Program-made: the position numbers and the translations under genes
Part shown: positions 1-64,000 of the stretch, one piece after another
Layout of the letters: each line of letters starts with the position of its first letter
Numbering within the stretch: the first letter of the stretch is position 1
Origin: a virus
DNA length: 64,000 bases
IMG/VR virus record: IMGVR_UViG_3300018022_000003
Span: 32,001-96,000 of that record
Direction: 5' to 3' (one strand)
The notes under the pieces: model-generated
What the model saw: the letters and a program-made list of their open reading frames with translations, nothing else
Told to the model about the DNA's origin: nothing
The model's database searches: none

Positions 1-1
1 G

Positions 2-949
2 TGGCTCGGCTTCGACGAGCCTGTACCGCCGGCCGAGGTGCCTGCCGTCCTCGGGGAGATTAAGGGGATGGACAGGGGGGAGCTGGACGCAAAGCAGCAG
101 TATGTCGGGGTGGTGGTCTTCCTGGTGGAGCACGGCTCCGAGGTTCCGCAGGAGGCCCGCCTCCGTGCCGCCGAGGTGGCCGAGGAGCTTGCTGGCCTGA
201 CCGTGGGGATGGGGAACGCCCCGAGCAAGGACAGGCAGCAGTGGAGGCACCCCGAGAAGCGCAAGGCCCGCCTCAGGCGGGAGGTCGCTGTCCTGAGGGC
301 AGGGATGCCCGTTGCCAAGGAGGGCCGCTTCCTCAGGGTAGAGGAGATGCGTGCCTGGGGCAGGGGGGAGCAGGACGAGTACTATGCCCAGCACCCCGAG
401 CTTGAGAGGATAGGGAAGCCCAAGCAGGCGGACTACTGGGACGAGCAGGGCTACTGGGCGGGGGCAGGGCATGCCGCCTCCGGCGTCCTCCCCGTATGCA
501 CCTCCACGGGGAGGGTATGCCTTGCCTGGAGAAGCCCCGACGTGGACCAGGGTAGCTGCTGGGGAACCATAGGCGGGGCGGTAAAGGAGGGGATGGACCC
601 GTCCTCCAGCGCCCGCCACGAGCTTGCCGAGGAGACCGGGTACAGGGGCAACCTCCTCCTGCACCCAGCACATGTCTTCAAAAGCGGGAAGTTCAGTTAC
701 CATAACTATATAGGGGAGGTGGGGCACGAGTTCGGGCTGCGCCCCGAGGGCGGCAGCGCATGGGAGACCGAGGCCCTGGAGTGGGGGGGCCTGGACGAAT
801 GGCTGAAGGAGGCCAAGACCAGCCCCGGCAGCTTCCACCCCGGCGTGCTGGTCCTGCTCAGGGAGTCGGGCGGCCTCATACGCAGCATATGCGAGAAGGC
901 GGAAGGAAGGAAGACTGAAAATGGAGAAGCACAAGCACAGGCTCTATAA
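2..949 (+). CDS. Nudix hydrolase domain protein, 5'-truncated by the window edge
   Basis: The frame is open from base 2. It has a Nudix box (GGAVKEGMDPSSSARHELAEETG) and the upstream CLAWRS...WGTIGG segment typical of Nudix folds. Confidence 0.8.
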   Translation, partial: WLGFDEPVPPAEVPAVLGEIKGMDRGELDAKQQYVGVVVFLVEHGSEVPQEARLRAAEVAEELAGLTVGMGNAPSKDRQQWRHPEKRKARLRREVAVLRAGMPVAKEGRFLRVEEMRAWGRGEQDEYYAQHPELERIGKPKQADYWDEQGYWAGAGHAASGVLPVCTSTGRVCLAWRSPDVDQGSCWGTIGGAVKEGMDPSSSARHELAEETGYRGNLLLHPAHVFKSGKFSYHNYIGEVGHEFGLRPEGGSAWETEALEWGGLDEWLKEAKTSPGSFHPGVLVLLRESGGLIRSICEKAEGRKTENGEAQAQAL

Positions 950-1676
950 CCCCGAGGACTACACCAACCTGCTGGACCTGCTCAGGCGGCCACCCAGCGC
1001 CATACCCCCGCACACGGGGGCCATGGTGGAGAGGGTGCCCGACCCCATCAGGAGGGGGACGGTGCGCATCTTCAGGGAGGACACAGGGGAGGTCCTGTAC
1101 CAGGACCACAACATCACCACCAACATCAGCAGGTGGCTGTTCTCCGTCTTCATGGCGGCCACCGGGCCGAGCCAGCCGGTCAACCCCAGCGTCACTGCCC
1201 CCCCTCTCTACGGGGTATGGGGCCTGGCGCTGGGCGCAGGCAGCCCGACCTGGGCACCCGAGACGCAGCCTGTCGAGACGGCGCAGCAGGTGGAGCTTAT
1301 CCAGCCCCTCGTGCGTGTCCAGCTCTCCAGGGTCAACTTCGTCAACCAGGACAACAGCGGCAACTGGAACCCCGTGCCCTACCCGGCCACCAACGTGGAC
1401 TTCCAGACCACCGTCAACTCGACGGTCAACAACATAAACCAGCCCGTGAGGGAGATGGGGCTTATAGGGGGAGGGATAGCCAACATGGGCGGCTACACTA
1501 TGCTCACTGCCCCGTTCTTCAACGGCAACCCCTCCTACTATATCGACCCGGTGACGAAGCAGGTCAACGTCACGGTGATGCAGCAGACAGTCATCCTCAT
1601 CAACTACAAGACCCTGCCGCCGCTCAACCTGCCGCCCGGCATCAACATCATCTTTAGCTGGATATTCCAGTTCTAG
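921..1676 (+). CDS. Probable baseplate/tail-fibre-collar type virion protein
   Basis: Motifs GLALGAG, REMGLIGG and LINYKTLPPL resemble phage tail-collar/baseplate proteins. Codon usage is coding-like. Confidence 0.55.
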   Translation: MEKHKHRLYNPEDYTNLLDLLRRPPSAIPPHTGAMVERVPDPIRRGTVRIFREDTGEVLYQDHNITTNISRWLFSVFMAATGPSQPVNPSVTAPPLYGVWGLALGAGSPTWAPETQPVETAQQVELIQPLVRVQLSRVNFVNQDNSGNWNPVPYPATNVDFQTTVNSTVNNINQPVREMGLIGGGIANMGGYTMLTAPFFNGNPSYYIDPVTKQVNVTVMQQTVILINYKTLPPLNLPPGINIIFSWIFQF

Positions 1677-1686
1677 GGGAAGTGGT

Positions 1687-2187
1687 ATGCCCGGAAACGT
1701 GCTAGCGTTGCAGGTGGGCCCGTGGCAGGACCTCGGCGAGGGGGTGGTCAGCACCGGGTACAGGTCCATCCTGTCCGTGCAGGAGATTATCATGGAGGTG
1801 CAGGAGACCACCTTCTACGGCCAGAACCTCTTCATGGCCAACTACTCCCCCTGGGGTGCCGGGCAGGTGGACATAGGCTCCCTGACCGCCTATACCCTGT
1901 TCAGCAACTTCCTCAGCCCCTACGTGGGCAGGGAGACCACCTGGGCGCAGTTCCTCGACCCACCCTACAACCCCTCCTTCTACATCGGCCGCACCTACGT
2001 CCTTATCCCCCCTCCCCCGGAGCCTCCCCTGTCGTACGGGGCCATGGTCCTGCTGGGAGCGGCATACAGCCCCCTCAAGGGATGGTGGTGCAGGTTCAGG
2101 GGCAACTTCAGGCTCTCCATCCCGGTCTTCCAGGGCTTCCGTGGGGTCACCGACATGACCCCGGACTACGGCATCAAGATAAAGTAG
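1687..2187 (+). CDS. Hypothetical protein, probably virion-associated
   Basis: ORF with RBS directly follows the structural gene and has an aromatic/Pro-rich composition. Confidence 0.55.
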   Translation: MPGNVLALQVGPWQDLGEGVVSTGYRSILSVQEIIMEVQETTFYGQNLFMANYSPWGAGQVDIGSLTAYTLFSNFLSPYVGRETTWAQFLDPPYNPSFYIGRTYVLIPPPPEPPLSYGAMVLLGAAYSPLKGWWCRFRGNFRLSIPVFQGFRGVTDMTPDYGIKIK

Positions 2188-2213
2188 GTATTATCACCCT
2201 GGAGGCAACCGCC

Positions 2214-2390
2214 GTGGCATACCAGAACAAGAGGCTCCCGAGGCGTGGCCTCTATGTGGCCAAGGACCCAAAGGTGTTCCGTAAGACGTTCGGGGGGATA
2301 GCCCTGGGGCTTCTTCGCTACAGAGAGGTCGAGCCGGGGGACTTCCTGGAGATAAGCATCAAGCGTGTGCGGGAAACCCGGGCTGGCTGA
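2214..2390 (+). CDS. Small hypothetical protein (58 aa, GTG start)
   Basis: GGAGG RBS at 2201-2205 and GTATTAT upstream; translates as MAYQNKRLPRRG...RETRAG. Confidence 0.55.
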   Translation: MAYQNKRLPRRGLYVAKDPKVFRKTFGGIALGLLRYREVEPGDFLEISIKRVRETRAG

Positions 2391-2402
2391 CGCTACCCCT
2401 GC

Positions 2403-3170
2403 ATGGACACCCCCAAGATAACGTACAAGCAGTATGGAGGCAAGGCGTCCATCGCCAAGTGGATTGCCTCCCACTTCCCGCCGCACAGGACCTACATGGA
2501 GCCTTTCTGCGGCTCCTGCTCCGTCCTTTTCGCCAAGCCCAGGTCGTTCATCGAGATTGCCAACGACATCGACGGGCGCATCGTCAGCATGTACAGGCAC
2601 ATACGTGAGGACCCGGAGCAGCTTGCGGCCCTCCTGTGGGCCACCCCCTACTCCAAGGCCAACTGGCGTGACACCGTGCCGGAGGAGGGCAGCCTGGAGG
2701 AGGCCCGCCTGCTCATGGCAGAGTCGGTGCAGTTCTACTGCGGCAACGGCAACAACTCCACCTGGGCGCTGGAGAAGTCCGGGGCACCGCACAAGCCCAA
2801 GCCCGAGGTCTGGGCGGACTGGTTCCTGCGCATCCTGCCGGCCGCTGCCCGGCTCAGGAGCGTGCAGGTGCTAAACGAGGACGGGGTGGACGCCATGAGG
2901 CGGGTTCATATGCAGGAGGACGCCCTCATCTACATCGACCCCCCCTACTGGGGGCACGAGCACGAGTACAGGCACAGGGTGGACTACGAGCGCCTCCTGG
3001 CAGCGGCAAGGGAGGCGAGGGCCAAGGTGGTCGTGTCGGAGTACCCCGAGGCGGCGGTATTCTACCAGGGGTGGAGGCAGGAGCGCAAGGACACCGCAGG
3101 CAGGGCTAGGACGGGGGCGTACAACTCCCCGGCCAAGCCCAAGGCCGAGATGCTGTTCATGAACTTCTGA
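2403..3170 (+). CDS. dam: DNA adenine methyltransferase, Dam/D12 class
   Basis: N-terminal Y-GGK, SAM-binding YMEPFCGSCSV and catalytic YIDPPY motifs. Confidence 0.92.
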   Translation: MDTPKITYKQYGGKASIAKWIASHFPPHRTYMEPFCGSCSVLFAKPRSFIEIANDIDGRIVSMYRHIREDPEQLAALLWATPYSKANWRDTVPEEGSLEEARLLMAESVQFYCGNGNNSTWALEKSGAPHKPKPEVWADWFLRILPAAARLRSVQVLNEDGVDAMRRVHMQEDALIYIDPPYWGHEHEYRHRVDYERLLAAAREARAKVVVSEYPEAAVFYQGWRQERKDTAGRARTGAYNSPAKPKAEMLFMNF

Positions 3171-3180
3171 GGGAGGGCTA

Positions 3181-3387
3181 ATGAGCAAGGCGATGCAGAT
3201 GGTACAGAGGATACATGAGTCGGGGGCAGGCTCGGGGGTCACCCATGACGCCATCGACCGGGCGGTACGCTCCGGCAGCGAGCGGGATGCCGTCAAGGCC
3301 CTTATCATGGCACGGGACGACCGCCTGTCCGGCTGGGTCGTGGACCGGGCCAACGAGGGCCTGGGATTCAGGGGCAAGGACTGGTAG
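3181..3387 (+). CDS. Hypothetical protein (68 aa)
   Basis: RBS GGAGG; tightly packed in the operon. Confidence 0.6.
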   Translation: MSKAMQMVQRIHESGAGSGVTHDAIDRAVRSGSERDAVKALIMARDDRLSGWVVDRANEGLGFRGKDW

Positions 3388-3389
3388 GT

Positions 3390-3878
3390 ATGCGACCCAG
3401 GGAAAAGGACTTCCTCATCTGCACGGTGAGGAACGCCACGGGGGAGCAGTGGGCCGCCCAGGAGGAGTATGTCTCCTCCCTGGAGGCCGGGGGCATAGGG
3501 GTATACTGGCCCCCCAGGGACACGGACCAGGACGACCCCATCGGGCTTAGGATATGCTCCGACAACCGGACGGCCATGGAGAGGGCGGACGTCGTCAGGG
3601 TGGTATGGGACCCGGAGAGCCAGGGGAGCCTGTTCGACCTGGGGATGGCGTTTGCCATGCGCAAGCCCATCTACCTCGTGAACCGCAAGGACATCAAGCC
3701 AACCGATAAGAAGTCCTTCACCAACTTCCTGCTTGCCATAGACATAGGGGAGCCTTCCCCGAGCAGCACCCGCCTCAGGGAGGTGGCCAGGTTCTACGAA
3801 GAGTACAAGGACAGCCCAGGGCTGCCCGGCTCCTGGGCCGTGGCCTTCCTCAACCAGGAGAAGGAGAGGAAGTCATAG
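3390..3878 (+). CDS. Nucleoside 2-deoxyribosyltransferase-like (NDT) protein
   Basis: YWPPRD, DNRTAMERADVV and SQGSLFDLGMAFAMRKPI match the NDT fold pattern. Confidence 0.7.
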   Translation: MRPREKDFLICTVRNATGEQWAAQEEYVSSLEAGGIGVYWPPRDTDQDDPIGLRICSDNRTAMERADVVRVVWDPESQGSLFDLGMAFAMRKPIYLVNRKDIKPTDKKSFTNFLLAIDIGEPSPSSTRLREVARFYEEYKDSPGLPGSWAVAFLNQEKERKS

Positions 3879-3891
3879 CACTTCCCCCCCC

Positions 3892-3908
3892 TTAATTGAG
3901 GAGAACCA
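3892..3908 (+). promoter_or_regulatory. Candidate late promoter/RBS element TTAATTGAGGAGAACCA (copy 1)
   Basis: Exact 17-bp repeat of 50569-50585; both copies lie immediately upstream of an ATG. Confidence 0.55.
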
Positions 3909-3910
3909 CC

Positions 3911-4999
3911 ATGCCTACCCCTATACAGCCCGGCAATACCAGCGCATTCAGGTCCGAGTTCCTGTTCAGGCCCGCCGCCCCGGCCCAGACCACCGTGAGG
4001 CTCGTGGACGGCAGCGGGTACGTCGGGGGGGAGTGGTTCGTGGAGCCTGGCAACGAGGCCAAGATGGCCCGTATCAGGAGGGACTTCGAGGAGGCCAGGG
4101 CAGAGGAGCCTGACGCCGGGTGGAGGCTCCAGACGAGGGGCACCGAGGCGGGGTGGCACGACATGGAGGCGCAGCCTAAGACGGCCTCCGGGCTGCGCAG
4201 GCGGCCGGACTACGGGAAGGCAACAAGGTACAACGTCTGGGACAAGCCCACGGGGCCTGTCGGCAGGCATACCCAAAAGCTGTACCGGTGCTTGAACTGC
4301 GGGGAGAAGCAGACGATAGGGACCAACCACTACGGCCCGGTCTACGGCTACTGCCACGGGTGTAGCTGGAAGCCGTCGTTCGGCAAGGCAGAGTATGCGA
4401 TACCCATGTTCGGGCGTACCTACAGGCCGTTCGAGTACGCCGGGGACCCCGAGGAGCCAGGACGTGAGGAGAGAATCCAGGAGACGTGGAACGCCCCCCC
4501 GCACGCTGCCTCCCAGGCAGCGGCCCCCGGACGCCCGAAGGAGGCGGCGCAGGCCCCCCGCTCCTACAAGGTAGGGCAGGACGAGGGCGGGTTCTGGTAC
4601 ATCTTCGGCCTGCCGGGGGAGGAGATTGCCGAGGGGCAGGCCGACGAGGCGGTGCAGACCCCCGACACATGGCTCAACGTCCACGGGAAGGCCAGGAACC
4701 TGGACCTGGCGGAGCAGCTCTACCGGGAGCTTTACGCCGAGTTCCAGGCCAACGACAACCTCAGGGAGGGGGACACCTTCGATACCCCTATCGGCGTGTT
4801 CATATGCCAGGGGGTTGACGTCCTCCCCCACGACGCCTCTGCCAAGAAGGCCGTGGCCGAGGTTGACGACAGCTACAGGTGCGCCTGCGGCTGCGACCAG
4901 GGGGAGCACAGGAAGAGGGTTGACGACAACGGCTACCCTCACTACGGGGAGTGCTCCAACCATCCCGAATGCAAAGAGTATACCAGGAAGGGAGCATAA
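3911..4999 (+). CDS. Hypothetical modular protein with CxxC zinc-binding motifs, possibly an internal head protein
   Basis: ATG at 3911 follows the GAGGAG RBS. It contains CLNC, CHGC and CACGC motifs and KTA/KEAA/KKA motifs shared with head genes. Confidence 0.6.
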   Translation: MPTPIQPGNTSAFRSEFLFRPAAPAQTTVRLVDGSGYVGGEWFVEPGNEAKMARIRRDFEEARAEEPDAGWRLQTRGTEAGWHDMEAQPKTASGLRRRPDYGKATRYNVWDKPTGPVGRHTQKLYRCLNCGEKQTIGTNHYGPVYGYCHGCSWKPSFGKAEYAIPMFGRTYRPFEYAGDPEEPGREERIQETWNAPPHAASQAAAPGRPKEAAQAPRSYKVGQDEGGFWYIFGLPGEEIAEGQADEAVQTPDTWLNVHGKARNLDLAEQLYRELYAEFQANDNLREGDTFDTPIGVFICQGVDVLPHDASAKKAVAEVDDSYRCACGCDQGEHRKRVDDNGYPHYGECSNHPECKEYTRKGA

Positions 5000-5179
5000 A
5001 TGGGCCCCATAGACCCGAAGACGCTGCTCAGGATAAAGGACCTTGCCAGGCAGTACACCGAGGAGACCCTGGAGGACCCCAACCCCCTGGACTACATGGC
5101 TTTCGAGAACGCCATCCTCCAGGGCTACAACCTCGCCATGGAGGATGCCAGGGGAATCCTCCGCTCACCTGCCAGATAG
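5000..5179 (+). CDS. Small hypothetical protein (59 aa)
   Basis: GGAG RBS; translates as MGPIDPKTLL...RSPAR; not listed as such in the ORF track. Confidence 0.6.
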   Translation: MGPIDPKTLLRIKDLARQYTEETLEDPNPLDYMAFENAILQGYNLAMEDARGILRSPAR

Positions 5180-5207
5180 GATAGGCAGCCCAGCGTATTA
5201 TAGCATC

Positions 5208-5954
5208 ATGGACGACGTCTGTGACACAGGGCTAGAGTCAATCCCCGAGGAGGTGGACGGGGGCCTCCAGCGCCCGTCTCCCTACCTTGCCAGGGTGCTG
5301 GAGAAGGTAGGCACCAGGCCAGGGTGCTGGGAGTACCTCCGGGTAGGCATCTTCCGGAGGAACCCCGATACCGGCACCCCTGAGCAGATAGGGGAGTACA
5401 CCAGGAACTACCCGTCCTTCTACCGTACCTTCCACCCCTTCCAGCTACGTGGCGGGTGGTATGCCCTGTACTCCAAGGACTATACCTCCACCCGGCTCAT
5501 GGCCCTGCCGGGCTGCAAGGACATCGGCGGGGAGGAGGCGGCCGCCTGCGGGTTCTGCCCCGTGGACTACTACGTCCCCGTCCTGCACTGGCTGGAGGCC
5601 GTCCATGCCGAGGGGTGCCCCAGGCACCCGGACAGTGTAGACCCTACCAACCCCTGTACCTGCAAGGAATCCCGGTATATATGGCATTTTCCCGAGCGGG
5701 TCCACGGGTTCGTGGCAGGCTGCGTATGGGGGGATGACACCTCCTGGAAGGTGCAGTACCTCGACCTGTCCAGGGCGGACGAGGGGATGCTGAGGAGGGA
5801 GGAGAGGTTCGGGTACATCGAGCTTGCCTACAACCTCCACCTGGACAAGGCCATCGACCTGGACATAGAGGACGACAGGTTCCCCCCCTGCCTGTCCATA
5901 GCCTGCCAGAGGCACTTCGACTTCGCCACCGGGGAGCCTAGGGGCGAAGAATAG
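5208..5954 (+). CDS. Hypothetical protein
   Basis: ATG at 5208 follows GTATTAT; codon usage is coding-like. Confidence 0.7.
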   Translation: MDDVCDTGLESIPEEVDGGLQRPSPYLARVLEKVGTRPGCWEYLRVGIFRRNPDTGTPEQIGEYTRNYPSFYRTFHPFQLRGGWYALYSKDYTSTRLMALPGCKDIGGEEAAACGFCPVDYYVPVLHWLEAVHAEGCPRHPDSVDPTNPCTCKESRYIWHFPERVHGFVAGCVWGDDTSWKVQYLDLSRADEGMLRREERFGYIELAYNLHLDKAIDLDIEDDRFPPCLSIACQRHFDFATGEPRGEE

Positions 5955-6095
5955 CCCCAAGAAACCGGACTACCGGAGGTATTATATGAGTGAGGAGACT
6001 CCCCCCGACTACAGCGTGACCTTCGCAGAGTCCTTGGTCAGACCAATGGACCGCAAGAAAGCGGGTCATAAGGACGGGGGGCCGGGAAGGGCACC

Positions 6096-6254
6096 ATGTC
6101 CGACCCCCTGCTCCTCAAAATGAGGATAGCAAAGCCGAGAATCGACAGGCCGCACGCAATGGCCGAGACTAAGGTAACTATGCCGCATATCACGAGGCCG
6201 CACACTTCGACAACGACCCAAATCAGGTCGGGCGGCGGAGCCTGCTCGGGGTAA
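6096..6254 (+). CDS. Small hypothetical peptide (52 aa)
   Basis: ATG after GGAAGGG; ends just before a terminator hairpin. Confidence 0.35.
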   Translation: MSDPLLLKMRIAKPRIDRPHAMAETKVTMPHITRPHTSTTTQIRSGGGACSG

Positions 6255-6278
6255 CAGCCCCAAAGCCTAGGCTCGGCG

Positions 6279-6303
6279 GCCGCCAGCAGGTCTGGCGGCT
6301 TTC
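6279..6303 (+). terminator. Intrinsic terminator-like hairpin
   Basis: GCCGCCAG-CAGGT-CTGGCGGC followed by TTTC. Confidence 0.6.
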
Positions 6304-6467
6304 GTGTTTCATGGGGGCCTTGTGGGGAGCGTCAGGATAGACACGGTTGACCCGGACGACCCGGCCGACGTATTCTTAGAGAGGTACCTCCCCGAGAAGG
6401 AGGACGTCCCGGACCCGAGGCCTTCGCTGTCGCCCCGGAGGATAACGCTCCGCAGGGCGGACAGGGA

Positions 6468-6851
6468 ATGGAAGGAGCGGCAGTGGCCCACTTCGAGCAG
6501 CACTGCAAGGACTGCGGGGCCATTCTCGGGGCCAGGCACGAGGACGTGAACCGCTGGCTCGACGGGCTGTTCTGGAGGCTGGGGCCACGGCACCGCAGGG
6601 CAAGGCACCACGAGGGCGGGGTGAGGAAGGCCGCCGAGGCGTTCGGCCCCGAGGGCGCAAGGGCAGCCGTGGTCCATATTGTCAGGGACATAGGGTTCGT
6701 CCCCAGGGAGAGGGACTACGACAGGATTCTCGTCGGGGATGAGCTGGTGATAGCTGTACCGGCCTTTGTCGAACCCAAACTGGGGTATGACCAGTGGTTC
6801 GATGAGTTCAAGAAAAAGGCCGAAGAGGAGATAGGAAGGGTCCTTGGGTAA
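6468..6851 (+). CDS. His-rich hypothetical protein, possibly DUF6915-like or metal-binding
   Basis: H..H, WLD and RHRRARHHEGG pattern. The start may be the GTG at 6483. Confidence 0.5.
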   Translation: MEGAAVAHFEQHCKDCGAILGARHEDVNRWLDGLFWRLGPRHRRARHHEGGVRKAAEAFGPEGARAAVVHIVRDIGFVPRERDYDRILVGDELVIAVPAFVEPKLGYDQWFDEFKKKAEEEIGRVLG

Positions 6852-6853
6852 TA

Positions 6854-7243
6854 GTGACCATGAGCCGACGCTTGGTGACGACAGGCACTCCGGTCACTTG
6901 TGAAAGATGCTCCCGTAGCTATGAGTATGACCGTAGAAAGGGGCATCATACCAAGATTTGCAACTCTTGCAACGCTAACCGTAAACGGGTGGTCCGCAAG
7001 AGAAAATGCATAGAGTATAAGGGCGGCAGGTGCGAAAAGTGCGGATATTCTCGGAGTTCTAGGGCTTTGGGATTCCACCATCGGGACCGGAACCGCAAAG
7101 AGTTTACAGTATCGAGAGCGCTGTCGCTTTCATGGAGCAGGGTCAAGCAAGAACTAGACAAGTGCGATATGCTCTGTGCCAACTGTCATATGGAGGAAGA
7201 AGAGATTCTGGCGGGTAGCTCAACTGGTAGAGCGCAGCCCTGA
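6854..7243 (+). CDS. HNH (homing) endonuclease
   Basis: CERC and CNSC zinc knuckle, then CEKCG...FHHRD...ELDKCDMLCANCH; visibly lower GC than its neighbours. Confidence 0.85.
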   Translation: MTMSRRLVTTGTPVTCERCSRSYEYDRRKGHHTKICNSCNANRKRVVRKRKCIEYKGGRCEKCGYSRSSRALGFHHRDRNRKEFTVSRALSLSWSRVKQELDKCDMLCANCHMEEEEILAGSSTGRAQP

Positions 7244-7284
7244 TAAGACTGAGGTCGTGGGTCCGACTCCCATCCCGCCAACCA
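7209..7284 (+). tRNA. tRNA-Ile(GAU)
   Basis: TGGCGGG/CCCGCCA acceptor stem, anticodon loop CT-GAT-AA, T arm GTGGG/CCCAT, encoded CCA. Confidence 0.9.
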
Positions 7285-7294
7285 AGACTATAGT

Positions 7295-7369
7295 GGCTCC
7301 CTCGTCCAGCGGCCAGGACGCTCGCCCGATTAGCGAGAGACCGGGGTTCGAGTCCCTGGGGGGCTACCA
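7295..7369 (+). tRNA. tRNA-like gene with a Glu/Gln-type body and non-canonical anticodon loop CC-GAT-TA
   Basis: Complete cloverleaf (GGCTCCC/GGGGGCT, GTCC/GGAC, CTCGC/GCGAG, CGGGG-TTCGAGT-CCCTG, CCA) but with C33 and U37. Confidence 0.75.
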
Positions 7370-7371
7370 GG

Positions 7372-7482
7372 CTTACGGGGCGTAGAGGCATGAGGCGGGA
7401 CACCTCCGGGCAGTTCCAGCCGGGCACCTGGGAGCATTGCGGTACGGTGGAATAAACCAAGCTATGCGTACCGCCCCGTAGG
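7372..7482 (+). ncRNA. Candidate multibranched structured RNA
   Basis: Closing stem CTTACGGGGCG/CGCCCCGTAGG with internal hairpins; no good ORF here. Confidence 0.5.
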
Positions 7483-7498
7483 ACCGGCAGGGGGCCGT

Positions 7499-7582
7499 AT
7501 GGCCGTCCTTTTGGTAATGCTTACGTTCCTGTTCTTCGTCTTGCTCGACGTCGTCGTGTCGAGGGCCCGCAGGAGGGCATAA
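7499..7582 (+). CDS. 27-aa single-transmembrane peptide
   Basis: MAVLLVMLTFLFFVLLDVVVSRARRRA, preceded by AGGGGG. Confidence 0.4.
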   Translation: MAVLLVMLTFLFFVLLDVVVSRARRRA

Positions 7583-7590
7583 GGCTTTGG

Positions 7591-7666
7591 GCTACCGTGG
7601 CGCAACTGGCAGCGCACCGGTTTCGTAAACCGGGGGTTGAGGGTTCGACTCCCTTCGGTAGCTCCA
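7591..7666 (+). tRNA. tRNA-Thr(CGU)
   Basis: GCTACCG/CGGTAGC acceptor, CCGGT-TTCGTAA-ACCGG anticodon arm, TTCGACT T loop, CCA. Confidence 0.93.
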
Positions 7667-7670
7667 TCTT

Positions 7671-7722
7671 GGCTGGGGGTTCTGTCAGAAATGGGCAGTC
7701 TGAGAGGCTGCCGGACCCAGCC
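7671..7722 (+). ncRNA. Small structured RNA between the Thr tRNAs
   Basis: GGCTGGG/CCCAGCC closing stem with an internal GGCAGTC-TGAGA-GGCTGCC hairpin. Confidence 0.4.
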
Positions 7723-7730
7723 GCAAGTTC

Positions 7731-7806
7731 GCTGCCGTAGCTCAGTTGGCAGAGCACCGCCTTGGTAAGGCGGGGGTCGGGAGTCCGACTCTCCCCGGCA
7801 GCTCCA
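7731..7806 (+). tRNA. tRNA-Thr(GGU)
   Basis: GCTGCCG/CGGCAGC acceptor, CCGCC-TTGGTAA-GGCGG anticodon arm, CCA. Confidence 0.92.
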
Positions 7807-7812
7807 GTACTA

Positions 7813-7888
7813 GCCGCCGTAGCTCAACGGCCCAGAGTGCCTGCATGGTAGGCAGGCGACGGGGGTCCGACTCCCCCCGGCGGCCCCA
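7813..7888 (+). tRNA. tRNA-Thr(GGU), atypical second copy
   Basis: GCCGCCG/CGGCGGC acceptor, CCTGC-ATGGTAG-GCAGG anticodon arm (A32, G38), C73 discriminator, CCA. Confidence 0.8.
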
Positions 7889-7908
7889 AGCTAGCCTGTG
7901 GAGGCACC

Positions 7909-8145
7909 ATGGAAGAAGGGCAGCAGGCCCCCCCGAAACCCAAGACCACGGCGGTCCAGATAGAGCCTGTGGACCCCGAGCAGGTCCAGAAGTGCCTGGA
8001 GGGGCACGTATACGCCTCCGCCAGGTTCGTGGGCGACAGGATAGTGGAGCTTTGGGTGGCCGACTTCCTCCAGGACATCAGGGAGGTCAACAGGCTGCTC
8101 TCCACCAGGCCGGGCGAGCTTGTGAGCTGGAAGAAGCCCGACTAA
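7909..8145 (+). CDS. Hypothetical protein (78 aa)
   Basis: GGAGG RBS. Confidence 0.65.
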   Translation: MEEGQQAPPKPKTTAVQIEPVDPEQVQKCLEGHVYASARFVGDRIVELWVADFLQDIREVNRLLSTRPGELVSWKKPD

Positions 8146-8150
8146 AGTCT

Positions 8151-8339
8151 ATGTGGCGTCAGGTAAGGCTACAGCACGGGAGCACGGTGATGACCTGCTG
8201 GGTCGAGGCAAGGCCCGGGCTGCGGGCAGGCAAAGCCATCGACCTCAAGGGTGTGCCCGGCATGTGGCGGGTCCTATGGATGTCCGATACCGCTCTGGCG
8301 TCCCCCCCGAGGACGGACTGGCATGTCGGGGGGCTGTAG
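8151..8339 (+). CDS. Hypothetical protein (62 aa)
   Basis: ATG at 8151; translates as MWRQVRLQHG...HVGGL. Confidence 0.55.
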   Translation: MWRQVRLQHGSTVMTCWVEARPGLRAGKAIDLKGVPGMWRVLWMSDTALASPPRTDWHVGGL

Positions 8340-8382
8340 GGTAAACGATAGCAGGCCCTATCGCCTATAAGGTACAAGATAC

Positions 8383-8467
8383 GCTACCGTGGCACAGCGG
8401 CGACTGCACCTGCCTTGTAAGCAGGCGGCGAAGGCCCACGGCGGTTCGAGTCCGCCCGGTAGCTCCA
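8383..8467 (+). tRNA. tRNA-Thr(UGU) with an extended variable arm
   Basis: GCTACCG/CGGTAGC acceptor, CCTGC-CTTGTAA-GCAGG anticodon arm, 14-nt variable region, GGCGG-TTCGAGT-CCGCC T arm, CCA. Confidence 0.85.
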
Positions 8468-8471
8468 AGAT

Positions 8472-8545
8472 TCCGGGGTCGTCTAATGGTAGGACGCTGG
8501 GCCTTGAACCCAGAGACATTGGTCCGAATCCAGTTCCCGGAACCA
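8472..8545 (+). tRNA. tRNA-Gln(UUG), with C33
   Basis: U1-A72 acceptor TCCGGGG/TCCCGGA, CTGGG-CCTTGAA-CCCAG anticodon arm, CCA. Confidence 0.85.
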
Positions 8546-8591
8546 ACTTTTAGGTTGTAAGCCAGTTCCGAGGTATTATACAGGTGGGCCG

Positions 8592-8660
8592 CCGAGGCCA
8601 TGGGGACGCTTCCTTCTACTTTGACTTATAATCAAAACCCAGCTTCCCTGCTTTCCTCGG
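8592..8660 (+). ncRNA. UUCCUUCUAY-loop structured RNA motif, copy 1
   Basis: CCGAGG/CCTCGG, GGGGA/TCCCT and GCT/AGC stems, TCCTTCTAC loop, TTTGA/TCAAA hairpin; preceded by GTATTAT. Confidence 0.7.
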
Positions 8661-8679
8661 GGTTCCTTTAGGAGACAGG

Positions 8680-8907
8680 GTGCCTGAAAAAGAAAGGGGC
8701 ATGTGGCTGGCACAGGTTGGAAACCTTAGCCGTGAGGGGACCAAGGGTACGTTTGAGCTGTATATGGTCATCGAGGCAGAGAACCGCCAGGATGCTGAGC
8801 AGAGTTTTAGGGATAGCATCTATGGTCACCTCCTCGACGAAGTACAATGGACTCCTCCCTGCGATGAAGCACATGCTATTGTAATCGAGGTACCGGACAA
8901 AGGTTGA
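8680..8907 (+). CDS. Hypothetical protein, lower GC; start at GTG 8680 or ATG 8701
   Basis: ORF with AGGAG and AAAGGGG RBS candidates. Confidence 0.55.
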   Translation: MPEKERGMWLAQVGNLSREGTKGTFELYMVIEAENRQDAEQSFRDSIYGHLLDEVQWTPPCDEAHAIVIEVPDKG

Positions 8908-8909
8908 AG

Positions 8910-9070
8910 TTGGGTCAGGGTTCCGCATGCGGTGGCCACCATACCGCCCCTCCCTCTGCCTGCTAGTCCCCGGACTTCGGGCATGGACATGAGTGGCATG
9001 CGGCAGCGTCGAAGGCCAGCGATGACGCTCGCTGGGACGCCGCATGGGGCATCCTGGCCCAAGGTTTTTT
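8910..9070 (+). ncRNA. Candidate ~155-nt structured RNA ending in a U-tract
   Basis: TTGGGTCAGG/CCTGGCCCAA closing stem, several internal stems, then TTTTTT. Confidence 0.55.
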
Positions 9071-9092
9071 CCGAAAGGCCAGTATTATCGGA

Positions 9093-9166
9093 CGAGGCTG
9101 GCCATGGGGGCGCTTCCTTCTACACTTCAACGGTGAAACCAGCTCCCCCGGTTTCCAGCCCCTTCG
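9093..9166 (+). ncRNA. UUCCUUCUAY-loop structured RNA motif, copy 2
   Basis: GGCTGG/CCAGCC, GGGGG/CCCCC and GCT/AGC stems, TCCTTCTAC loop, TTCA/TGAA hairpin; preceded by GTATTAT. Confidence 0.7.
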
Positions 9167-9265
9167 CTCTTTTCCAGGGTTTCAGGTAGCATACAGGACA
9201 TAGGCCCGCATATCGCCCGGGCCAGCGGCATCCTGCCGCCATAGCTGCGCAAGGAGGAGGTCCAG

Positions 9266-11488
9266 ATGGACACCAAGAGGCTCAATGCCATCCTAATCCG
9301 CCGCAGGGGGCTGGTTCTCGTGCCCTCCAGCGGCAGCGACGGCCGCACGCCCAAGGCCGTGGTGGCCTCCTTCAACCTCAACCTCCAGGACCTCGGCTAT
9401 ACCCTCGCCCCGAGGGTCATCGGCAGGCTCTCCAAGCTGCCCGAGGACGAGTGCGTCCGCTTCCTGGACGGTACCATGGACACCCTCAAGGAGCTTAAGG
9501 GCGTCCGCAGCTACCGGCCGATGTACCCGAACTTCCCGCAGCAGGTCATCGACGCCAGCGACGCCGAGCTTTACATCAATGCCATCCTCCACTACTTCAG
9601 TACCTTCGTGGCCGACGCCACGGGGGACAAGGGCTGCGTGTGGCTGCCGAAGTACCGCAAGGACAGGCGGGAGCCTCTGGATGAGAAGGTGCAGCTAAGG
9701 GTCATCTCCCTCGGGGACGGCACGGAGCCGATGGAGCTGGGAAGGCAGCTAGCCACCTCCAACGCCTCCCTCTCCGACACGGACAAGGAGGACCTGCGCT
9801 TCCTGTTCGCCGAGTTCTTCGACGCCCTCCCGGAGGGCATCCCCAACAAGGAGAACCTCGCCTTCCTGGGCGGGCTGCTGTTCTCCAAGGGGGCGGCGGA
9901 CTTCGGCCCCTACTTCAGGACCGCAACCGACGTGCTCCGGCTCGCCGTGGCGCTGAGCGGCGGGGACGTGTCCCTGGCCGAGCCTTGCCTGTTCCGCAAG
10001 TTCAGGAGGGAGGAGAGGCGCAGGCTGCTCGCCCTGCTCGACCAGTGCGGGAACCTCGGCGAGGACCTGCTCCGCTGGGAGGGGAGGTGGCTCCGCCTGG
10101 GGGAGAAGCTGCACCCCGGCGACTACTTCCAGAGGTACTACCAGGCGTTCAAGGCCATCAACGACCTCCGCAACGGCACCTCCCCGCAGACCTTCCGGTC
10201 CAAGGTGGAGGAGGCGGTGCGCTCCGGGCATGTCAAGGACGCAGTCCGCCTGCTCAAGGACCGCCCCGGCGAGTTCGGGCGCAGGCTCGACCATATCCTG
10301 AGGAAGGCCCGCACCAAGGCCGCCAGGGCCGAGGCGGTGCATGCCTTCCTGGCCCATGCCGGGACCGCCAGCACCCCGGTGCTGCTCCAGATGATGGCGC
10401 ACTTCGACCACCGCTCCGAGGGGGGGGAGAGGACCGTCTTCCCGAAGGGCAGCATCGCCAAGGTCCAGACCATCCCGCCCCTGCCGGAGATGGACAAGGC
10501 CCTCAGCAGGACGGCCGCCCTGGGCATTCGCAGGACGCTGCGCAAGAGGTTCTCCGCCCTGCCCGCCCTGGGCAAGGTGTACCTGGACCCCGGCCTCAAG
10601 GACTTCCTGCTGCCGTTCAGCCAGAGGTCCGCATCCAAGTCCCTCCGCACCCTCGTGAGGGGCAGCCGTGCCCCGTTCGGGTTCGGGGACAAGAACACCG
10701 TCCGCCTGTTCATCTGGTGGAAGGACACGAAGGGGCCTGTCGCCGACGAGGAGCCGGGGAACAGCCCGGACCTCCTGTCCTACAGGTGGAACTACGATAC
10801 TAGGGTGGACCTCGACCTGTCCGCCGTCTTCTACGACAGCGAGTGGAGGGAGAAGGGGGAGGTTACCTACTACCAGCTCCGCTACGGGCGGGGCAACGGG
10901 TTCTCCTGGCACTCCGGCGACATCACGAGCGCACCCAAGGGGGCCAGCGAGTTCATCGACATCGACATCGGCAAGGCGCTGGCGCACGGGGTACGCTACG
11001 TGCTCATGAGCGTCAACGGGTACACGCAGCAGAACTTCTGCGACCTGCCGGAGTGCTATGCAGGCTGGATGCTCCGGGGGTCGCCGCAGTCCGGCGAGGT
11101 GTACGACCCGAGGACCGTCGAGGACAAGGCCGACCTGACGATGAAGGCACGGGCAGGAATCCCGCTCATCGCCGACCTGGCCGAGCGCAAGGTCATCTGG
11201 TGCGACTGCGTCATGCCCGTGCGGCGGGGGTACAACGTCAACGTGTACAACAACCGCAGCACCATCCAGACCCTTGCCACGGCCCTGACCAACGTCGCCA
11301 AGGCCAGCGTCCACGACCTGCTCCTGCTGCACGCCAAGGCACGTGGCACCCTGGTCGCCACGCCCGAGGAGGCGGACACGGTATTCTCCGTCAGGACGGG
11401 GACCCAGTACGAGCTTGAGAGGCTGGCCTCCGAGTTCATGGCCGATGCCCCGAAGGCTAAGAAGGCCCCCCTTAAGGAGGCAGCGTGA
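9266..11488 (+). CDS. Large protein with an alpha-helical N-terminal region and C-terminal TerD-like domain (possibly Ro/TROVE-related)
   Basis: C-terminal VRLFIWW, DLDLSAVFYD, HSGDITSAP and GASEFIDID are TerD hallmarks. The N-terminus has helical-type motifs TATDVLRLA and RPGEFGRRLD. Strong RBS AAGGAGGAGG. Confidence 0.8.
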   Translation: MDTKRLNAILIRRRGLVLVPSSGSDGRTPKAVVASFNLNLQDLGYTLAPRVIGRLSKLPEDECVRFLDGTMDTLKELKGVRSYRPMYPNFPQQVIDASDAELYINAILHYFSTFVADATGDKGCVWLPKYRKDRREPLDEKVQLRVISLGDGTEPMELGRQLATSNASLSDTDKEDLRFLFAEFFDALPEGIPNKENLAFLGGLLFSKGAADFGPYFRTATDVLRLAVALSGGDVSLAEPCLFRKFRREERRRLLALLDQCGNLGEDLLRWEGRWLRLGEKLHPGDYFQRYYQAFKAINDLRNGTSPQTFRSKVEEAVRSGHVKDAVRLLKDRPGEFGRRLDHILRKARTKAARAEAVHAFLAHAGTASTPVLLQMMAHFDHRSEGGERTVFPKGSIAKVQTIPPLPEMDKALSRTAALGIRRTLRKRFSALPALGKVYLDPGLKDFLLPFSQRSASKSLRTLVRGSRAPFGFGDKNTVRLFIWWKDTKGPVADEEPGNSPDLLSYRWNYDTRVDLDLSAVFYDSEWREKGEVTYYQLRYGRGNGFSWHSGDITSAPKGASEFIDIDIGKALAHGVRYVLMSVNGYTQQNFCDLPECYAGWMLRGSPQSGEVYDPRTVEDKADLTMKARAGIPLIADLAERKVIWCDCVMPVRRGYNVNVYNNRSTIQTLATALTNVAKASVHDLLLLHAKARGTLVATPEEADTVFSVRTGTQYELERLASEFMADAPKAKKAPLKEAA

Positions 11489-11676
11489 GCGAGGACAACA
11501 CCGAGTGGGTCAAGACCTGGGTAAAGCACTACAACCAGGACAACCGTGAGGGCCTCTCAGAGAAGGAGGTCCGGCGTGCCGCAGTCATAGGCAACGCCGC
11601 CTTCCATGGCAATGTAGGGGTCGGCGACGCTGCCAGGGCAGGCATAGAGGCGGTTAAGGACCTCAGAGGGGAGTAG
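11485..11676 (+). CDS. Hypothetical protein (63 aa)
   Basis: Start/stop overlap with the previous gene; AAGGAGG RBS. Confidence 0.6.
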   Translation: MSEDNTEWVKTWVKHYNQDNREGLSEKEVRRAAVIGNAAFHGNVGVGDAARAGIEAVKDLRGE

Positions 11677-11678
11677 CG

Positions 11679-12059
11679 GTGGTCCTTAGGCAGGAGCTAC
11701 GCAGGCTCGCCGAGAGGTGGCGCAGGGAGTGCGAGGAGGCCAGGGCGGAGACGGAGCGCACCAACGCCCGCCTCCTGGCAGGCAAGACCCTTACTGTCAC
11801 TTCCTCCACAGGACCTCCCCCCCTGGGCAAGGAGCAGGCTGCCAGCGAGCTGGCAGAGGTCCTCGACAGGTACCCCTTCGGGGGCATGGAGGGGCACGGC
11901 GAGGCCTGCTACTACTGCGGGGAGGAGTGTAACTCCCTGGCAGGCAACCCAGGGCGGTGGCCCATACCGCTTACCCACCCCGACGAGCCTGGGGTGGTCA
12001 AGTGGCACCATATCCGCTGCGTATCGGAGAGGCTCTCGGACGACAAGATTAGCCGGTGA
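11679..12059 (+). CDS. Hypothetical protein with C-terminal CxxC...HxxC zinc motif
   Basis: CYYCGEEC...HIRC. Confidence 0.6.
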   Translation: MVLRQELRRLAERWRRECEEARAETERTNARLLAGKTLTVTSSTGPPPLGKEQAASELAEVLDRYPFGGMEGHGEACYYCGEECNSLAGNPGRWPIPLTHPDEPGVVKWHHIRCVSERLSDDKISR

Positions 12060-12112
12060 ATGCTGGCCCTTCCTTCTATAAACCTAAGGGCTGGCCCCCC
12101 TCGGGGGGCGGC
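12052..12112 (+). ncRNA. UUCCUUCUAY-loop RNA motif, copy 3 (short variant)
   Basis: GCTGGCCCT/AGGGCTGGC stem enclosing TCCTTCTATAAACCTA. Confidence 0.5.
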
Positions 12113-12123
12113 CTTTACCAACT

Positions 12124-12231
12124 AGGTCCAGCGGTTTCCGGCGAAGAGGGGGGCGGCAGCGTCCGGGGATGGAGAGCGGGCAGCCTTCGGGCAAAACCGC
12201 TTAAGCCTCCGGCCAACGCCCCCCTCGACCT
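12124..12231 (+). ncRNA. Long interrupted hairpin RNA capped by UUCG
   Basis: Nested stems AGGTC/GACCT, GAGGGGGGCG/CGCCCCCCTC, CCGGGG/CCTCCGG, AGCGG/CCGCT and GCC-TTCG-GGC. Confidence 0.5.
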
Positions 12232-12237
12232 TTCCCC

Positions 12238-12345
12238 ATGAAGAGCAAGGCCAGGAAGGCACTCATCGTCGTCGCAGCCGTCCTCCTTCCCGGAGGGCTT
12301 GTGGCCCTTGCCGCATGGGGCATCGCAAGGCACCTCAAAAAGTAA
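12238..12345 (+). CDS. 35-aa membrane peptide
   Basis: MKSKARKALIVVAAVLLPGGLVALAAWGIARHLKK. Confidence 0.45.
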   Translation: MKSKARKALIVVAAVLLPGGLVALAAWGIARHLKK

Positions 12346-12395
12346 TCCTCCTCCCCCCCATACCCCCGGTGTATACTGAGCCTGGAGGCGTTGCC

Positions 12396-12707
12396 ATGGA
12401 GCCAGGGGAGTTCGGGCTTGATTCCTTCAAGGGCGAGGCCCTTAAGGCACAGTGCTCGTACTACAACGAGCTTGGCCGCTGCGGGTCGCAGGTCAGCAAG
12501 CTATGCCCGGAGTGCGGCAGCCCGTTCTGCGGCATCCACAGGTTCGACCATGGTACGCACTGCCAGGGGGCATACGGCATCCTGCTAGAGGTGTGGGAGT
12601 ACCTGTGCGCTGGCATGGAGGCGGACTTCGGGGGCAGCGAGCGCCAGAGGGCCGCTGCCAGGGTTAGGGAGTTCATCAAGACAGACCATGCCCGCAGGTT
12701 CCGGTAA
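12396..12707 (+). CDS. Zinc-finger (AN1-like) hypothetical protein
   Basis: C...CPECGSPFCGIHRFDHGTHC; GGAGG RBS and TGTATACT upstream. Confidence 0.6.
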   Translation: MEPGEFGLDSFKGEALKAQCSYYNELGRCGSQVSKLCPECGSPFCGIHRFDHGTHCQGAYGILLEVWEYLCAGMEADFGGSERQRAAARVREFIKTDHARRFR

Positions 12708-12726
12708 GCTGCTATTCTGTGCGACG

Positions 12727-12750
12727 AAACCCCCCCTGGAAGGGGGTTTT
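12727..12750 (+). terminator. Intrinsic terminator-like hairpin
   Basis: AAACCCCC-CCTGGAA-GGGGGTTTT. Confidence 0.6.
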
Positions 12751-12780
12751 GTTACAAGGAACATCCGTCCTGGAGGCCCA

Positions 12781-13002
12781 ATGGGGAAAAGAGGCAGGCC
12801 GAGGAAGTGGTTCACATGGACCCTGGAGCTAAAGGTTGACCGGTCATGGGTCGCTGACGGGTTCGACATCAAGACCGCCGAGCAGGCCCACGAGCACTTT
12901 GCCCACATCCTGCCCCATGCCTTCGGAGACGAGTTCAAGGCACGGGTGGTATCAAGGCCCCCCCGCACCGAAATCCGCAAGGCACAGGGGTACAGGCGAT
13001 GA
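12781..13002 (+). CDS. Hypothetical protein (73 aa)
   Basis: GGAGG RBS; starts MGKRGRPRKW, an AT-hook-like N-terminus. Confidence 0.6.
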   Translation: MGKRGRPRKWFTWTLELKVDRSWVADGFDIKTAEQAHEHFAHILPHAFGDEFKARVVSRPPRTEIRKAQGYRR

Positions 13003-13430
13003 AGACGCCTATCGACGACACCTGCAAGGACTACCCTATCCGTCCCGAGCACATCAATACCTCGGGGCACTTCTGGTCGGCCTTCGAGCACAGCGAGACG
13101 GAGATATCCGCCAACTACGTCGTCCAGCTATGCCAGAGGAACGGAGGGTGGAAGCCCTTCTCCTTCACGGACATCAACAACCTCTACAAGAGCAACAAGA
13201 ACGCCGAGGTCCTGGACTACAGCTTCAACAACCTGCGCTGCTTCAAGTACCTCCGGGAGGGCATGCCCGTGGCGGAGGCGGAGGGCTGCCAGTACATACA
13301 GGCGGGCGCTGACGGCCTGATGCGGGTTACGCATGAGTTCATCACCGCCTGCTTCCGCTCGTCCCCGAGCGGGGGCCTCCTAGGGAGAGGAAGAGATGAG
13401 ACTGAAAAAGGCAAAGCGCCCCGAGGTTGA
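12999..13430 (+). CDS. Hypothetical protein
   Basis: ATGA overlap with the previous gene; codon usage is coding-like. Confidence 0.65.
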   Translation: MKTPIDDTCKDYPIRPEHINTSGHFWSAFEHSETEISANYVVQLCQRNGGWKPFSFTDINNLYKSNKNAEVLDYSFNNLRCFKYLREGMPVAEAEGCQYIQAGADGLMRVTHEFITACFRSSPSGGLLGRGRDETEKGKAPRG

Positions 13431-13572
13431 CCAGTTCATAGCCCGCCTCACCCTCCTCAAGGAGGAGGCCTTCCGTATCGGCATGTACAGGACCGGGCAA
13501 AAGCTAGAGGAGCCTATCAAGGAGGCCGGCTGGGAGCTGGCCGACCTCCTGGAGCACGGCGACATCGAGTAG
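13396..13572 (+). CDS. Hypothetical protein (58 aa)
   Basis: MRLKKAKRPEVDQFIARL..., with an RBS. Confidence 0.55.
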   Translation: MRLKKAKRPEVDQFIARLTLLKEEAFRIGMYRTGQKLEEPIKEAGWELADLLEHGDIE

Positions 13573-13585
13573 GGGAGCCACGGTA

Positions 13586-15034
13586 GTGCTGACGGTGCAG
13601 ATAAAGGGCGGCCTCGGCAACCAGATGTTCCAGTACTCCGCTGGCCTGGCCCTGGCCCGCCGCCTCGGGACGGACCTGCGGCTGGGCATAGACTGGTACA
13701 GGGAGCACCCGTGGCGGCTGCCTGGCGGAAGGACGCTCCCCAGCCTCCAGTATGCCCTCGACCAGTGGGAGGGCGTCACCCAGCCGAGGGCCGAGGGAGC
13801 CGTCCCTACCGTATCCGAAGGCCGTCCCGGCTACGACCGGGGCCTGGACGAAAGGGTCCGGGACGGGGACTGCCTGGACGGCTACTGGCAGTCCGAGAGG
13901 TACTTCAGGGGGATAAGGCAGGAGCTAACAGGCGTCTTCCGCCCCAGGCAGCCCATCGCCAGAAGGACCGCCAGCCTGCTCCAGGATATCTCCGAGAAGG
14001 GTCCCCGGAGCGCATTCCTCTGCGTACGCCGTGGATTCGCCGGGACGGACCTCGAACTCCCAACGGAATACTACCTTGAGGCCTGCGGGAAAGTGGCGGA
14101 GCACACCCCGGACCCGCACTTCTTCGTATTCTCCGACGACCCCGAGTGGTGCAAGAGGGACTTCCGAATCCCCTACGGGTTCTCCGTGGTAGAGGGGGAG
14201 GATACCACCCCGCTGAGCGTCTGGCAGGGGTGGTACTTCCCGTTTGCGGCGGAGGACGTGTGGGCGATGAGCAGGTGCCGACACGGCGTCCTGGCGGCCA
14301 GCTCCTTCCCCTGGTGGGGGGCATGGCTCAGCCCGCTCCCCTACGGCGAGCGTGTCGTGGCCGTCCCCGGCCGGCGGCTCTTCGGCACCGAGGTGCCGAA
14401 GGGATGGGCCAGGGTAGGGGAGACGAGGGCGGACCTGTGCCAGCTTGCCACCAAGTGGCGGAGCGACAAGGACCCCTCGGTCCTCCACGGGTATACCCCC
14501 TACTACCATGCGCTCCTCGGGAAGAAGGACGTCAGGAAGATGCTGGAGGTCGGCATCGGATGCCCCGACAACATGGAGCACGTGGAGGGCTACTATACTG
14601 TCGGCTCCAACCTCTTCATGTGGCAGGAGTACTTCCCGGACGCAGAAATCTACGGCCTGGACATAAGGCCGGACATCCTGGTGAACGAGGAGAGGATAAG
14701 GTCCTTCCAGTGCGACCAGGGGGACGAGGGGTCCCTGCGCAGGGCAGCGGAATGGGCGGGCAGCGGCTTCGACCTGGTGATAGACGACGGCTCGCACATG
14801 GCGGAGCACCAAGTCCTGACCGCCAGCGTCCTGATTCCCCTCCTGCTGGAGCCTGACGGAATCTATGTAATCGAGGACGTGCTGGAGCCGGAAAAGGTAG
14901 TCTCCCACCTTCCCTACAAGTGCGAGGTCAAGGAGTTCAACACCGTAGCCTCTCCTTACGACAGGCTGATAGTGATACACGGGCCCCAGAGCAGGGCCTC
15001 CTCCACCATCCCCAAGACTCCCCCCGAAACCTAG
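13586..15034 (+). CDS. GT11 (alpha-1,2-fucosyltransferase family) glycosyltransferase fused to a class I SAM methyltransferase
   Basis: GGLGNQMFQY, LDGYWQSERYF, FFVFSDDPEW and SSFPWWGAWL (GT11); LEVGIG, YGLDI and DLVIDDGSH (methyltransferase). Confidence 0.85.
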   Translation: MLTVQIKGGLGNQMFQYSAGLALARRLGTDLRLGIDWYREHPWRLPGGRTLPSLQYALDQWEGVTQPRAEGAVPTVSEGRPGYDRGLDERVRDGDCLDGYWQSERYFRGIRQELTGVFRPRQPIARRTASLLQDISEKGPRSAFLCVRRGFAGTDLELPTEYYLEACGKVAEHTPDPHFFVFSDDPEWCKRDFRIPYGFSVVEGEDTTPLSVWQGWYFPFAAEDVWAMSRCRHGVLAASSFPWWGAWLSPLPYGERVVAVPGRRLFGTEVPKGWARVGETRADLCQLATKWRSDKDPSVLHGYTPYYHALLGKKDVRKMLEVGIGCPDNMEHVEGYYTVGSNLFMWQEYFPDAEIYGLDIRPDILVNEERIRSFQCDQGDEGSLRRAAEWAGSGFDLVIDDGSHMAEHQVLTASVLIPLLLEPDGIYVIEDVLEPEKVVSHLPYKCEVKEFNTVASPYDRLIVIHGPQSRASSTIPKTPPET

Positions 15035-15106
15035 TATTCTCTCCCATGGGCAGGAAGGACGAGTACGGCTGCGGCCACCCTTGCCTCGCCCACAGGAGGG
15101 GCTAGG

Positions 15107-15781
15107 ATGATAGAGATAAAGGCTTTCGAGGAGGGCAGGGAGGTGCCGGTCCCCTGTTATACCGCCAGGGTGCTGGCGGAGGTGCTCTCCGAGCGCAGCT
15201 ACCAGAACAAGACCTGGGGCACGGCGTTCGACGACAAGAACACCCTGAACGACTGGGTGGCCTATGCGGTCATCTACCTGGGGCAGGCGGCCAGGATGAA
15301 GGCCCCCCCGGACGAGCAGAGGAAGGGCATCCTCAAGGCGGCCACGCTGCTGGTGGGGGGGATAGAGGCCTTCGACCGCAACAACAACAGCTTCGCCCCC
15401 AGGCACTACGACCCGGAGAACCCCGGCATGACCGTGGCGGCCGACCCGTCCAGGGGGCGGACAAGGGCATGGCAGCGACCCGAAGGCCCTGCCAGGGGAG
15501 GCAGCAGCGCCCCTGAGGCCGGGGGAGTCCAGGGTCCTCTACACCAAGCCCTGCCCCCCGCACATGTACTCCCACCCCAACTCCTACTTCATCCTCAAGC
15601 GTGCCGCCAGGAGGCTGGTGGAGAACGACTTCGGCCTGATGTGGGAGAACGACTGGTACTTCGACTCCTGCATCGAGGCCATACGGAAGCTCCGGGACAC
15701 CGCCAGGCTGTTCCCGGCCAAGCCCTGGAAGAGGTGGGAGCAGGAGCGGATGGGGGACGTCCTGGAGATATGCTGCCCTAG
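15107..15781 (+). CDS. MazG-like all-alpha NTP pyrophosphohydrolase domain protein; 3' end uncertain
   Basis: ERSYQNKTWG...NDW...Y.G...RKGILKAATLLVGGIE pattern. The C-terminal ~100 codons overlap the next gene. Confidence 0.5.
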   Translation: MIEIKAFEEGREVPVPCYTARVLAEVLSERSYQNKTWGTAFDDKNTLNDWVAYAVIYLGQAARMKAPPDEQRKGILKAATLLVGGIEAFDRNNNSFAPRHYDPENPGMTVAADPSRGRTRAWQRPEGPARGGSSAPEAGGVQGPLHQALPPAHVLPPQLLLHPQACRQEAGGERLRPDVGERLVLRLLHRGHTEAPGHRQAVPGQALEEVGAGADGGRPGDMLP

Positions 15782-15923
15782 CTGCCAGACGGTATTCCAG
15801 TGGGAGGGGCACTTCTATGCCCCCCAGTGCCCTGGGTGCAAGCACTGGCTGAACGAGAGGCCACGCAAAGAAGACGGGCCTTGCATCGGGGTCGAACTGC
15901 TAGGAAAGAACGGGGGGGCCTAA
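15468..15923 (+). CDS. Hypothetical protein with C-terminal zinc ribbon
   Basis: The frame extends to ATG 15468 (MAATRRPC...); contains CPSC...CPGC. Confidence 0.55.
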   Translation, partial: HGSDPKALPGEAAAPLRPGESRVLYTKPCPPHMYSHPNSYFILKRAARRLVENDFGLMWENDWYFDSCIEAIRKLRDTARLFPAKPWKRWEQERMGDVLEICCPSCQTVFQWEGHFYAPQCPGCKHWLNERPRKEDGPCIGVELLGKNGGA

Positions 15924-15924
15924 G

Positions 15925-16503
15925 GTGGGCGTGCTAGCAGGCGGGGAGTTCCGGGAGAGGGACTACAAGGAATGCGACCCGGTAGGCAAAAAGTGGTTAG
16001 AGGAGCTTCTTGCCCAGCGTGGCATGGAAGCGCACACACTGGCTGGCGAGGCGTTCAAGGATGGTGACGTAGAGTTCTACCCGGCCAGTGGGAAGAGGGA
16101 GACGGCCGACGCTGAGGTCAGGAAGGACGGGTATATCTGGGCGAAGCGGGCCGACGGCCATCCCGTCTTCCACTTCTATACATTCTCCATCTGGGACCGC
16201 AGGAAGGACTCGAAGACCGTCATCCAGGTGAGCTTCTCCCATGACGGGCTGAATGCCTATGCTGCCCTGACGGGAGACATCGAGAGGGGGGAGTTCTGGC
16301 TGGGCGACACGACCCGTGGGGAGGACTCGAAGTATAACCTTCCTCCCAGCCTCGTGCTCGTCCTCCACAGGGAATCCCTGTACCATCCCTGGGGCCTGTG
16401 CAGCGGGGCCTGCTGGAAGGATAGGGCTTGCGAGGGCGAGGTCCCCAACCCCAGCCTGTATTCTCTCCTTGGCATCCTGAACTTCCCCCTGGAGGCGCTG
16501 TGA
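15925..16503 (+). CDS. Hypothetical protein, possibly PD-(D/E)xK-like
   Basis: D...DAEVR pattern only; weak. Confidence 0.45.
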   Translation: MGVLAGGEFRERDYKECDPVGKKWLEELLAQRGMEAHTLAGEAFKDGDVEFYPASGKRETADAEVRKDGYIWAKRADGHPVFHFYTFSIWDRRKDSKTVIQVSFSHDGLNAYAALTGDIERGEFWLGDTTRGEDSKYNLPPSLVLVLHRESLYHPWGLCSGACWKDRACEGEVPNPSLYSLLGILNFPLEAL

Positions 16504-17102
16504 GGCCCGGCACCAAGAGCCTGCTGTTCGGCGAGCACCAGTTCCTCCTCCATCCCCTGTACGTTGCCTGGGCATGGCGGCACCTGTTCGGCTTCCCGTG
16601 GGACCCCCGCCTGTGGCTCTGCTTCCTGGTCCACGACTGGGGCTACTGGGGAAGGGAGGACATGGACGGCGAGAGCGGCAGGGAGCACCCCGAGTGCGGG
16701 GCCAGGCTGGCCCACCGCCTGCTCGACGTGGTGGAGTCCTCCGAGTTCGACTGGCATGTCTCCTGGCAGCACGTGTGGTACGACTTCTGCCTCTACCACT
16801 CCCGCTACCTCGCCGAGAGGGCCGGGCACCCGGTCTCCCGCCTGGCCCTTGCCGACAAGATGTCGTTCGTCCTGATGCCCTGGTGGATATACCTTCCCCT
16901 GGCATGGCTGTCAGGCTCCCTCAGGGAGTATATGGCCAACGGCAGGAGGATGGGGGAGCCTACGGTCGGGTGCAGGGAGTGGCACAGGGCGCTGCGGGAC
17001 AAGACGCTGGAGTGGATAGCCCGTACCTTCGGCAGCCCCGCCCCTGTCAACGGCTACTTCTGGAGCTGGAAGAGGTGCAACGATGGCGGTACGGTTGACT
17101 AA
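16500..17102 (+). CDS. HD-domain-like metal-dependent phosphohydrolase
   Basis: GTG start overlaps the previous stop; H...HDWGY...H...YHSRY...LADK. Confidence 0.6.
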   Translation: MRPGTKSLLFGEHQFLLHPLYVAWAWRHLFGFPWDPRLWLCFLVHDWGYWGREDMDGESGREHPECGARLAHRLLDVVESSEFDWHVSWQHVWYDFCLYHSRYLAERAGHPVSRLALADKMSFVLMPWWIYLPLAWLSGSLREYMANGRRMGEPTVGCREWHRALRDKTLEWIARTFGSPAPVNGYFWSWKRCNDGGTVD

Positions 17103-17201
17103 GGCCGCCAGGGAGAGGCTGTGGAAGGAGTTCCTGGAGCGCCTGGAGAGGCTCAGGCACCAGGGCAAGCGGCCTCCCATCAAGAGGAGGTGGCATTCAA
17201 G

Positions 17202-17432
17202 ATGGCGGTAAGGGTCACTATACGGATAGACGCCAGCAAGGTCGTCCAGGTCACGGAGGACCACGGCGGGTTCCTGGCGGGAAAGTGCTTCGCCTGCGGA
17301 GCCTCGGGCTGGCTTGAAGGGCGGGGGTACCCGCACCGGGCCAAGGACGTCCCCGGCTCCCACCTGAGGCACGGGGCCTCCTGCCCCATGAACAGGGCCT
17401 TGAACAATGATGGCAGCCTGAGGCAGTCATAG
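17202..17432 (+). CDS. Small CxxC hypothetical protein
   Basis: GAGGAGG upstream; CFACG...H...C. Confidence 0.55.
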   Translation: MAVRVTIRIDASKVVQVTEDHGGFLAGKCFACGASGWLEGRGYPHRAKDVPGSHLRHGASCPMNRALNNDGSLRQS

Positions 17433-17442
17433 TCACTGACAC

Positions 17443-17802
17443 ATGCGCTACGAGGTCCCGGGAGCAGGCTACTACGAGAGGGCCCACAACGATGCCGACA
17501 AACAGGTGAACGCCGAGCTGATACGGCAACTCCTGTACTTCAACCTCGGGCACCCAAGGGGCGACGACCTGTGGGTGCTGTTGGGCAACGACTTTTCTCT
17601 CCATCCCCTTGGACAGGAGGGCCTGAAGAACGCAACCAACCTCCTGCTGGGCAGGGCACCAAGGAACATGGCCTGCGGCTGGGCGCTGCGCATGCTCTAC
17701 AGGCTCCTGACGGTCGGCGTAGGCTCGTTCCAGCGCAACATGCTGTGGACCCTTACCCTGCCCGAGCGCTGCCGCAGGGCATGGTGGCGCATAGTATTCT
17801 AG
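17443..17802 (+). CDS. Hypothetical protein
   Basis: ORF within the operon. Confidence 0.55.
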   Translation: MRYEVPGAGYYERAHNDADKQVNAELIRQLLYFNLGHPRGDDLWVLLGNDFSLHPLGQEGLKNATNLLLGRAPRNMACGWALRMLYRLLTVGVGSFQRNMLWTLTLPERCRRAWWRIVF

Positions 17803-17807
17803 GGTAT

Positions 17808-19769
17808 ATGATGACAGGATTCGACTTCCTGAACGAGGAGCAGCTAAGGGCGGTAGCCCACCCGATGGGCAGGCCAGCCTGCCTCATTGCCGGGGCAGGG
17901 TCAGGCAAGACCGCCACCATCACGGCAAGGGTGGCCTGGCTGATGGAGAACGATGTCCCCCCCTTCCGCATCTGCTGCATCACCTTCACCAACAAGGCGG
18001 CCGGCGAGATAGCCCGCAGGGTAGGGCTGGCGGACTCCGCTCCCGCAGAGTCCAGGCCCCATATATCGACCATCCACTCCCTGGCCCTCAACGCCATCCG
18101 CAGGGACCCCGAGGGCTTCGGGTTCGAGGGGAAGGTCACCCCCATGGACGACTACGACCAGGCGCAGATGTGCAAGAAGCTCATCGAGCGCATGCCCCAG
18201 GAGATGGGCATGGAGATGAACGCTTACCGCTTCCTGGAGAAGCTGGCCTACCACCGTGCCCGTGGGGTAGGGTTCTCGGACGGCTATACCGAGGAGGTCC
18301 ACGAGGAGGCCCTGGAGCACCACAAGGGGTACCATGCCCTGGAGGACTGGGAGGCAAGGCTCTGGAGGCTGTTCGAGGAGGAGAAGCGCAAGTGCGGCAC
18401 GGTGGACTTCGACGACATGATTCACCTGGTGGTACGCCGAGGTGAGGCCGAGGATGCCTGGAGGGCCGCCCTCCAGCGGCGTTTCCACCACGTCCTCCAG
18501 GACGAGAGCCAGGACACCAGCCCCGTGCAGTGGAGGTTCGTCAACCTCCTGCTCGGGGACGACAATCCCAACCTCTACTGCGTCGGCGACCTGGCGCAGA
18601 GCATCTATGCCTTCCAGGGGGCCGAGCCACGCCTGCTCAAGGAGTTCAGCGAGGGCTGGCGGGGGCACGTGCCGGACCTCTACCGCATATCCCGCAACCA
18701 CCGCAGCCTGCCCTCCATCATCAGGCTGAGCAACAAGATTAACGCCGCCATGACGGAGGTCATCCCGCTCAGGATGATGCCCTTCCGGGGCCTCGGGCCG
18801 GACGGCGGGGAGGCGGAGTCGGGGCTTACCAGGATAATCAGGTCCAGCATGCCCTCTGACATAGCCGCCGTCATAGCCAAGGAGATACAGCACGACAGCC
18901 AGCTCAAGAAGGCCCCCCTGGAGTACAGGGACAACGCCATCCTGGTGCGCAGCGCCATCCAGGTGAGGGACGTGGAGGGGGCGCTGGTGAGGCTCCGCAT
19001 CCCCTACATAGTCCGGGGCGGCAGGGGCCTCCTCCAGACGGAGGAGGTGAAGGACATCCTCTCCTACTTCAGGCTGGCCGTCAACCACAAGGACTTCCCG
19101 GCCTTCGTGCGTGCCGTGGGGGTCCCGAAGAGGGGCATCGGGGACGTGGCCATCGAGAGGCTCCGCAGCCAGGCCAGCGAGGAGCACGGCGGGGACCTGG
19201 TCGAGGCATGCACCTCCATGGACAAGCTGGACGTGTTCTACAGCAACATGTCCCAGGTCACGGCCATGCTGGACGACCCGGCCGCCGCCATGGAGGCCCT
19301 GGTCAGGCTGTTCGGGTACAAGGACTACATCTCCGGCAAGTACCGCCGTGAGGAGAGCAAGGCGAGGGCCAAGCACGAGAACATAGACCGCTTCCTCTCC
19401 CTGGTGCGGTCCCTTGCGGACGAGGGGAGGACCTCCGAGGACCTGGTGTTCCACCTTGCCATGGACAGGCCCTCCGACGACGGGGAGGAGGAGGATAAGG
19501 GGGCGGTCACCGTCTCCACCATCCACAGCGCCAAGGGGCTGGAGTGGCGGCGGGTGTATATTACCAATGTGACGGAGGGGTCGCTCCCCCATAGGTTCAG
19601 CATGGGGAGCCCGTCCGAGGTAGAGGAGGAGCGTCGGCTGTTCTACGTCGCCTGCACGAGGGCGAAGGACAGCCTTGCCATATGCGTGCATTCCCTGGAG
19701 CCCCGTGGGCCCAACACCCTCTCGGTGGCCCCGAGCAGGTTCCTGGGGGAGGTGGGCATAAGGACCTAG
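17808..19769 (+). CDS. uvrD: UvrD/PcrA/Rep-like superfamily 1 helicase
   Basis: AGAGSGKT, ITFTNKAA, QDESQD, VGDLAQSIYAFQGA, STIHSAKGLEW and EERRLFYVACTRAK. Confidence 0.95.
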   Translation: MMTGFDFLNEEQLRAVAHPMGRPACLIAGAGSGKTATITARVAWLMENDVPPFRICCITFTNKAAGEIARRVGLADSAPAESRPHISTIHSLALNAIRRDPEGFGFEGKVTPMDDYDQAQMCKKLIERMPQEMGMEMNAYRFLEKLAYHRARGVGFSDGYTEEVHEEALEHHKGYHALEDWEARLWRLFEEEKRKCGTVDFDDMIHLVVRRGEAEDAWRAALQRRFHHVLQDESQDTSPVQWRFVNLLLGDDNPNLYCVGDLAQSIYAFQGAEPRLLKEFSEGWRGHVPDLYRISRNHRSLPSIIRLSNKINAAMTEVIPLRMMPFRGLGPDGGEAESGLTRIIRSSMPSDIAAVIAKEIQHDSQLKKAPLEYRDNAILVRSAIQVRDVEGALVRLRIPYIVRGGRGLLQTEEVKDILSYFRLAVNHKDFPAFVRAVGVPKRGIGDVAIERLRSQASEEHGGDLVEACTSMDKLDVFYSNMSQVTAMLDDPAAAMEALVRLFGYKDYISGKYRREESKARAKHENIDRFLSLVRSLADEGRTSEDLVFHLAMDRPSDDGEEEDKGAVTVSTIHSAKGLEWRRVYITNVTEGSLPHRFSMGSPSEVEEERRLFYVACTRAKDSLAICVHSLEPRGPNTLSVAPSRFLGEVGIRT

Positions 19770-19779
19770 GGAGGCAAAG

Positions 19780-20145
19780 ATGACGGAACTGCCGGGACCA
19801 GGGATACCTGAACGGGTACCTAACCGGGAAAGTCGAACACAGGAAAGCGGGGGTAAGGTGAGGCCATACGAGGAGTTCTGGGAGCTGGTGGTCGTAAGAC
19901 GTGAGGGATGCCAGGAATGCTATACTGCGTACGACCACGAGGCCCTCAGGCAGGCGTTCGTCAGCGAGGAGGCGGCCAGGGACCGTGCCGAGGAGGACAA
20001 CAAGGGCAGGCTCGGAGAGGCCCATACCCCCATCAGGTGGAGGGGCGACCACCACGGCGGGGTCCGGAGCATCGAAAGCCCCGATGGCCAGGTGGACTAC
20101 TACGTGTTCCCCCGTACTGTGTTCCAGAGGGTGGTGCGGGCATGA
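19780..20145 (+). CDS. Hypothetical protein
   Basis: GGAGG RBS. Confidence 0.5.
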   Translation: MTELPGPGIPERVPNRESRTQESGGKVRPYEEFWELVVVRREGCQECYTAYDHEALRQAFVSEEAARDRAEEDNKGRLGEAHTPIRWRGDHHGGVRSIESPDGQVDYYVFPRTVFQRVVRA

Positions 20146-20459
20146 AGGACATGGTTCCCTGCTACCAGTGCGGCGGGCAGAGAGAGCACGACCTGCGGAC
20201 GGGCGAGGTCCTCCCCTGCGACGTGTGCGGGGAGAGGCTCTGCGAGGCATGCGGGGCGGGCAACCACTGGAGGTGCGTGGGGCACTTCTGCGAGTGCAAG
20301 GCCCCGGAGTGCAGGAGGATGCGGGACACCCATGTGGTATGCCCTGGCTGCAAGGAGGGGAGGCACAAGGAGTGCCTCGGGCACAGGTGCCACTGCATCC
20401 ACTGCTCGTGGCAGGACCCCGACTGCCCTGAGTGCTGGAGGGCCAAGCATGCGCCCTGA
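20142..20459 (+). CDS. Very Cys-rich small protein (18 Cys in 105 aa)
   Basis: ATGA overlap with the previous gene; repeated CxxC and CxC. Confidence 0.6.
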   Translation: MKDMVPCYQCGGQREHDLRTGEVLPCDVCGERLCEACGAGNHWRCVGHFCECKAPECRRMRDTHVVCPGCKEGRHKECLGHRCHCIHCSWQDPDCPECWRAKHAP

Positions 20460-20904
20460 CCTGTTCCCGTCCATCCTCCTCGGCCACATGGTGGGGGACT
20501 ACCTCCTCCAGAACAACTGGATGGCGATGAACAAGGGCGGCAGCACCCTCAAGTGCGCCGTCCACTGCCTCATCTACACATGGGCCGTGGACATCTTTAC
20601 CTACCCCTTCTTCCACCATGACTGGCGGTGGCTGGCCCTGGTCTTCCTGAGCCACTTCCCCATCGACAGGTGGAGCCTGGCGGACAAGTGGCTCAGGCAC
20701 ATAGGCGGCAGGTCCATGACCAGGTTCATGGCCGACGGGCACAAGAACATCCCGGCCGAGGCCGAGGGGGAGGCGAGCGAGTACCGGAACTACCATGCCC
20801 TGCGGGCAGGGTTCACCAGCCTCGTATACGCCGCCGCCGACAACACGATGCACCTCGTAATCCTGTACTACAGCGCCCTGCTCCTGCTGGGCAGTAATAG
20901 CTAG
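20449..20904 (+). CDS. DUF3307-like membrane protein
   Basis: LLGHMVGDYLLQ, AVHCLIY and SHFPID. Confidence 0.7.
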   Translation: MRPDLFPSILLGHMVGDYLLQNNWMAMNKGGSTLKCAVHCLIYTWAVDIFTYPFFHHDWRWLALVFLSHFPIDRWSLADKWLRHIGGRSMTRFMADGHKNIPAEAEGEASEYRNYHALRAGFTSLVYAAADNTMHLVILYYSALLLLGSNS

Positions 20905-20906
20905 GC

Positions 20907-21767
20907 ATGACCCACGGCTCGCTGTTCTCCGGCATAGGCGGCTTTGACCTCGGGTTCGAGCGTGCAGGGATAGGGACGTCCTGGCAGGTGGAGAACAGCC
21001 CGTCTGCTACGAGGGTCCTGGAGTCCCATTGGCCGGAAGTGAAGAGGTATGGCGATATACGTGGATGCGGACGGCACAATCTTGCCCCTGTTGACCTCGT
21101 CAGCGGGGGGTTCCCCTGCCAGGACCTCAGCACCAGCCAGAACGGAAGGAGATGGGGCCTTGCCGGGGAGCGCTCCGGGCTGTTCTTCGAGGCTGCAAGG
21201 GTTATTGAGGAGCTTAGGCCTCGATGGTTTGTTCTTGAGAACGTCAGAGGGCTCTTCTCTTCGCATGAGGGTGAGGACTTCGACGTCGTCGTCTCGGCGC
21301 TGGCAGAACTCGGGTATTGCGTGGCTTGGAGAACGCTGGATAGCCAATACTTCGGCGTCCCCCAGCACAGGGAGCGGGTGTACGTTGTTGGCGGCCTTGG
21401 ACACGGGGGCCCCGTCCTCGTACTTTTTGAGGGACTCCCGAAGGCTGAACCGGGTAATGCTGGAGAGGCACCTCCACAAGCCGTGGTGCCAGTGGCTATT
21501 AACCCATATCAGCACGGTTCCAACGGGGTCGGCATCTCTTACGTGGTCCACACCCTCGACTCAAGGCCCGACAGGGTGGTGCTTGCGCCTCTTGACGGAG
21601 GAAGAGTGGGAGGCCCTCCAGGGGTTCCCCGGCGGATGGACGTTGCCCGCACAAGGCTCGTCGGCAATGCCGTGACGGTGAACGTGGCGGAGTGGCTGGG
21701 CCGCAGGATTGCGGCCCTGGACGGGTGTATACTAGGGGGGGAGGAGACACATGTATCCATTCTCTAA
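20907..21767 (+). CDS. DNA (cytosine-5) methyltransferase, alpha-type polypeptide lacking motif IX
   Basis: SLFSGIGG (I), GGFPCQ (IV), ENV (VI), QHRERV (VIII) and GNAV (X). Confidence 0.92.
   Translation: MTHGSLFSGIGGFDLGFERAGIGTSWQVENSPSATRVLESHWPEVKRYGDIRGCGRHNLAPVDLVSGGFPCQDLSTSQNGRRWGLAGERSGLFFEAARVIEELRPRWFVLENVRGLFSSHEGEDFDVVVSALAELGYCVAWRTLDSQYFGVPQHRERVYVVGGLGHGGPVLVLFEGLPKAEPGNAGEAPPQAVVPVAINPYQHGSNGVGISYVVHTLDSRPDRVVLAPLDGGRVGGPPGVPRRMDVARTRLVGNAVTVNVAEWLGRRIAALDGCILGGEETHVSIL
21049..21675 (+). CDS. Nested alternative-frame beta polypeptide of the C5 methyltransferase, carrying motif IX
   Basis: Ends with LRLLTEEEWEALQGFPGGWT, the motif IX consensus R-LT-RE--RLQGFP--W. Confidence 0.7.
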   Translation: MAIYVDADGTILPLLTSSAGGSPARTSAPARTEGDGALPGSAPGCSSRLQGLLRSLGLDGLFLRTSEGSSLRMRVRTSTSSSRRWQNSGIAWLGERWIANTSASPSTGSGCTLLAALDTGAPSSYFLRDSRRLNRVMLERHLHKPWCQWLLTHISTVPTGSASLTWSTPSTQGPTGWCLRLLTEEEWEALQGFPGGWTLPAQGSSAMP

Positions 21768-22089
21768 GAGGTTCCCAGGTATGTCGGTCGGGGAGTACAG
21801 GGAGATTGGCACCCCCCGGCATATCGCCATTAACCTTCCCGACAACGTGTCCGTAAAGACCTTCGTTACCCCCTCCCATACCTTCCCCGACGAGGGCTAC
21901 TACCTCCAGGCGGTGAAGGGCAAGAGGGCGGGGTGGGGCAACGGCTCCGCCGTCGTCATGTGCAACTGCATCGACGCACTGCTCAAGTTCGGCTCCGTCC
22001 TGGCCGGCATCAAGGCCCCCTGCAAGCATGCCCAGGGGCTAAGGGCGCTGCTCGGCAGGGGGCATGCCTATGCCAGGATAGAGGGCTAG
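21751..22089 (+). CDS. Hypothetical protein
   Basis: GAGGAG RBS; TGTATACT upstream. Confidence 0.6.
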   Translation: MYPFSKRFPGMSVGEYREIGTPRHIAINLPDNVSVKTFVTPSHTFPDEGYYLQAVKGKRAGWGNGSAVVMCNCIDALLKFGSVLAGIKAPCKHAQGLRALLGRGHAYARIEG

Positions 22090-22124
22090 AATCCCCCCGC
22101 AGGCCCGTGATTCCGGTGTATACT
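22088..22124 (+). promoter_or_regulatory. Bipartite promoter-like motif AGAATCC-N22-TGTATACT
   Basis: One of five copies with identical spacing. Confidence 0.7.
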
Positions 22125-22203
22125 TAGTGTGAAGGGAGCAGGCGAGCGCTCCCGAGAGATTACAGGCCTCCGCACCGTGCGTCGAGGCCAGGGGAGTCCA
22201 CAA

Positions 22204-22560
22204 GTGAATAGGAACGGATTTGAGGAGCGGGCTACCGCCCGCCTGGTATGGGACTATTTCCGGCTGGTGCTGCCCACGACCAAGGGCAAGCTGCTTAAGG
22301 GGTACAAGGAGGCATGCGACCGCCTGCGCCCCGGTGCCTCCAGGGTGGTCCGGCTGGTGACCAACGGCGTGGAGGAGGTCGTAGAGGTCAGGTTCGCCTC
22401 CAACACCAAGGCCGGGTTCGTGGAGATGAAGGACTTCTACCACGACCTTATGAAGGCCAGCCCCCCGTGGGCGTTCGTCGCCGGGGAGGAGCCACGGCAC
22501 GAGCCACGTCAGAAGCGCCCAGGGAGGGGAAGGTTCCACCCTAACCCCAGGCCCCGCTAG
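22204..22560 (+). CDS. Hypothetical protein
   Basis: GTG after a GGGGAG RBS. Confidence 0.5.
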   Translation: MNRNGFEERATARLVWDYFRLVLPTTKGKLLKGYKEACDRLRPGASRVVRLVTNGVEEVVEVRFASNTKAGFVEMKDFYHDLMKASPPWAFVAGEEPRHEPRQKRPGRGRFHPNPRPR

Positions 22561-22609
22561 GCTTTCCTGGCAGGGCATGCGGTAGCTGGCTCTGCCAGGA
22601 GACACGACT

Positions 22610-23449
22610 ATGAGAGAGGCACACCTCGATACCACCCTTCCGGTGGACGCCGATGGGAGGGCCTGCGGGGCACTCCTCGGCTTTGACTTCTGCGCCGAGC
22701 ACGAGTGGGGCATAAAGGGCATCCAGGAGCAGTTCGGCATCCCTGAGAAGACCCATGCCCTGGGCGTCAACAGGCGCAGGGTGCGGCAGGTCCCCAAGAG
22801 CCTCCTATGGGCGAAGCGGGGCATCCGGGAGGGAATCCTCCTCCCCGACCGCTTCACCGCCGCCTATGAGAAGGACGTCCAGTCCTTCTACTGGCGCATC
22901 CTCCACCTGTCCAAGGCCAGGAGGCTTAAGGCAGCATGGGACGAGAACTCCTTCATCATAACCTCCGACCAAAAGGCCGACATCAGGCTCCTGCGGGAGG
23001 TCTACGACGCCATCAGGAAGAAGGATGCCGCCGTGGGCATCTTCAGCCCGCACCGCAACCCCTTCGGCGGGGCGGGCCTGGGCCTCGTCGTCGTCAGCCG
23101 CACGGATGCAGGGACCCTCAAGCACTGGAGGGACACCGACCAGGAACAACGGCTCCTCCAGAAGGCGAAGAAGGACAGCGGCATCGGGGCCATGCTCAGC
23201 AAGGCAGGCAAGAAGTACTTCGCCCTGTCCCCCAGGTTCGACAATAAGGACGGCAGCATAGTCTACTGGCTCAACCCCTTCGACGACGACAAGGCCAGGG
23301 CGGGATGGTACTCCCTCCAGGACCTCAAGGACTGGGCGAAGGGCAAGGGCAGGGTAGTACAGCCCGACCCACCGCCCCCCGAGCCTGAGCTGGAGCAGCC
23401 GGAGGAGTGGGAGAAAGAAAATGAAGGACAAGAAGCGGTTCATGCATGA
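22610..23449 (+). CDS. Hypothetical protein
   Basis: AGGAG RBS; codon usage is coding-like. Confidence 0.7.
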   Translation: MREAHLDTTLPVDADGRACGALLGFDFCAEHEWGIKGIQEQFGIPEKTHALGVNRRRVRQVPKSLLWAKRGIREGILLPDRFTAAYEKDVQSFYWRILHLSKARRLKAAWDENSFIITSDQKADIRLLREVYDAIRKKDAAVGIFSPHRNPFGGAGLGLVVVSRTDAGTLKHWRDTDQEQRLLQKAKKDSGIGAMLSKAGKKYFALSPRFDNKDGSIVYWLNPFDDDKARAGWYSLQDLKDWAKGKGRVVQPDPPPPEPELEQPEEWEKENEGQEAVHA

Positions 23450-23624
23450 GCTGGCGGTGTTCCTGGTGGCCGAGCAGGCCTCTGACAGCATCGGCCTCCA
23501 GATGGGCAGGCCCTTTGCCAAGCGCTGGGCCGCCCTCCGCAACGCCACCCCCCTCTTCGGCTACCCGACTGTCGAGGAGGCGGAGAAGGAGCTGTCGGAG
23601 TGGCTGCTCGGGGAGGTAAAATGA
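23421..23624 (+). CDS. Hypothetical protein (67 aa)
   Basis: ORF within the operon. Confidence 0.55.
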   Translation: MKDKKRFMHELAVFLVAEQASDSIGLQMGRPFAKRWAALRNATPLFGYPTVEEAEKELSEWLLGEVK

Positions 23625-23653
23625 TGCTCATTACGGTCAAGGGGAAATAACTG

Positions 23654-24757
23654 ATGTACCTGGCATTGCTCCTGATACTCCCGCTTCTGCTGTGCTTCCT
23701 GGCAAAGTACGTCTTCTGGAAGGACAGCTTCGGGTGGGCACCCTTCCTTATCACCATGGGGGCCTGCATCCTCGTCACCCTAGGCGGGCTGGCCATCGAG
23801 TTCTACGGCACCACGTCCGACACCGAGGTATGGAGCGGCAGCATCACGGGCAAGGAGCGCCGGGTAGTCCCGTGCAGCCATTCCTACCCCTGCAACTGCC
23901 ACGAGGTCTGCACGGGGTCGGGCAAGGACGAGAGCTGCTCCGAGCACTGCGACACCTGCTACGAGCACTCCTTCGACGTTGACTGGATGGTATACTTCTC
24001 CACGGGGAAGGCCATCAACATCGCCAGGGAAGACCGCCAGGGACTCATAGAGCCTAAGCGGTGGGACGCCGCCTACCTCGGGGAGCCTACCACCGAGGCG
24101 CACAGCTTCACCAACTACCTGCTGGCCGCCCCGGACAACGTCCTGCTGCGGCACGATGCCCCCAGGGGGTTCGAGGGGCTGGTGCCCGCCTACCCCGGGC
24201 AGGTCTACGACTACTACAGATGCAATAGGTTCCTGCTGGGGGGAGGGGTGCCCGTCCAGGGGGAGAAGGACTGGCGCTGGCTGCTGGACAGGCTGAACGC
24301 CGACCTGGGCGGCGTCAAGCAGGTGAACGTCATCATCGTCCTTGCCTATACCTCCGACCCCCGGTACGAGTACGCCTTGCAGAAGGCATGGGTCGGGGGG
24401 AAGAAGAACGACCTCGTGGTCTGCATCGGCGTCACGAGGTACCCCAGGATTGACTGGTGCCGCATCGTCTCCTGGACCACGGACGAGAGCATCAAGGTCC
24501 TGCTCCGGGACGACATACAGGGCATAGGGACGCTGGACAGGCGGGACGACATCATGGGGGCGATACGGAGGGAGACCGCTGTCCACTTCCACAGGCGGCA
24601 CATGAAGGACCTCAAGTACCTTGCCGCAGCGCACCAGCCCAGCGGCACGGCGCTGCTCGTCATCCTGCTGCTGGAGGTAGCCAGCGTGGCAGGGGGGGTC
24701 TACGTGTCCTACCGCATGCAGGAGGAAGGCTACCATCGTTATAGCGGATATTACTGA
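23654..24757 (+). CDS. Membrane protein with a Cys-rich loop and a TPM/DUF477-like domain
   Basis: Two N-terminal and one C-terminal hydrophobic helices; CSHSYPCNC...CSEHCDTC; W.GGKKNDLVV. Confidence 0.65.
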   Translation: MYLALLLILPLLLCFLAKYVFWKDSFGWAPFLITMGACILVTLGGLAIEFYGTTSDTEVWSGSITGKERRVVPCSHSYPCNCHEVCTGSGKDESCSEHCDTCYEHSFDVDWMVYFSTGKAINIAREDRQGLIEPKRWDAAYLGEPTTEAHSFTNYLLAAPDNVLLRHDAPRGFEGLVPAYPGQVYDYYRCNRFLLGGGVPVQGEKDWRWLLDRLNADLGGVKQVNVIIVLAYTSDPRYEYALQKAWVGGKKNDLVVCIGVTRYPRIDWCRIVSWTTDESIKVLLRDDIQGIGTLDRRDDIMGAIRRETAVHFHRRHMKDLKYLAAAHQPSGTALLVILLLEVASVAGGVYVSYRMQEEGYHRYSGYY

Positions 24758-24774
24758 AAACAAAGGAGAACCAA

Positions 24775-25362
24775 ATGAGGAGCGAGAGAGGCGCAATATC
24801 TGCACTGGCAGTCACCCTGCTGGCCGTCCTGGGGGTCCTGCTGGTCATCGGCGGGTCCCTGGTACTGGGCTACATCGACTTCGGCAGCGAGGCCAACCGC
24901 TTCGAGAACAGCATCAAGGCGGCCTGGACCAACAACCAAAACGTCTACGACAACGGCTGGAAGGCCGTGATGGAAAAGGCGCAGGTGCCGAAGGAGTACA
25001 TCAGCCAAGTCAAGGACGCCTACACCGCCGTCATGACCGGCCGCTACGGTGCCAGCGGAAGCCGAGCCCTGCTCCAGCTTATCAAGGAGGATAACCCGAA
25101 GCTGGACCCGTCCGTGTACATCCAGGTCCAGCAGTCGGTCGAGATATTCCACAACCAGTTCTCCCAGGCGCAGGCGGAGCTGGTGTCCCGGAAGCAGGAG
25201 TACATGAACCTTTACACCGGCACCAGGCACGGGCGCTTCTACAATATGTTCGCCCACTACCCGCACATCGACATGAGCAAGTTCGACATCGTGACGTCGG
25301 AGAAGACGCAGCAGGACTTTGGCACGAAGAAGGCCGAGCCGCTCAAGCTGTTCCAGCCATGA
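24775..25362 (+). CDS. LemA-like membrane-anchored protein
   Basis: N-terminal TM helix followed by helical coiled coil (N..E..I.A, QVP, NP.LD); paired with a TPM-like gene as in other phages. Confidence 0.55.
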   Translation: MRSERGAISALAVTLLAVLGVLLVIGGSLVLGYIDFGSEANRFENSIKAAWTNNQNVYDNGWKAVMEKAQVPKEYISQVKDAYTAVMTGRYGASGSRALLQLIKEDNPKLDPSVYIQVQQSVEIFHNQFSQAQAELVSRKQEYMNLYTGTRHGRFYNMFAHYPHIDMSKFDIVTSEKTQQDFGTKKAEPLKLFQP

Positions 25363-25643
25363 CGTACCTAGTTGACTACCTGGACGGCATCCAGTCCCCA
25401 CGCCTCATGGCAGTGTCGGAGTCCGTCTGGCGTATCCTCAGGGCGATGGCGGACAGGTACCCCTGCGACATAGTCCTGTCCAACGGCTACACAAGGGGGG
25501 AGGAGGAGCCCTTGGAGCGGCTTGTCCTCCTCCGCAAGGGATGCCCAGGGGAGATAGTAGTAGAGCTTATGAAGGGACGCACGCCTTCGTGCAATCCGGC
25601 CAGATTGCATGAGAGGATACAACCGGGAGGGGACGGTGGATAA
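25359..25643 (+). CDS. Hypothetical protein
   Basis: ATGA overlap with the previous gene. Confidence 0.5.
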   Translation: MTYLVDYLDGIQSPRLMAVSESVWRILRAMADRYPCDIVLSNGYTRGEEEPLERLVLLRKGCPGEIVVELMKGRTPSCNPARLHERIQPGGDGG

Positions 25644-25839
25644 CGACGAGCTTGTGGCAAAGGTCGTGGAGATGCGCAGGGAGCAGGCGATGGTGGCCGC
25701 CCTCAGGGCAGCCATCAACACCATGCCCTTCGGGGCCTCCATGCTGGAGTGCGCCATCGTCGCCGACACGGTCCTCGACAGGCTGGAGGGCAACCCCGAG
25801 GGGCTTAGGGCGCTGATAGAGAAGTGGGGGGACGGGTAG
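25609..25839 (+). CDS. Hypothetical protein (start may be downstream)
   Basis: ORF within the operon. Confidence 0.5.
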   Translation: MRGYNREGTVDNDELVAKVVEMRREQAMVAALRAAINTMPFGASMLECAIVADTVLDRLEGNPEGLRALIEKWGDG

Positions 25840-25840
25840 C

Positions 25841-26071
25841 ATGGGCACATGTAAGACCAACGACGACGCCACGGAGGCCACGCTCCACGGGTACGTCCAC
25901 TGCGTGGACGGGGAGCTTGTGTTCAGGGCCAAGTTCGGGGAGAGGGACTCCGACTGGACGGACCTGCCCTCGGGGTGGCTCAGAAAGAGCCTGGACCTGC
26001 CGGAGTTCGTCGGCGGCATCAGGACGGTGGACATAGCCCTTATCATAAGGGTAGGGCAGGCCAGGAGGTAA
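25841..26071 (+). CDS. Hypothetical protein
   Basis: ORF within the operon. Confidence 0.55.
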   Translation: MGTCKTNDDATEATLHGYVHCVDGELVFRAKFGERDSDWTDLPSGWLRKSLDLPEFVGGIRTVDIALIIRVGQARR

Positions 26072-26077
26072 AGGCAG

Positions 26078-26293
26078 ATGAAGAACATAAGGCTTGAGGT
26101 GCCGCCCATTAGGCAGAAGAGCATCGAGACGTGCATAGCGACGCTGACCGTCGAGACCGAGGACGGGCGCACCATCCGCAAGGAGCTGGACTTCAGCGGC
26201 AACGCCATCGGCCCGGTGAGGTACGGCGCACGCCTTGTCGTCCAAGCGCTGGCAGAGGCGCAGGCAGAGGAGGGGGTTAATGGACAGGCCTAG
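26078..26293 (+). CDS. Hypothetical protein
   Basis: ORF within the operon. Confidence 0.55.
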   Translation: MKNIRLEVPPIRQKSIETCIATLTVETEDGRTIRKELDFSGNAIGPVRYGARLVVQALAEAQAEEGVNGQA

Positions 26294-27368
26294 CTTCGGG
26301 GTCATCGTGGGGAGGTTCCAGTGCCACGAGCTTCACGACGGGCACATGGAGCTGTTCCGCATCGTGCGTGGCCGCCACAGCCGGGCAATCGTGTTCCTGG
26401 GGTGCAACAGGGTCGGCCCCACCCGGCACGACCCCCTGGACTTCGAGACACGCAAGCGCATGATTCAGGCGAAGTTCCCCGACTTTACCGTCCTTCCCCT
26501 CAGGGACAAGAAGACCGACGAGGAGTGGAGCAGGGAGCTGGACTCCCGCATCTCCGACGCCGTGGGCGAGGTGCCGGCCGAGGTCGTGCTCTACGGGAGC
26601 CGGGACAGCTTCGCCCCGTTCTACCACGGCTCGCACCCCGTCAAGGAGCTGGAGCTGCTCAACGTCCCCAAGGCGCTCAGCAGCACGGAGGTACGTGCCA
26701 TCCTGACCAACACTGTCATGGAGTCGGCGGACTTCCGGGCGGGGGTCATCTATGCCATGGGGCAGCTATGGCCGAGGGTCGTCACCGTGGTGGACATCGC
26801 TGTCGTCCACAAGTGCAGGTGGGGGCCTGCCGGGGCCTCTGTGCCTGGGCTGTGCGTCCTGGTCGGCAAGAAGTCCGACGATGTCCTCTGGCGGTTTCCT
26901 GGCGGGCATGCACTCTTCACCACCGACTCCTTCGAGGCAGACGCCAAGAAGGAGGTCTTCGAGGAGACAGGCCTGGATGTCTACAGCATCGAGTATGTCG
27001 GCTCCCGCAGGGTGGATAGCTGGCGCTGGAAGTCCGAGCCTTCCGAGGGCTACAAGACCCTGTTCTTCGTCGCCGAGAGCATGACGATGGGCGGGCACGG
27101 GGCGGACGACCTCCCCGTGACCCAGTGGTTCCGCCTCGACGACCTGACCGAGGACGATATCGAGAAGGAGCACAAGCCCCTCTTCAGGATGCTTGTCGGC
27201 CACGTCACCGGGAAGTGGGGCTACACCCTGAGGCCACTAGGGGGATGGCGACCCGGCGAGACAGAGGCCAGCATGCCATATGCTGCTACCCCTCTTGCCA
27301 ACATCATAGCTCCCCCGGCACTGATATATACAGAAGGAGACAAGAATGCCGCAGCCGTTGAGGATTAA
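26280..27368 (+). CDS. nadM: Bifunctional NMN adenylyltransferase / Nudix (ADP-ribose pyrophosphatase), NadM-Nudix type
   Basis: GVIVGRFQ..ELHDGH (HxGH), LYGSRDSF and SSTEVR; C-terminal Nudix FPGG...AKKEVFEETG. Confidence 0.9.
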   Translation: MDRPSFGVIVGRFQCHELHDGHMELFRIVRGRHSRAIVFLGCNRVGPTRHDPLDFETRKRMIQAKFPDFTVLPLRDKKTDEEWSRELDSRISDAVGEVPAEVVLYGSRDSFAPFYHGSHPVKELELLNVPKALSSTEVRAILTNTVMESADFRAGVIYAMGQLWPRVVTVVDIAVVHKCRWGPAGASVPGLCVLVGKKSDDVLWRFPGGHALFTTDSFEADAKKEVFEETGLDVYSIEYVGSRRVDSWRWKSEPSEGYKTLFFVAESMTMGGHGADDLPVTQWFRLDDLTEDDIEKEHKPLFRMLVGHVTGKWGYTLRPLGGWRPGETEASMPYAATPLANIIAPPALIYTEGDKNAAAVED

Positions 27369-28785
27369 CCCGGTGTTCAGGACCGACAGCTACAAACTGT
27401 CCCACTGGTTCCAGTACCCGCCTGACACGGAGCACGTCTACAGCTACCTGATGTCCCGTGGGGGGTTCTGGAAGCACACGCTGTTCTTCGGCCTCCGGTA
27501 CATCCTCAAGGCGTACTTCGAGGGGGTGGTGTTCAGCGAGAGGGACATCTTCGAGGCCGCCGCCAAGAGCCATGCCCACTTCGGGTCGGACAAGGTCTTC
27601 AACTACTGCGGGTGGATGCGCCTGCTGGAGAAGCACGGCGGCCGGCTCCCCCTGCGTGTCCGGGCCGTCCCCGAGGGCACGGTGGTCCCCGTCAAGCATC
27701 CCATTATGACCATCGAGAACACGGACAGGGAGTTCCCGTGGCTGACCAACTGGGCGGAGACCATCCTGCTGCACGTCTGGTACCCTACCACGGTCAGCAC
27801 CCTGTCCTTCGAGGTCAGGCAGGCCATCGGGAACGACCTCGTGCGGACCGGCACTCCGTCCCTGCTGGACTTCAAGCTGCACGACTTCGGCTACAGGGGG
27901 GTATCCTCCCTGGAGACGTCCGCCATCGGCGGGGCGGCCCACTTGGTGAACTTCCTCGGCACCGACACCACGTCCGCCCTTGAGCTGTGCGAGCAGTTCT
28001 ACGACTGCCCCATGGCGGGGTTCAGCATCCCGGCGATGGAGCACAGCACCGTGACAGCCTGGGGCGAGGACAACGAGCAGGAGGCCTATGCCAACATGCT
28101 CGACCGTGCCCCGACCAGCCTGATAGCGTGCGTCATCGACAGCTACGACACGCACCGTGCCGTTGCCGAGATATTCGGCGGGGCGCTGCGGGAGAAGGTC
28201 CTCCGCCGTGAGGGCACGGTGGTCCTGCGCCCCGACTCTGGCGACCCCTGCATCGTCATCGAGGACATCTTCAACACGGTCGCCGAGAAGTTCGGGTTCG
28301 AGACGAACAGCAAGGGCTGGAAGGTGATGCCCCCCCAGGTCCGTCTAATCCAGGGCGACGGCGTGAACTACCAGAACATCCTCCGCATTAACTCGCACCT
28401 TACCCGTGCGGGATGGTCCATGGACAACTGGGGGTACGGCATGGGAGGGGCCCTGCTCCAGCAGCAGAACCGTGACACCATGCGGTTCGCCATCAAGTGC
28501 TCCGCCATCAAGCGGGACGGCAGCACGTGGGAGGAGGTCCGCAAGCTGGTGGCCACCGACCCGAGCAAGGCGTCCATCGGCGGCAGGTTCGACCTGCTCC
28601 GCTTCCCGGACGGCGAGGTCGAGACGGTGCAGACGGACGACTGGGACCCCCGGACGGCCATCGGCTGCCAGAACATGCTGGAGACGGTGTTCGAGGACGG
28701 GGAGGTAAAGCGCCACCAGACCCTCGAACAGGTGAGGGGGATACGTGCCACCTACGACCGCTTCGACAAGGAGGAAGAGGGATGA
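27346..28785 (+). CDS. nadV: Nicotinamide phosphoribosyltransferase (NAMPT)
   Basis: RTDSYKLSH, LHDFGYRG, IPAMEHST, VIDSYD, LRPDSGDP, IQGDG and GMGGALLQ. Confidence 0.95.
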   Translation: MPQPLRINPVFRTDSYKLSHWFQYPPDTEHVYSYLMSRGGFWKHTLFFGLRYILKAYFEGVVFSERDIFEAAAKSHAHFGSDKVFNYCGWMRLLEKHGGRLPLRVRAVPEGTVVPVKHPIMTIENTDREFPWLTNWAETILLHVWYPTTVSTLSFEVRQAIGNDLVRTGTPSLLDFKLHDFGYRGVSSLETSAIGGAAHLVNFLGTDTTSALELCEQFYDCPMAGFSIPAMEHSTVTAWGEDNEQEAYANMLDRAPTSLIACVIDSYDTHRAVAEIFGGALREKVLRREGTVVLRPDSGDPCIVIEDIFNTVAEKFGFETNSKGWKVMPPQVRLIQGDGVNYQNILRINSHLTRAGWSMDNWGYGMGGALLQQQNRDTMRFAIKCSAIKRDGSTWEEVRKLVATDPSKASIGGRFDLLRFPDGEVETVQTDDWDPRTAIGCQNMLETVFEDGEVKRHQTLEQVRGIRATYDRFDKEEEG

Positions 28786-29843
28786 CGACCACCATCGAGA
28801 CAAGGACGGCCGAGGTGACCTTCGAGGTCAGGGTGGAGCAGTGGTGGTCAGACGGCGTCCGCCGCCGTGAGAGCACGGGCACGGACGACTACGAGGAGGC
28901 GCTGAGGGTTCTCCGCCAGAAGATGGCGGAGTCCCTCGTCCTGGGCACGCCAGCACCAGCCAGCCTGACGGTCGCTAGCCTAGTGGAGGCGAAGCTGGCG
29001 AACGAGAAGGCAGAAGGCTTCAAGGATACAGCCAGCAACCGCCAGCGGTGGGAGGGCCACCTGAGGGCGGCCCTGGGCGATATAAAGGTGCGTGACCTGA
29101 AGGCGTCCACCATGCGTGAGTACCGTGCCAGGCGGAGGGCGGAGGGCGCACCCGACTCCACCATCAATAGGGAGCTGTCGGTCGTCCGTGCCGCCTACAG
29201 GCTGGCGTGGAAGGACGACTTAATCACCCTGGCGGATATCCCCCACTTCCCCATGGCCAGCGAGGCGGGCAGCAGGCGCAAGGGATTCCTGCGGGACGAC
29301 CAGTACCAACAGGTCTTCGACGCCTGCATGCATGAGGGCCTGTGGCTTGCATCGGCCTTCCAGGTCGCCAACGACTTCGGCTGGCGCAGGGGAGAGGTCT
29401 TCCCCATGCTGGTCAGCCAGCTTGACTTCTCGGGCAAGGGCAGCATACACTTGCCTGACAGCAAGAACGGCGAGGGGCGGCTGATGCCTATGACCGACAA
29501 GGTGAGGGAGATGCTGGCGCAGTGCATAGCGGGAAAGGCCCCCACGGACTTCGTCTTTACCCGTGACGGCGGCCGTCCCGTGAAGTCCCACTACAAGGCA
29601 TGGAGGCGTGCCGTGGCGGAGGTAGGCGACCTGCACTTCCACGACCTGCGGCGGACAGCGACCAGGAACCTCGTCCGTGCTGGCGTCCCCAAGTCCGTGG
29701 CGCAGCAGGTGACGGGCCACCTCGACCCCAAGGTCTTCGACCGCTACAACATCACCGACCTCGTAGACCTGGAGGGCGCAGCCGAGGCACTGGACAGAAA
29801 GTCCAGCCATACTTCAGCCATACTGGAACCTGCAAGTGCTTGA
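28782..29843 (+). CDS. int: Tyrosine recombinase / phage integrase
   Basis: Catalytic R (GWRRGE), K (SKNG), HDLRR, TGH and Y (RYN); SAM-like core-binding region TINREL. Confidence 0.93.
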   Translation: MTTTIETRTAEVTFEVRVEQWWSDGVRRRESTGTDDYEEALRVLRQKMAESLVLGTPAPASLTVASLVEAKLANEKAEGFKDTASNRQRWEGHLRAALGDIKVRDLKASTMREYRARRRAEGAPDSTINRELSVVRAAYRLAWKDDLITLADIPHFPMASEAGSRRKGFLRDDQYQQVFDACMHEGLWLASAFQVANDFGWRRGEVFPMLVSQLDFSGKGSIHLPDSKNGEGRLMPMTDKVREMLAQCIAGKAPTDFVFTRDGGRPVKSHYKAWRRAVAEVGDLHFHDLRRTATRNLVRAGVPKSVAQQVTGHLDPKVFDRYNITDLVDLEGAAEALDRKSSHTSAILEPASA

Positions 29844-29882
29844 GGGCCTGTAGCTCAGAAGGATAGAGCAACGGTTTCCTAA
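29844..29882 (+). mobile_element. 5' half of tRNA-Arg(CCU), probable attP core
   Basis: GGGCCTG-TA-GCTC-AGAAGGATA-GAGC-A-ACGGT-TTCCTAA begins 1 nt after the integrase stop. tRNA homology ends at the anticodon loop. Confidence 0.8.
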
Positions 29883-29895
29883 TCCATTCCCAGGC

Positions 29896-29980
29896 ATTGT
29901 GTATCCTCGTATATCCAGGTGTGATGTTGCTAAGGACAAAGAATCAAGGGGTTACACGGAGATACACAATCTACACGAGG
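29896..29980. repeat. Inverted repeats next to the attP core
   Basis: ATTGTGTATC (29896) / GATACACAAT (29961); CCTCGTATA (29905) / TACACGAGG (29972). Confidence 0.55.
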
Positions 29981-30041
29981 CTACATCTGTAAGCCATCCA
30001 GTAGCAAGGACTTCCTCTCCGGCCCATACTTCGGCCATACA

Positions 30042-30078
30042 AGAATCCCTGGCCTAGGCGTGTAGATTGGTGTATACT
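30042..30078 (+). promoter_or_regulatory. Bipartite promoter-like motif AGAATCC-N22-TGTATACT
   Basis: Copy upstream of the 30100 ORF. Confidence 0.7.
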
Positions 30079-30099
30079 GTAGGTGGAGGCAATCACCAC

Positions 30100-30252
30100 A
30101 TGGCAAACGACACCAAGACCGCCGCCGAGAAAAAGGCTGCCGACCTTGAGAGGGTGAAGGCCCTCTTCCAGTTGCGTGACAGTTCCGCCCCTGGCTCTCC
30201 CGAGGAGAAGGCCGCCGTGAAGGCCATTGCCGAGTGGATATTTGGAGGCTAG
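30100..30252 (+). CDS. Small hypothetical protein (50 aa)
   Basis: GGAGG RBS after the promoter motif. Confidence 0.6.
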   Translation: MANDTKTAAEKKAADLERVKALFQLRDSSAPGSPEEKAAVKAIAEWIFGG

Positions 30253-30305
30253 CAGCTAGGTCCCGCCAGCGGGGCGGGCAGACCATCGAAAGAGAGGATA
30301 CAAAG

Positions 30306-30524
30306 ATGAAAGGCTTGCTCGTAGCTATCCTGGTCGTGCTGGTGCTTGGCTTCTGCGGCGTGCTTCCGGCCGTGCTTGGAACCCTTGCGGTCCTGTCGCT
30401 TGTCGCCCTGGCCTGCTGGGGCATCTACCGTGTGCTGCGCAGCCCGGCAGTGTGGACAATCCTGGCTGCTCTGGTCATCGTCGGGATGGTCGTGGTCATC
30501 GTAGGCTTTGCCCTTGGTGGATAA
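30306..30524 (+). CDS. Small hydrophobic membrane protein
   Basis: Two to three hydrophobic segments. Confidence 0.55.
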   Translation: MKGLLVAILVVLVLGFCGVLPAVLGTLAVLSLVALACWGIYRVLRSPAVWTILAALVIVGMVVVIVGFALGG

Positions 30525-30589
30525 GACGGCTACCCGTCCCCCTGCGGGGCAAGCCTCTATGGGAGGCAACTGAGACAGGAGAAAACACA

Positions 30590-31291
30590 ATGGCAGATGC
30601 AATCGTAAGGATGGTAGGTGGGAAGCCCGTCATCACGGACAGGAACGGGCGTACTATCTCATTGAAAAAGAAAGGAATCATTTACCTGCTTATCGACGTG
30701 TCCGAGAGCATGATGGCCTTTGTCGGCCCTCGGGACTGGCTGAAAAATGTTCCCCTCACAAGGCAGGCAGGCCGGGACGGCGCTTCGGTAAACATCGTTC
30801 CCTGGGAACATATTGGCAACCACAAGACCAAGCTCCAGGTTGCCCTGGCGGGCGTGGCGGCATTTTCAGATACCGCCCTCAAGACCAAAGTGGTGGGAAT
30901 AGCGGCATTCGCCTCGGCTGCCCGTATCTGTCAGCAGCCCACCCATGACAGGGAGAAGCTGGCCGATAGCCTATCCTCCATGGAAAGCCATCCCCTGAAT
31001 GGCGGGGGCACCAACATGGCGGATGCCCTGCGCCTGCTTTTGCAGCCTGGGCTGTCGCCTATAGAGACGGTCATTGTGGTTACCGATGGCATGCCTCAGG
31101 ACAGGGAGGGGGCATTGCTCTATGGCAAGATGCTAAAGGATGGGGGTACGGAAATCCTGGTCATCAGCACGGAGGATGCTGACCGGAATTTCCTGGGCGG
31201 GCTGGCATCGAGGCAAGACCTTTCCATCCATGCTACCGACGAGAACTTGGGGCAGGCCATCACGGACTGCGCCAGACTGCTGAGGGCATAA
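30590..31291 (+). CDS. von Willebrand factor A (vWA) domain protein
   Basis: MIDAS motif IDVSESM, plus GGTNMADAL and VVTDGMP. Confidence 0.88.
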   Translation: MADAIVRMVGGKPVITDRNGRTISLKKKGIIYLLIDVSESMMAFVGPRDWLKNVPLTRQAGRDGASVNIVPWEHIGNHKTKLQVALAGVAAFSDTALKTKVVGIAAFASAARICQQPTHDREKLADSLSSMESHPLNGGGTNMADALRLLLQPGLSPIETVIVVTDGMPQDREGALLYGKMLKDGGTEILVISTEDADRNFLGGLASRQDLSIHATDENLGQAITDCARLLRA

Positions 31292-32220
31292 TGGCCGACG
31301 AAACCTACTACGAAATCCTTGACGTACCCAGGACGGCAGGGCAGGATAGGATACTGACAAGCTATCGCTCCCTTGCCAAGCAGTTCCACCCCGACAGGGA
31401 GCCGGGGGTCAACCCTGGGGTTCGGAAGCTGATGACCAGGAGGTTCCAGCAGGTCAGCGAGGCGTATAGCACGCTGAAAGACCCCGCCAAGCGCAGGGAG
31501 TACGATGCGGCCCTGGACATGCTGGAGTCCCCCGAGTACTACCAGCCCATGGTGGTCCAGCCTCCTCCCCATTCCTCTTCCCCTTCGCCTGTACGGAGGG
31601 CGTCGCCTAAATGGCAGCCGTTGTGGGCCTCCAACAACCTACGGGGTATGGCAATAGGGACCATATTCTGCCTTGCGGCTATCCTTCCGCTTGTTTTAAT
31701 GTGTCTCGACCCTTCTGGTAAGAAGGCTGCCGCCGCACCGACCGTCCAGGCAACGCCGACTGTACGGAAGGCCCCTGCTCCTGTTGTCGTTAAACCTGCT
31801 ACCGTAGCTCCTGCGCCTGTAGTCAGGCCCGTGAAAGACAAGGTCGTCAAGACAGCAGAGAAGCCGGTTGTCGAGGCAGCAGAGAAGCCGCCTTCTGTCA
31901 GGTTCGGATGGGCTACGATGACCCAAGACAGCAGGATTTTTGAATCATGGGGAAAGGACAGCCACGGCAACCTTCTTTTCTATGGTGCCAGTTCTGCACA
32001 TTGTCTCAGCGCAGGCGAACGGGTCGAGACAAGGGGCAGCCAGACGAATGCTTCCGGAGAGGGCTATAGGCTTGTCAGGACATCTGATGACAGGGAAGGA
32101 TGGGTGTGGAGAAACGACGTGCAGGTTGATGACATTAGCGGCAACGAGGGATGGCAGGACTATGCCCCGTCCAGTACAGAGGAAAAGAAGCGCCCCTCTG
32201 CCATTACCCCCTTACCATAG
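31291..32220 (+). CDS. J-domain (DnaJ-like) membrane protein with a C-terminal SH3-like domain
   Basis: YYEILDV, QFHPD and FQQVSEAYSTL; then a TM helix, Pro/Ala linker and V.T.DDREGWV. Confidence 0.85.
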   Translation: MADETYYEILDVPRTAGQDRILTSYRSLAKQFHPDREPGVNPGVRKLMTRRFQQVSEAYSTLKDPAKRREYDAALDMLESPEYYQPMVVQPPPHSSSPSPVRRASPKWQPLWASNNLRGMAIGTIFCLAAILPLVLMCLDPSGKKAAAAPTVQATPTVRKAPAPVVVKPATVAPAPVVRPVKDKVVKTAEKPVVEAAEKPPSVRFGWATMTQDSRIFESWGKDSHGNLLFYGASSAHCLSAGERVETRGSQTNASGEGYRLVRTSDDREGWVWRNDVQVDDISGNEGWQDYAPSSTEEKKRPSAITPLP

Positions 32221-32233
32221 GCGGGGGGTCTAG

Positions 32234-32443
32234 CTACCTGTCCCCCTGCGGGACAAGCCTCTCCTCTATCTCTCCCACGGGGCAGGCGAAGTCGCCATAG
32301 CTGTCCGGGTCGCTGCGGTAGAGGACGGCGCTCTTCTGCGAGTGGCGCTCCTCTAGGTTAGGCCCCTTCGCCGAGCCTGCCAGCAGCGCCTCCACGTAGT
32401 GCCCTATGGCCTGCATGCGCCTGTCCCTCTCTGCGGTCAGCAC
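32234..32443 (-). pseudogene. Minus-strand 3' gene fragment or small ORF
   Basis: 69-codon ORF running opposite to both neighbours, back-to-back with the ligase fragment. Confidence 0.35.
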
Positions 32444-32636
32444 CCAGGCCGTCTACCGGGGCAACCTCAGCCGCCAGTTCATCGAGGACGTGAGGAAGGG
32501 CGTATACCCTGTATGGGAGGGGGTCGTTGCCAAGGGCGAAGGCTTCATGGTCAAGGTCAAGACCCTTGCCTACCTCGCCCGGCTGAAGGAGGTCTTCGGC
32601 GGCCGGGAGGAGGACTTTGGCAGGTATTGGGAGTAA
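32406..32636 (+). pseudogene. C-terminal fragment of an ATP-dependent RNA ligase-like protein
   Basis: VYRG...EGVVAKG...MVKVKTLAYL resembles nucleotidyltransferase motifs IV and V; no KxDG motif I upstream. Confidence 0.5.
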
Positions 32637-32663
32637 ACTAAACCAAGCAAAGGAGATACAAAG

Positions 32664-32900
32664 ATGAATATTTCTCTCAAGGTTCTCGGGGGGGTGGTGG
32701 GGATAGCTATCTTCCTGAGCATCCTGGTCGTTGTCGGCCTGCTGGTGGGGTACCCCGCCAAGTGGATTATGAACTACCTGCTTGCGCCGTCGGCCTTGCA
32801 GGCGGTCTTCGGAGTCGCCAGGATGACCTTCTGGCGGGCCTTCTGGCTCAACATCCTCTGCGGGATACTGTTCAAGGCATCGGCATCCTCGGTGAAATAG
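32664..32900 (+). CDS. Small membrane protein
   Basis: AAGGAG RBS; two hydrophobic helices. Confidence 0.65.
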   Translation: MNISLKVLGGVVGIAIFLSILVVVGLLVGYPAKWIMNYLLAPSALQAVFGVARMTFWRAFWLNILCGILFKASASSVK

Positions 32901-32930
32901 GGAGGCAGCCCGAGGCGGCAAGAGGATGGG

Positions 32931-34595
32931 CTAGCTGTAGGACTGCACGAACCCCGTCACCCCGAAGGCCCTCCCTATCGGCGTAGGGGCTATCCCGTAG
33001 CCGGGCGCATAGGCGGTGTTGGTTATCTCCAGCCTGACCAGCCTGGTGACCAGCGGCACGTAGACCTTCCAGTCGGCCATGGCGGTGATGCCCACGCTGT
33101 ACACGTACTGGGGGGCGGTGCCGGACATGTCACGCTGCATCCCCTGGTAGGAGCGGCGGGCCTCGAAGACGGTCACCCCGTCCGCCTCCATGTTCTCCCT
33201 CCTCATCACGAGGAGCTGCTGCTTGAGCATCTCGCTCAGGTCCGAGGAGGTCTGGAGGTCGTTGGACCTCACGTCCAGGGTGAAGTCGATGTTCTCCTTG
33301 GAGCCGTACACCTCGTAGGTCTCGCACGTCTCGGGGGACACGATTACGGCCACCTGGTCCCCCACCACCACGTTGTCCCCTACCGCTATCCTCAGGCCTG
33401 GTATGAGGTGCTCGTTGGTGCGGTACTTCCTGGCCTCCTTCTCCGCCTGGGAGGTCTTTATCCTCACCTCCCACCTGCACCACTCCCCCGGCATCAGCAG
33501 CCTGGGGAGCGTCACCGTGCCGTCGCTGTTCACCGCCGCAGAGTAGTAGTCGCCGTAGGCGGTATGGATGAACACCTGGCCGTCGGCCAGGGACTCCCCC
33601 GGCCTGACGTCCGTCTGCAATATGTCCTCCGGGTTGGTGCCCGGGACGTCCAGGGGGTTTACCCTTACCACCATCCTGGCCGTTATGGTCATGCCGGGAG
33701 GGGTCCAGTCGGACAGCCTTACCCAGCCGTTGGAGGCGTACCAGGTGTAGTCCTTGCCTAGCTGGAGGACGTACCCTGTCTGGTCAACCAGGGAGAACGA
33801 CACGAGGGCGCTCATCTGCTGCGGGGGGCTGGAGCCTGGCACCGGCACCTTCTCCTGGGGGATGTTCGCTACCTCGGAGCCTCCCACGGTGCTGGCCACG
33901 ATGACCTGGTCAACCTCCTGCTGGTACCAGTAGTCCGCCAGCGGGCGCAGGGCCGCAGGGGGTGAGCCTGCAAAGAGGGTAAGGCCGGCGGGGGTAGGGG
34001 TGAGCAGGTAGCCGACACGGGGCGAGAGCAGCAGGTCTATGGGCACCGGGGGGCTGCCGGTGTAGGTAGGGTAGCTCCCGTCGTTCACGGCGGTCACCAG
34101 GGGGGTAGGGGGGCTTTCCCTCCCCTCCACGTATCCGGACAGCGTGGTGCCGTCTATGCCTGGGGCCAGGTAGACCACGGACCCCTGGGCGTTGCATACC
34201 TTCCCCTCCTCCCAGCGGAACTGCTGCATGGTCAGCTTTACCCCGCTGCTCTGGTCGTCCACGGAGTCCACGTTGAAGTAGTAGGTCCCGGCCACGGGGG
34301 TCTGCTTGGTGGCGTCCACCTCCTGGAGCCATTCCACGAAGGAGCCGTCGTGGTGCTCCACCTTCGCCAGGATGGCCCTCCCGTACTGCTTGGTCATGAA
34401 GTAGTCGGGGGACAGGCGGTTGCCGGCCGAGGACACGTCCTTGATGCTGACCTGGGCGTCCTTCCACTGTATCAGGTTGTTGAAGGGGGTTGACACCTCG
34501 CCGAGCGTGTCCCTGAACCGGGGGCTGCGGCTTACGGCGTCCTCTATGATGCGGCGTATGTAGGCGATGAGGTTCCCGCCCGTGAGGTCAAGCAT
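32931..34595 (-). CDS. Probable virion structural protein (tail/neck completion)
   Basis: Beta-rich composition; located in the minus-strand structural cluster. Confidence 0.6.
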   Translation of the reverse strand: MLDLTGGNLIAYIRRIIEDAVSRSPRFRDTLGEVSTPFNNLIQWKDAQVSIKDVSSAGNRLSPDYFMTKQYGRAILAKVEHHDGSFVEWLQEVDATKQTPVAGTYYFNVDSVDDQSSGVKLTMQQFRWEEGKVCNAQGSVVYLAPGIDGTTLSGYVEGRESPPTPLVTAVNDGSYPTYTGSPPVPIDLLLSPRVGYLLTPTPAGLTLFAGSPPAALRPLADYWYQQEVDQVIVASTVGGSEVANIPQEKVPVPGSSPPQQMSALVSFSLVDQTGYVLQLGKDYTWYASNGWVRLSDWTPPGMTITARMVVRVNPLDVPGTNPEDILQTDVRPGESLADGQVFIHTAYGDYYSAAVNSDGTVTLPRLLMPGEWCRWEVRIKTSQAEKEARKYRTNEHLIPGLRIAVGDNVVVGDQVAVIVSPETCETYEVYGSKENIDFTLDVRSNDLQTSSDLSEMLKQQLLVMRRENMEADGVTVFEARRSYQGMQRDMSGTAPQYVYSVGITAMADWKVYVPLVTRLVRLEITNTAYAPGYGIAPTPIGRAFGVTGFVQSYS

Positions 34596-34647
34596 AGCGT
34601 CTCCCTAATAAGGGAGGGCATAGGCGGGAACCTGGGGCCTGCCGTGC

Positions 34648-34929
34648 TTAGAGCTTCTTGAGGAGCTTCTCGGCCTCTGCCTTGGCGTCGTTGTACACCT
34701 TGGCGGCTTCGGCCTTAATCTTCTCTGCCTCAGCCTTTGCCTCGTTGAGAATCTTCTCTGCCTCGGGCGTTGCCTTGGCTATGTCTGCCTTGGCAGCGGC
34801 CTCAAGCTTCTTCGCCTCGGACACTCCCCTCCTCCACCATCCTATGATGATGGCCAGGACGTGCGAGAGGAACAGGGTGATTATCCCCTTGGCTCCGAGT
34901 ATGCTGACGATGTCGCTCCAGATGGTCAT
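34648..34929 (-). CDS. Small TM plus coiled-coil protein (holin/spanin-like or chaperone)
   Basis: N-terminal hydrophobic helix, then EA(K/E) repeats; AAGGAG RBS. Confidence 0.55.
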   Translation of the reverse strand: MTIWSDIVSILGAKGIITLFLSHVLAIIIGWWRRGVSEAKKLEAAAKADIAKATPEAEKILNEAKAEAEKIKAEAAKVYNDAKAEAEKLLKKL

Positions 34930-34993
34930 CTTGCTCTCCTTGTTCTAGGCGTGTGCTTCCGCCGTAGGTTAATACTGGATGCCGGACGGGTAC

Positions 34994-36208
34994 CTACCAG
35001 CTACTACCCTGCCCCAGCCTCGTGTCTGTCACCTGGTCGATGTCGCCCACGTTCGTCTCCTTGTCCATTATCTTGACGGGCAGGGCGCTGTAGTCAACGC
35101 CAGGGGGCGGGGGCGGCACGGTCTGGGTGATAGGCTCAATCCACTGGTGGATGGAGCGCCGTATGTCCCCGATGGACACGAACCAGCTAATCCTCGGGTA
35201 CCAGCGGTTCTCTATCTGTATCTTGCCTCCCCCGTCGTAGTACAGGATGTTCCACTCGCTGCCGTCATGGGCCTGGAATACGGCCCCCGGCAGCATGTAG
35301 GCGAAGAAAATCTCGTCCCCCTCGATAGGGCTTAGGGGGTTGGGGAGCTGCAACGTGCCGGGGTTGGGCTTGAACTGGGCGAAGGTGCTCGTCCGCACGT
35401 CCTCCGGGTCCCCTACCATGGCCTGTAGCCCCTGGTCGGGGTTTGGGTGGTCTTCCTCGCATAGCACCCTGGCCGTCTTGGCCAGCTCGGCCGTCATCTC
35501 CTTGGTATCCATAGCCGTTCCTCTCTTATGGGGCGGATAGTCGCCATTCTTTCCTTCCGCCTCCTGGATTCTCTCGTCCACGGCGTCGTCGTCCAGCGAC
35601 CTCATGGCCCAGTTCTTGTCCTCAAGCCTTATCTCCACCACCTGGCCGGGGGAGGGCCCTCCCCCCTGGGGCACCTTCTTGGGGTCCCCGTCCGTCAGGA
35701 TGCAGGGCAGGGCAAGCTGGAGGCGTGAATGGCTGAAGGCGGCTATGCTGCCCCCCGTCTCCTCGAACACTCTCCTCGCCCTCTCCTGGAGCCAGCGGAC
35801 TATCTTCGTTGCCCGGTCGTAGAACTCCCTGTAGGACCTGCCCCCTGGCGGGGCCTCGTCCATGCTCTGCTGGAGGGCCAGCATCTCCTCCTCGTGGTCC
35901 CGCACGTAGTCCCCGGACCACTCCCCCAGGTCCCAGGGGCGCAGGTTGGGGATGAGGTAGAGGGCGGCCCCGGTGGCCTTGGCCACCTCCCTGGCGGTCT
36001 CGGCCGCCCTGTCCAGGTCGGACGAGTATATCTCCTTCACGTTCAGGCTCTTGAACTTCTTGGCGTCCTCTTTTGCCTCCCTCTTCCCCTCTTCGTCCAG
36101 GGGGATGTTGGCCCATCCCCGGATGCGGCTGTCGAGGGAGTCCCCCGTAGTGCTGTTGTAGGGCGTGTGCCCGTGCCGGCCGAAGTATATGGTGGGCTTC
36201 CCTTCCAT
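34994..36208 (-). CDS. Histidine phosphatase (PGM family) fused to a C-terminal unknown domain
   Basis: RHGHT, YSSDLDRAAETA, LRPWDLGEW and FSH motifs. A possible internal start MDTKEM has its own RBS. Confidence 0.8.
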   Translation of the reverse strand: MEGKPTIYFGRHGHTPYNSTTGDSLDSRIRGWANIPLDEEGKREAKEDAKKFKSLNVKEIYSSDLDRAAETAREVAKATGAALYLIPNLRPWDLGEWSGDYVRDHEEEMLALQQSMDEAPPGGRSYREFYDRATKIVRWLQERARRVFEETGGSIAAFSHSRLQLALPCILTDGDPKKVPQGGGPSPGQVVEIRLEDKNWAMRSLDDDAVDERIQEAEGKNGDYPPHKRGTAMDTKEMTAELAKTARVLCEEDHPNPDQGLQAMVGDPEDVRTSTFAQFKPNPGTLQLPNPLSPIEGDEIFFAYMLPGAVFQAHDGSEWNILYYDGGGKIQIENRWYPRISWFVSIGDIRRSIHQWIEPITQTVPPPPPGVDYSALPVKIMDKETNVGDIDQVTDTRLGQGSSW

Positions 36209-37521
36209 TATGCCTCTATCTTCCCGAAGGTCACCGTCCTGCCGATGGGTACCTCGACGGTGTTCTCCCACGGCTCCCGGTTGGGCTGCTCCCTGGCGTC
36301 GTAGAGCGGCTCCCCGTCCCCCCTGAGGTGGTGGGGGTCGATGCCCTGGTCGGGGTTGTCCCTCACTACAGGGTTGTAAAGCGTCGGCAGGCCCGTGTTG
36401 AGGGGGATGAGGTAGCGGGTGTCGCCGGGCTTCAGCAGCTCGGTGCCGAAGTCCTGCTGTAGGAGGATGCCCCTGGGCTGCTTGTAGGTCACGCCGTGTA
36501 TGACCAGCCGGTCGCCGGTCCTCCGCACCAGGAGGTCCCCGTCCTGGACGATGGGGGTGTTGGTCAGGTACGAGCGGCTCTCACGGGCCGCCTTGATGCC
36601 CCCTCCCTCGTCCAGCTCACGCACCAGGGCGGTGTCCGGGGGGACGTAGAGCAGGTCGTAGGGGCCGTAGTACCCCCCGATTATGCCGGTCTCGAAGCAC
36701 GACTTGCACCCGTGCCTGGGCGCTCCCAGCCCGGCCTCGGGGCGCACGCACCCGCACGGCTCCCCCCTCGTCCGCCTGAACAGGACATAGGCCGGCTCCC
36801 CCACCTGCTCGAACACCCACTGGTTGCGCCTTACCATCTCGGCGTACTCCCAGGTGATGGCGTCCACCTCCTGGGTGTTCACTACCTTGCTTCCCGGCGC
36901 TCCTGGCCTGTGAAGCTCCCCGTGGTCCCCGACAGGCACCACGGTATAGAACTGCCGGACCATGGAGGTATAGATGTCCACGTAGTTCGCCAGGCGCTTG
37001 TAGGTCGCCCGGAACCTCTGTATCCCGCCGTAGTTCACCTGGTTGACGTTGTCGGTATAGACCTGGGCCTGGTCCGACACCGCACCCCCCTGCGGCAGGT
37101 CGTTGTCGGCCGGCAGCCAGACGGCCTGGTCGAGCGGCACCACGGCTATGGGGCGTACGGTAATGGTGCTGTTGGAGATGTCCGTCAGGGTGACGGAGAC
37201 GTCGTCGGGGCTGGTGGCCAGCTTCGGCCTGGACGCCACTATGTCGGAGTAGGGTGCCTCGGGGAGCTTGAACCCCCACTTGCCCATCCCCCCCTTGTCA
37301 ATCCAGTCCTTGGGCCCTACCTCGTAGGTTACCTCCTCCAGGGCCGCCTGGTCACGCCAGAAGTGGCCCCTCCATACCCCCCGGTTCAGCCTCTCCCAGT
37401 TGTCCGGGTAGTCGTGTGCCCTGTAGATGTTGTACCCCTTCGTCGCCTCGGGGTCGTCCACCCACCATAGGTCACGGCTCCCTACGTAGCTGGAGTTAAG
37501 GACGAGAAGCTCGTTTACCAT
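36208..37521 (-). CDS. Probable head-tail neck/adaptor protein
   Basis: GEP...RRTRGEPCGC...CKSCFETG..GGY pattern seen in large-phage neck proteins. Confidence 0.6.
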   Translation of the reverse strand: MVNELLVLNSSYVGSRDLWWVDDPEATKGYNIYRAHDYPDNWERLNRGVWRGHFWRDQAALEEVTYEVGPKDWIDKGGMGKWGFKLPEAPYSDIVASRPKLATSPDDVSVTLTDISNSTITVRPIAVVPLDQAVWLPADNDLPQGGAVSDQAQVYTDNVNQVNYGGIQRFRATYKRLANYVDIYTSMVRQFYTVVPVGDHGELHRPGAPGSKVVNTQEVDAITWEYAEMVRRNQWVFEQVGEPAYVLFRRTRGEPCGCVRPEAGLGAPRHGCKSCFETGIIGGYYGPYDLLYVPPDTALVRELDEGGGIKAARESRSYLTNTPIVQDGDLLVRRTGDRLVIHGVTYKQPRGILLQQDFGTELLKPGDTRYLIPLNTGLPTLYNPVVRDNPDQGIDPHHLRGDGEPLYDAREQPNREPWENTVEVPIGRTVTFGKIEA

Positions 37522-37571
37522 TGCCCCCTACTGATAAAGGGGCGGGTAGTCCTGCCTCGTATAAAACCCGA

Positions 37572-37608
37572 AGAATCCTGCTGTAACGTGTGTATCCTGG
37601 TGTATAAT
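37572..37608 (+). promoter_or_regulatory. Bipartite promoter-like motif AGAATCC-N22-TGTATAAT
   Basis: Copy upstream of ku; includes GTGTATCC. Confidence 0.75.
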
Positions 37609-37628
37609 GTAGGTGGAGGGAAAAGGAC

Positions 37629-38636
37629 ATGCCAAAAGCAAAGCCTACCGTAGCGGACGCCGCCAGCATCGCCAGCCAGCTCAGCGCCGTGCTCAAGCCG
37701 CAGCCCGCCGTCGCCCCGCAGGCCGCAGCCAAGGAGAAGGTCTACGTCAGCAAGGCAACGTGGTCGGGCACCCTTGTCGTCGCCCCCGGCCTTGCCTTCA
37801 AGGCAAAGCTCTACAAGGCCACCAACGACCCCACGGAGGGGTTCAAGTCCAACATGGTACACCAGTGTGCCTGTGCTGACGGCACCACGCAGTACTCGCA
37901 GCTAAGGCAGGGCAGCATGAAGTGCTCCGTGTGCGGCGTCGATGTCCCCAAGGAAAGCATCCAGAAGGGCATCCCCAACGGCGACGGCACCTTCACCGTC
38001 GTCAGCGAGGACGATAAGAAGTCCTGCATGGTCCGCTCCGAGGGAGAGGCGGAAATCCTCCGCTTCGTCCCCCTTACCTCCGTTGACCCCATATACTTCG
38101 ACGGCGCATCCGAGTTCCTCGGCCCCGACAAGGGCACCGAGAAGCACTACGCCATCCTGCGTGAGATGCTGAACAAGGGCCTTGCCGCAGTCGCCATGAA
38201 CGTCCAGCGTGGGCAGGAGTACATGCTGGTCCTCCGCCCCTACGGCACGAGCGGCATCATCGCCAACTACATCCGCAGGGAGCACGAGGTCCGTGCGTGC
38301 GACAAGTTCCCCACGGTCGCCCTGAGCGTCCAGGAGAAGGCGCTTGCCTCCTCCCTTGCCGACGCCCTGACGGGACGGTTCGACACCGACGAGTTCCCCG
38401 ACACCTACGCCAGCAACCTGCGTGGGCTTATCGCCGCCAAACAGGCAGGGACGGCGGCCCCCGTGGTCGAGAAGCAGGCACCCGCCCCCCTGACGGTTGA
38501 CCTGATGGCGGCCCTCCAGGCCTCTATCAACGCCGCCAAGGCAAAGCAGGGCGGGCAGCCCGTCGCCGTCGCCGAGCAGCTTATCGCCGAGAAGGCCGCC
38601 GAGGCCTCCAGCGCCGCCAAGTTCGCCATCAACTAA
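37629..38636 (+). CDS. ku: Ku (NHEJ DNA end-binding) protein
   Basis: TWSGTL, KLYKAT, VDPIYFD, LRP.G, FPDTY...L..LI.AK..G and VDLMAALQASI. Confidence 0.88.
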   Translation: MPKAKPTVADAASIASQLSAVLKPQPAVAPQAAAKEKVYVSKATWSGTLVVAPGLAFKAKLYKATNDPTEGFKSNMVHQCACADGTTQYSQLRQGSMKCSVCGVDVPKESIQKGIPNGDGTFTVVSEDDKKSCMVRSEGEAEILRFVPLTSVDPIYFDGASEFLGPDKGTEKHYAILREMLNKGLAAVAMNVQRGQEYMLVLRPYGTSGIIANYIRREHEVRACDKFPTVALSVQEKALASSLADALTGRFDTDEFPDTYASNLRGLIAAKQAGTAAPVVEKQAPAPLTVDLMAALQASINAAKAKQGGQPVAVAEQLIAEKAAEASSAAKFAIN

Positions 38637-38646
38637 GGAGCCGCAG

Positions 38647-39417
38647 ATGAAGGCAGAGCTTCTGACACCGATAGGCATACCGAGGCTGATGGCCCTTGCC
38701 AGGGACGACAACTACGGGTTCCAGCAGAAGCACGACGGGCACCGCACCCTGGTAGAGAAGCACGGCAATGCTATAAGGACCTACAACCGGGAGGGGGAGC
38801 CTACGCACCCCCTCCCCCCCTCCCTGCAAGGCACCCTCCTGGCGAGCGGCATCCCCGACTTCTATATCGACACGGAGCGTGTGGCCAGGCGGCTCATAGT
38901 CCTGGACGTCGTCAGCCTCCTGGGGTCAGACCTGAGGGCCCTGCCCTACAGCAGCCGTGAGCCTATCGCCCACCAGGCGTTCGACTGCCTGGGGCCCGGG
39001 GTAGAGGCCATCGGCACCATCCTGGGGACGGAGGCCAAGCTGGCCTACGTGGAGTACCTCATCAGGACCAAAGCAGAGGGGGTGGTCGTGCGTGACATGC
39101 GGAAACCCTACAGGGAGGGCGACGCCTGCCAGCACTTCAAGCTGAAGTTCGTCAAGGAGTGTGACGCCGTGGTCATAGGCCCCTCCCCTGACGGCAAGGA
39201 CAGCGTCCGCATAGGGCTGTACAGGGGCGACGGTACCCTGCACGAGATATCCGGGGTTAGCCTCAGGAACAAGTTCAGGGTCCAGCCCGGCGACGTCATA
39301 ACGGTGCGCTACCTATGCGCTACCAGGGACCTGCACATACGGGAGCCTCACCTCGTCCGCAAGCGGGACGACAAGAGGGCCTCCGACTGCTGGCTCAGCC
39401 AGCTAACCGAGGAATGA
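38647..39417 (+). CDS. Minimal ATP-dependent DNA ligase
   Basis: Motif I QKHDG, motif III D.E, EGVV and FKLK; C-terminal OB fold. Confidence 0.85.
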   Translation: MKAELLTPIGIPRLMALARDDNYGFQQKHDGHRTLVEKHGNAIRTYNREGEPTHPLPPSLQGTLLASGIPDFYIDTERVARRLIVLDVVSLLGSDLRALPYSSREPIAHQAFDCLGPGVEAIGTILGTEAKLAYVEYLIRTKAEGVVVRDMRKPYREGDACQHFKLKFVKECDAVVIGPSPDGKDSVRIGLYRGDGTLHEISGVSLRNKFRVQPGDVITVRYLCATRDLHIREPHLVRKRDDKRASDCWLSQLTEE

Positions 39418-39428
39418 GGGGTAATATC

Positions 39429-39635
39429 ATGGTAGTGGTCAGCCACGGGAGAGCCGAGCTGCTCTCGGAGGCAGAGGAACAGGATATCCTATGGGAGATA
39501 GCCGGGGATGTCCTGGGGCCAGCCTATAGGGAAGCATACAAGAGGCTGTTTACGCTCACGGAGGAGGTCAGGGTGCAGTATATCCCCCCGTTCCGGCATA
39601 TGAGGAGGGCTGTCCATGTTCCTAAAGCTGCTTAA
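39429..39635 (+). CDS. Hypothetical protein
   Basis: ORF within the operon. Confidence 0.5.
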   Translation: MVVVSHGRAELLSEAEEQDILWEIAGDVLGPAYREAYKRLFTLTEEVRVQYIPPFRHMRRAVHVPKAA

Positions 39636-39801
39636 GCGCATGGCGTTCCATGCCGCCGTGGTCATAGGCGGCTCCTGCTCCATCATCCTGCTTGTCCTGA
39701 GGAGGCTTGTCACCTTCCAGCAGGGGGTAGGGCTGGCCATGGTCCTGGGCCTGGTCCTCGGGCTGGCAAGCATGTTCCTTGAGAGGAAAGGGGTTATCTG
39801 A
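39616..39801 (+). CDS. Small two-TM membrane protein
   Basis: Two hydrophobic helices. Confidence 0.55.
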   Translation: MFLKLLKRMAFHAAVVIGGSCSIILLVLRRLVTFQQGVGLAMVLGLVLGLASMFLERKGVI

Positions 39802-40184
39802 TGGTCTTCGTCTTCGGCAGCAATGAGAAGGGAATCCATGGCGGGGGGGCAGCACGCACCGCCGTGGCCCGCTACGGTGCCGTATGGGGGCAGGGGGAGG
39901 GAAGGCAGGGCAACGCCTACGCCATCCCCACATGCAGCGCCCCGATGCGCTCGGACGGGGACCGGCTTCCCCTCCCCAAGGTCAGGGAGTACGTCCACAG
40001 GTTCGTCCAGTACGCCAAGGGCCACCCCGAGGAGAAGTTCAAGGTCACCCAGGTGGGGTGCGGCCTGGCGGGCCTCGCAGCGGCGGACGTCGCCCCCATG
40101 TTCGAGGACGCCCCCCGGAACTGCTACTTTGACCTGGCATGGGAGGGGTTCCTCCCCCACCATCTATTCTGGGGCACCTACTAG
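39801..40184 (+). CDS. Macro-like phage protein (A1S_2505-type family)
   Basis: VFVFGSN..GIHGGGAA, G.GEG.QG.AYAIPT and F.VT.VGCGLAG. Confidence 0.75.
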   Translation: MVFVFGSNEKGIHGGGAARTAVARYGAVWGQGEGRQGNAYAIPTCSAPMRSDGDRLPLPKVREYVHRFVQYAKGHPEEKFKVTQVGCGLAGLAAADVAPMFEDAPRNCYFDLAWEGFLPHHLFWGTY

Positions 40185-40219
40185 AATCCCGTCCCATCCT
40201 GTGTATCCTGGTGTATACT
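40183..40219 (+). promoter_or_regulatory. Bipartite promoter-like motif AGAATCC-N22-TGTATACT
   Basis: Copy upstream of the 40240 ORF; includes GTGTATCC. Confidence 0.75.
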
Positions 40220-40239
40220 ACAAAAGGAAGGAGAAACCC

Positions 40240-40476
40240 ATGCCATCACCCAGGAAGAGGGTCCCGGTCACCAAGGACGAGAACTTCGGCAATGCCGTCG
40301 CCGAGCTTATGGACACCCTGGAGGCGGTCGGGAAGAAGAGCCAGAGCCTACCCGACGAGCTTCTGGACGAGGTCCATGAGAGGGTCGAGGACCTTACCAT
40401 ACTTATCCAGAAGGCCCTGGTGCATGAGGGCGTCAGGGTGCAGTACCGCAGCGGCCCCACGGAGCCGGGGGACTAG
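40240..40476 (+). CDS. Hypothetical protein (78 aa)
   Basis: AAGGAG RBS after the promoter motif. Confidence 0.65.
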   Translation: MPSPRKRVPVTKDENFGNAVAELMDTLEAVGKKSQSLPDELLDEVHERVEDLTILIQKALVHEGVRVQYRSGPTEPGD

Positions 40477-41066
40477 GCCCTCATCCAGTCCCTCCTGACC
40501 TCTACCCACTCCCCTGGCTGTATCTCGCTCTCCTCGCTGTACTTGAACATGAAGTCAGGGATGTCCGGCAGCCCGGCGAACAGCCACTCCGTCCCCATCA
40601 TCACGTTCTGGAGATGGGTGCAGACCAGGACATGGCCCTCCTCGGGGGCGTCGTAGATTATCTTCTTTATGTCCTCCGTCAGCCTCTCCAGGAAGGAGTT
40701 CATGGACTCCCCGTCCTTGGGCGCAAGGTCCCTGCCAGCCCCGGTGGCCAGGATGTTCAGGACGTCCCTTATCCCCGCTATCTCCCTGCCGTTCAGGATG
40801 CCGTAGTTGCGGCTCCTCAGCCCCTCCAGCTTGGCCACCTTCAGGTCGTACTCGTGCGCCACGCTGGTGGCGAGGATGGACGCCCTCTCCAACGGGCTGC
40901 TGTACACCTGCTTGATGCAGGAGTAGGCCTCCTTCAGCCTCTTCACGATGATGGGTATCTGGGCGAACCCGTCCGGGGACAGGGGTATGTCCAGCCCTCC
41001 CCGGAGCCTGACCGGCTCCAGGTTGAAGGCCGTCTGCGGGTGGCGGAGGAAGACTATCTTCTTCAA
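40473..41066 (-). CDS. Histidine phosphatase family protein (TTG start)
   Basis: FLRHPQT, YSSPLERA, LRSRNYG, GESM and VCTH. Confidence 0.8.
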   Translation of the reverse strand: MKKIVFLRHPQTAFNLEPVRLRGGLDIPLSPDGFAQIPIIVKRLKEAYSCIKQVYSSPLERASILATSVAHEYDLKVAKLEGLRSRNYGILNGREIAGIRDVLNILATGAGRDLAPKDGESMNSFLERLTEDIKKIIYDAPEEGHVLVCTHLQNVMMGTEWLFAGLPDIPDFMFKYSEESEIQPGEWVEVRRDWMRA

Positions 41067-41070
41067 GGGC

Positions 41071-41259
41071 CTACAGCTCCCTCTTGCAGTAGGGGCACCT
41101 TCTCGGCCCCGTCGAGTCGTACTCGGGGCTGGGGTCCTGCCCGCTCGGCAGGCAGAGGAAGCCCCCGGTGCCCGTGATGACGATGCGGAAGGTGCCGTTT
41201 GCCAGCGTCTCTGCCGACACCTGCGGGCTGTCGCCGTTCTCGCCCAGTATGTGCAGCAT
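41071..41259 (-). CDS. Small hypothetical protein with CPYC
   Basis: GGAGGG RBS. Confidence 0.55.
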   Translation of the reverse strand: MLHILGENGDSPQVSAETLANGTFRIVITGTGGFLCLPSGQDPSPEYDSTGPRRCPYCKREL

Positions 41260-41266
41260 GCCCCTC

Positions 41267-42190
41267 CTATCCGAGCAGCCACCTCTGCTGCCTGAGGCCG
41301 GCGCTGTAGGGCCGGATGGCGGTGACGAGGGGTGCCCACTCCTGGAACTCCTGCTGGTAGGACTGCCCCAGGCTCATGTAGAGCTGGGACTTGTTTATGT
41401 CCAGGCTTACCCCGTTGAGGCTGTAGCTGAACTCGTCCGCCGCCCACCTTGCCCCCTCGGCGGTCAGGCAGGAGGACGCCGCCCCCACCGCTGCGCACTT
41501 ACCCCAGTCCCTAGGCACGGTGTCCAGGGTGTAGTTCGTCAGGTTCTTGGGGTTCCAGGTATTGAGCTTGCTGATGCTTATGTCCAGCATCCTCAGTATG
41601 GTAGGGTCGAGCCAGATGTACCCTACCCTGGTCGTGTACCCCGCCACGACCTTGCCGGGCGTGGGGGGGCGGAAGTGGTAGTTCCTGTCCGGGTTGGTGT
41701 CCGACAGCAGCTCCCGGACGTACATGACGGCCGGGGCGTACCTGTTGGTCGTCGCTGGCCGGGGGGCGATTATGGCGCTGGGTGCCTCGAAGGAGGAGCT
41801 TGCCGGGTCTATGGGCTGGACGATGAAGTCCTCGAACACCCGGTTCTCCGGCTGCCCCTGGTACTGCACGATGTACCATACCAGGCGGAATATGCCCTTC
41901 CAGAGGGTAGGCACCACCATGGGGACGTAGTATGCCCCCTGGGAGGCCCTGGCGGGCACCATCTTGGGCTGGCTGGCCAGGATGAGGTCCTTCTCCGGCA
42001 GCACCATCATGTGGTTGGGCTGCTCCAGGTCGTAGTCGTACGCCCGCTGCCCCACCAGGGGGACCTTCTCGGTGACCTGGAATATGGAATAGGTTATAAT
42101 GGCGGGGTCTATGAGCGCCCCGTTCGAGTCCCTCACCAGGATGCTGAGGTCCCCCGGTCCTAGCCGCTTCCCCTGCGTTACGGTCTCCAT
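41267..42190 (-). CDS. Probable head-closure/virion structural protein
   Basis: GGGGAG RBS; ends with YSLNGVSLDI..SQ.Y, typical of large-phage head-tail connectors. Confidence 0.55.
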   Translation of the reverse strand: METVTQGKRLGPGDLSILVRDSNGALIDPAIITYSIFQVTEKVPLVGQRAYDYDLEQPNHMMVLPEKDLILASQPKMVPARASQGAYYVPMVVPTLWKGIFRLVWYIVQYQGQPENRVFEDFIVQPIDPASSSFEAPSAIIAPRPATTNRYAPAVMYVRELLSDTNPDRNYHFRPPTPGKVVAGYTTRVGYIWLDPTILRMLDISISKLNTWNPKNLTNYTLDTVPRDWGKCAAVGAASSCLTAEGARWAADEFSYSLNGVSLDINKSQLYMSLGQSYQQEFQEWAPLVTAIRPYSAGLRQQRWLLG

Positions 42191-42303
42191 GCTGCTCCCC
42201 TGCATAGGATAACGGTAGCCAAAACACGACTTTTACCTGCCTCTAGTAGGGGCGTCCCTGCGGCAGAGGCGGCCCTGCCCCGAGGGCAGGGGGAGGAAAG
42301 CAG

Positions 42304-42720
42304 ATGGCAGTCTATTCGTTCAGGTGCGGCAAGTGCGGTACGGTCCTGGAGGAGCTTATGCCCATGGCGACCGCCACCTTCGAGGACCGGCCCTGCCCGG
42401 TCAGGGGGTGCGGGGGCATGTGCCTCTACCAGCTCAGGGGGGCACCCTCCCTGGGCACGGAGGGCATGGCAAACGCAGCCTTCGACGTGAAGGTGGGGGC
42501 GGACGCCGAGAGGCGCTGGGCGAGGATTAGGGCCCGGCAGGAGAAGAGGAACAAGATACGGCAGGAGGCTGGGTCGGGGGCGCTGTCCGCCACTACCCAC
42601 GAGGACTGGCGGCCTGTGCCGGGGGCAAGGCTCCGGGAGCTGGAGATACCCCCCAAGGCCCAAGACCAGATAGTCATCCTGATGAAAACGGGGGAGAAAA
42701 ACAGACTTCCGTCCCCCTAA
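42304..42720 (+). CDS. FmdB-like zinc-ribbon protein
   Basis: MAVYSFRCGKCG...CP...CGG. Confidence 0.7.
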   Translation: MAVYSFRCGKCGTVLEELMPMATATFEDRPCPVRGCGGMCLYQLRGAPSLGTEGMANAAFDVKVGADAERRWARIRARQEKRNKIRQEAGSGALSATTHEDWRPVPGARLRELEIPPKAQDQIVILMKTGEKNRLPSP

Positions 42721-42765
42721 TAGAGAGAGAATCAGGCGGCAGCCTGCCGCCAAGGAGAACTGGCC

Positions 42766-45700
42766 ATGGCACTTTTCGGTTCCTACGCACCCCCTGGGGT
42801 ATACACCTCGGTCGTCATCAGCGGAGCGGGCATACCGCTCTTTGGGAACGTCCGCATCCCTGTCGTAATCGGGGAGGGCCAGGAGTTCTTCGAGCAGGAC
42901 AACGTGGAGCTGCACCGTGGCTCTAGCTCGGTGGCCGACGAGCAGGTCGTGAACGAGAACATCAGCGACCAGGTCACTGACATAACCAACCACCTGCACT
43001 GCACCTACTTCCCGGTAGTTATCGGGGACGGCACGGGGACGGTCACCGACGACCCGAGCAAGGTGCAGGTCGTGGTGGACGGCATCCCTGCCACGGTCAT
43101 CCAGCTCGACGGGACGACCGGCGACTTTTATACCCAGGAGCTAATCACCCCTGGCCAGAACGTCGAGATTACCTACTATTTCAAGCGGACCGACACCCTC
43201 ATCTCCAACGAGGACGAGTCCGACCAGGTCCCGAGCTTCGCTGCATGGCAGGCCTACGACACCAACCAGAACTACCTCCCCATCAGCGTCCAGCTCCCCG
43301 GTGTGACCGGCAGCAACGTCACGGTCATCGTCACGGACGACACCCTGGACTCCCCTCCGGGGACGGGCGTCCTGGACACGCAGGCCATCGGCGGGGCGGG
43401 CACGGACACCATCACCCTCGACATCGCCAAGGTAGGGGGCGGCAAGCGTACCCTCCATGACTTCTACAACCTCATCCAGGCGGGCATCCCCACCAACGAC
43501 GCTGGCTACCTGACGGCCCAGCCCCCGGTCCTGGCAGGCTCCCCCCCGGTCCTCTCCGCCATGTACCCGGCCACCTACAGGCTCCAGGGCGGATACGGCC
43601 CCAACACCAACAAGGTGTTCAAGGTTCAGCACGTCCCCATCGTGGACGGCAGCAACGGCGGCGTGGTCACCACCGACCCGACCAAGGTCGAGGCTCTGGT
43701 GAACGGCTCCAAGGCCACAGTCTCGGCGGTGGACGGCCAGCATGGCCTGGTCACCCTGGCGAACGGCGTAGTGGCGGGCAGCACGCTTACCCTTACCTAC
43801 TACACCAACACCTACCAGAACACCTACGACCTCCTCCCGGCATCCAGCGTCTCCTCCATCGTCGAGGTCGGCCTCGGCCCCAACCGGGCGGACTTTATCG
43901 AGGACACGGACTATGTCCTGGGGAAGGACTCCAGCGGCAACGACACCATCAACTGGGGTGCCAGCACCACCACCGCCGTGGGGCAGTCCACTACCGGCTA
44001 CACCCCCTTCGGCCCCGTCCAGATTAAGACTACCCTGGTGGACGAAAGGGTATGGCTGCGGCCTACCATCAGGGGTTCCTGCAACGGCACGAACCTGGTC
44101 TTCACCCTGCCGGACAGCCCTACCGACCATGGCACGGTTACGGACGACCCGACCAAGATAATGGTCTTCGTGGGCGTCAACCCCGTGGAGGCCCTGGACA
44201 ACTACCTGCCCGGCACCTCCGAGCGGGTCATCACCCTCTCTGGCAGCACAGGGGACTTCACCCTCTACAAGGCCCCCCTGCTGGGCACCCACGTCTATGC
44301 CAGCTACTACCGGAACACCCTGAACGACCACAGCTACACGGCCACGGTCGTCAACCCCGGCATACCGGGGCAGGGCACCTACACCGTCAAGGACGAGGTC
44401 AGCAGGGTGCTCCCTGTGGCCTGGTTCGATGCCCCCAGCAGCAGCGTCACCCAGTCGGGCGAGTTCGCCCAGACGGGCATCGTCTGGCCCTATGCCTTCC
44501 CGGACCTGTACGACTCCCCCGGCGAGGTGGACGAGACCGTCACCCTGACCTTCCAGGACGATGGCCTGCACCGTGACGCCAACCCAGGGGCGCAGGCCTA
44601 CCTCACGACCCAGGGCATCCTGTTCTTCTGCACCACGCCCGGAGTGGGGGGCGACGCTATCAGCGTGGCCTTCAACACCACTGGCACCTATGGGGTAGTG
44701 GTCGCAGGCAACGGCATCACCTTCAACGGCGTCACCACTACCACCCAGGTACTCGCCCTGGCCGGGGCAGGCATCAGCACCACCTTCGGCACCGTCCTTG
44801 CCCAGCTCGTCACGGTAGGCTCCGTCAGCACGGCGGCGGCCCTCAACCTGGACGGCGGCGTTGACCCGAGCGACCCCGAGCCGTACTCCATCCGCTACAT
44901 CGTCACCTCCTCCAGCCCCAAGGGGTCCAGCGGCATGGGCTACCTCGACCAGACCTACATCGACCAGAACACAGGGTTCAAGCTCACCGTCGTCAGCCCG
45001 CAGGACGCCCTGGACTACGGGTACCAGTCCCTCCCCGACCCGCAGTACACCTTCGAGCCGGGGGACACGCTGGTGTTCCAGGTCAGCAGCGAGCAGGCCC
45101 GCTACACGGGCACTACCTACTCCCCGTACAGCCTGTCCCAGCCCAACAACCTGGTCTGCATCGCCGGCCTCCAGACCGAGGTCATCACCACCTTCGGTGC
45201 CAACACCGGGGACACCGCTATCATCCAGACCTTCAACAAGTCCGGGAACGAGCCGGCCATCGGCGAGTACTACTTCGTCTCCTTCCAGACCGACAAGACG
45301 CCCGCCGACATGGCCATCAAGCTGTACAGCAAGGCCTCCGACGCCTATGCCGCCTACGGGCAGCCCACTACCGTCAACCGCCTGTCCCTGGGCGTCCAGT
45401 TCCTCACCCAGAACGGGGCGCAGCAGTTCGGGTGCATCCAGGTCCCGAAGCAGCCCGGCATGAACACCGGCTCGGACGCCAACTTCATCGCAGCCATCCA
45501 GACGCTAACCACGGCGCTCCCCGGCAGCACCCAGAAGGCCAACGTCATCGTGCCGCTGAGCACCAGCACCACGGTCCACCAGTTCCTCAGCAGGCAGCTC
45601 ATCACCCAGGCCAACGTGAGGAACAAGGGGGAGGCAATCGGGTTCGTGGGGTACAGCACCTACACCGACCCGAACACCGCCAGGGCTAACGCCCGTGCCC

Positions 45701-46314
45701 TCAAGAACGCCCGCATGATTGCCATAGGCATGCCTGCGGCCGCCGTCCTCCTGACCGACTCCCAGACCGGGCTGTCGCTGGAGTACGCCGTCAGCGGCGA
45801 GTTCATGGCAGCGGCGATGGCAGGGCTTAACACCAACCCGGCCAACGACGTGGCGACCACCCTGACCAACCAGGACCTCGTCGGGTTCAGCAGGCTGCTC
45901 GTGCAGTACGACGACGCAACCATGAACCTGATGGCCTCGGACGGGCTGGTCTGCCTCACCAACAACAACGGGGCGCTCTACATCCGCCACTACAAGAGCA
46001 CGGACCCGAGCAACCCCATCACCTCGGAGCCGACCTGCACCACGGTCACCGACTACGTCTGCCAGCAGTTCCGCATCGACCTCCAGCAGTTCATCGGGAG
46101 GAAGATGGTGGACGGCCTGACCACGGACATCCAGGTGGTAAGCGACGCCAGGCTGAAGTCCTTGCAGAACAACCAGATAATCTCTGGCTACAAGAACCTC
46201 GTTGTGGTCCAGGACCCGACGGACCCGACCACGGTGGACGTGACGGTCACGTTCAAGCCGATGTTCAGCCTGCTCTACATCTCGGTCACCTTCACCGTGA
46301 CCACGACACTGTAA
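42766..46314 (+). CDS. Tail sheath protein
   Basis: N-terminal YAPPGVYT; C-terminal S..R.GEAIG..G, L..DG...L and DPT.VDV.VTFKPMF; 1182 aa. Confidence 0.92.
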   Translation: MALFGSYAPPGVYTSVVISGAGIPLFGNVRIPVVIGEGQEFFEQDNVELHRGSSSVADEQVVNENISDQVTDITNHLHCTYFPVVIGDGTGTVTDDPSKVQVVVDGIPATVIQLDGTTGDFYTQELITPGQNVEITYYFKRTDTLISNEDESDQVPSFAAWQAYDTNQNYLPISVQLPGVTGSNVTVIVTDDTLDSPPGTGVLDTQAIGGAGTDTITLDIAKVGGGKRTLHDFYNLIQAGIPTNDAGYLTAQPPVLAGSPPVLSAMYPATYRLQGGYGPNTNKVFKVQHVPIVDGSNGGVVTTDPTKVEALVNGSKATVSAVDGQHGLVTLANGVVAGSTLTLTYYTNTYQNTYDLLPASSVSSIVEVGLGPNRADFIEDTDYVLGKDSSGNDTINWGASTTTAVGQSTTGYTPFGPVQIKTTLVDERVWLRPTIRGSCNGTNLVFTLPDSPTDHGTVTDDPTKIMVFVGVNPVEALDNYLPGTSERVITLSGSTGDFTLYKAPLLGTHVYASYYRNTLNDHSYTATVVNPGIPGQGTYTVKDEVSRVLPVAWFDAPSSSVTQSGEFAQTGIVWPYAFPDLYDSPGEVDETVTLTFQDDGLHRDANPGAQAYLTTQGILFFCTTPGVGGDAISVAFNTTGTYGVVVAGNGITFNGVTTTTQVLALAGAGISTTFGTVLAQLVTVGSVSTAAALNLDGGVDPSDPEPYSIRYIVTSSSPKGSSGMGYLDQTYIDQNTGFKLTVVSPQDALDYGYQSLPDPQYTFEPGDTLVFQVSSEQARYTGTTYSPYSLSQPNNLVCIAGLQTEVITTFGANTGDTAIIQTFNKSGNEPAIGEYYFVSFQTDKTPADMAIKLYSKASDAYAAYGQPTTVNRLSLGVQFLTQNGAQQFGCIQVPKQPGMNTGSDANFIAAIQTLTTALPGSTQKANVIVPLSTSTTVHQFLSRQLITQANVRNKGEAIGFVGYSTYTDPNTARANARALKNARMIAIGMPAAAVLLTDSQTGLSLEYAVSGEFMAAAMAGLNTNPANDVATTLTNQDLVGFSRLLVQYDDATMNLMASDGLVCLTNNNGALYIRHYKSTDPSNPITSEPTCTTVTDYVCQQFRIDLQQFIGRKMVDGLTTDIQVVSDARLKSLQNNQIISGYKNLVVVQDPTDPTTVDVTVTFKPMFSLLYISVTFTVTTTL

Positions 46315-46324
46315 GGAAAGACAT

Positions 46325-46352
46325 GGGGGAGAAGGCAGGCACCTTCTCCCCC
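46325..46352 (+). terminator. Strong hairpin after the sheath gene
   Basis: GGGGGAGAAGG-CAGGCA-CCTTCTCCCCC; no U-tract. Confidence 0.45.
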
Positions 46353-46371
46353 GTGACGACAAGGTGGCAGA

Positions 46372-46836
46372 ATGCAGATAAATCCAGTCGTTACACAGGC
46401 AGGCGGGGTAATCAGCGTCCGCCTCCAGGCCTTGTTCATCGGCGACCCCACGGACGCCACGGACAAGACCCTGATTGCGGCGTATGGGGACCCGCAGATA
46501 TCGCTGGTCGGGAACGGCACCTTCGTAGGGCCGGTGCCCAATGCCAGCCCCCCGGCCACCTTCAGCTTCACCTTCCCCAGCAGCGAGTACTACGTGGGGA
46601 TAACGACCAAGATGTCCTCCCAGAGCCTCCGGTTCATGACGTCGCTGCCGACCGTACCCCCGCTCGGCAACCCCAATGCACCGGCACCCATGCAGGGGCC
46701 GCTGGACTGCATCACCATCTACCCTGCGGCCGCACTGGACATCTGGTACACAGCGATGGTCAATGCCATCACTACGGCCATGACGGCCCTGAGGAACCTT
46801 GCCCCCGTGCCGCCCCTGCCGCCAGTGGACGTTTAG
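46372..46836 (+). CDS. Hypothetical virion protein
   Basis: Lies between the sheath and tube genes. Confidence 0.6.
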   Translation: MQINPVVTQAGGVISVRLQALFIGDPTDATDKTLIAAYGDPQISLVGNGTFVGPVPNASPPATFSFTFPSSEYYVGITTKMSSQSLRFMTSLPTVPPLGNPNAPAPMQGPLDCITIYPAAALDIWYTAMVNAITTAMTALRNLAPVPPLPPVDV

Positions 46837-46846
46837 AGGAGCCAAG

Positions 46847-48466
46847 ATGAAGTCGAACCTCATAGCTCGCCGCAAGAAGGCCGCCCTGGCATCCGCAGGG
46901 AACGACCCCTGGGTAACCGACCGGGACGAGAAGGCGGACGCCAAGGCCCCGGAGACCGCAGAGGTCCCCAGGCTGGCCGCCGAGTCCAAGACCGCCCAGC
47001 CCGTCCCAGGAGCGCCCCCTGCTGCCCCTGCCCCTGCCGCAGCCCCGGCTCCTCCCCCTGCATCCCCGGCCCCTCACGGAGGGGGGGCGGTTGACCTCAC
47101 CCAGATATCCAGCGAGGGGCTTGCCAAGATGATAAAGGCCCTTTCCGGCGTCAACGACCTGCTGAACGACAAGGCCCTCCTGGCGGTCATCGAGAAGGCT
47201 ACGGAGCTTCTCAAGGGCCGCCCCGCCGAGCCTGAGGCACCTGCCCAGGCACCCGCCCCCAGGGCGGCATCGGCGAAGAAGGCCTGGAGCGGGGAGGACA
47301 TGGAGATGGCCGACCGCCCCTGGGAGCAGGATAACTACGACCAGAACAACATGAACGAGCCGTCCGTCCCCTCCTGTAACCAGTGCGAGATGCTCAGTAT
47401 CAACGGCGTCAACTGCCACGAGACCGGGTGCCCGAACGAGGGCAAGACGTGGTCCCCGGAGCGCCAGGAGTGGGTGCGCTACAACAAGTGCCCCGAGTGC
47501 GGCAGCGAGGTCGAGGAAGGACAGGCGTGCGACTGTATGGCACCTAGCATGGAGCACTTCTGCCTCGGGGGCCTGAACGTCGCCTCCTTCGAGAAGGAGG
47601 CAGTGACACCCCCAGGCATCAGCGAGGAGACGATGCACGAGCTTAAGGCCGACCCCGGCATCGACGAGCCTTACGCCGTGGCCTGGAGCATCCACAACAA
47701 GAAGAAGGAGGGCAGCTTCCTGGTCACCGCCGTGACCCCGCCCGGCATCAGCGAGGGGAAGATGCACGAGCTGAAGGACCAGTACCCCGGCAACCCCGAG
47801 GCGGCATACGCCACTGCCTGGAAGATTCACAACGAGAAGGAGGGCAGCGACAGGACCGCTGCCGGTGCCGAGGGTAGCTGGTGGGTGAACGTGAAGGACC
47901 AGACCGGCAAGGTAGAGGAGTCCGGGGGCAGGACCCCGGAGGTCGAGGAGGCCCACGGCAAGGTGGACGAGAAGCCCGCCAAGCTGGACCGCCCCGAGAC
48001 CACCCTCCCCGAGAAGCTGGCGGCAGAAAGGCAGTACTGCACGAACTGCCACAAGGATATGGACACAAAGACAGCCCATGGGGTAACCCACTGCACGGGC
48101 TGCGACAAGGTCCTGTTCACCAGCCCCTCGGCCCAGGGAGGCTCGCTGTCGGGCACGGGGAAGAAGGCCGCAGACGGCCCCATGAAGGCCAGCACGGCGC
48201 TCAAGAGGGTCGAGACCCTGGCCGACCGCCTCAAGGAGATGTACCTGGACGCCAAGGAGGTATGCGACGCCAACGACTCCCGGCCCGTCCGGGAGGCGGT
48301 AGAGGCGATATACCGGGCGTACGACCTGCTCGGGACCGCCGCCAAGGTGCTGGGGAAGCAGGACATGCAGGAGAAGGCCGAGGCCGACGCCATCGAGGCG
48401 AAGGGCAAGGCGAAGAAGAAGAAGGGGGGCCTGCTGGACAGCCTGGTGCTGGCCGCCGCCGAGTAG
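46847..48466 (+). CDS. Modular, Pro/Ala-rich probable internal head protein with tandem repeat and zinc ribbons
   Basis: Two copies of AVTPPGISE..MHELK...AW.IHN; CxxC motifs. Confidence 0.65.
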   Translation: MKSNLIARRKKAALASAGNDPWVTDRDEKADAKAPETAEVPRLAAESKTAQPVPGAPPAAPAPAAAPAPPPASPAPHGGGAVDLTQISSEGLAKMIKALSGVNDLLNDKALLAVIEKATELLKGRPAEPEAPAQAPAPRAASAKKAWSGEDMEMADRPWEQDNYDQNNMNEPSVPSCNQCEMLSINGVNCHETGCPNEGKTWSPERQEWVRYNKCPECGSEVEEGQACDCMAPSMEHFCLGGLNVASFEKEAVTPPGISEETMHELKADPGIDEPYAVAWSIHNKKKEGSFLVTAVTPPGISEGKMHELKDQYPGNPEAAYATAWKIHNEKEGSDRTAAGAEGSWWVNVKDQTGKVEESGGRTPEVEEAHGKVDEKPAKLDRPETTLPEKLAAERQYCTNCHKDMDTKTAHGVTHCTGCDKVLFTSPSAQGGSLSGTGKKAADGPMKASTALKRVETLADRLKEMYLDAKEVCDANDSRPVREAVEAIYRAYDLLGTAAKVLGKQDMQEKAEADAIEAKGKAKKKKGGLLDSLVLAAAE

Positions 48467-48540
48467 GCGACTGCGAGCAAAAGGACTTCCGGGGCTTTGA
48501 TTAGGAACGCCGGCCAGCAGGGCCGGACAGGAGGAAAGAC

Positions 48541-49233
48541 ATGGCGCAGGGCGGTTACATCTACCAGCAGGGGGCAAGCCCCCAGACTGAGTCCGTCATC
48601 TCCAGCCGCTTCAAGATTTTCACCGACGTCGTCGGCGTCGGCAAGTTCGTGAAGCTCGGGGTGACGTCCCAGTTCAACATCTCCGAGACCAGGACGGTCG
48701 AGGCGATACGTGGCCTCGGGTACGGCGACCAGGTCGCCGAGCTGGTGCCCGGCGTCACCGAGCCGCTGAGCGTCACCATCCAGCGCACATGCCTCTACCT
48801 TGCCAACATCATGCAGGTGCTCGGCTACAAGGCGGGCGTCTCGGGCGGGGTGCGGTCCATCCGTCACCACAGGTGGCCGTTCGACATCAAGACCGAGATT
48901 GTGTTCAGCCAGCTAGCCTCCGAGGACCCGGCGAACGCCGCAGGCACGGGCGGGGGCACCCCCGACCTGACGAAGGCCGACATCCCGAATGAGGGCGGCT
49001 TCAACAACCTCGGCAACCCTGGCCTGTACGCCGTGGCCACGGTGTACGAGGGCTGCTGGATTAGCAACTACACCACGGGGTACGTCATCGAGACGGCGGC
49101 CGTCAACGAGAACGTGACCATCTCGGTCACCGACATCTTCGACGTGTCCGGGACCGTCTACGGCGAGTTCCTCGACAGCGGCCTGAACAGCGGCGACGCC
49201 ACCGGGCGCAGCCTGCTGTACTCGATATCCTAA
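48541..49233 (+). CDS. Tail tube protein
   Basis: SE.R.VEAIRGLG.GD...ELVPG, RWPFDI and YEGCW; lies downstream of the sheath gene. Confidence 0.8.
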   Translation: MAQGGYIYQQGASPQTESVISSRFKIFTDVVGVGKFVKLGVTSQFNISETRTVEAIRGLGYGDQVAELVPGVTEPLSVTIQRTCLYLANIMQVLGYKAGVSGGVRSIRHHRWPFDIKTEIVFSQLASEDPANAAGTGGGTPDLTKADIPNEGGFNNLGNPGLYAVATVYEGCWISNYTTGYVIETAAVNENVTISVTDIFDVSGTVYGEFLDSGLNSGDATGRSLLYSIS

Positions 49234-49288
49234 GCAAAAGCTAGTATTTAAGCTCTGGCTCTTGAATCCTTTGCGGAGGTGCGGGCGG

Positions 49289-49546
49289 ATGCCAGGGAAG
49301 GTGGTCCGTGAGCAGGCCTGGGTGAACGTGTCCCCGGCCCGCAAGTGCTGGAGGCTGGTCTACAACACCAAGACCAGGAGAGTGTTCATCCTCTTCGAGA
49401 AGGAGGGGCTGACCAAGACCTTCCAGGCCATGTTCTGCTCCGACCCCACCGACGACGAGCCAGGCTCCGTCACTAGCAGGGAGGGCAGGGAGCAGTGCCT
49501 AGAGCATGCCAGGAGGCTGGGCCTGGACATCCGCAGCCGCCGATAG
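49289..49546 (+). CDS. Hypothetical protein
   Basis: GGAGG RBS; start uncertain. Confidence 0.5.
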   Translation: MPGKVVREQAWVNVSPARKCWRLVYNTKTRRVFILFEKEGLTKTFQAMFCSDPTDDEPGSVTSREGREQCLEHARRLGLDIRSRR

Positions 49547-49581
49547 AATCCCCCCGCCAATAGTGTATCCCGATGTATACT
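49545..49581 (+). promoter_or_regulatory. Bipartite promoter-like motif AGAATCC-N22-TGTATACT
   Basis: Copy upstream of the 49605 ORF; includes GTGTATCC. Confidence 0.75.
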
Positions 49582-49604
49582 ACCCGTAGGAGGATACACC
49601 CGAT

Positions 49605-50168
49605 ATGGCGACCATCACTATAGGCAAGGCCCCCCGGCTGGCAATATCCAACATCAAGTCGCACCGTGGCATGGAGGGCCCTACCCTGGACTGCGACCTC
49701 TACCTCGACGGCAGGAAGGTCGGCTACTGCATCGACGACGGGAACGGCGGCGGGATGTACTTCAACTGGGCAGGGTACAGCCCCGACCTGTCCCCCGAGG
49801 AGTCGGGACGCAGGGAACGGGAGAACGAGGAGGCCGTGGAGCAGTACATCACCAGCCTCAGCCTGCCCCCGGAGGTAGTCACCGGCATAGGCCCCGAGCC
49901 GTTCGAGATGAAGCAGGACCTTGAGCACCTCGTCAACGAGGCGGCTGGCAAGTGGGAGGAGGAGAAGACGCAGCAGGCGCAGTTCGCACGCCTTGCCAAG
50001 GGCAAGGTCCTCTTTCGCATGCCCGGCGAGCCAACGGACAAGTTCTGGACGATGGCGCTCAAGAGCAGGGGCAAGGTATGGACGGTGGAGCAGGTGAAGG
50101 CCGCCGTTGTCAAGCGCTACCCTGGGGCCATCTTCATCGAGACCTTCGAGCAGTTTATCGGAAAATAA
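49605..50168 (+). CDS. Hypothetical protein
   Basis: AGGAGG RBS after the promoter motif. Confidence 0.7.
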   Translation: MATITIGKAPRLAISNIKSHRGMEGPTLDCDLYLDGRKVGYCIDDGNGGGMYFNWAGYSPDLSPEESGRRERENEEAVEQYITSLSLPPEVVTGIGPEPFEMKQDLEHLVNEAAGKWEEEKTQQAQFARLAKGKVLFRMPGEPTDKFWTMALKSRGKVWTVEQVKAAVVKRYPGAIFIETFEQFIGK

Positions 50169-50532
50169 CACTTCCTCGGGCTTGGTAGTATACCCTGCCT
50201 AGCAGTCTCCTGCATCTCCTGGAGGGACGCTGCGTCAGGAAGGCACAGCGCCTCCCCCTCTCGTAGGGAATCCTCTTCCCACCCCACTGGCCCGACGTCG
50301 GGTCGGCTATCCTGCCGTCCTGGTGCTCCAGGAACCAGTGGGTCCACCCCCTCCCGCTTATCACCTTAGGGTAGAATCCCCTCTTCTTCCCCCATAGGTA
50401 CCAGAGTGTCTCTGCCCCCAGGTAGCAGTGCCCGAAGGTTGGGTGGTCAGACGCCTTCTTCCTCCCCCTCCACTCTCTGCTCAGCAGGTCGTCCGACAGG
50501 GAGGCGTGTATCAGGCCCATCACCGTCCTCAT
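50155..50532 (-). CDS. Hypothetical protein with possible Cys-His-Asp (transglutaminase/papain-like) triad
   Basis: HCY..AE, THW.L and I.DPT..Q. Confidence 0.5.
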   Translation of the reverse strand: MRTVMGLIHASLSDDLLSREWRGRKKASDHPTFGHCYLGAETLWYLWGKKRGFYPKVISGRGWTHWFLEHQDGRIADPTSGQWGGKRIPYERGRRCAFLTQRPSRRCRRLLGRVYYQARGSVIFR

Positions 50533-50568
50533 ACTCCTGGAATACCCGAAAACCCGCTATACGCTGCT

Positions 50569-50585
50569 TTAATTGAGGAGAACCA
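50569..50585 (+). promoter_or_regulatory. Candidate late promoter/RBS element TTAATTGAGGAGAACCA (copy 2)
   Basis: Exact repeat of 3892-3908. Confidence 0.55.
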
Positions 50586-53566
50586 TGCCACACTCGCCCC
50601 TGCTAGACAAGAAAGGCACCATGCTCCCGACCCCAGGAGGCGGGGTAGGAGGGTTCGACAAGGCCGAGCTTTACGACGACCCCGGCTTCGCCACGGAGCA
50701 GCACCATGCCAGGCCGGGGGAGGACGACGACTACAACATGCCGTTCGGGGAGAAGGGGACGGAGCCGGAACGTACCAAGCATGGTGCAGCCGAGGGATGG
50801 CTTAAGGGCAAGGAGAAGTTCAGAAAGCATCTTGACGAGTGGGGATGCCATTTCCTAGTCGCCCCGAACGGGGATGTGCAGTCCTCTAAGGAGACGGGGG
50901 CCACCGAGCATCGGGAGATGCTTACCCCCGTCAACTGGAACAAGGAAAAAGACGGGGAGTATGACTGGGAGTCCGCAGAGAGGGACTTCTTTAGCCAGGG
51001 CGGGATAGAAGTTCATATCGGACGCATCCTTGGCAAGGGGTATGTCGAAGGTGTCATACGGCTTGGGAAGTTTAGCCCAGAGTCGGTTCAAAGGGTAAAT
51101 GCTATCATAGATGAGCTTCCTGTCAAGGAAGTGCAGGTTGCAGACCTGACCAGTGCCCTAATTTCAGGAGAGCCAAGGGCCGTGAAGGGTAAGTTAATGC
51201 GCTATGTCAACAGCCCTGCCCACCTTGCATCCCGTAAGTGCGAGTGCCACGGCTTCACGGAGAGCGGGGAGGACAAGTCCGTATGCACGTGCGGCCACCA
51301 GTGGCACGAGCACTGGCACGGGGGGAGCCTTGGGTGCAGGTTCGGGAAGACGGCCGTAGGGGCGTCCGGCCCCTCCGAGCCCGCCTTCCGGGCGGCCCAG
51401 GTGCTCGCCCAGTTTGGGAAGATAGGGGAGACCGATGTCAGGAGGGTGGCCAAGGGGATAGACGACCTGGTCTCCCATATGCCGGTCTTCTCCCTGTCCA
51501 GGGGAAGGCCAGGGGCAGAGGCGCAGCCCTGGGCAGGCAAGCAGGCGGTGTCCGAGACCCCCATCAAGGTGGTGGAGGACCTGGAGGACGCTCCCCCCCT
51601 GCTCAAGTCTGCCCATACGGACGCCGAGAGATTCCGGGAAGACCTCAAGGAGGAGGCACCGGGCCTCGACGCCTACCTCTACCGGTCCGAGGTCTACTGC
51701 CCCACCTGCGGGCAGGACATCATCGACGAGCTGGTGGACAAGCACCTTGTCCTCCCGCCCGCCCCCGGCACGGACGCCCCCTGGGCCACGGACTCCGAGC
51801 ATGTCCCGCAGCCCCTCTTCTTCATGGAGCAGGACGAGTCCTGCACGAGGTGCGGGGACGACATCGGCAGGGGCAGGAGGGAGCCTGCGGAGCTGGAGGA
51901 GGACAGGGGATTCCTGGGGGGCATGGGCATATCCGCCTCCCTGAAGGGGCTTACCCAGCAGGTGCTTCCCTCCAACCCCCTCCTCGTCCCCAAGGAGCCT
52001 GACCCGGAGACGGCCACGTTCTTCAAGGAGAGCGAGGGGGACAAGCCCTGCTGCCCGTACTGCGGCTCCGACGACTATGGCCTGATGCCGGCCGACTTTG
52101 AGACCGCCAAGTGCAACAAGTGCGGAAGGAACTGGCACCACGGGATTGTCAAGGGGATAAACGACCCAAAGACTGCCACCGAGAAGTCATACGGCACAGG
52201 CACCCCGATAGGCGGCACTGACTCTGGCCTCCCTGCCTCCAAGGAGGACCCCTCCCATCCACGCTGGACCCCCCCTACCCCCCCTAGCCCCATGATGCCC
52301 CCGCAGCAGCCCCAGGCCGAGCCTGGCCAGGCTGCCCAGCCATCCCCTACCCCTCAGTCCCAGGCCAAGCAGGTGGTCAACGAGGTGGCCCAGGACAACC
52401 CCCAGGCGGACAGGAAGGCATTGGAGCAGGTGGTGGAGGGCCTCCAGGAGAAGACGGGTGCCGTGCCCGTCCCCGACATCGACCCGCACGAGGCCCCGGA
52501 GTTCCTCCCCCCCAAGCCCCGCAAGCACCTCGACGACTCCCTTATCGACGAGACCGGCAACCCCCCTATCCCCCTGCACAAGGGGGCAGGCACGGCGGAG
52601 GACGAGCCTGAGGAGGAGGACGTGACCGACCTCGGGACCGTGTACGGAAGGCCGCTGAGAAGGAGCGCTCCCCCTGACGACCCCCCTCCCCCCGCCATCG
52701 ACCTCAGCCGCAGGCCCGTGCCGAAGTGGCTCCAGGAGAAGGGGGAGCCGCCCCTCGACCTCACCGAGGAGGACAGGCAGGAGCTTAGGGCCATGGGCAT
52801 CCAGGCGAGGAGGAAGACAGCGGAGGACGCCGCCTCCTGGTGGGGCAGCACCCCTGCCGACACCAGGCGCAGCATGGCGGACAGGCTGGGGATAGACAAG
52901 TACTGGACCCACTTCAGGTGGACCTCCCTGCCCCCCGGCGTGCAGGACACGGTGAGGATACGCATCCAAGAGCCCCCCCTGGAGCTTACGGAGGAGGACA
53001 GGAGGCACCTTAAGGAGATGGGGGTGCAGGCAGCCGGGGGCAAGGGAGACCCCCTATTGGCCAAGAAGCTCTACGAGGAGGGCAAGGAGGCCTTCGAGCA
53101 CGGCAAGCCGGACGAGGCAGCGGACCTCCTGAAGAAGTCCCTGGACAGCAACCCCTACAACGGCCCGGCGCACTTCATGCTGGGCATCGCCCTGGCGCAG
53201 GAGGGGGAGGTGGGGGGGGCGATATACGAGCTGGAGAGGGCGCTGAGGATAAGGCCCCAGGACAGCTACGCCTACCACTCCCTCATCAGGGACATGGAGA
53301 AGGGGGGGCTGCTGGACTCCCTCCCGAGGGAGGTCTCGGACCTCCTCCGTGACAAGATGGTGTCCAAGGAGGCGGCTTCCTCTCCGGGAAAGGCGGCCCC
53401 GGCCAGCACCTATGGGAAGGCCGGGCAGCCCCCCGAGGACCCATGCCCCCCCACCCCGGCATGCCCGAACTGCAAGGGCCAGGACACGCACCCTGTCCAG
53501 GACCCTGACTCAGATGGGGGAAGCCTAGTGGAATGCAGGGGATGCGGGGCATTCTTCGCCCGCTAG
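50585..53566 (+). CDS. Large modular protein with zinc ribbons and a TPR domain, probable internal head protein
   Basis: Several CxxC motifs, a duplicated PPL.LTEEDR..L..MG.QA motif and a TPR-like A..LY.EG...P.N..AH..LG; lies just upstream of the protease. Confidence 0.65.
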   Translation: MPHSPLLDKKGTMLPTPGGGVGGFDKAELYDDPGFATEQHHARPGEDDDYNMPFGEKGTEPERTKHGAAEGWLKGKEKFRKHLDEWGCHFLVAPNGDVQSSKETGATEHREMLTPVNWNKEKDGEYDWESAERDFFSQGGIEVHIGRILGKGYVEGVIRLGKFSPESVQRVNAIIDELPVKEVQVADLTSALISGEPRAVKGKLMRYVNSPAHLASRKCECHGFTESGEDKSVCTCGHQWHEHWHGGSLGCRFGKTAVGASGPSEPAFRAAQVLAQFGKIGETDVRRVAKGIDDLVSHMPVFSLSRGRPGAEAQPWAGKQAVSETPIKVVEDLEDAPPLLKSAHTDAERFREDLKEEAPGLDAYLYRSEVYCPTCGQDIIDELVDKHLVLPPAPGTDAPWATDSEHVPQPLFFMEQDESCTRCGDDIGRGRREPAELEEDRGFLGGMGISASLKGLTQQVLPSNPLLVPKEPDPETATFFKESEGDKPCCPYCGSDDYGLMPADFETAKCNKCGRNWHHGIVKGINDPKTATEKSYGTGTPIGGTDSGLPASKEDPSHPRWTPPTPPSPMMPPQQPQAEPGQAAQPSPTPQSQAKQVVNEVAQDNPQADRKALEQVVEGLQEKTGAVPVPDIDPHEAPEFLPPKPRKHLDDSLIDETGNPPIPLHKGAGTAEDEPEEEDVTDLGTVYGRPLRRSAPPDDPPPPAIDLSRRPVPKWLQEKGEPPLDLTEEDRQELRAMGIQARRKTAEDAASWWGSTPADTRRSMADRLGIDKYWTHFRWTSLPPGVQDTVRIRIQEPPLELTEEDRRHLKEMGVQAAGGKGDPLLAKKLYEEGKEAFEHGKPDEAADLLKKSLDSNPYNGPAHFMLGIALAQEGEVGGAIYELERALRIRPQDSYAYHSLIRDMEKGGLLDSLPREVSDLLRDKMVSKEAASSPGKAAPASTYGKAGQPPEDPCPPTPACPNCKGQDTHPVQDPDSDGGSLVECRGCGAFFAR

Positions 53567-53610
53567 AGGCACAAATACATACTAGGGGACACCTTTAGTA
53601 GGCAGGACAA

Positions 53611-54510
53611 ATGGCCTTTCCCAAGACGGCGAATGCGGTGGTCAGAGAGCCGGTGCTCTCCTCCCATGACTGGGAGAGGGCGTGGGGGAGCCTCGCCTTC
53701 CATATCCCCCTGTCCCCGGAGGCCAGGGGTTTCTGGAAGACCGCCTCGTCCGCCCAGAGCAAGTACCTGCTGAGCCACTGCACCATCATGTCCTCCGTGG
53801 CCACGGAGGAGGAGCCCTACGACTACCTCATCCGCCCTGCCAGCGCCCACCTGGTGAACAACAACGACGACGCCTGGTCCAACGAGGTCATGAGGATGTC
53901 CCACCGTACCTTCGTGGGGGCGTTCAACTTCGTGGAGCACTTCCAGAACTCGAAGTACGCCAAGGGGCATATTATCGACAGCATCCTGCGGAGGATACAC
54001 CTTACCCAGGACCCCAGGGACAGCGTCTACTTCGTGGACATCCTGGTCGCCACGGACCTCTCCCACAGGAAGCTGGCGAACGACATACGGACCGGCAGGG
54101 TCAAGTACCTCAGCATGGGGTGCGTGACGGACCTCGTCATCTGCTCCTTCTGCGGCCAGAGGGTGGCCGACGCAGGCTCCTACTGCCACCACCTCCAGTT
54201 CAACAAGGGGGCCTTCCTGCCCGACGACGACGGCGTGCCGAGGCGGATAGCCGAGCTTTGCGGCCACAAGTCCCTGCCAGGAGGCGGGGTACGGTTCGTG
54301 GAGGCGTCCTGGGTACAGACCCCGGCGTTCCCAGGGGCGGTCAAAAGGTCCATAGTGGCGGAGGAGTGGCTCGGCCCTGCCACCCAGTACACCCGGCAGG
54401 TGGCCTCGGACGAGGAGTTCGCCAAGGCAGCCTCGGAGAACGACAACTACCAGGGCCTTAATGTGGGAGAGTACCTCCTCTCCATGGACGACGGGAGGAA
54501 CCTAAGATAA
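53611..54510 (+). CDS. Prohead (capsid maturation) protease
   Basis: NNNDDAW, VEH, G.IID, LSMGC, CSFC..C.H and EASWV.TPAF.GA; upstream of the scaffold and MCP genes. Confidence 0.8.
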   Translation: MAFPKTANAVVREPVLSSHDWERAWGSLAFHIPLSPEARGFWKTASSAQSKYLLSHCTIMSSVATEEEPYDYLIRPASAHLVNNNDDAWSNEVMRMSHRTFVGAFNFVEHFQNSKYAKGHIIDSILRRIHLTQDPRDSVYFVDILVATDLSHRKLANDIRTGRVKYLSMGCVTDLVICSFCGQRVADAGSYCHHLQFNKGAFLPDDDGVPRRIAELCGHKSLPGGGVRFVEASWVQTPAFPGAVKRSIVAEEWLGPATQYTRQVASDEEFAKAASENDNYQGLNVGEYLLSMDDGRNLR

Positions 54511-56702
54511 TGGCAGGACCCAACCCCCTAATCGCCGCCTACCAGCGCAAGCTGGCCGAGCTGGGCGAGCTTGACAGCGAGATAAACAGGCTGGACATGA
54601 CCCTCCCCGAGGGCGAGGGGGGGAAGACCTTCGACTACCTTGCCCAGAAGCGCCAGGAGATAGAGCGTGAGATACGGGGCATGAAGGAGAAGATTGACCT
54701 CCTGTCCGCCTGGCAGAGGCTCAAGGAGGGCATGCACTGGTCCGAGGGCCTCCGCTCCCAGCTAGACGGCCTGGACGAGAGCATAGGGGAGATAGCCACC
54801 AGCAGGTCCGCCGAGGGCGGGGCCGGGGAGGCCGGGGCACTACCCCCGGAGCAGCCCCCTGCCGAGGCCCCGGAGCAGCCTGCGCCTGCGCCAGAGGCAC
54901 CCCCCGAGCCTTCCCCCACCGAGGAAACACCGCCTCCGCCACCCCCAGCGCCCGTCCAGGCGGCCAAGAAAGACAACTATCCGATTCCTGATAAGAAGGG
55001 CAGTAGTGGCCCTAACCCTGAGAGAGGAAAGACTATGGCAAACGATTCCAAGACCTCGCTGAAGACAGCGCTAGCCGACATGAAGGCCAGCAGGGAGGCG
55101 GTAACCAGGGAGGCCAAGACCCGTGTCGCAGCCGCCTGGACCATCGCCAAGACCATGCTGCCCACAGCGCCCCCGGAGGCGCAGAAGGCCTTTGCGCAAA
55201 CGCTGCTGGCGAACGGCACCAAGGCGCTGATTGCGGCCCTGAAGCAGACCGCCGTCAATGCCCACTATACCAAGGTGGCCGAAGAGTTCAAGAAGGTCCA
55301 CAAGGTCGAGCTGAACGACCTGCTTGAGGACCCCTCCGTCCTGACCAAGGAGAAGGGAGCTGTCAAGTCCGAGGTCAAGGGCGACCCGAAGAGCGCCACC
55401 GGGAAGCAGGCAGACGACCGTAAGGACTCCGGCCCCCAGCCCTCGACCTACAACGACGGCCGTGGCTGCGGCGGCGGCACCCACTCCGAGCCGAAGGAAG
55501 TCGATGCAGGCAAGGCTGCGGAGCGCCCAGGGGCAGGAGAGCGCCCCGGCGACACCGTGAACCTGTCCGAGGGCAAGTCCGCTGGCAAGGAGAGCGACAA
55601 GGCGGACGAGAAGCTGGAGAAGGCCAAGGCGAAGCAGGAGGTCAAGGACGCCAAGAAGGACGCCTCTGCCAAGACGGCCCAGCCCGTTCCTCCCCCGGCA
55701 CCGCCCGCAGCACCGCTCGCACCGCCCGCCGAGGGCGGGGCAGCACCGCCAGCGGAGCCTCCTGTCGAGGAGACGCCCGCTGAGGAGCCTCCCGCCGACA
55801 TCCCGCCCGTCGAGGGCGAGGGCGCACTCCCGCCCGCACCCCCTGCCGAGGGGGGGGCGGCCGAGATGGTGACCGAGGAGAAGATTAAGGACATCGTCGA
55901 GAAGGTCGAGGAGGTCGCCGAGGAGATTAAGGAGCTTGAGAAGGACATCTCTACGGAGACCAGGGAGGGCGAGGAGGTCCCTGAGGGCGTCCTTGAGACC
56001 GAGGGCAAGGAGCTGGAGGAGACCGGAGAGCAGCTTGAGGGGGAGGGCGAGTCCCTGGAAGGAGAGGGGGAGGCGCTCAACCTCGACAGCATCTTCAACG
56101 AGGAGGCCATCGACGACAAGACCTCCGCACTCGCCAACGAGGGGGACAACTCCGGGGCAGAGTTCTTTGCACCCTCTGCCGCCGTGGAGCTGGAGGCCGC
56201 CATCGACGACAGCGGCATGGGCAGCATCCAGGACATGTTCTCCGTCGTAGGCTCCGACGCCGACCCGCTGGCAGCCCTGCTCGACGTCAAGACGGCTGCC
56301 CAGGTGGCAGGCATAGACGTGGTCCCCAGCTTCACCGGGGAGGCGGCCAAGAAGTTCCAGAGCGACACGGCCGGCAGCGACGGCAGGGACTTCGAGGACG
56401 ACCACTCCGCCACCCTGTGGGCAGAGGTTATCAAGACCTCCGACCTGCCGGAGTTCAAGGACTCTGGCCCTGGCAAGGGCCCCGTCCGGGTCCCGCAGGA
56501 CTCCCAGCCCAAGCTGGAGTCCCCCAAGGACGGCGAGGCACCCTCTTCCCAGGGCAAGGCGGCCGCCAAGCCCGCTGACAAGAAGGCCCCGGCTACCCTG
56601 AGGAAGATAAAGCCGGTTATCGCCTCCGACAAGGACGCCGTCCGCAGCATCGACCTCGCCGACGCCCTGTTCGGGGACGGCGGTGCCGGAGAGGGCCGGT
56701 AG
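54510..56702 (+). CDS. Capsid scaffolding-like protein
   Basis: Highly acidic, coiled-coil and Pro/Ala-rich; between the protease and capsid genes. Confidence 0.65.
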   Translation: MAGPNPLIAAYQRKLAELGELDSEINRLDMTLPEGEGGKTFDYLAQKRQEIEREIRGMKEKIDLLSAWQRLKEGMHWSEGLRSQLDGLDESIGEIATSRSAEGGAGEAGALPPEQPPAEAPEQPAPAPEAPPEPSPTEETPPPPPPAPVQAAKKDNYPIPDKKGSSGPNPERGKTMANDSKTSLKTALADMKASREAVTREAKTRVAAAWTIAKTMLPTAPPEAQKAFAQTLLANGTKALIAALKQTAVNAHYTKVAEEFKKVHKVELNDLLEDPSVLTKEKGAVKSEVKGDPKSATGKQADDRKDSGPQPSTYNDGRGCGGGTHSEPKEVDAGKAAERPGAGERPGDTVNLSEGKSAGKESDKADEKLEKAKAKQEVKDAKKDASAKTAQPVPPPAPPAAPLAPPAEGGAAPPAEPPVEETPAEEPPADIPPVEGEGALPPAPPAEGGAAEMVTEEKIKDIVEKVEEVAEEIKELEKDISTETREGEEVPEGVLETEGKELEETGEQLEGEGESLEGEGEALNLDSIFNEEAIDDKTSALANEGDNSGAEFFAPSAAVELEAAIDDSGMGSIQDMFSVVGSDADPLAALLDVKTAAQVAGIDVVPSFTGEAAKKFQSDTAGSDGRDFEDDHSATLWAEVIKTSDLPEFKDSGPGKGPVRVPQDSQPKLESPKDGEAPSSQGKAAAKPADKKAPATLRKIKPVIASDKDAVRSIDLADALFGDGGAGEGR

Positions 56703-56725
56703 CCAGGTAGGCATGCGCAGTCAAC

Positions 56726-56748
56726 GCCCCCCGGGCCAGCCGGGGGGC
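56726..56748 (+). terminator. Hairpin after the scaffold gene
   Basis: GCCCCCCGG-GCCAG-CCGGGGGGC. Confidence 0.4.
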
Positions 56749-57088
56749 TATCCCCTTGCCCCTATGCAACCCAACCCATCCTACGGCCCCATCATGGGGG
56801 ACCTTATAACATATACGGGGGAAGGCCTTCCCTCCCTCGTCCCTGTCCCCTCCGTCCTCCTTCCCGTACCCAAGATGCCAGCGAGTCGGGCTTACACGGC
56901 TGGAACCCCGCCAAACAAGCGCCCGGAGCCGACTTCCGGGCGTCCCTTCTAGCCGGAATTTCCCAAGTTCCACAACTACGGACCCCCTTATATGTAGGCG
57001 TGTGTGGCATGCTATAGCCCCGGATGTCCCTCCCTGGACGACGGGCTGGCTGGCCGCATAATCCAACCGCCTACGATGGAGTAGTCAA

Positions 57089-57736
57089 ATGGGTCTAAAG
57101 CTCATCTACTACGGGCAGAACGACTCGGTGAACTGCACGCCCGACGTGCTCCTGACCGGCGACCCCGGCACCGACCAGCAAACGCTGATTAGCGCCGGAT
57201 ACCTGGGCGGGCGCATCATGGCGCTGGCAGGGGACCCCCAGAACGCAGTCGGGGTCAGCACTGTCATCGTGCCCTGCGACGTGGACTCTACCCCCGGTGT
57301 CTCGGGGATGGAGACCGCCAAGGCAGGCATCGTCGGCCCTGGCCCGTACAACCCGAACGACAATTACTACACCTCGACGGCGACCACCACCGTGGCGGCG
57401 GGCAACATCCCCTTCGGGACGCTGCTCAACGGCCCTGGCGAGTTCTCTGGCGCAGTCGGGCCTGCCGGTTCCAAGAAGGCCCCGATTGTCCGGGCGCTTT
57501 GGCAGGGGAACCTCAACCAGGAGTCGTACGACACGAACTCCTATGCCCTGGCGGCCTATGCAGTAGGACAGTACGTCTACGCCGGGGGCAGCAACAGCGC
57601 TCACGCCTCCAACGTGGGACTGTACACCTCGTCTGGAAACTACTCCCAGACGGCGGGCAACCGCATCCCCGTGGGAATCTGCACTCACGTGCCGACCACC
57701 CAGGAGCCTTGGCTCGGCGTAGCCAGCCTGCTATAA
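57089..57736 (+). CDS. Head decoration / capsid cement protein
   Basis: Gly/Thr-rich and immediately upstream of the MCP; ends P.G.CT..P.....LG. Confidence 0.7.
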   Translation: MGLKLIYYGQNDSVNCTPDVLLTGDPGTDQQTLISAGYLGGRIMALAGDPQNAVGVSTVIVPCDVDSTPGVSGMETAKAGIVGPGPYNPNDNYYTSTATTTVAAGNIPFGTLLNGPGEFSGAVGPAGSKKAPIVRALWQGNLNQESYDTNSYALAAYAVGQYVYAGGSNSAHASNVGLYTSSGNYSQTAGNRIPVGICTHVPTTQEPWLGVASLL

Positions 57737-57758
57737 GGCAGCGAGAGGAGACAAACAG

Positions 57759-58760
57759 ATGGCAAACCTTTCCCGCACTCAACAGCAGACGGCAATGCTA
57801 GGCCAACTGCTGAAGACGGCCGGCGGCCGGCAGAAGCTAGCCGCTAGCCTCGGACCGTCCCTCCGCAGGCGTCGTGACTACATGAGCATCGCACGCAAGG
57901 CGCTCATGGTCGAGACCCTGCCGGACGGCGCTCTGCCCATCTACGACAAGGAGTTCGACATTGCCGCCCAGACCGTTTCCGGTCCTGCGGGCGGGTCCTT
58001 TGTCGAGGCCTTCGTGGTGGGCGAGGAGGGCGGCGACATCGTTCGGGTCACCAAGCCGAAGCGTGTCACCGTTCCGACGTTTGAAATCGTGTCGAACCCG
58101 ATGATTCCCATCACGCAGATTAAGGAGCGTCGGTTCGACCTGGTCGCCCGCTCCCTCAACCTGGCGAAGGCCGAGGTTGGGGCAGCCGAGGACGGGTACG
58201 TCTTCGGGCTGTTCGACGCCGTGGCAGCCGCAGCCAACGCCCAGGTGGTGCTGGACAACGCAGCCAGGGCCGGCAGCGGCCTGTTCGACCCCGTCTACAA
58301 CGGGGACATAGCCATCAGCCCGCCCATCGACCTCAACTCGATGGCTGACGGCTTCGGGCAGGTGCAGCGGCACGACCTGTCTGTGGCGTTCTGCTTCTTC
58401 AACCCGAGGGACTACACGGACCTCCTGAAGTGGACGCAGCAGAACATCGACCGTGAGACGCAGCGCAAGCTGCTCAAGACCGGCGTCATGGGATACCTGT
58501 GGGGAGCCACCCTCCTCCAGTCCCGTAAGGTCGGCTTCGGGTGCGTCTACATCCTGGCGGACGCCGAGTTCCTGGGCGTCATCCCGGAGCGTATCCCGCT
58601 CACCGTCATGTCCGCCGACAGGCCGGACCTCAGGCAGATTGGGTTCAGCATCTTCGAGAGCCTGGGCTTCCTGGTGTTCAACCCCTCCGGCGTGCAGCGG
58701 CTCACCGTCACCGGGCGCTACAAGGCCTGGGACGGCTCGACCAACCAGGGCGAGAACTAA
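57759..58760 (+). CDS. Major capsid protein
   Basis: ARKALMVETLPDGALP.YD, VPTFEIVSNP.I, DLVAR...A..E..AAED and G..G.LWGA; gene order protease-scaffold-decoration-MCP. Confidence 0.85.
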   Translation: MANLSRTQQQTAMLGQLLKTAGGRQKLAASLGPSLRRRRDYMSIARKALMVETLPDGALPIYDKEFDIAAQTVSGPAGGSFVEAFVVGEEGGDIVRVTKPKRVTVPTFEIVSNPMIPITQIKERRFDLVARSLNLAKAEVGAAEDGYVFGLFDAVAAAANAQVVLDNAARAGSGLFDPVYNGDIAISPPIDLNSMADGFGQVQRHDLSVAFCFFNPRDYTDLLKWTQQNIDRETQRKLLKTGVMGYLWGATLLQSRKVGFGCVYILADAEFLGVIPERIPLTVMSADRPDLRQIGFSIFESLGFLVFNPSGVQRLTVTGRYKAWDGSTNQGEN

Positions 58761-58782
58761 AGCCCTTCATCGACAGTCCTCC

Positions 58783-58822
58783 AAGGCGGGGGCCCAACAG
58801 GGCCCTCGCCTTCCTGTCTCTT
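58783..58822 (+). terminator. Terminator after the MCP gene
   Basis: AAGGCGGGGGCCC-AACA-GGGCCCTCGCCTT plus a pyrimidine tail. Confidence 0.6.
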
Positions 58823-58858
58823 CCCCCCGACACACCGAAAACCTCAGTATTATGGGGC

Positions 58859-59338
58859 ATGAGCCTGCCTATACGCTTCGAGAAGGTGGACTCCCGCTAC
58901 TACCGCAGCGGACGCCCCGCCCTCAGGGACTACGAGGAGCTGGCCACCAAGGTCAGGTCCATCGTCAACCTGGAGGGGCACGGCCCTGCCTCCGCCGAGG
59001 TAGAGGCCTGCCTCCCCTACATCATCGAGCACCTCTGGTTCCCTATCAGCGTGGAGCAGATATACATGGAGGGGGTGCCGCAGCCGCTCCTGGACTGGGC
59101 GCTGAACTCCATGGATAGCCTCCCGGCCCCGGTGCTCATCCACTGCCAGCACGGGGAGGACCGTACCGGGATGGTGGTGGCCATAATACGCATCCGCTCG
59201 GGATGGAGCTACGGGGATGCTATTAAGGAGGCTGTCTCCCACGGCTACCGCCAGCTACTCAACCGGGGGCTGGACGAGGTCCTGGAGAGGTATGCCGCTT
59301 GCCTTGGGGACAAGGCCAAGGACGGGGAGCAGGGATGA
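58859..59338 (+). CDS. Dual-specificity / tyrosine phosphatase family protein
   Basis: YRSGRP, IVNL and the P-loop VLIHCQHGEDRTG. Confidence 0.88.
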   Translation: MSLPIRFEKVDSRYYRSGRPALRDYEELATKVRSIVNLEGHGPASAEVEACLPYIIEHLWFPISVEQIYMEGVPQPLLDWALNSMDSLPAPVLIHCQHGEDRTGMVVAIIRIRSGWSYGDAIKEAVSHGYRQLLNRGLDEVLERYAACLGDKAKDGEQG

Positions 59339-59970
59339 CGAACTATGTGGCCAGCACGACCATAAACTTCGAGAAGTCAAGGTTCTACGTCCGCCCAGGG
59401 GACATGCTCTCCTACGACCCCCAGCACAGCGGCGGGTCGCTTGCCATATACCGGAACGGACAGCTTGTCAAGGTCCTCAGGGTAGAGTCCCTGGCCATCG
59501 AGGCGTTCCTGAAGAGCAGGTTCATATCCGAGGTCAGGGTACCTGCCAAGCCCGGCCCCCCGGCGACCAAGGAGGCTCCTCCCAGGGAGAATGCCGGGAC
59601 AATCACCATAGATACCCTCGCCAGCGGGTATGCCAGCCCGCTCAAGGCGGCCGAGCCTGCCCCCGACCCGCACGGCCTGCTTACCCCGCCAAGCGACCCC
59701 CCTCTTACCAGCCCGCACCTTACCGGCTTCAAGCGCCTGCTCCCTGACTACAATGCATTCCCCTCCGACCTGGGCGTGGCGCTCGTGGACGGCCAGGCAA
59801 GAGTCGGGCCTCCAGGGGAGACCCCCAAGAGGGAGAGGAAGAGGAAGAAGCCTGCCCCCGCAGGCGAGATTGACTTCGCCGTGCATCCTCCCGACCCTCC
59901 CCCGTCCCAGGTACAAGGCCCTAGTGACCCGCCAGAGCAACCCGAGCATAACCGAATAAGCGAACCATAG
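59335..59970 (+). CDS. Hypothetical protein with Pro-rich C-terminus
   Basis: ATGA overlap with the previous gene. Confidence 0.6.
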   Translation: MTNYVASTTINFEKSRFYVRPGDMLSYDPQHSGGSLAIYRNGQLVKVLRVESLAIEAFLKSRFISEVRVPAKPGPPATKEAPPRENAGTITIDTLASGYASPLKAAEPAPDPHGLLTPPSDPPLTSPHLTGFKRLLPDYNAFPSDLGVALVDGQARVGPPGETPKRERKRKKPAPAGEIDFAVHPPDPPPSQVQGPSDPPEQPEHNRISEP

Positions 59971-59982
59971 ATTGAGGGGTCT

Positions 59983-60966
59983 ATGGCCTTTGCAAGCCTC
60001 CCATCCAGCCTGGACACTAGGCTCTGGGTACAGGTTCCCGTAATCGTCCTCCACCCTCCGTACACGAAGGTGGCGATAAGCCTCCCGGAGCTGGTGAGGC
60101 AGACGAACGCCTTCAGCGTGAAGCGGAGGGCAGGGTGCCAGCCTACCCTGAAGCGGAGCCGTCCCAAGGAGCTTTACCTGGAGTACAACGTGGTGTGCCA
60201 CGAGAGCTACTCCGACCCCCGTGGCCATGACGTGCAGGTCCAGTTCGACCTCTCCCAGGTGGAGGAGACCCAGGACGCCAAGAGGCTGGACGTAAGGGTA
60301 AGCTGCTCCTGCCCGGCGTTCCTCTACTGGGGGGCGCAGTGGAACCTCCATCAGCGGGACGGGCTGCACGGGCAGGCCCGCCCCCTCCTCCAGGCACCGA
60401 CTCAGAGGCTCGACCTGCGGGGGAACTTCGTCATCTGCAAGCACGTCAAGGCCGTGTTCGAGCGCATACTGCCGGCCATCCAGCACAACATCACCAAGGT
60501 CGTGCGTGAGCGGGAGGTGAAGCGCACCAAGGAGCGCATGCTGAAGGAGGAGCGCCCGACCGAGAAGGAGAAGCGCCTGCACCGGGAGCAGATGGAGATG
60601 AGGATGAAGAAGGACATCGACCGCATCCTCAGGACCAGGGACCCGGACGAGAGGGAGAGGCTGATAAAGGAGCTGGTGGAGAAGGAGAAGAAGCGCCTCT
60701 ACAAGCAGGTGGAGACGGAGCGGGGGGAGAGGCCCAGGAGGAAGCCCCCTGCCGTGCCCCGGCCATCCCCCCCGGCGGCCCCAGGCCCTCCCCCCGAGGA
60801 GAAGAAGAAGGTCGTCAAGAGGGACGAGCCTGCCACTGCCCCCCCCAAGCCCCCCGTGCCTCCCAGGCCCCCCAGGGAGGAGCCTGGCCTGGAGGACCTG
60901 GTCAAGGAGGAGGAGAGGAAGCTGCGGGCCAGGAAGCCCCCCGAGAAGGGAGGGGTGCGCAAGTGA
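59983..60966 (+). CDS. SWIM-type zinc finger protein
   Basis: CSCPAFLYW...ICKH, followed by a coiled-coil and Pro-rich tail. Confidence 0.7.
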   Translation: MAFASLPSSLDTRLWVQVPVIVLHPPYTKVAISLPELVRQTNAFSVKRRAGCQPTLKRSRPKELYLEYNVVCHESYSDPRGHDVQVQFDLSQVEETQDAKRLDVRVSCSCPAFLYWGAQWNLHQRDGLHGQARPLLQAPTQRLDLRGNFVICKHVKAVFERILPAIQHNITKVVREREVKRTKERMLKEERPTEKEKRLHREQMEMRMKKDIDRILRTRDPDERERLIKELVEKEKKRLYKQVETERGERPRRKPPAVPRPSPPAAPGPPPEEKKKVVKRDEPATAPPKPPVPPRPPREEPGLEDLVKEEERKLRARKPPEKGGVRK

Positions 60967-63098
60967 TTACAGCGATAGTGAACGCCCCGTACTCCAACCG
61001 TATCCAGCTCGCCCTGGAGGGATGGGTAGGGCCCTTCGTGCGCCCGCTCAGCCCCCCTGTCCCCTTCGACCCCACGGACCCCAAGGTCCTGGAGGTGTAC
61101 ATAGACGGCAGGCCCGCCAGGGTCAGCACCTTCTCCTTCGACAGCATCAACAACCGCTACCTGCTCTTCATGGAGGACGCCTTCGACCCCTCCACGGCGG
61201 TGGTCCAGACCATACACCACATGCCCAAGCCCCCGTACCAGTACGGGGTGCCCGTGCCGGCCAACCCCATCCCAGCCATCACCAGCCTCGACCCCCCGTC
61301 GGCCCCCTCCGGCCACAGCGCCCAAGTGCTGACCATAGACGGCGCAGACTTTATGCCTACCTCCACTGCCACCTACAACGGCGTCCCCCACACCTTTACC
61401 TACGCCTCCGCTGGCCAGGGGGCCATACCCCTTACCTCGGGCGACCAGGCGGCGGCGGGCAGCTACCCCGTGGTGGTCACCAACCCCCCTCCCGGAGGGG
61501 GGGCGTCCAACGCCGTGGACTTCAGCGTCGTCTCGTCCCTGCTGCCCGCCCTCTACATAGGCGACGCCGACAACGGGGCAGTCCGCCTCGTTGACCAGGC
61601 CGGGGACATCCACACCCCCGTGTTCGCCAGCGCCGACCCGCTGCTCTCCTATACCCAGGGCATATGGGCACCGCTCAACTTCGCAGCCGGGGCAGGCGGA
61701 AGCCTCTATATCCTTGACGCCAACACAGTAGGCATATGGCAGGTAAGCACGTCCTATGTAATGACCAGGGTGGCCGGCACCGCTACCGGGACGACCGGCA
61801 CCCCCATCCCCGGCCCTGCCACGAGCAGCCCGCTCCCCACCGAGCCTTGGCTGGCCGCCGACCCCTCGGGCAACCTGTTCGTCGGGGACTTCCAGCACCA
61901 CAAGGTCTATGCCGTCAACATGCAGGCCTCCCCCCAGACCATCCTCGGGGTGAGCATCGCCGCAGGCGACATCGCCCTGGTGGCAGGCACGGGCACGGCA
62001 GGGTTCAGCGGCGACGGCGGGCCGGCGCTCAGCGCCACCTTCCGCTACCCGCAGGGCCTTGCCTGCGACTCCTCCGGCAGCCTGTACGTGTGCGACGAGC
62101 AGAACTACTGCGTGAGGAAGATTGACACCTCGGGCAACATCAGCACAGTGGCGGGGCAGGGGCATGTCTACGGGCAGGCAGGGGACGGCGGCCTGGCTAC
62201 CCTGGCCACCATGACGGAGCTTTACGGCCTGGGGATAGACCCCAGCGGCAACCTCTACATAGCGGACATGGACTCCCCCAAGATACGGGCCGTCAACATG
62301 ACGGGCGGGCCTGCCGTCATCTGCGGCATAGCCATAGCGGCCGGGCACATCGACACCGTGGCAGGCACGGGGACGGCGGGGGATACCGGCGACGAGGGCC
62401 CCGCCATCTCGGCGGAGATAGGCGCAAACATACTACAGCTCTGCACCGACGCTTCCGGCAGCCTCTACCTCACGGACTTCTACAACAACCGTGCCAGGAG
62501 GGTGGACTCGGGCGGCACGATACATGCCTTCGCAGGCACGGGGACGGCGGGGTACAGCGGGGACGGGGGCGCAGCCACGGCCGCCGACCTGGGGGAGGCA
62601 GAGGGCATAATATACCTCCCTGCCCCCGTGCAGAGCACCCCGACCTTCACGGTCGGCCTGGTGCCCAGCACCCCCCTGCCCCACACCCTGTCCTATGCCA
62701 CCGAGAACAGCCTGACGGCGTCCCTGGCGTCCCTGGGCGGGAACTCCGTGCCAGCCGCCAAGACCAACGTAGGCTACCTGGAGGAGAGGGGCGGGGACGC
62801 CGACATCCTGAGCCTGGACATGGCCTCCTTCCCGCAGCTATTCTACCTGGACTGCCACGGGTACTCGGGCATGGCGTCCCTCGCCCTGGCGGGAACCTAC
62901 GTGACATACCTCAACGCCAACTCCTGTGCCCTAGGCCAGGCGTCCGTGGACGCCGTGCTGGTGGCCCTGGACGGGAACGGCCTGCTCAACGGGACCGTCA
63001 ACCTCGGCGGGGCAGGGAACTCCGCCCCCTCCGCCACGGGGCTTGCCGCTGCCAGCAGCCTGCAAACCAGCAAGGGATGGAGCGTGACCCACAACTAG
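60963..63098 (+). CDS. Virion surface protein with an IPT/TIG domain and NHL-repeat beta-propeller
   Basis: NP.PAITSLDP...LTIDG.DF (TIG); repeated AGTGTAGFSGDGGPA, P.GLA.D.SG.LY..D (NHL). Confidence 0.82.
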   Translation: MITAIVNAPYSNRIQLALEGWVGPFVRPLSPPVPFDPTDPKVLEVYIDGRPARVSTFSFDSINNRYLLFMEDAFDPSTAVVQTIHHMPKPPYQYGVPVPANPIPAITSLDPPSAPSGHSAQVLTIDGADFMPTSTATYNGVPHTFTYASAGQGAIPLTSGDQAAAGSYPVVVTNPPPGGGASNAVDFSVVSSLLPALYIGDADNGAVRLVDQAGDIHTPVFASADPLLSYTQGIWAPLNFAAGAGGSLYILDANTVGIWQVSTSYVMTRVAGTATGTTGTPIPGPATSSPLPTEPWLAADPSGNLFVGDFQHHKVYAVNMQASPQTILGVSIAAGDIALVAGTGTAGFSGDGGPALSATFRYPQGLACDSSGSLYVCDEQNYCVRKIDTSGNISTVAGQGHVYGQAGDGGLATLATMTELYGLGIDPSGNLYIADMDSPKIRAVNMTGGPAVICGIAIAAGHIDTVAGTGTAGDTGDEGPAISAEIGANILQLCTDASGSLYLTDFYNNRARRVDSGGTIHAFAGTGTAGYSGDGGAATAADLGEAEGIIYLPAPVQSTPTFTVGLVPSTPLPHTLSYATENSLTASLASLGGNSVPAAKTNVGYLEERGGDADILSLDMASFPQLFYLDCHGYSGMASLALAGTYVTYLNANSCALGQASVDAVLVALDGNGLLNGTVNLGGAGNSAPSATGLAAASSLQTSKGWSVTHN

Positions 63099-63099
63099 C

Positions 63100-64000
63100 A
63101 TGAGCCTACTGCGCCCCAGCATCGTCTACCTGTCGAGCAGCGAGAACCCCTCCCTGACCGGCGACAACGTGACCTTCACGGCCGACGTGTACCCCAGCGT
63201 CACGGTGGTGCAGAGCACCAGCGGCACCAACGGGCTGTACTCCCCCTCCGTGACCCTCACCCTCGGGAGCTTCCCCACCCTGGGCAACACCCTCCTGGTG
63301 TTCGGCGGCATCCCCATCTCGGCGGCCGGCGCTGCCTCCGCCCTAGGGTTCACGGCGGCGGCGACGTACTACGGCTCCGGAGGCTCGTCCTTCGTCCTTA
63401 CGAGGACCGTCCTGCCGGGGGACGGCAAGAGCTGGACGGTGTCCGGCCTCCCCTTCAACAACGTGGCCAACCAGGGTAGGGTATTCCTGCTGGAGATACA
63501 GGGCACCCCCAGCATCCTCGCCGACGCAGGGGTGACGGCAGGCAGCCAGTACTACTACACCGCCCCGCTGTCCACCTCGGCCGTCTTCGGCGGGCCGGGG
63601 CTTGCCATAGCAGGGTTCTGGCACTACTTCCTCGGCAACGTGGAGAACATCCTCCCCACGGCCTACTCCTACCCCTCCTGGCTAGGGGGTACAGGGGCCG
63701 GGTATGATATCGTGGCCTGCAACGGGGACGTCCCCGCCAGCACCGCCGTGACGGCCACGCTCCTCTCCACGGTGGACAGCGGCATCATAGGGCAGGCGGT
63801 GTACGTGGACATCATGCTGCCCATCCCTACCGTCCCTACCGGGCACGTGGACTTCTACGACAGCTCCAGCCCCCCTGGGTACATGGGCACCGGCACGCTG
63901 TCCGGCAGGCAGACCTCCATATCCTCCTCCTCCCTGCCGGTAGGCAGCCAGACTATCACCGCTGCCTACAGCGGCGACTCCGGCTTCCTGCCCGGCAGCG
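63100..64000 (+). CDS. Ig-like (Big_3-type) domain protein, 3'-truncated by the window edge
   Basis: SSSENPS..GDNVTFTADV and PTGHVDFYD...GTGTL...LPVGSQTITAAYSGDSGF; the frame is open to the end. Confidence 0.8.
   Translation, partial: MSLLRPSIVYLSSSENPSLTGDNVTFTADVYPSVTVVQSTSGTNGLYSPSVTLTLGSFPTLGNTLLVFGGIPISAAGAASALGFTAAATYYGSGGSSFVLTRTVLPGDGKSWTVSGLPFNNVANQGRVFLLEIQGTPSILADAGVTAGSQYYYTAPLSTSAVFGGPGLAIAGFWHYFLGNVENILPTAYSYPSWLGGTGAGYDIVACNGDVPASTAVTATLLSTVDSGIIGQAVYVDIMLPIPTVPTGHVDFYDSSSPPGYMGTGTLSGRQTSISSSSLPVGSQTITAAYSGDSGFLPGS

What the first reader, a model, noticed from the sequence alone, without database searches (positions are those of the whole stretch)
8592..12112. Three copies of a covarying structured RNA motif flank the TerD-domain gene
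Seen in sequence: copy 1 (8592-8660) and copy 2 (9096-9160) share outer stem-CCAU-stem-C-GCU-UCCUUCUAC-hairpin-ACC-AGC-U-stem'-G(C/G)UUU-outer stem'. The paired positions differ but stay complementary: CCGAGG/CCUCGG vs GGCUGG/CCAGCC, GGGGA/UCCCU vs GGGGG/CCCCC, and UUUGA/UCAAA vs UUCA/UGAA. The unpaired residues are nearly identical. Both copies sit about 8-13 nt after a GTATTAT element. Copy 3 (12062-12095) keeps UUCCUUCUAU-AAACC in a different stem and lacks the variable hairpin. Two copies lie upstream and one downstream of the 740-aa gene's operon. Inference: this is a functional RNA, either the partner of that protein or a protein-bound operator. Three non-exclusive ideas follow. (a) It is a Y-RNA analogue, since copy 2 is closed by GGCUGG/CCAGCC like Y-RNA terminal stems and has a pyrimidine-rich loop. 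(b) It is a decoy of the 16S anti-Shine-Dalgarno tail, since the loop contains UCCUU, the site cut by M. tuberculosis MazF-mt3. (c) It is a translational switch, since CUUCCUUCU can pair fully (with G-U) to the AGGAGGAGG RBS of the 740-aa gene. I do not recognise it as a named Rfam family.
Basis: partly seen in the sequence, partly recalled or inferred. Interest (0 to 1): 0.9.

Follow-up and report, generated by a model that had tools for sequence, protein, structure and literature searches.

The report
Y-RNA-like RNAs beside Ro-like TerD protein
The three repeats are genes for small folded RNAs of a large, uncatalogued family that sits beside one 700-aa protein (Ro60-like helical part plus TerD domain) in huge phages and many bacteria, which points to an undescribed relative of the Ro60/Y-RNA particle.

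Summary
Copies 1 (8592-8660) and 2 (9096-9160) are as described. Copy 3 is real but was misdrawn: it spans 12051-12143 and has the same two stems plus a larger hairpin insert.

The shared plan is a 6-bp outer stem, an internal loop (CUAU opposite RAUUU), a 9-bp inner stem, an invariant single-stranded UCCUUCUA, then a variable insert.

A covariance model found 122 copies in 37 related huge-phage loci and 134 copies in 76 of 80 bacterial loci. All are on the gene's strand and next to a homologue of the 740-aa gene. Covariation is strong (90-97% paired; score 0.76-0.93 against about 0.2 in controls). A model built from bacterial copies alone finds exactly these three sites in the 127-kb contig.

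No Rfam 15 family matches. In some phages the insert is a back-to-front tRNA-like module, as in YrlA Y RNAs.

The protein has a TerD-fold domain. Its helical part is closest in predicted fold to Ro60 (Z 9.5, top two of 48,161 chains), but shows no sequence-level TROVE signal.

Best reading (0.6): partner RNAs of a Ro60-like particle. The anti-Shine-Dalgarno decoy and RBS-switch ideas have no support.

Other agents of this scan reported the same family on other DNA.

The parts
8573..8579 (+). -10-like element GTATTAT, 12 nt before copy 1. It would place a transcript start at about 8586-8588, at the foot of the outer stem.
   Evidence: 7 occurrences in the window against 0.8 expected. Contexts are shown. 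Promoter function is inferred, not shown.
8592..8660 (+). RNA copy 1: outer stem, CCAU / GCUUU internal loop, 9-position inner stem, UCCUUCUA, and a 5-bp hairpin with a 7-nt loop as insert.
   Evidence: R1 60.7 bits. Bacteria-only model R2 50.0 bits, E 3e-13. The fold agrees.
8680..8907 (+). 75-aa ORF after copy 1. It is not a general partner of the RNA.
   Evidence: tblastn finds it only in four close relatives. No Pfam or PHROG hit. One natural contig variant skips 8666-8916.
8910..9073 (+). Long irregular hairpin followed by a U6 run. It looks like a terminator and would end the copy 1 unit just before the copy 2 promoter-like element.
   Evidence: Fold -85.1 kcal/mol, z -2.56; sequence. 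Function is inferred.
9082..9088 (+). -10-like element GTATTAT, 7 nt before copy 2.
9096..9160 (+). RNA copy 2: same plan, with a 4-bp hairpin and tetraloop as insert.
   Evidence: R1 60.8 bits. R2 52.6 bits, E 4e-14. The fold agrees.
9266..11488 (+). 740-aa protein, the likely RNA-binding partner. Helical region 1-430 (residues 154-429 align with the Ro60 ring), TerD-fold beta sandwich at about 475-674, and a short C-terminal alpha/beta part.
   Evidence: AF2 models with pLDDT 80-81. TerD: Z 13.7, Foldseek E 1e-5, Pfam TerD in 2 of 20 homologues. Ro60: Z 9.5 for 2nvo_A and 9l5y_B. phrog_33734, function unknown. More than 3182 relatives.
11485..12059 (+). Two small ORFs (63 aa and 126 aa) that follow the 740-aa gene in the same operon. 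They are conserved only in close relatives.
   Evidence: ORF list. tblastn finds the 126-aa ORF in seven close loci only and the 63-aa ORF in none. No Pfam or PHROG hit.
12051..12143 (+). RNA copy 3 at the 3' end of the operon. It overlaps the stop codon of the 126-aa ORF. Family stems are present, with an insert of about 45 nt holding a G+C-rich hairpin followed by UUU.
   Evidence: R1 25.8 bits. R2 28.0 bits, E 4e-6. The fold of 12045-12150 gives the family structure. The same arrangement occurs in L066.

Best explanation
The three elements encode small structured RNAs built like Y RNAs. The 5' and 3' ends pair into a conserved stem module, which carries a variable insert. The stem module has a 6-bp outer stem ending in two G-C pairs, an internal loop (CUAU opposite RAUUU), and a 9-bp inner stem with an irregular sixth position. 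After the inner stem comes seven invariant single-stranded bases, UCCUUCU, followed by an A in most copies.

The two conserved unpaired patches are held a fixed 9 bp apart. I infer that they form a two-part binding site for the neighbouring 740-aa protein. That protein's helical part resembles the RNA-binding ring of Ro60, and a TerD-fold domain stands where Ro60 has its vWA domain.

The insert is a short hairpin in this phage and in bacteria. In other huge phages it can be a back-to-front tRNA-like module. I infer that it is displayed to other factors, as the effector module of Y RNAs is.

Shown here: the structure, by covariation; the near-exclusive genomic linkage of RNA and gene across phages and several bacterial phyla; the YrlA-type inserts in relatives; and the TerD fold.

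Inferred: that the RNAs are made and released, that the protein binds them, and that the particle acts in RNA surveillance, repair or tRNA-related conflict. The copy next to the gene may also serve as an operator for the protein's own synthesis.
For: 1. Structure. On 23 seed copies, 95.5% of cells are paired, with 128 double-sided changes and a covariation score of 0.926. Shuffles give 0.20 and slid controls 0.10-0.21. On 100 distinct phage copies: 90.4% paired, score 0.837. On 129 distinct bacterial copies: 96.8% paired, score 0.756.

2. Conserved bases. UCCUUC is invariant, and the next base is U in 99 of 100 distinct phage copies. The internal-loop bases are 77-99% conserved. Inner-stem columns almost never carry gaps or inserts.

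3. Linkage. There are 122 copies in 37 of 37 phage loci, all on the gene's strand, just upstream or downstream of it. There are 134 copies in 76 of 80 bacterial loci. One further locus has a clear downstream copy at relaxed settings, and another has a weak hit at the end of its contig. In whole genomes of 6.6, 8.0 and 7.1 Mb every hit lies at the gene. In the own 127-kb contig the only three hits flank the gene's operon.

4. More than a leader. Copies lie downstream of the gene. Arrays of up to seven copies sit among tRNA genes. In a 328-kb phage two copies lie 70 kb from the gene in a tRNA region.

5. Y-RNA likeness. Inserts of 88-99 nt fold as T arm, closed acceptor-like stem and D arm. They hit Rfam YrlA over its full length at 29-51 bits, E down to 1e-8, below the gathering score of 69.

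6. Protein. The helical domain's two best matches among 48,161 chains are Ro60 proteins: Z 9.5, with 233-247 residues aligned. The next match has Z 7.0 over shorter or looser alignments.

7. Context. A Pyrinomonadaceae homologue sits beside Pnkp, Hen1 and Thg1 RNA-repair genes. This recalls rsr-yrlBA-rtcBA.

8. Own transcription signals. -10-like elements lie 7-12 nt before copies 1 and 2. A U-rich tract follows the last copy in 38 of 73 bacterial loci, against 3.7% in background.
Against: No expression or binding data exist for this element.

The Ro60 likeness rests on predicted fold alone, at a Z that the tool's own notes call indecisive for helical repeats. No sequence-level TROVE signal was found by Pfam or by a profile against solved chains, nor in one profile comparison with a single Ro60 sequence.

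The classical Rsr-binding motif GNCGAAN0-1G is absent from all three copies.

In bacteria 129 of 134 copies lie within a few hundred nt upstream of the gene. In some Paenibacillus loci the outer stem overlaps a GGAG just before the ATG. Both fit a purely cis-acting leader.

In this window copies 1 and 2 are 5' leaders of mRNAs and copy 3 is a 3' trailer. Release as small RNAs would therefore need processing that has not been shown.
Confidence: 0.6

Rival explanations
1. The RNA is a purely cis-acting, protein-binding leader. The 740-aa protein binds the stem module in its own mRNA and represses translation or promotes termination. No free RNA with a role of its own exists.
For: 129 of 134 bacterial copies lie upstream of the gene, at a median of 100 nt. 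A U tract follows the outer stem of the last copy in 38 of 73 loci. In several Paenibacillus loci the 3' strand of the outer stem overlaps a GGAG 5-6 nt before the ATG (listing). In the window, copy 2 heads the operon's 5' UTR.
Against: Some copies lie downstream of the gene. Copy 1 precedes a different ORF and copy 3 trails the operon. Arrays of up to seven copies sit among tRNA genes. Two copies lie 70 kb from the gene in a 328-kb phage. tRNA-like inserts have no role in a leader.
Confidence: 0.2
2. The RNA is a riboswitch or ion sensor. The internal loop and junction would form a ligand pocket that controls the TerD-domain gene through an outer stem that doubles as a terminator.
For: Conserved unpaired bases are framed by covarying stems and a variable hairpin. 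Tandem pairs occur upstream of one gene family in 44 of 76 bacterial loci. A U tract follows the outer stem. TerD domains bind calcium, according to the title of the PDB entry 2kxt listed.
Against: The placement arguments against a pure leader apply here too. Inserts reach 90-100 nt and include whole tRNA-like modules. The copy number is high in phages. No metabolic gene context suggests a ligand.
Confidence: 0.07
3. The RNA is a decoy or sentinel for ribosome-directed attack. The exposed UCCUUCU would mimic the 16S rRNA 3' tail, or a UCCUU-specific ribotoxin site, and would soak up or report such nucleases.
For: The seven bases are invariant and predicted to be single-stranded. One homologue has an RNA-repair gene neighbourhood. 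It is compatible with the main reading as a job for the particle.
Against: The loop lacks the CCUCC core of the anti-Shine-Dalgarno sequence. No toxin gene is linked. Nothing in these tools tests cleavage.
Confidence: 0.05
4. The RNA is a translational switch by base pairing. CUUCCUUCU would pair with the AGGAGGAGG ribosome-binding site of the 740-aa gene.
For: Taken alone, the duplex is stable at -12.4 kcal/mol.
Against: In the full 5' UTR the summed loop-RBS pair probability is 0.0, for copy 2 with the 740-aa gene and for copy 1 with the 75-aa ORF. The loop is invariant in hosts whose homologue has no such RBS nearby, such as L084 and L092. Any strong Shine-Dalgarno sequence pairs with UCCU. 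Downstream and distant copies cannot act this way.
Confidence: 0.03

Closest known systems
Bacterial and phage Y RNAs of the YrlA type with Ro60/Rsr (Rfam RF02553; Chen et al. 2014, PMC4201824)
   Same: Both are small RNAs encoded beside their protein's gene, on the same strand and in one to several copies. The 5' and 3' ends pair into a long stem with conserved unpaired bases. The stem carries a variable module, which in some members is a tRNA mimic in the order T arm, closed acceptor-like stem, D arm. The partner protein has a Ro60-like helical fold. One homologue sits next to RNA-repair genes.
   Different: The stem module differs in sequence and shape. GNCGAAN0-1G is absent, and the family has CUAU / RAUUU and UCCUUCUA instead. 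The window's copies have no tRNA-like part. No member reaches the Rfam gathering score. The protein has no detectable TROVE sequence signal and carries a TerD domain where Ro60 has a vWA domain.
Thermus phage phiLo Ro60 with Yrl1 and Yrl2 (PMC12135203; PDB 9L5Y)
   Same: Both are phage-encoded proteins with two partner RNAs just upstream of the gene. 9l5y_B is one of the two best fold matches of the helical domain.
   Different: phiLo Ro60 is a canonical HEAT-ring plus vWA protein, and its RNAs carry the CGAA motif, according to that paper. Neither feature is present here.
Autoregulatory mRNA operators of RNA-binding proteins (ribosomal-protein leaders, the threonyl-tRNA synthetase operator); named from general knowledge
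   Same: A structured element in the 5' UTR of the gene for the protein that presumably binds it. In some bacterial loci it overlaps the ribosome-binding site.
   Different: Those operators are single and strictly upstream. They do not occur in arrays, downstream of the gene, far from it, or with tRNA-like inserts.

Membership tests
YrlA / Y RNA-like (Rfam RF02553) | Scores at or above the Rfam gathering score (69 bits) | tested here: not met
   No YrlA hit on any of the three copies at E up to 10. Relatives with tRNA-like inserts reach only 29-51 bits. The 27-bit hit at 7631-7759 in the window spans two adjacent tRNA genes.
YrlA / Y RNA-like | 5' motif GNCGAAN0-1G, the proposed Rsr contact (Chen 2014) | tested here: not met
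   CGAA does not occur in 8592-8660, 9096-9160 or 12051-12143 (sequences). The family consensus has no such motif.
YrlA / Y RNA-like | tRNA-like domain (T arm, closed acceptor-like stem, D arm) | tested here: not met
   The window's inserts are a 5-bp hairpin, a 4-bp hairpin and a G+C-rich hairpin. The domain is present in some copies of related phages.
YrlA / Y RNA-like | 5' and 3' ends pair into a long stem with conserved unpaired bases, and the gene lies adjacent to the partner protein's gene | tested here: met
   Covariation. Adjacency in 37 of 37 phage loci and 76 of 80 bacterial loci.
Ro60 / Rsr (TROVE + vWA) | TROVE domain by sequence (Pfam PF05731) | tested here: not met
   No hit for the protein or for any of 20 homologues at E up to 1. 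No TROVE hit in the contig. hhalign against an actinobacterial Ro60 gave probability 0. A profile search against PDB sequences found no Ro60.
Ro60 / Rsr (TROVE + vWA) | Ring of HEAT-like helical repeats (fold) | tested here: inconclusive
   For the helical domain alone, 2nvo_A gives Z 9.5, rmsd 5.4, 247 residues aligned. 9l5y_B gives Z 9.5, rmsd 4.3, 233 aligned. They rank 1 and 2 of 48,161 chains, and the next match has Z 7.0. Foldseek found nothing. Z below 13 is not decisive for helical repeats.
Ro60 / Rsr (TROVE + vWA) | C-terminal vWA domain with a MIDAS site | tested here: not met
   Residues 475-674 form a TerD-type beta sandwich: Z 13.7 to 2qz7_B and Foldseek E 1e-5 to 3ibz.
Ro60 / Rsr (TROVE + vWA) | Binds its neighbouring small RNA | not testable with these tools
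   Needs EMSA, pull-down or a structure.
TerD domain (Pfam PF02342) | TerD fold or profile match | tested here: met
   Fold match. Pfam TerD in 2 of 20 homologues, best E 1.6e-6. The window's own protein is below Pfam detection. Sources name relatives 'TerD family protein'.
Riboswitch or cis-regulatory leader | Confined to the 5' UTR of the regulated gene | tested here: not met
   Copy 3 and many relatives lie downstream of the gene. Two copies lie 70 kb away in G001.

The most novel reading that the evidence does not exclude
A widespread, undescribed ribonucleoprotein of bacteria and huge phages. A ring-like protein related to Ro60 only in fold, fused to a TerD domain, holds small RNAs by a conserved stem module. 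It displays their variable inserts (hairpins, anticodon-arm look-alikes, whole tRNA mimics) to host or phage RNA enzymes. In phages, arrays of such RNAs among the tRNA genes would serve as decoys, sensors or tethers in conflicts over tRNA and RNA repair.
Probability: 0.45. Interest if true: 0.85.

Novelty: new variant of a known kind. Interest (0 to 1): 0.8.

Why it matters
Ro60 and Y RNAs are the only well-studied case of a ring protein whose small RNA partners gate it and tether it to other enzymes. In bacteria they are found in only a small minority of genomes.

The pair described here is absent from Rfam 15, and I found no paper on it in the library searched. Relatives of the protein turned up in at least 361 bacterial species genomes, including Paenibacillus, Brevibacillus, Bacillus, Acidobacteriota, Planctomycetota and Armatimonadota, and in dozens of huge phages.

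TROVE was found in only 1 of 121 genomes sampled from the phylum of one carrier. In that phylum the pair might fill the same niche.

Culturable carriers make the idea directly testable. The phage arrays with tRNA-like inserts suggest a new player in phage-host conflicts over tRNA.

Tried and rejected
1. Exact-pattern scan of viral contigs. The pattern used the G+C-rich clade's loop plus ACC-AGC. All 39 hits were chance matches inside coding sequence, none with the stems. The protein-anchored search found the family instead.

2. Rfam. Nothing on the copies at the gathering score or at E up to 10.

3. YrlA in the window. The only hit, 27 bits at 7631-7759, bridges two neighbouring tRNA-Thr genes.

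4. RNA evidence. No RNA holder is listed among public runs. The contigs laid down show only that peat and wetland samples hold the DNA.

5. Sequence-level Ro60 homology. Pfam, hhalign against one Ro60 sequence, and a profile against PDB sequences all found nothing. The ESM Atlas gave only an unnamed viral cluster at 0.87.

6. TROVE and RtcB elsewhere in the contig: none, in a contig that is only 41% complete.

7. The small ORFs of 75, 63, 126 and 130 aa as conserved partners: rejected. They recur only in close relatives.

8. Loop-RBS pairing: rejected as a general mechanism.

9. DNA-level repeat or mobile-element ends: rejected. Copies differ by compensatory changes and always lie on one strand.

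10. Self-cleaving ribozyme or processing signal: considered at first because of the conserved loops and the tRNA neighbourhood. No known ribozyme family matched, and nothing in the data speaks for it.

Full report
**What is in the window**

The window is part of a 127-kb virus contig that is about 41% complete, so it comes from a huge phage. The same DNA is held by many peat and wetland metagenomes.

A seven-gene tRNA array ends at 8545. Two transcription units follow.

- Unit 1 has a -10-like GTATTAT (8573-8579), RNA copy 1 (8592-8660), a 75-aa ORF (8680-8907) and a long hairpin ending in a U6 run (8910-9073).
- Unit 2 has a second GTATTAT (9082-9088), RNA copy 2 (9096-9160), the 740-aa gene (9266-11488), two small ORFs, and RNA copy 3 (12051-12143). 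Copy 3 overlaps the last stop codon.

GTATTAT occurs seven times in the window against 0.8 expected, mostly just before ORFs. It is probably this phage's -10 element. That would put the 5' ends of both transcripts at the foot of the outer stem.

**The observation**

Copy 3 was misread. Both covariance models and the fold of 12045-12150 give it the family's outer and inner stems. Its insert is about 45 nt long and contains a G+C-rich hairpin. All three copies share a C-U mismatch at the sixth position of the inner stem. In bacterial copies the same position is mostly a U-G pair, so this is a conserved irregularity in the helix.

**The family**

The 740-aa protein has homologues in 37 loci from viral contigs of 12.8 to 328 kb, with G+C from about 25 to 60%. 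A plain search for the loop in those loci showed the same plan everywhere. I aligned 23 short copies and counted pairs for the structure I had read off.

| Set | Cells paired | Double-sided changes | Covariation score |
|---|---|---|---|
| 23 seed copies | 95.5% | 128 | 0.926 |
| 100 distinct phage copies | 90.4% | 550 | 0.837 |
| 129 distinct bacterial copies | 96.8% | 560 | 0.756 |

For the seed set, shuffles gave 0.20 and slid controls 0.10-0.21.

Model R1 found 122 copies in the 37 phage loci. All lie on the gene's strand, clustered directly upstream and downstream of it. UCCUUC is invariant in 100 distinct copies, and the next base is U in 99 of them. The internal loop is 77-99% conserved, and the inner stem keeps its length.

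**Bacteria**

The protein family is large, with more than 3182 relatives, and many sit on bacterial chromosomes. Three bacterial loci fetched by exact protein all have one or two copies just upstream. A scan of species-representative genomes found 361 with a relative.

In the best 80 loci, R1 found 134 copies in 76 loci, all on the gene's strand. Of these, 129 are upstream and 5 just downstream. Of the four loci without a hit:

- one has no upstream sequence on its contig;
- one has a downstream copy at relaxed settings;
- one has a weak hit at the contig end;
- Bacillus toyonensis has none.

In three whole genomes of 6.6-8.0 Mb, every hit lies at the gene.

Model R2 was built from the bacterial copies alone. 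It recovers exactly the three window copies and nothing else in the contig. That makes membership non-circular.

**Is it a free RNA or only a leader?**

Several facts argue for more than a leader:

- copies downstream of the gene;
- copy 1 ahead of an unrelated ORF;
- arrays of up to seven copies among tRNA genes;
- two copies in a tRNA region 70 kb from the gene in a 98%-complete, 328-kb phage.

In bacteria a U-rich tract follows the last copy in 38 of 73 loci, against 3.7% in background. That fits a separate small transcript or an attenuator. In some Paenibacillus loci the outer stem overlaps a GGAG close to the ATG, so a second role as an operator is plausible.

**Y-RNA likeness**

In several phages the insert is 88-99 nt long. 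It folds as T arm, acceptor-like stem closed by a small loop, then D arm. This is a tRNA body wired back to front, exactly as in YrlA (Chen et al. 2014, PMC4201824). Rfam's YrlA model matches these copies over its full length at 29-51 bits, below its cut-off of 69, through the tRNA-like part only. One copy (L069) carries a tRNA-shaped insert in the normal order. The stem module itself has no counterpart in YrlA, and the Rsr motif GNCGAAN0-1G is absent.

**The protein**

Pfam finds nothing in the window's protein. PHROGs gives a family of unknown function. The AlphaFold model (pLDDT 80) has a helical region (1-430), a beta sandwich and a short C-terminal part.

- The sandwich is TerD-like: Z 13.7, Foldseek E 1e-5, and Pfam TerD in 2 of 20 homologues.
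- Folded alone, the helical part has as its two best matches among 48,161 chains the Ro60 of Deinococcus and of Thermus phage phiLo. Both give Z 9.5 over 233-247 residues, and the next match has Z 7.0. Xenopus Ro60 follows at Z 5.9.
- Foldseek and all sequence-level tests are negative.

The Ro60 likeness is therefore suggestive, not proven. It is a separate line of evidence that agrees with what the RNA suggests. A Pyrinomonadaceae homologue lies next to Pnkp, Hen1 and Thg1 genes. That parallels the link of rsr and its Y RNAs with rtcBA.

- (a) Y-RNA analogue: this is the best reading, though the stem sequence he cited is only one covarying variant.
- (b) 16S-tail decoy: it cannot be tested here and has nothing specific in its favour.
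- (c) RBS switch: the duplex alone is stable (-12.4 kcal/mol), but the predicted pairing probability in the full leader is 0.0. The placement of many copies also rules it out as a general mechanism.

**Population data**

Contigs from four peat and wetland runs show no variant inside copies 1 or 2. Variants lie in the 75-aa ORF and in the spacers. One contig skips 8666-8916, which removes that ORF.

**Earlier notes of this scan**

After I had recorded my own reading, a look-up showed that other agents reported the same RNA-protein pair on at least seven other genomes, with the same closest known system. Those are unchecked AI notes. I count them as agreement, not as evidence.

**Verdict**

This is a real, strongly covarying RNA family tied to one protein family across phages and bacteria. 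No Rfam 15 family matches it, and the papers I searched do not describe it. It most likely forms a Ro60/Y-RNA-like particle (confidence 0.6). Expression and binding remain to be shown.

Noticed in passing
window 8666-8916: One contig of a peat metagenome run joins 8666 to 8916 with 8 other letters between. That strain variant lacks the 75-aa ORF between RNA copies 1 and 2.
   Followed up: no
window 2188, 5195, 5979, 8573, 9082, 58847 (+) and 59183 (-): GTATTAT occurs 7 times against 0.8 expected, mostly shortly before ORF starts. It is probably this phage's -10 element.
   Followed up: partly
window 30038-30078, 37568-37608, 40179-40219: A second repeated promoter-like motif (AGAATCC ... TGTGTATCCTGGTGTATAMT) occurs three times, in two cases about 15-20 nt before an RBS and ATG (families D14 and D20).
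   Followed up: no
L070 3001-5112, L055 3001-5178; L070 2187-2265 and 5843-5917, L077 2273-2348: The homologue has one in-frame stop in two phage loci. tRNAs with anticodon CTA (amber suppressor type) lie nearby in L070 and L077. These phages may read TAG as sense.
   Followed up: no
L085 96-5421: In a Pyrinomonadaceae genome the homologue is divergently adjacent to Pnkp, Hen1, a Thg1-like gene and a small kinase. This is an RNA-repair gene cluster.
   Followed up: partly
L069 2665-2797: One phage copy carries a tRNA-shaped insert in the normal gene order rather than back to front. ARAGORN calls it a tRNA with an odd anticodon loop.
   Followed up: partly
L072 463-862: A tmRNA gene lies in a huge-phage locus near the tRNA array and the RNA copies.
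   Followed up: no
window 7209-8545: The tRNA array holds four tRNA-Thr genes covering three anticodons, two tRNA-Ile(GAT) and one tRNA-Gln. The same order recurs in close relatives L042-L044.
   Followed up: no
L169 4784-4945 (G001:C1:104784-104945): In a 328-kb phage two RNA copies lie among tRNA genes and small ORFs, 70 kb from the homologue.
   Followed up: partly
genomes G006, G129, G130, G131 and a sample of 121 genomes from the phylum of G006: Carriers of the TerD-type protein that were checked have no TROVE gene. TROVE was found in only 1 of the 121 sampled genomes. The two proteins may replace each other.
   Followed up: partly

Follow-up and report, generated by a model that had tools for sequence, protein, structure and literature searches.

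A phage gene that probably encodes a two-chain DNA (cytosine-5) methyltransferase in two overlapping reading frames

Single-chain DNA (cytosine-5) methyltransferases carry motifs IX and X after the variable region in one polypeptide. The locus described here, at 20907-21767 of a 64,000-nucleotide stretch of viral DNA (the whole stretch is called the window below), departs from this order: its main frame, alpha, has motif X, and motif IX is found in the +1 frame, in a second ORF, beta. This raises the question of whether the two frames encode the two parts of one enzyme. The window belongs to an IMG/VR virus record of 127 kb with an estimated completeness of 41%, figures that point to a probable jumbo phage. 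The features of the locus are as follows.

20907-21767, plus strand: coding sequence of alpha, 286 aa, with motifs I-VIII, a conserved variable region, a Gly/Pro-rich linker and motif X
21035-21048, plus strand: Shine-Dalgarno-like purine run before the beta ATG, in which GGAAGTGA lies 6 nt upstream and AAGAGGT adjoins the ATG
21049-21675, plus strand: putative coding sequence of beta, 208 aa, in the +1 frame and wholly within the alpha gene
21105-21131, plus strand: alpha motif IV with the catalytic Pro-Cys-Gln (PCQ), residues 67-75
21298-21513, plus strand: conserved middle of beta, residues 84-155, over bases that also encode alpha motifs VII-VIII and the beginning of its variable region
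21583-21642, plus strand: motif IX as encoded by the +1 frame (beta residues 179-198); in the main frame this stretch encodes the alpha linker
21663-21686, plus strand: alpha motif X (GNAV...), residues 253-260, with the beta stop inside it

Judged by motifs I, IV, VI and VIII in one chain (PF00145 / TIGR00675), alpha is a C5-methyltransferase. Within its ORF of 861 bases, motif I was read directly at residues 7-12, the ENV of motif VI at residues 111-113, and motif VIII (QxRxR) at residues 153-162. The conserved variable region contains a Thr-Leu dipeptide (T216-L217), and residues 230-245 form the Gly/Pro-rich linker at the site where single-chain relatives have motif IX. PF00145 of Pfam matches alpha residues 2-162 only (E 3e-51), TIGR00675 of NCBIfam matches with E 2e-50, and alpha residues 5-161 align with residues 16-169 of M.HhaI (E 1.5e-22), with an additional weak match at motif X. 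The N-terminus of alpha agrees with those of its relatives P0001-P0006. A reading of this DNA made earlier from the sequence alone had listed motifs I, IV, VI, VIII and X in the main ORF and had noted the absence of motif IX there; the directly read motifs, Pfam and the alignment with M.HhaI all bear this out. It had also found motif IX at the same nucleotides in ORF 21049-21675, and beta residues 179-198 confirm it.

The beta stop codon, TGA 21673-21675, falls within alpha motif X. Beta residues 17-204 align with the +1 ORFs of about 20 other viral loci (E 1e-14 to 1e-21), and in the alignment used for beta (A2) the conserved middle contains the invariant or nearly invariant columns W85, S88, G89, G94, W97, S102, L113, L117, P122 and L127. 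Searched as a whole, beta gave no match in Pfam or NCBIfam, and its C-terminal 72 aa reached only E = 0.15 against PF00145, below threshold. In PHROGs, alpha covers positions 208-391 of phrog_116 and beta covers positions 424-462. Another PHROGs family, phrog_16143 (139 positions, annotated 'DNA methyltransferase'), matches beta residues 49-128 at the same profile positions, so this family may consist of beta-frame proteins picked by gene callers. Beta-frame proteins are sometimes called in metagenomes as well: 989 matches were listed at E ≤ 0.001, most of them devoid of a Pfam domain.

The relation of the two frames to a single-chain enzyme is seen most directly with a profile of single-chain relatives, which matches the locus in order, in three pieces. 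Profile positions 1-206 match the main frame, positions 266-337 (in L081, a diverged relative of the locus; 314-334 in the window) match the +1 frame, and positions 339-362 once more match the main frame. The match of the +1 frame at motif IX has an i-E of 1e-6 in the window and 8e-10 in L081. From this order it follows that the distal part of the variable region and motif IX stand in a frame shifted by one base from that of the remainder of the enzyme. Single-chain Dcm-type enzymes (P0016, P0023 and M.HhaI; PF00145 / TIGR00675) share motifs I-VIII and X with alpha; the aligned single-chain sequences are 46-52% identical to alpha and have a variable region of similar length. They differ in that their motif IX shares the frame of the remaining protein, and many of them keep an open +1 ORF that does not contain motif IX. 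A resemblance of beta residues of about 165-175 to the Thr-Leu region of single-chain enzymes was considered and found not compelling, the main frame being the constrained one at alpha codons 201-222.

An open second frame of this length may arise by chance in GC-rich DNA, and the window DNA has a GC content of 62%. Openness was therefore tested by shuffling synonymous codons of alpha. The +1 stretch of the window gene is open for 210 codons with a shuffle P = 0.006; two antisense frames of the same gene are open for 218 and 200 codons as well. With antisense frames of such length and a shuffle P of only 0.006, the openness of the +1 frame in the window is by itself weak evidence. The earlier statement that both frames are open for over 600 nt is thus true, but it says little in DNA of this composition. 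L081, with a GC content of 0.45, is far more informative: its +1 frame is open for 203 codons (shuffle P = 0.0004), whereas its other four frames are open for only 43-79 codons. The antisense ORFs, e.g. 20901-21551 on the minus strand, were accordingly rejected as genes and regarded as artefacts of GC content, as their 200-218 codons shrink to 43-79 in L081.

A search of 5.8 billion proteins placed alpha in a small clade, P0001-P0007, of 64-97% identity. None of the clade members has motif IX in the main frame, whereas the next aligned relatives (46-52% identity) all have it; the absence of an in-frame motif IX holds for all six full-length clusters (P0001-P0006). The members P0002-P0004 and P0006 were assessed from the protein sequence, by asking whether it permits motif IX in the +1 frame. 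Together with the others, six of the six sequences P0001-P0006 permit it at the aligned site, against 0.16 sites per shuffled protein. A clade-specific DNA pattern led to three loci in metagenome contigs (L081, L082 and L083); it had no match in viral contigs, and a slightly relaxed form of it had none in genome contigs. Neither plasmids (tblastn) nor E. coli genomes (blastn) yielded a close relative of the gene. L082 and L083, which come from two other metagenome assemblies and show 97% amino acid identity, have the same two-frame layout, and so does L081, at 64% amino acid identity and a GC content of 0.45. In the window and in all three loci the +1 frame opens from the same nucleotide (CDS nt 136). 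As the layout is kept in three other loci and permitted in the remaining full-length clade proteins, sequencing error and private mutation are excluded as its source.

Both frames are constrained. The codon-level comparisons were made between the window and L081, and since DNA was available from only two effectively distinct clade members, their power is low. At alpha codons 223-246, which underlie motif IX, and likewise at codons 181-200, third-position differences amount to 0.25, against 0.64-0.71 in the flanks. Of the alpha codons that specify the same amino acid in both sequences, 10 of 12 are identical under motif IX, compared with 15 of 38 beyond the bounds of the beta ORF (p = 0.009). 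Amino acid identity is higher in the +1 frame than in the main frame at alpha codons 181-200 (0.74 vs 0.65) and 223-246 (0.70 vs 0.54), and higher in the main frame at codons 201-222 (0.82 vs 0.29). This alternation of the better-conserved frame along the gene indicates that both frames are under protein-level selection. The dual-frame constraint in homologs that the sequence-only reading had proposed as a check is present between the window and L081, both in the synonymous codons and in the alternating identity. The first 75 or so residues of beta are supported by openness only, with 23% identity between the window and L081 and no excess at synonymous sites.

Beta would be translated separately from a start of its own, as suggested by the region around its ATG. 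The TGA at 21040-21042, within the purine run, closes the +1 frame upstream of beta, and ATG 21049 aligns with a Met conserved across the family. The nine bases AAGAGGTAT (window 21042-21050) are identical in L081, where the ATG comes 6 nt later. In alpha they encode Lys-Arg-Tyr; the AGG and TAT codons used there seem atypical of GC-rich DNA. The identity of AAGAGGTAT between the 62% GC window and the 45% GC L081 hints at selection on a ribosome-binding site for beta. In 11 more distant related loci, GGAGGT followed by 8 nt and an ATG is found at the aligned Met, and in five of these 11 the +1 frame opens just two codons 5' of that ATG. In the window the strongest Shine-Dalgarno-like element is only 1 nt from the ATG, and the GGAGGT of the family is not kept at the aligned position. 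Although the internal ATG at beta residue 139 is conserved in L081, this codon was rejected as the start, for it lacks a Shine-Dalgarno sequence and would leave 138 upstream open codons unexplained.

To see how the two chains might fit together, we predicted the structure of the complex using alignment A3 for alpha and A2 for beta, together with three controls. The ipSAE values were 0.85, 0.86 and 0.84, compared with 0.00 for the best control. Among solved complexes 58 of 80 attain this mark, and among mismatched pairs 2 of 110 do. The runs have no less than 66% of their contacts in common, and the partner pLDDT was 59-60. In the predicted complex, beta residues 187-193 of motif IX contact alpha residues 252-259 (motif X) and alpha residue 15 in the region of motif I, while beta residues 84-121 pair with alpha residues 138-153, and within this region beta 88-91 with alpha 138-143. 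The prediction supports binding of alpha to beta, although part of its score may reflect likeness to solved single-chain C5-methyltransferases, in which motifs IX and X adjoin. Folded alone, beta is not predicted with confidence (mean pLDDT 39.9, pTM 0.21); this would agree with a chain that needs its partner in order to fold, but it proves nothing.

From these results, a hypothesis regarding the enzyme may be put forward: the locus probably encodes a two-chain DNA (cytosine-5) methyltransferase, a single stretch of DNA being read in two frames. From the main frame would come alpha, which comprises the catalytic large domain (motifs I-VIII), the variable region with its Thr-Leu, the Gly/Pro linker and motif X. 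The +1 frame would give beta, begun at its own ribosome-binding site and ATG 21049. In beta, the poorly conserved first 80 or so residues would be followed by the conserved middle, packing on the motif VII-VIII strand of alpha, and the C-terminal 25 or so residues would form motif IX, placed against alpha motifs X and I. Motif IX of beta would in this way complete the fold that single-chain enzymes build from one chain, and the activity would belong to the assembled pair.

Several natural and engineered enzymes bear on this hypothesis. In M.AquI (CYCGRG), a natural two-polypeptide C5-methyltransferase, the protein is split after motif VIII and the small subunit carries motifs IX and X, whereas in the phage gene alpha keeps motif X and the whole of beta is nested. 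The chains of M.AquI are encoded one after another, with a short overlap only. Artificially split M.HhaI and M.SssI demonstrate that separately made pieces of a C5-methyltransferase assemble into an active enzyme; these are engineered, and their fragments lie on separate genes, not in overlapping frames. The same layout as that of the phage gene occurs in M.EcoHK31I (E. coli HK31, YGGCCR), which has a large chain with motifs I-VIII as well as X and a nested small chain with motif IX, and which is the single documented enzyme of the alpha/beta nested design. As the sequence-only reading had correctly stated, its beta chain has motif IX, and the coding sequence of beta lies entirely within the alpha gene, in a different frame; alpha has motifs I-VIII, the TRD and motif X; both chains are required for activity, and N-terminal deletions of beta weaken the association (PMC2836561, PMC3404938). 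Its beta chain is long, about 23 kDa (PMC2836561), compared with 208 aa in the phage, and in both motif IX lies far from the N-terminus. The alpha chain of M.EcoHK31I, of about 38 kDa, is larger than the phage alpha of 286 aa. M.EcoHK31I belongs to a bacterial restriction-modification system, whereas the present gene is an orphan of a jumbo phage, and the likeness between them is one of architecture. By this layout, the phage gene appears to be a real alpha/beta dual-coded orphan methyltransferase of the M.EcoHK31I kind, with putative translation of both chains and putative activity.

The surroundings of the gene are consistent with an orphan enzyme. Its same-strand neighbours include a UvrD-like helicase (17571-19769), a DUF3307 membrane protein, several unknowns and a NUDIX / cytidylyltransferase-like protein. 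The last of these (26235-27368, plus strand) has 377 aa, with a cytidylyltransferase-like N-terminus and a NUDIX domain, and its sequence is read as that of a NadR-like NAD salvage enzyme; such enzymes occur in large phages. Within about 5 kb of the gene no restriction endonuclease family was recognised, the neighbours including proteins of no known family, which agrees with the earlier statement that no cognate endonuclease is evident nearby. With no partner endonuclease recognised there, the enzyme would most likely methylate the phage's own DNA against host restriction. By analogy with known phage methyltransferases, the neighbourhood fits an orphan enzyme that would protect phage DNA.

To find out how far the layout extends, 80 viral loci were retrieved with alpha, with identities of 33-51% and GC contents of 0.37-0.68; among the related loci of viral contigs, none exceeded 51% identity to alpha. 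A long open +1 stretch is present in all 80 (110-382 codons), whereas in the +2 frame the open stretch is as a rule just 20-60 codons long, and the shuffle P is 0.01 or less for most of them. Motif IX is found solely in the +1 ORF in 49 of the 80 loci, and 48 of these 49 have motif X in the main frame; in 18 of the 80 motif IX is in the main frame, and 13 were not assignable by motif pattern. The description of the locus as a rare phage dual-coding design therefore stands as regards the layout and the viral (IMG/VR) origin, but not as regards rarity.

The relatives with motif IX in the main frame retain the second frame as well. In sixteen of them (L001-L009, L011, L014, L020, L034, L043, L046 and L086) the +1 ORF has 128-233 codons and a conserved sequence, and in some main-frame-IX relatives the ATG of the +1 ORF stands directly after a stop. 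The +1 ORF of the viral main-frame-IX loci is significantly open, with a shuffle P of 0-0.01 in the AT-rich members (L086 was outside this test). In L086 (1023-2030), the DNA methylase USN16280.1 of Brevundimonas phage vB_BpoS-Papperlapapp has a 135-codon +1 ORF with the conserved middle of beta. The phage from which the window comes has, outside the window, a second Dcm-like gene (G000:C1:123221-124057; L085 1492-2328), 46% identical to alpha residues 2-166 and lacking an in-frame motif IX. Its nested +1 ORF (L085 1664-2647) is open for at least 225 codons and has a motif-IX-like end, MMIPTGW; a further beta-like ORF just downstream (L085 2818-3498) has a YPTP motif and an LMGFP motif IX. As the main-frame-IX relatives keep a significantly open +1 ORF with a conserved middle, the nested gene may predate the split. 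The chances seem to us about even that the nested +1 gene is an old, family-wide partner of phage Dcm-type methyltransferases and that motif IX switched frames: in this clade, and in most related viral loci, it would have passed from the catalytic chain to the C-terminus of an overprinted protein already present, or in the opposite direction.

The same relatives provide the best argument for a different function of beta. If a significantly open +1 ORF with the same middle is kept where the main frame has motif IX, the nested protein has a role independent of carrying this motif, and beta might be a real and conserved regulator, specificity modulator or other partner of an alpha that works alone or is inactive. 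We consider this unlikely, as within the clade beta has a well-conserved motif IX that alpha lacks, the predicted complex sets this motif where single-chain enzymes have it, and M.EcoHK31I requires both of its chains for activity. A single chain might also be made by recoding, with ribosomes entering the +1 frame ahead of motif IX (near 21575-21585) and returning to the main frame once past the motif (near 21645-21660); the collinear main, +1 and main path seen against single-chain relatives is just what such a product would read. Recoding, however, would require some 25 open +1 codons, far fewer than the 205 or so that are maintained downstream of a conserved start preceded by a Shine-Dalgarno sequence, and no slippery or stall motif was seen by eye at either junction. 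We know of no precedent for two programmed shifts in one short gene, and we regard this explanation as very improbable.

Finally, the layout might be an artefact of assembly indels, or a relic, in which a compensated frameshift displaced motif IX to the wrong frame, where it would be decaying and non-functional, and a GC-rich window would by itself be expected to have long open alternative frames. We give this explanation hardly any credence. Three independent assemblies and the 64% identical relative of very different GC content keep the frame structure, which excludes the two compensating indel errors that the sequence-only reading had named as its possible undoing; moreover, the bases of motif IX are better conserved in the +1 frame than in the main frame, and motif IX stands only in the +1 ORF in 49 of the 80 related viral loci. 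The two-chain enzyme encoded in two frames is thus the explanation that we favour.

Very few long same-strand overlaps are known in which both products belong to one enzyme, and M.EcoHK31I has so far been treated as a curiosity. Our search of the literature found no paper describing this layout as widespread in phages, nor one on nested genes in phage cytosine methyltransferases. The present gene and the 49 of 80 viral loci suggest that the layout is a standard phage way to encode cytosine methyltransferases. Since gene callers report one of the two chains, such genes would be annotated as complete or 'truncated' methylases and the partner chain would be lost, with consequences for the prediction of methylomes, for work on phage anti-restriction and for designing split methyltransferases. 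The family also lends itself to the study, in a natural setting, of how constraint is divided between two frames, with a nested frame that persists where it is not needed for motif IX. If the nested gene is indeed an old partner of the whole family, a large proportion of the cytosine methyltransferases of phages would turn out to be two-chain enzymes that have gone unrecognised.
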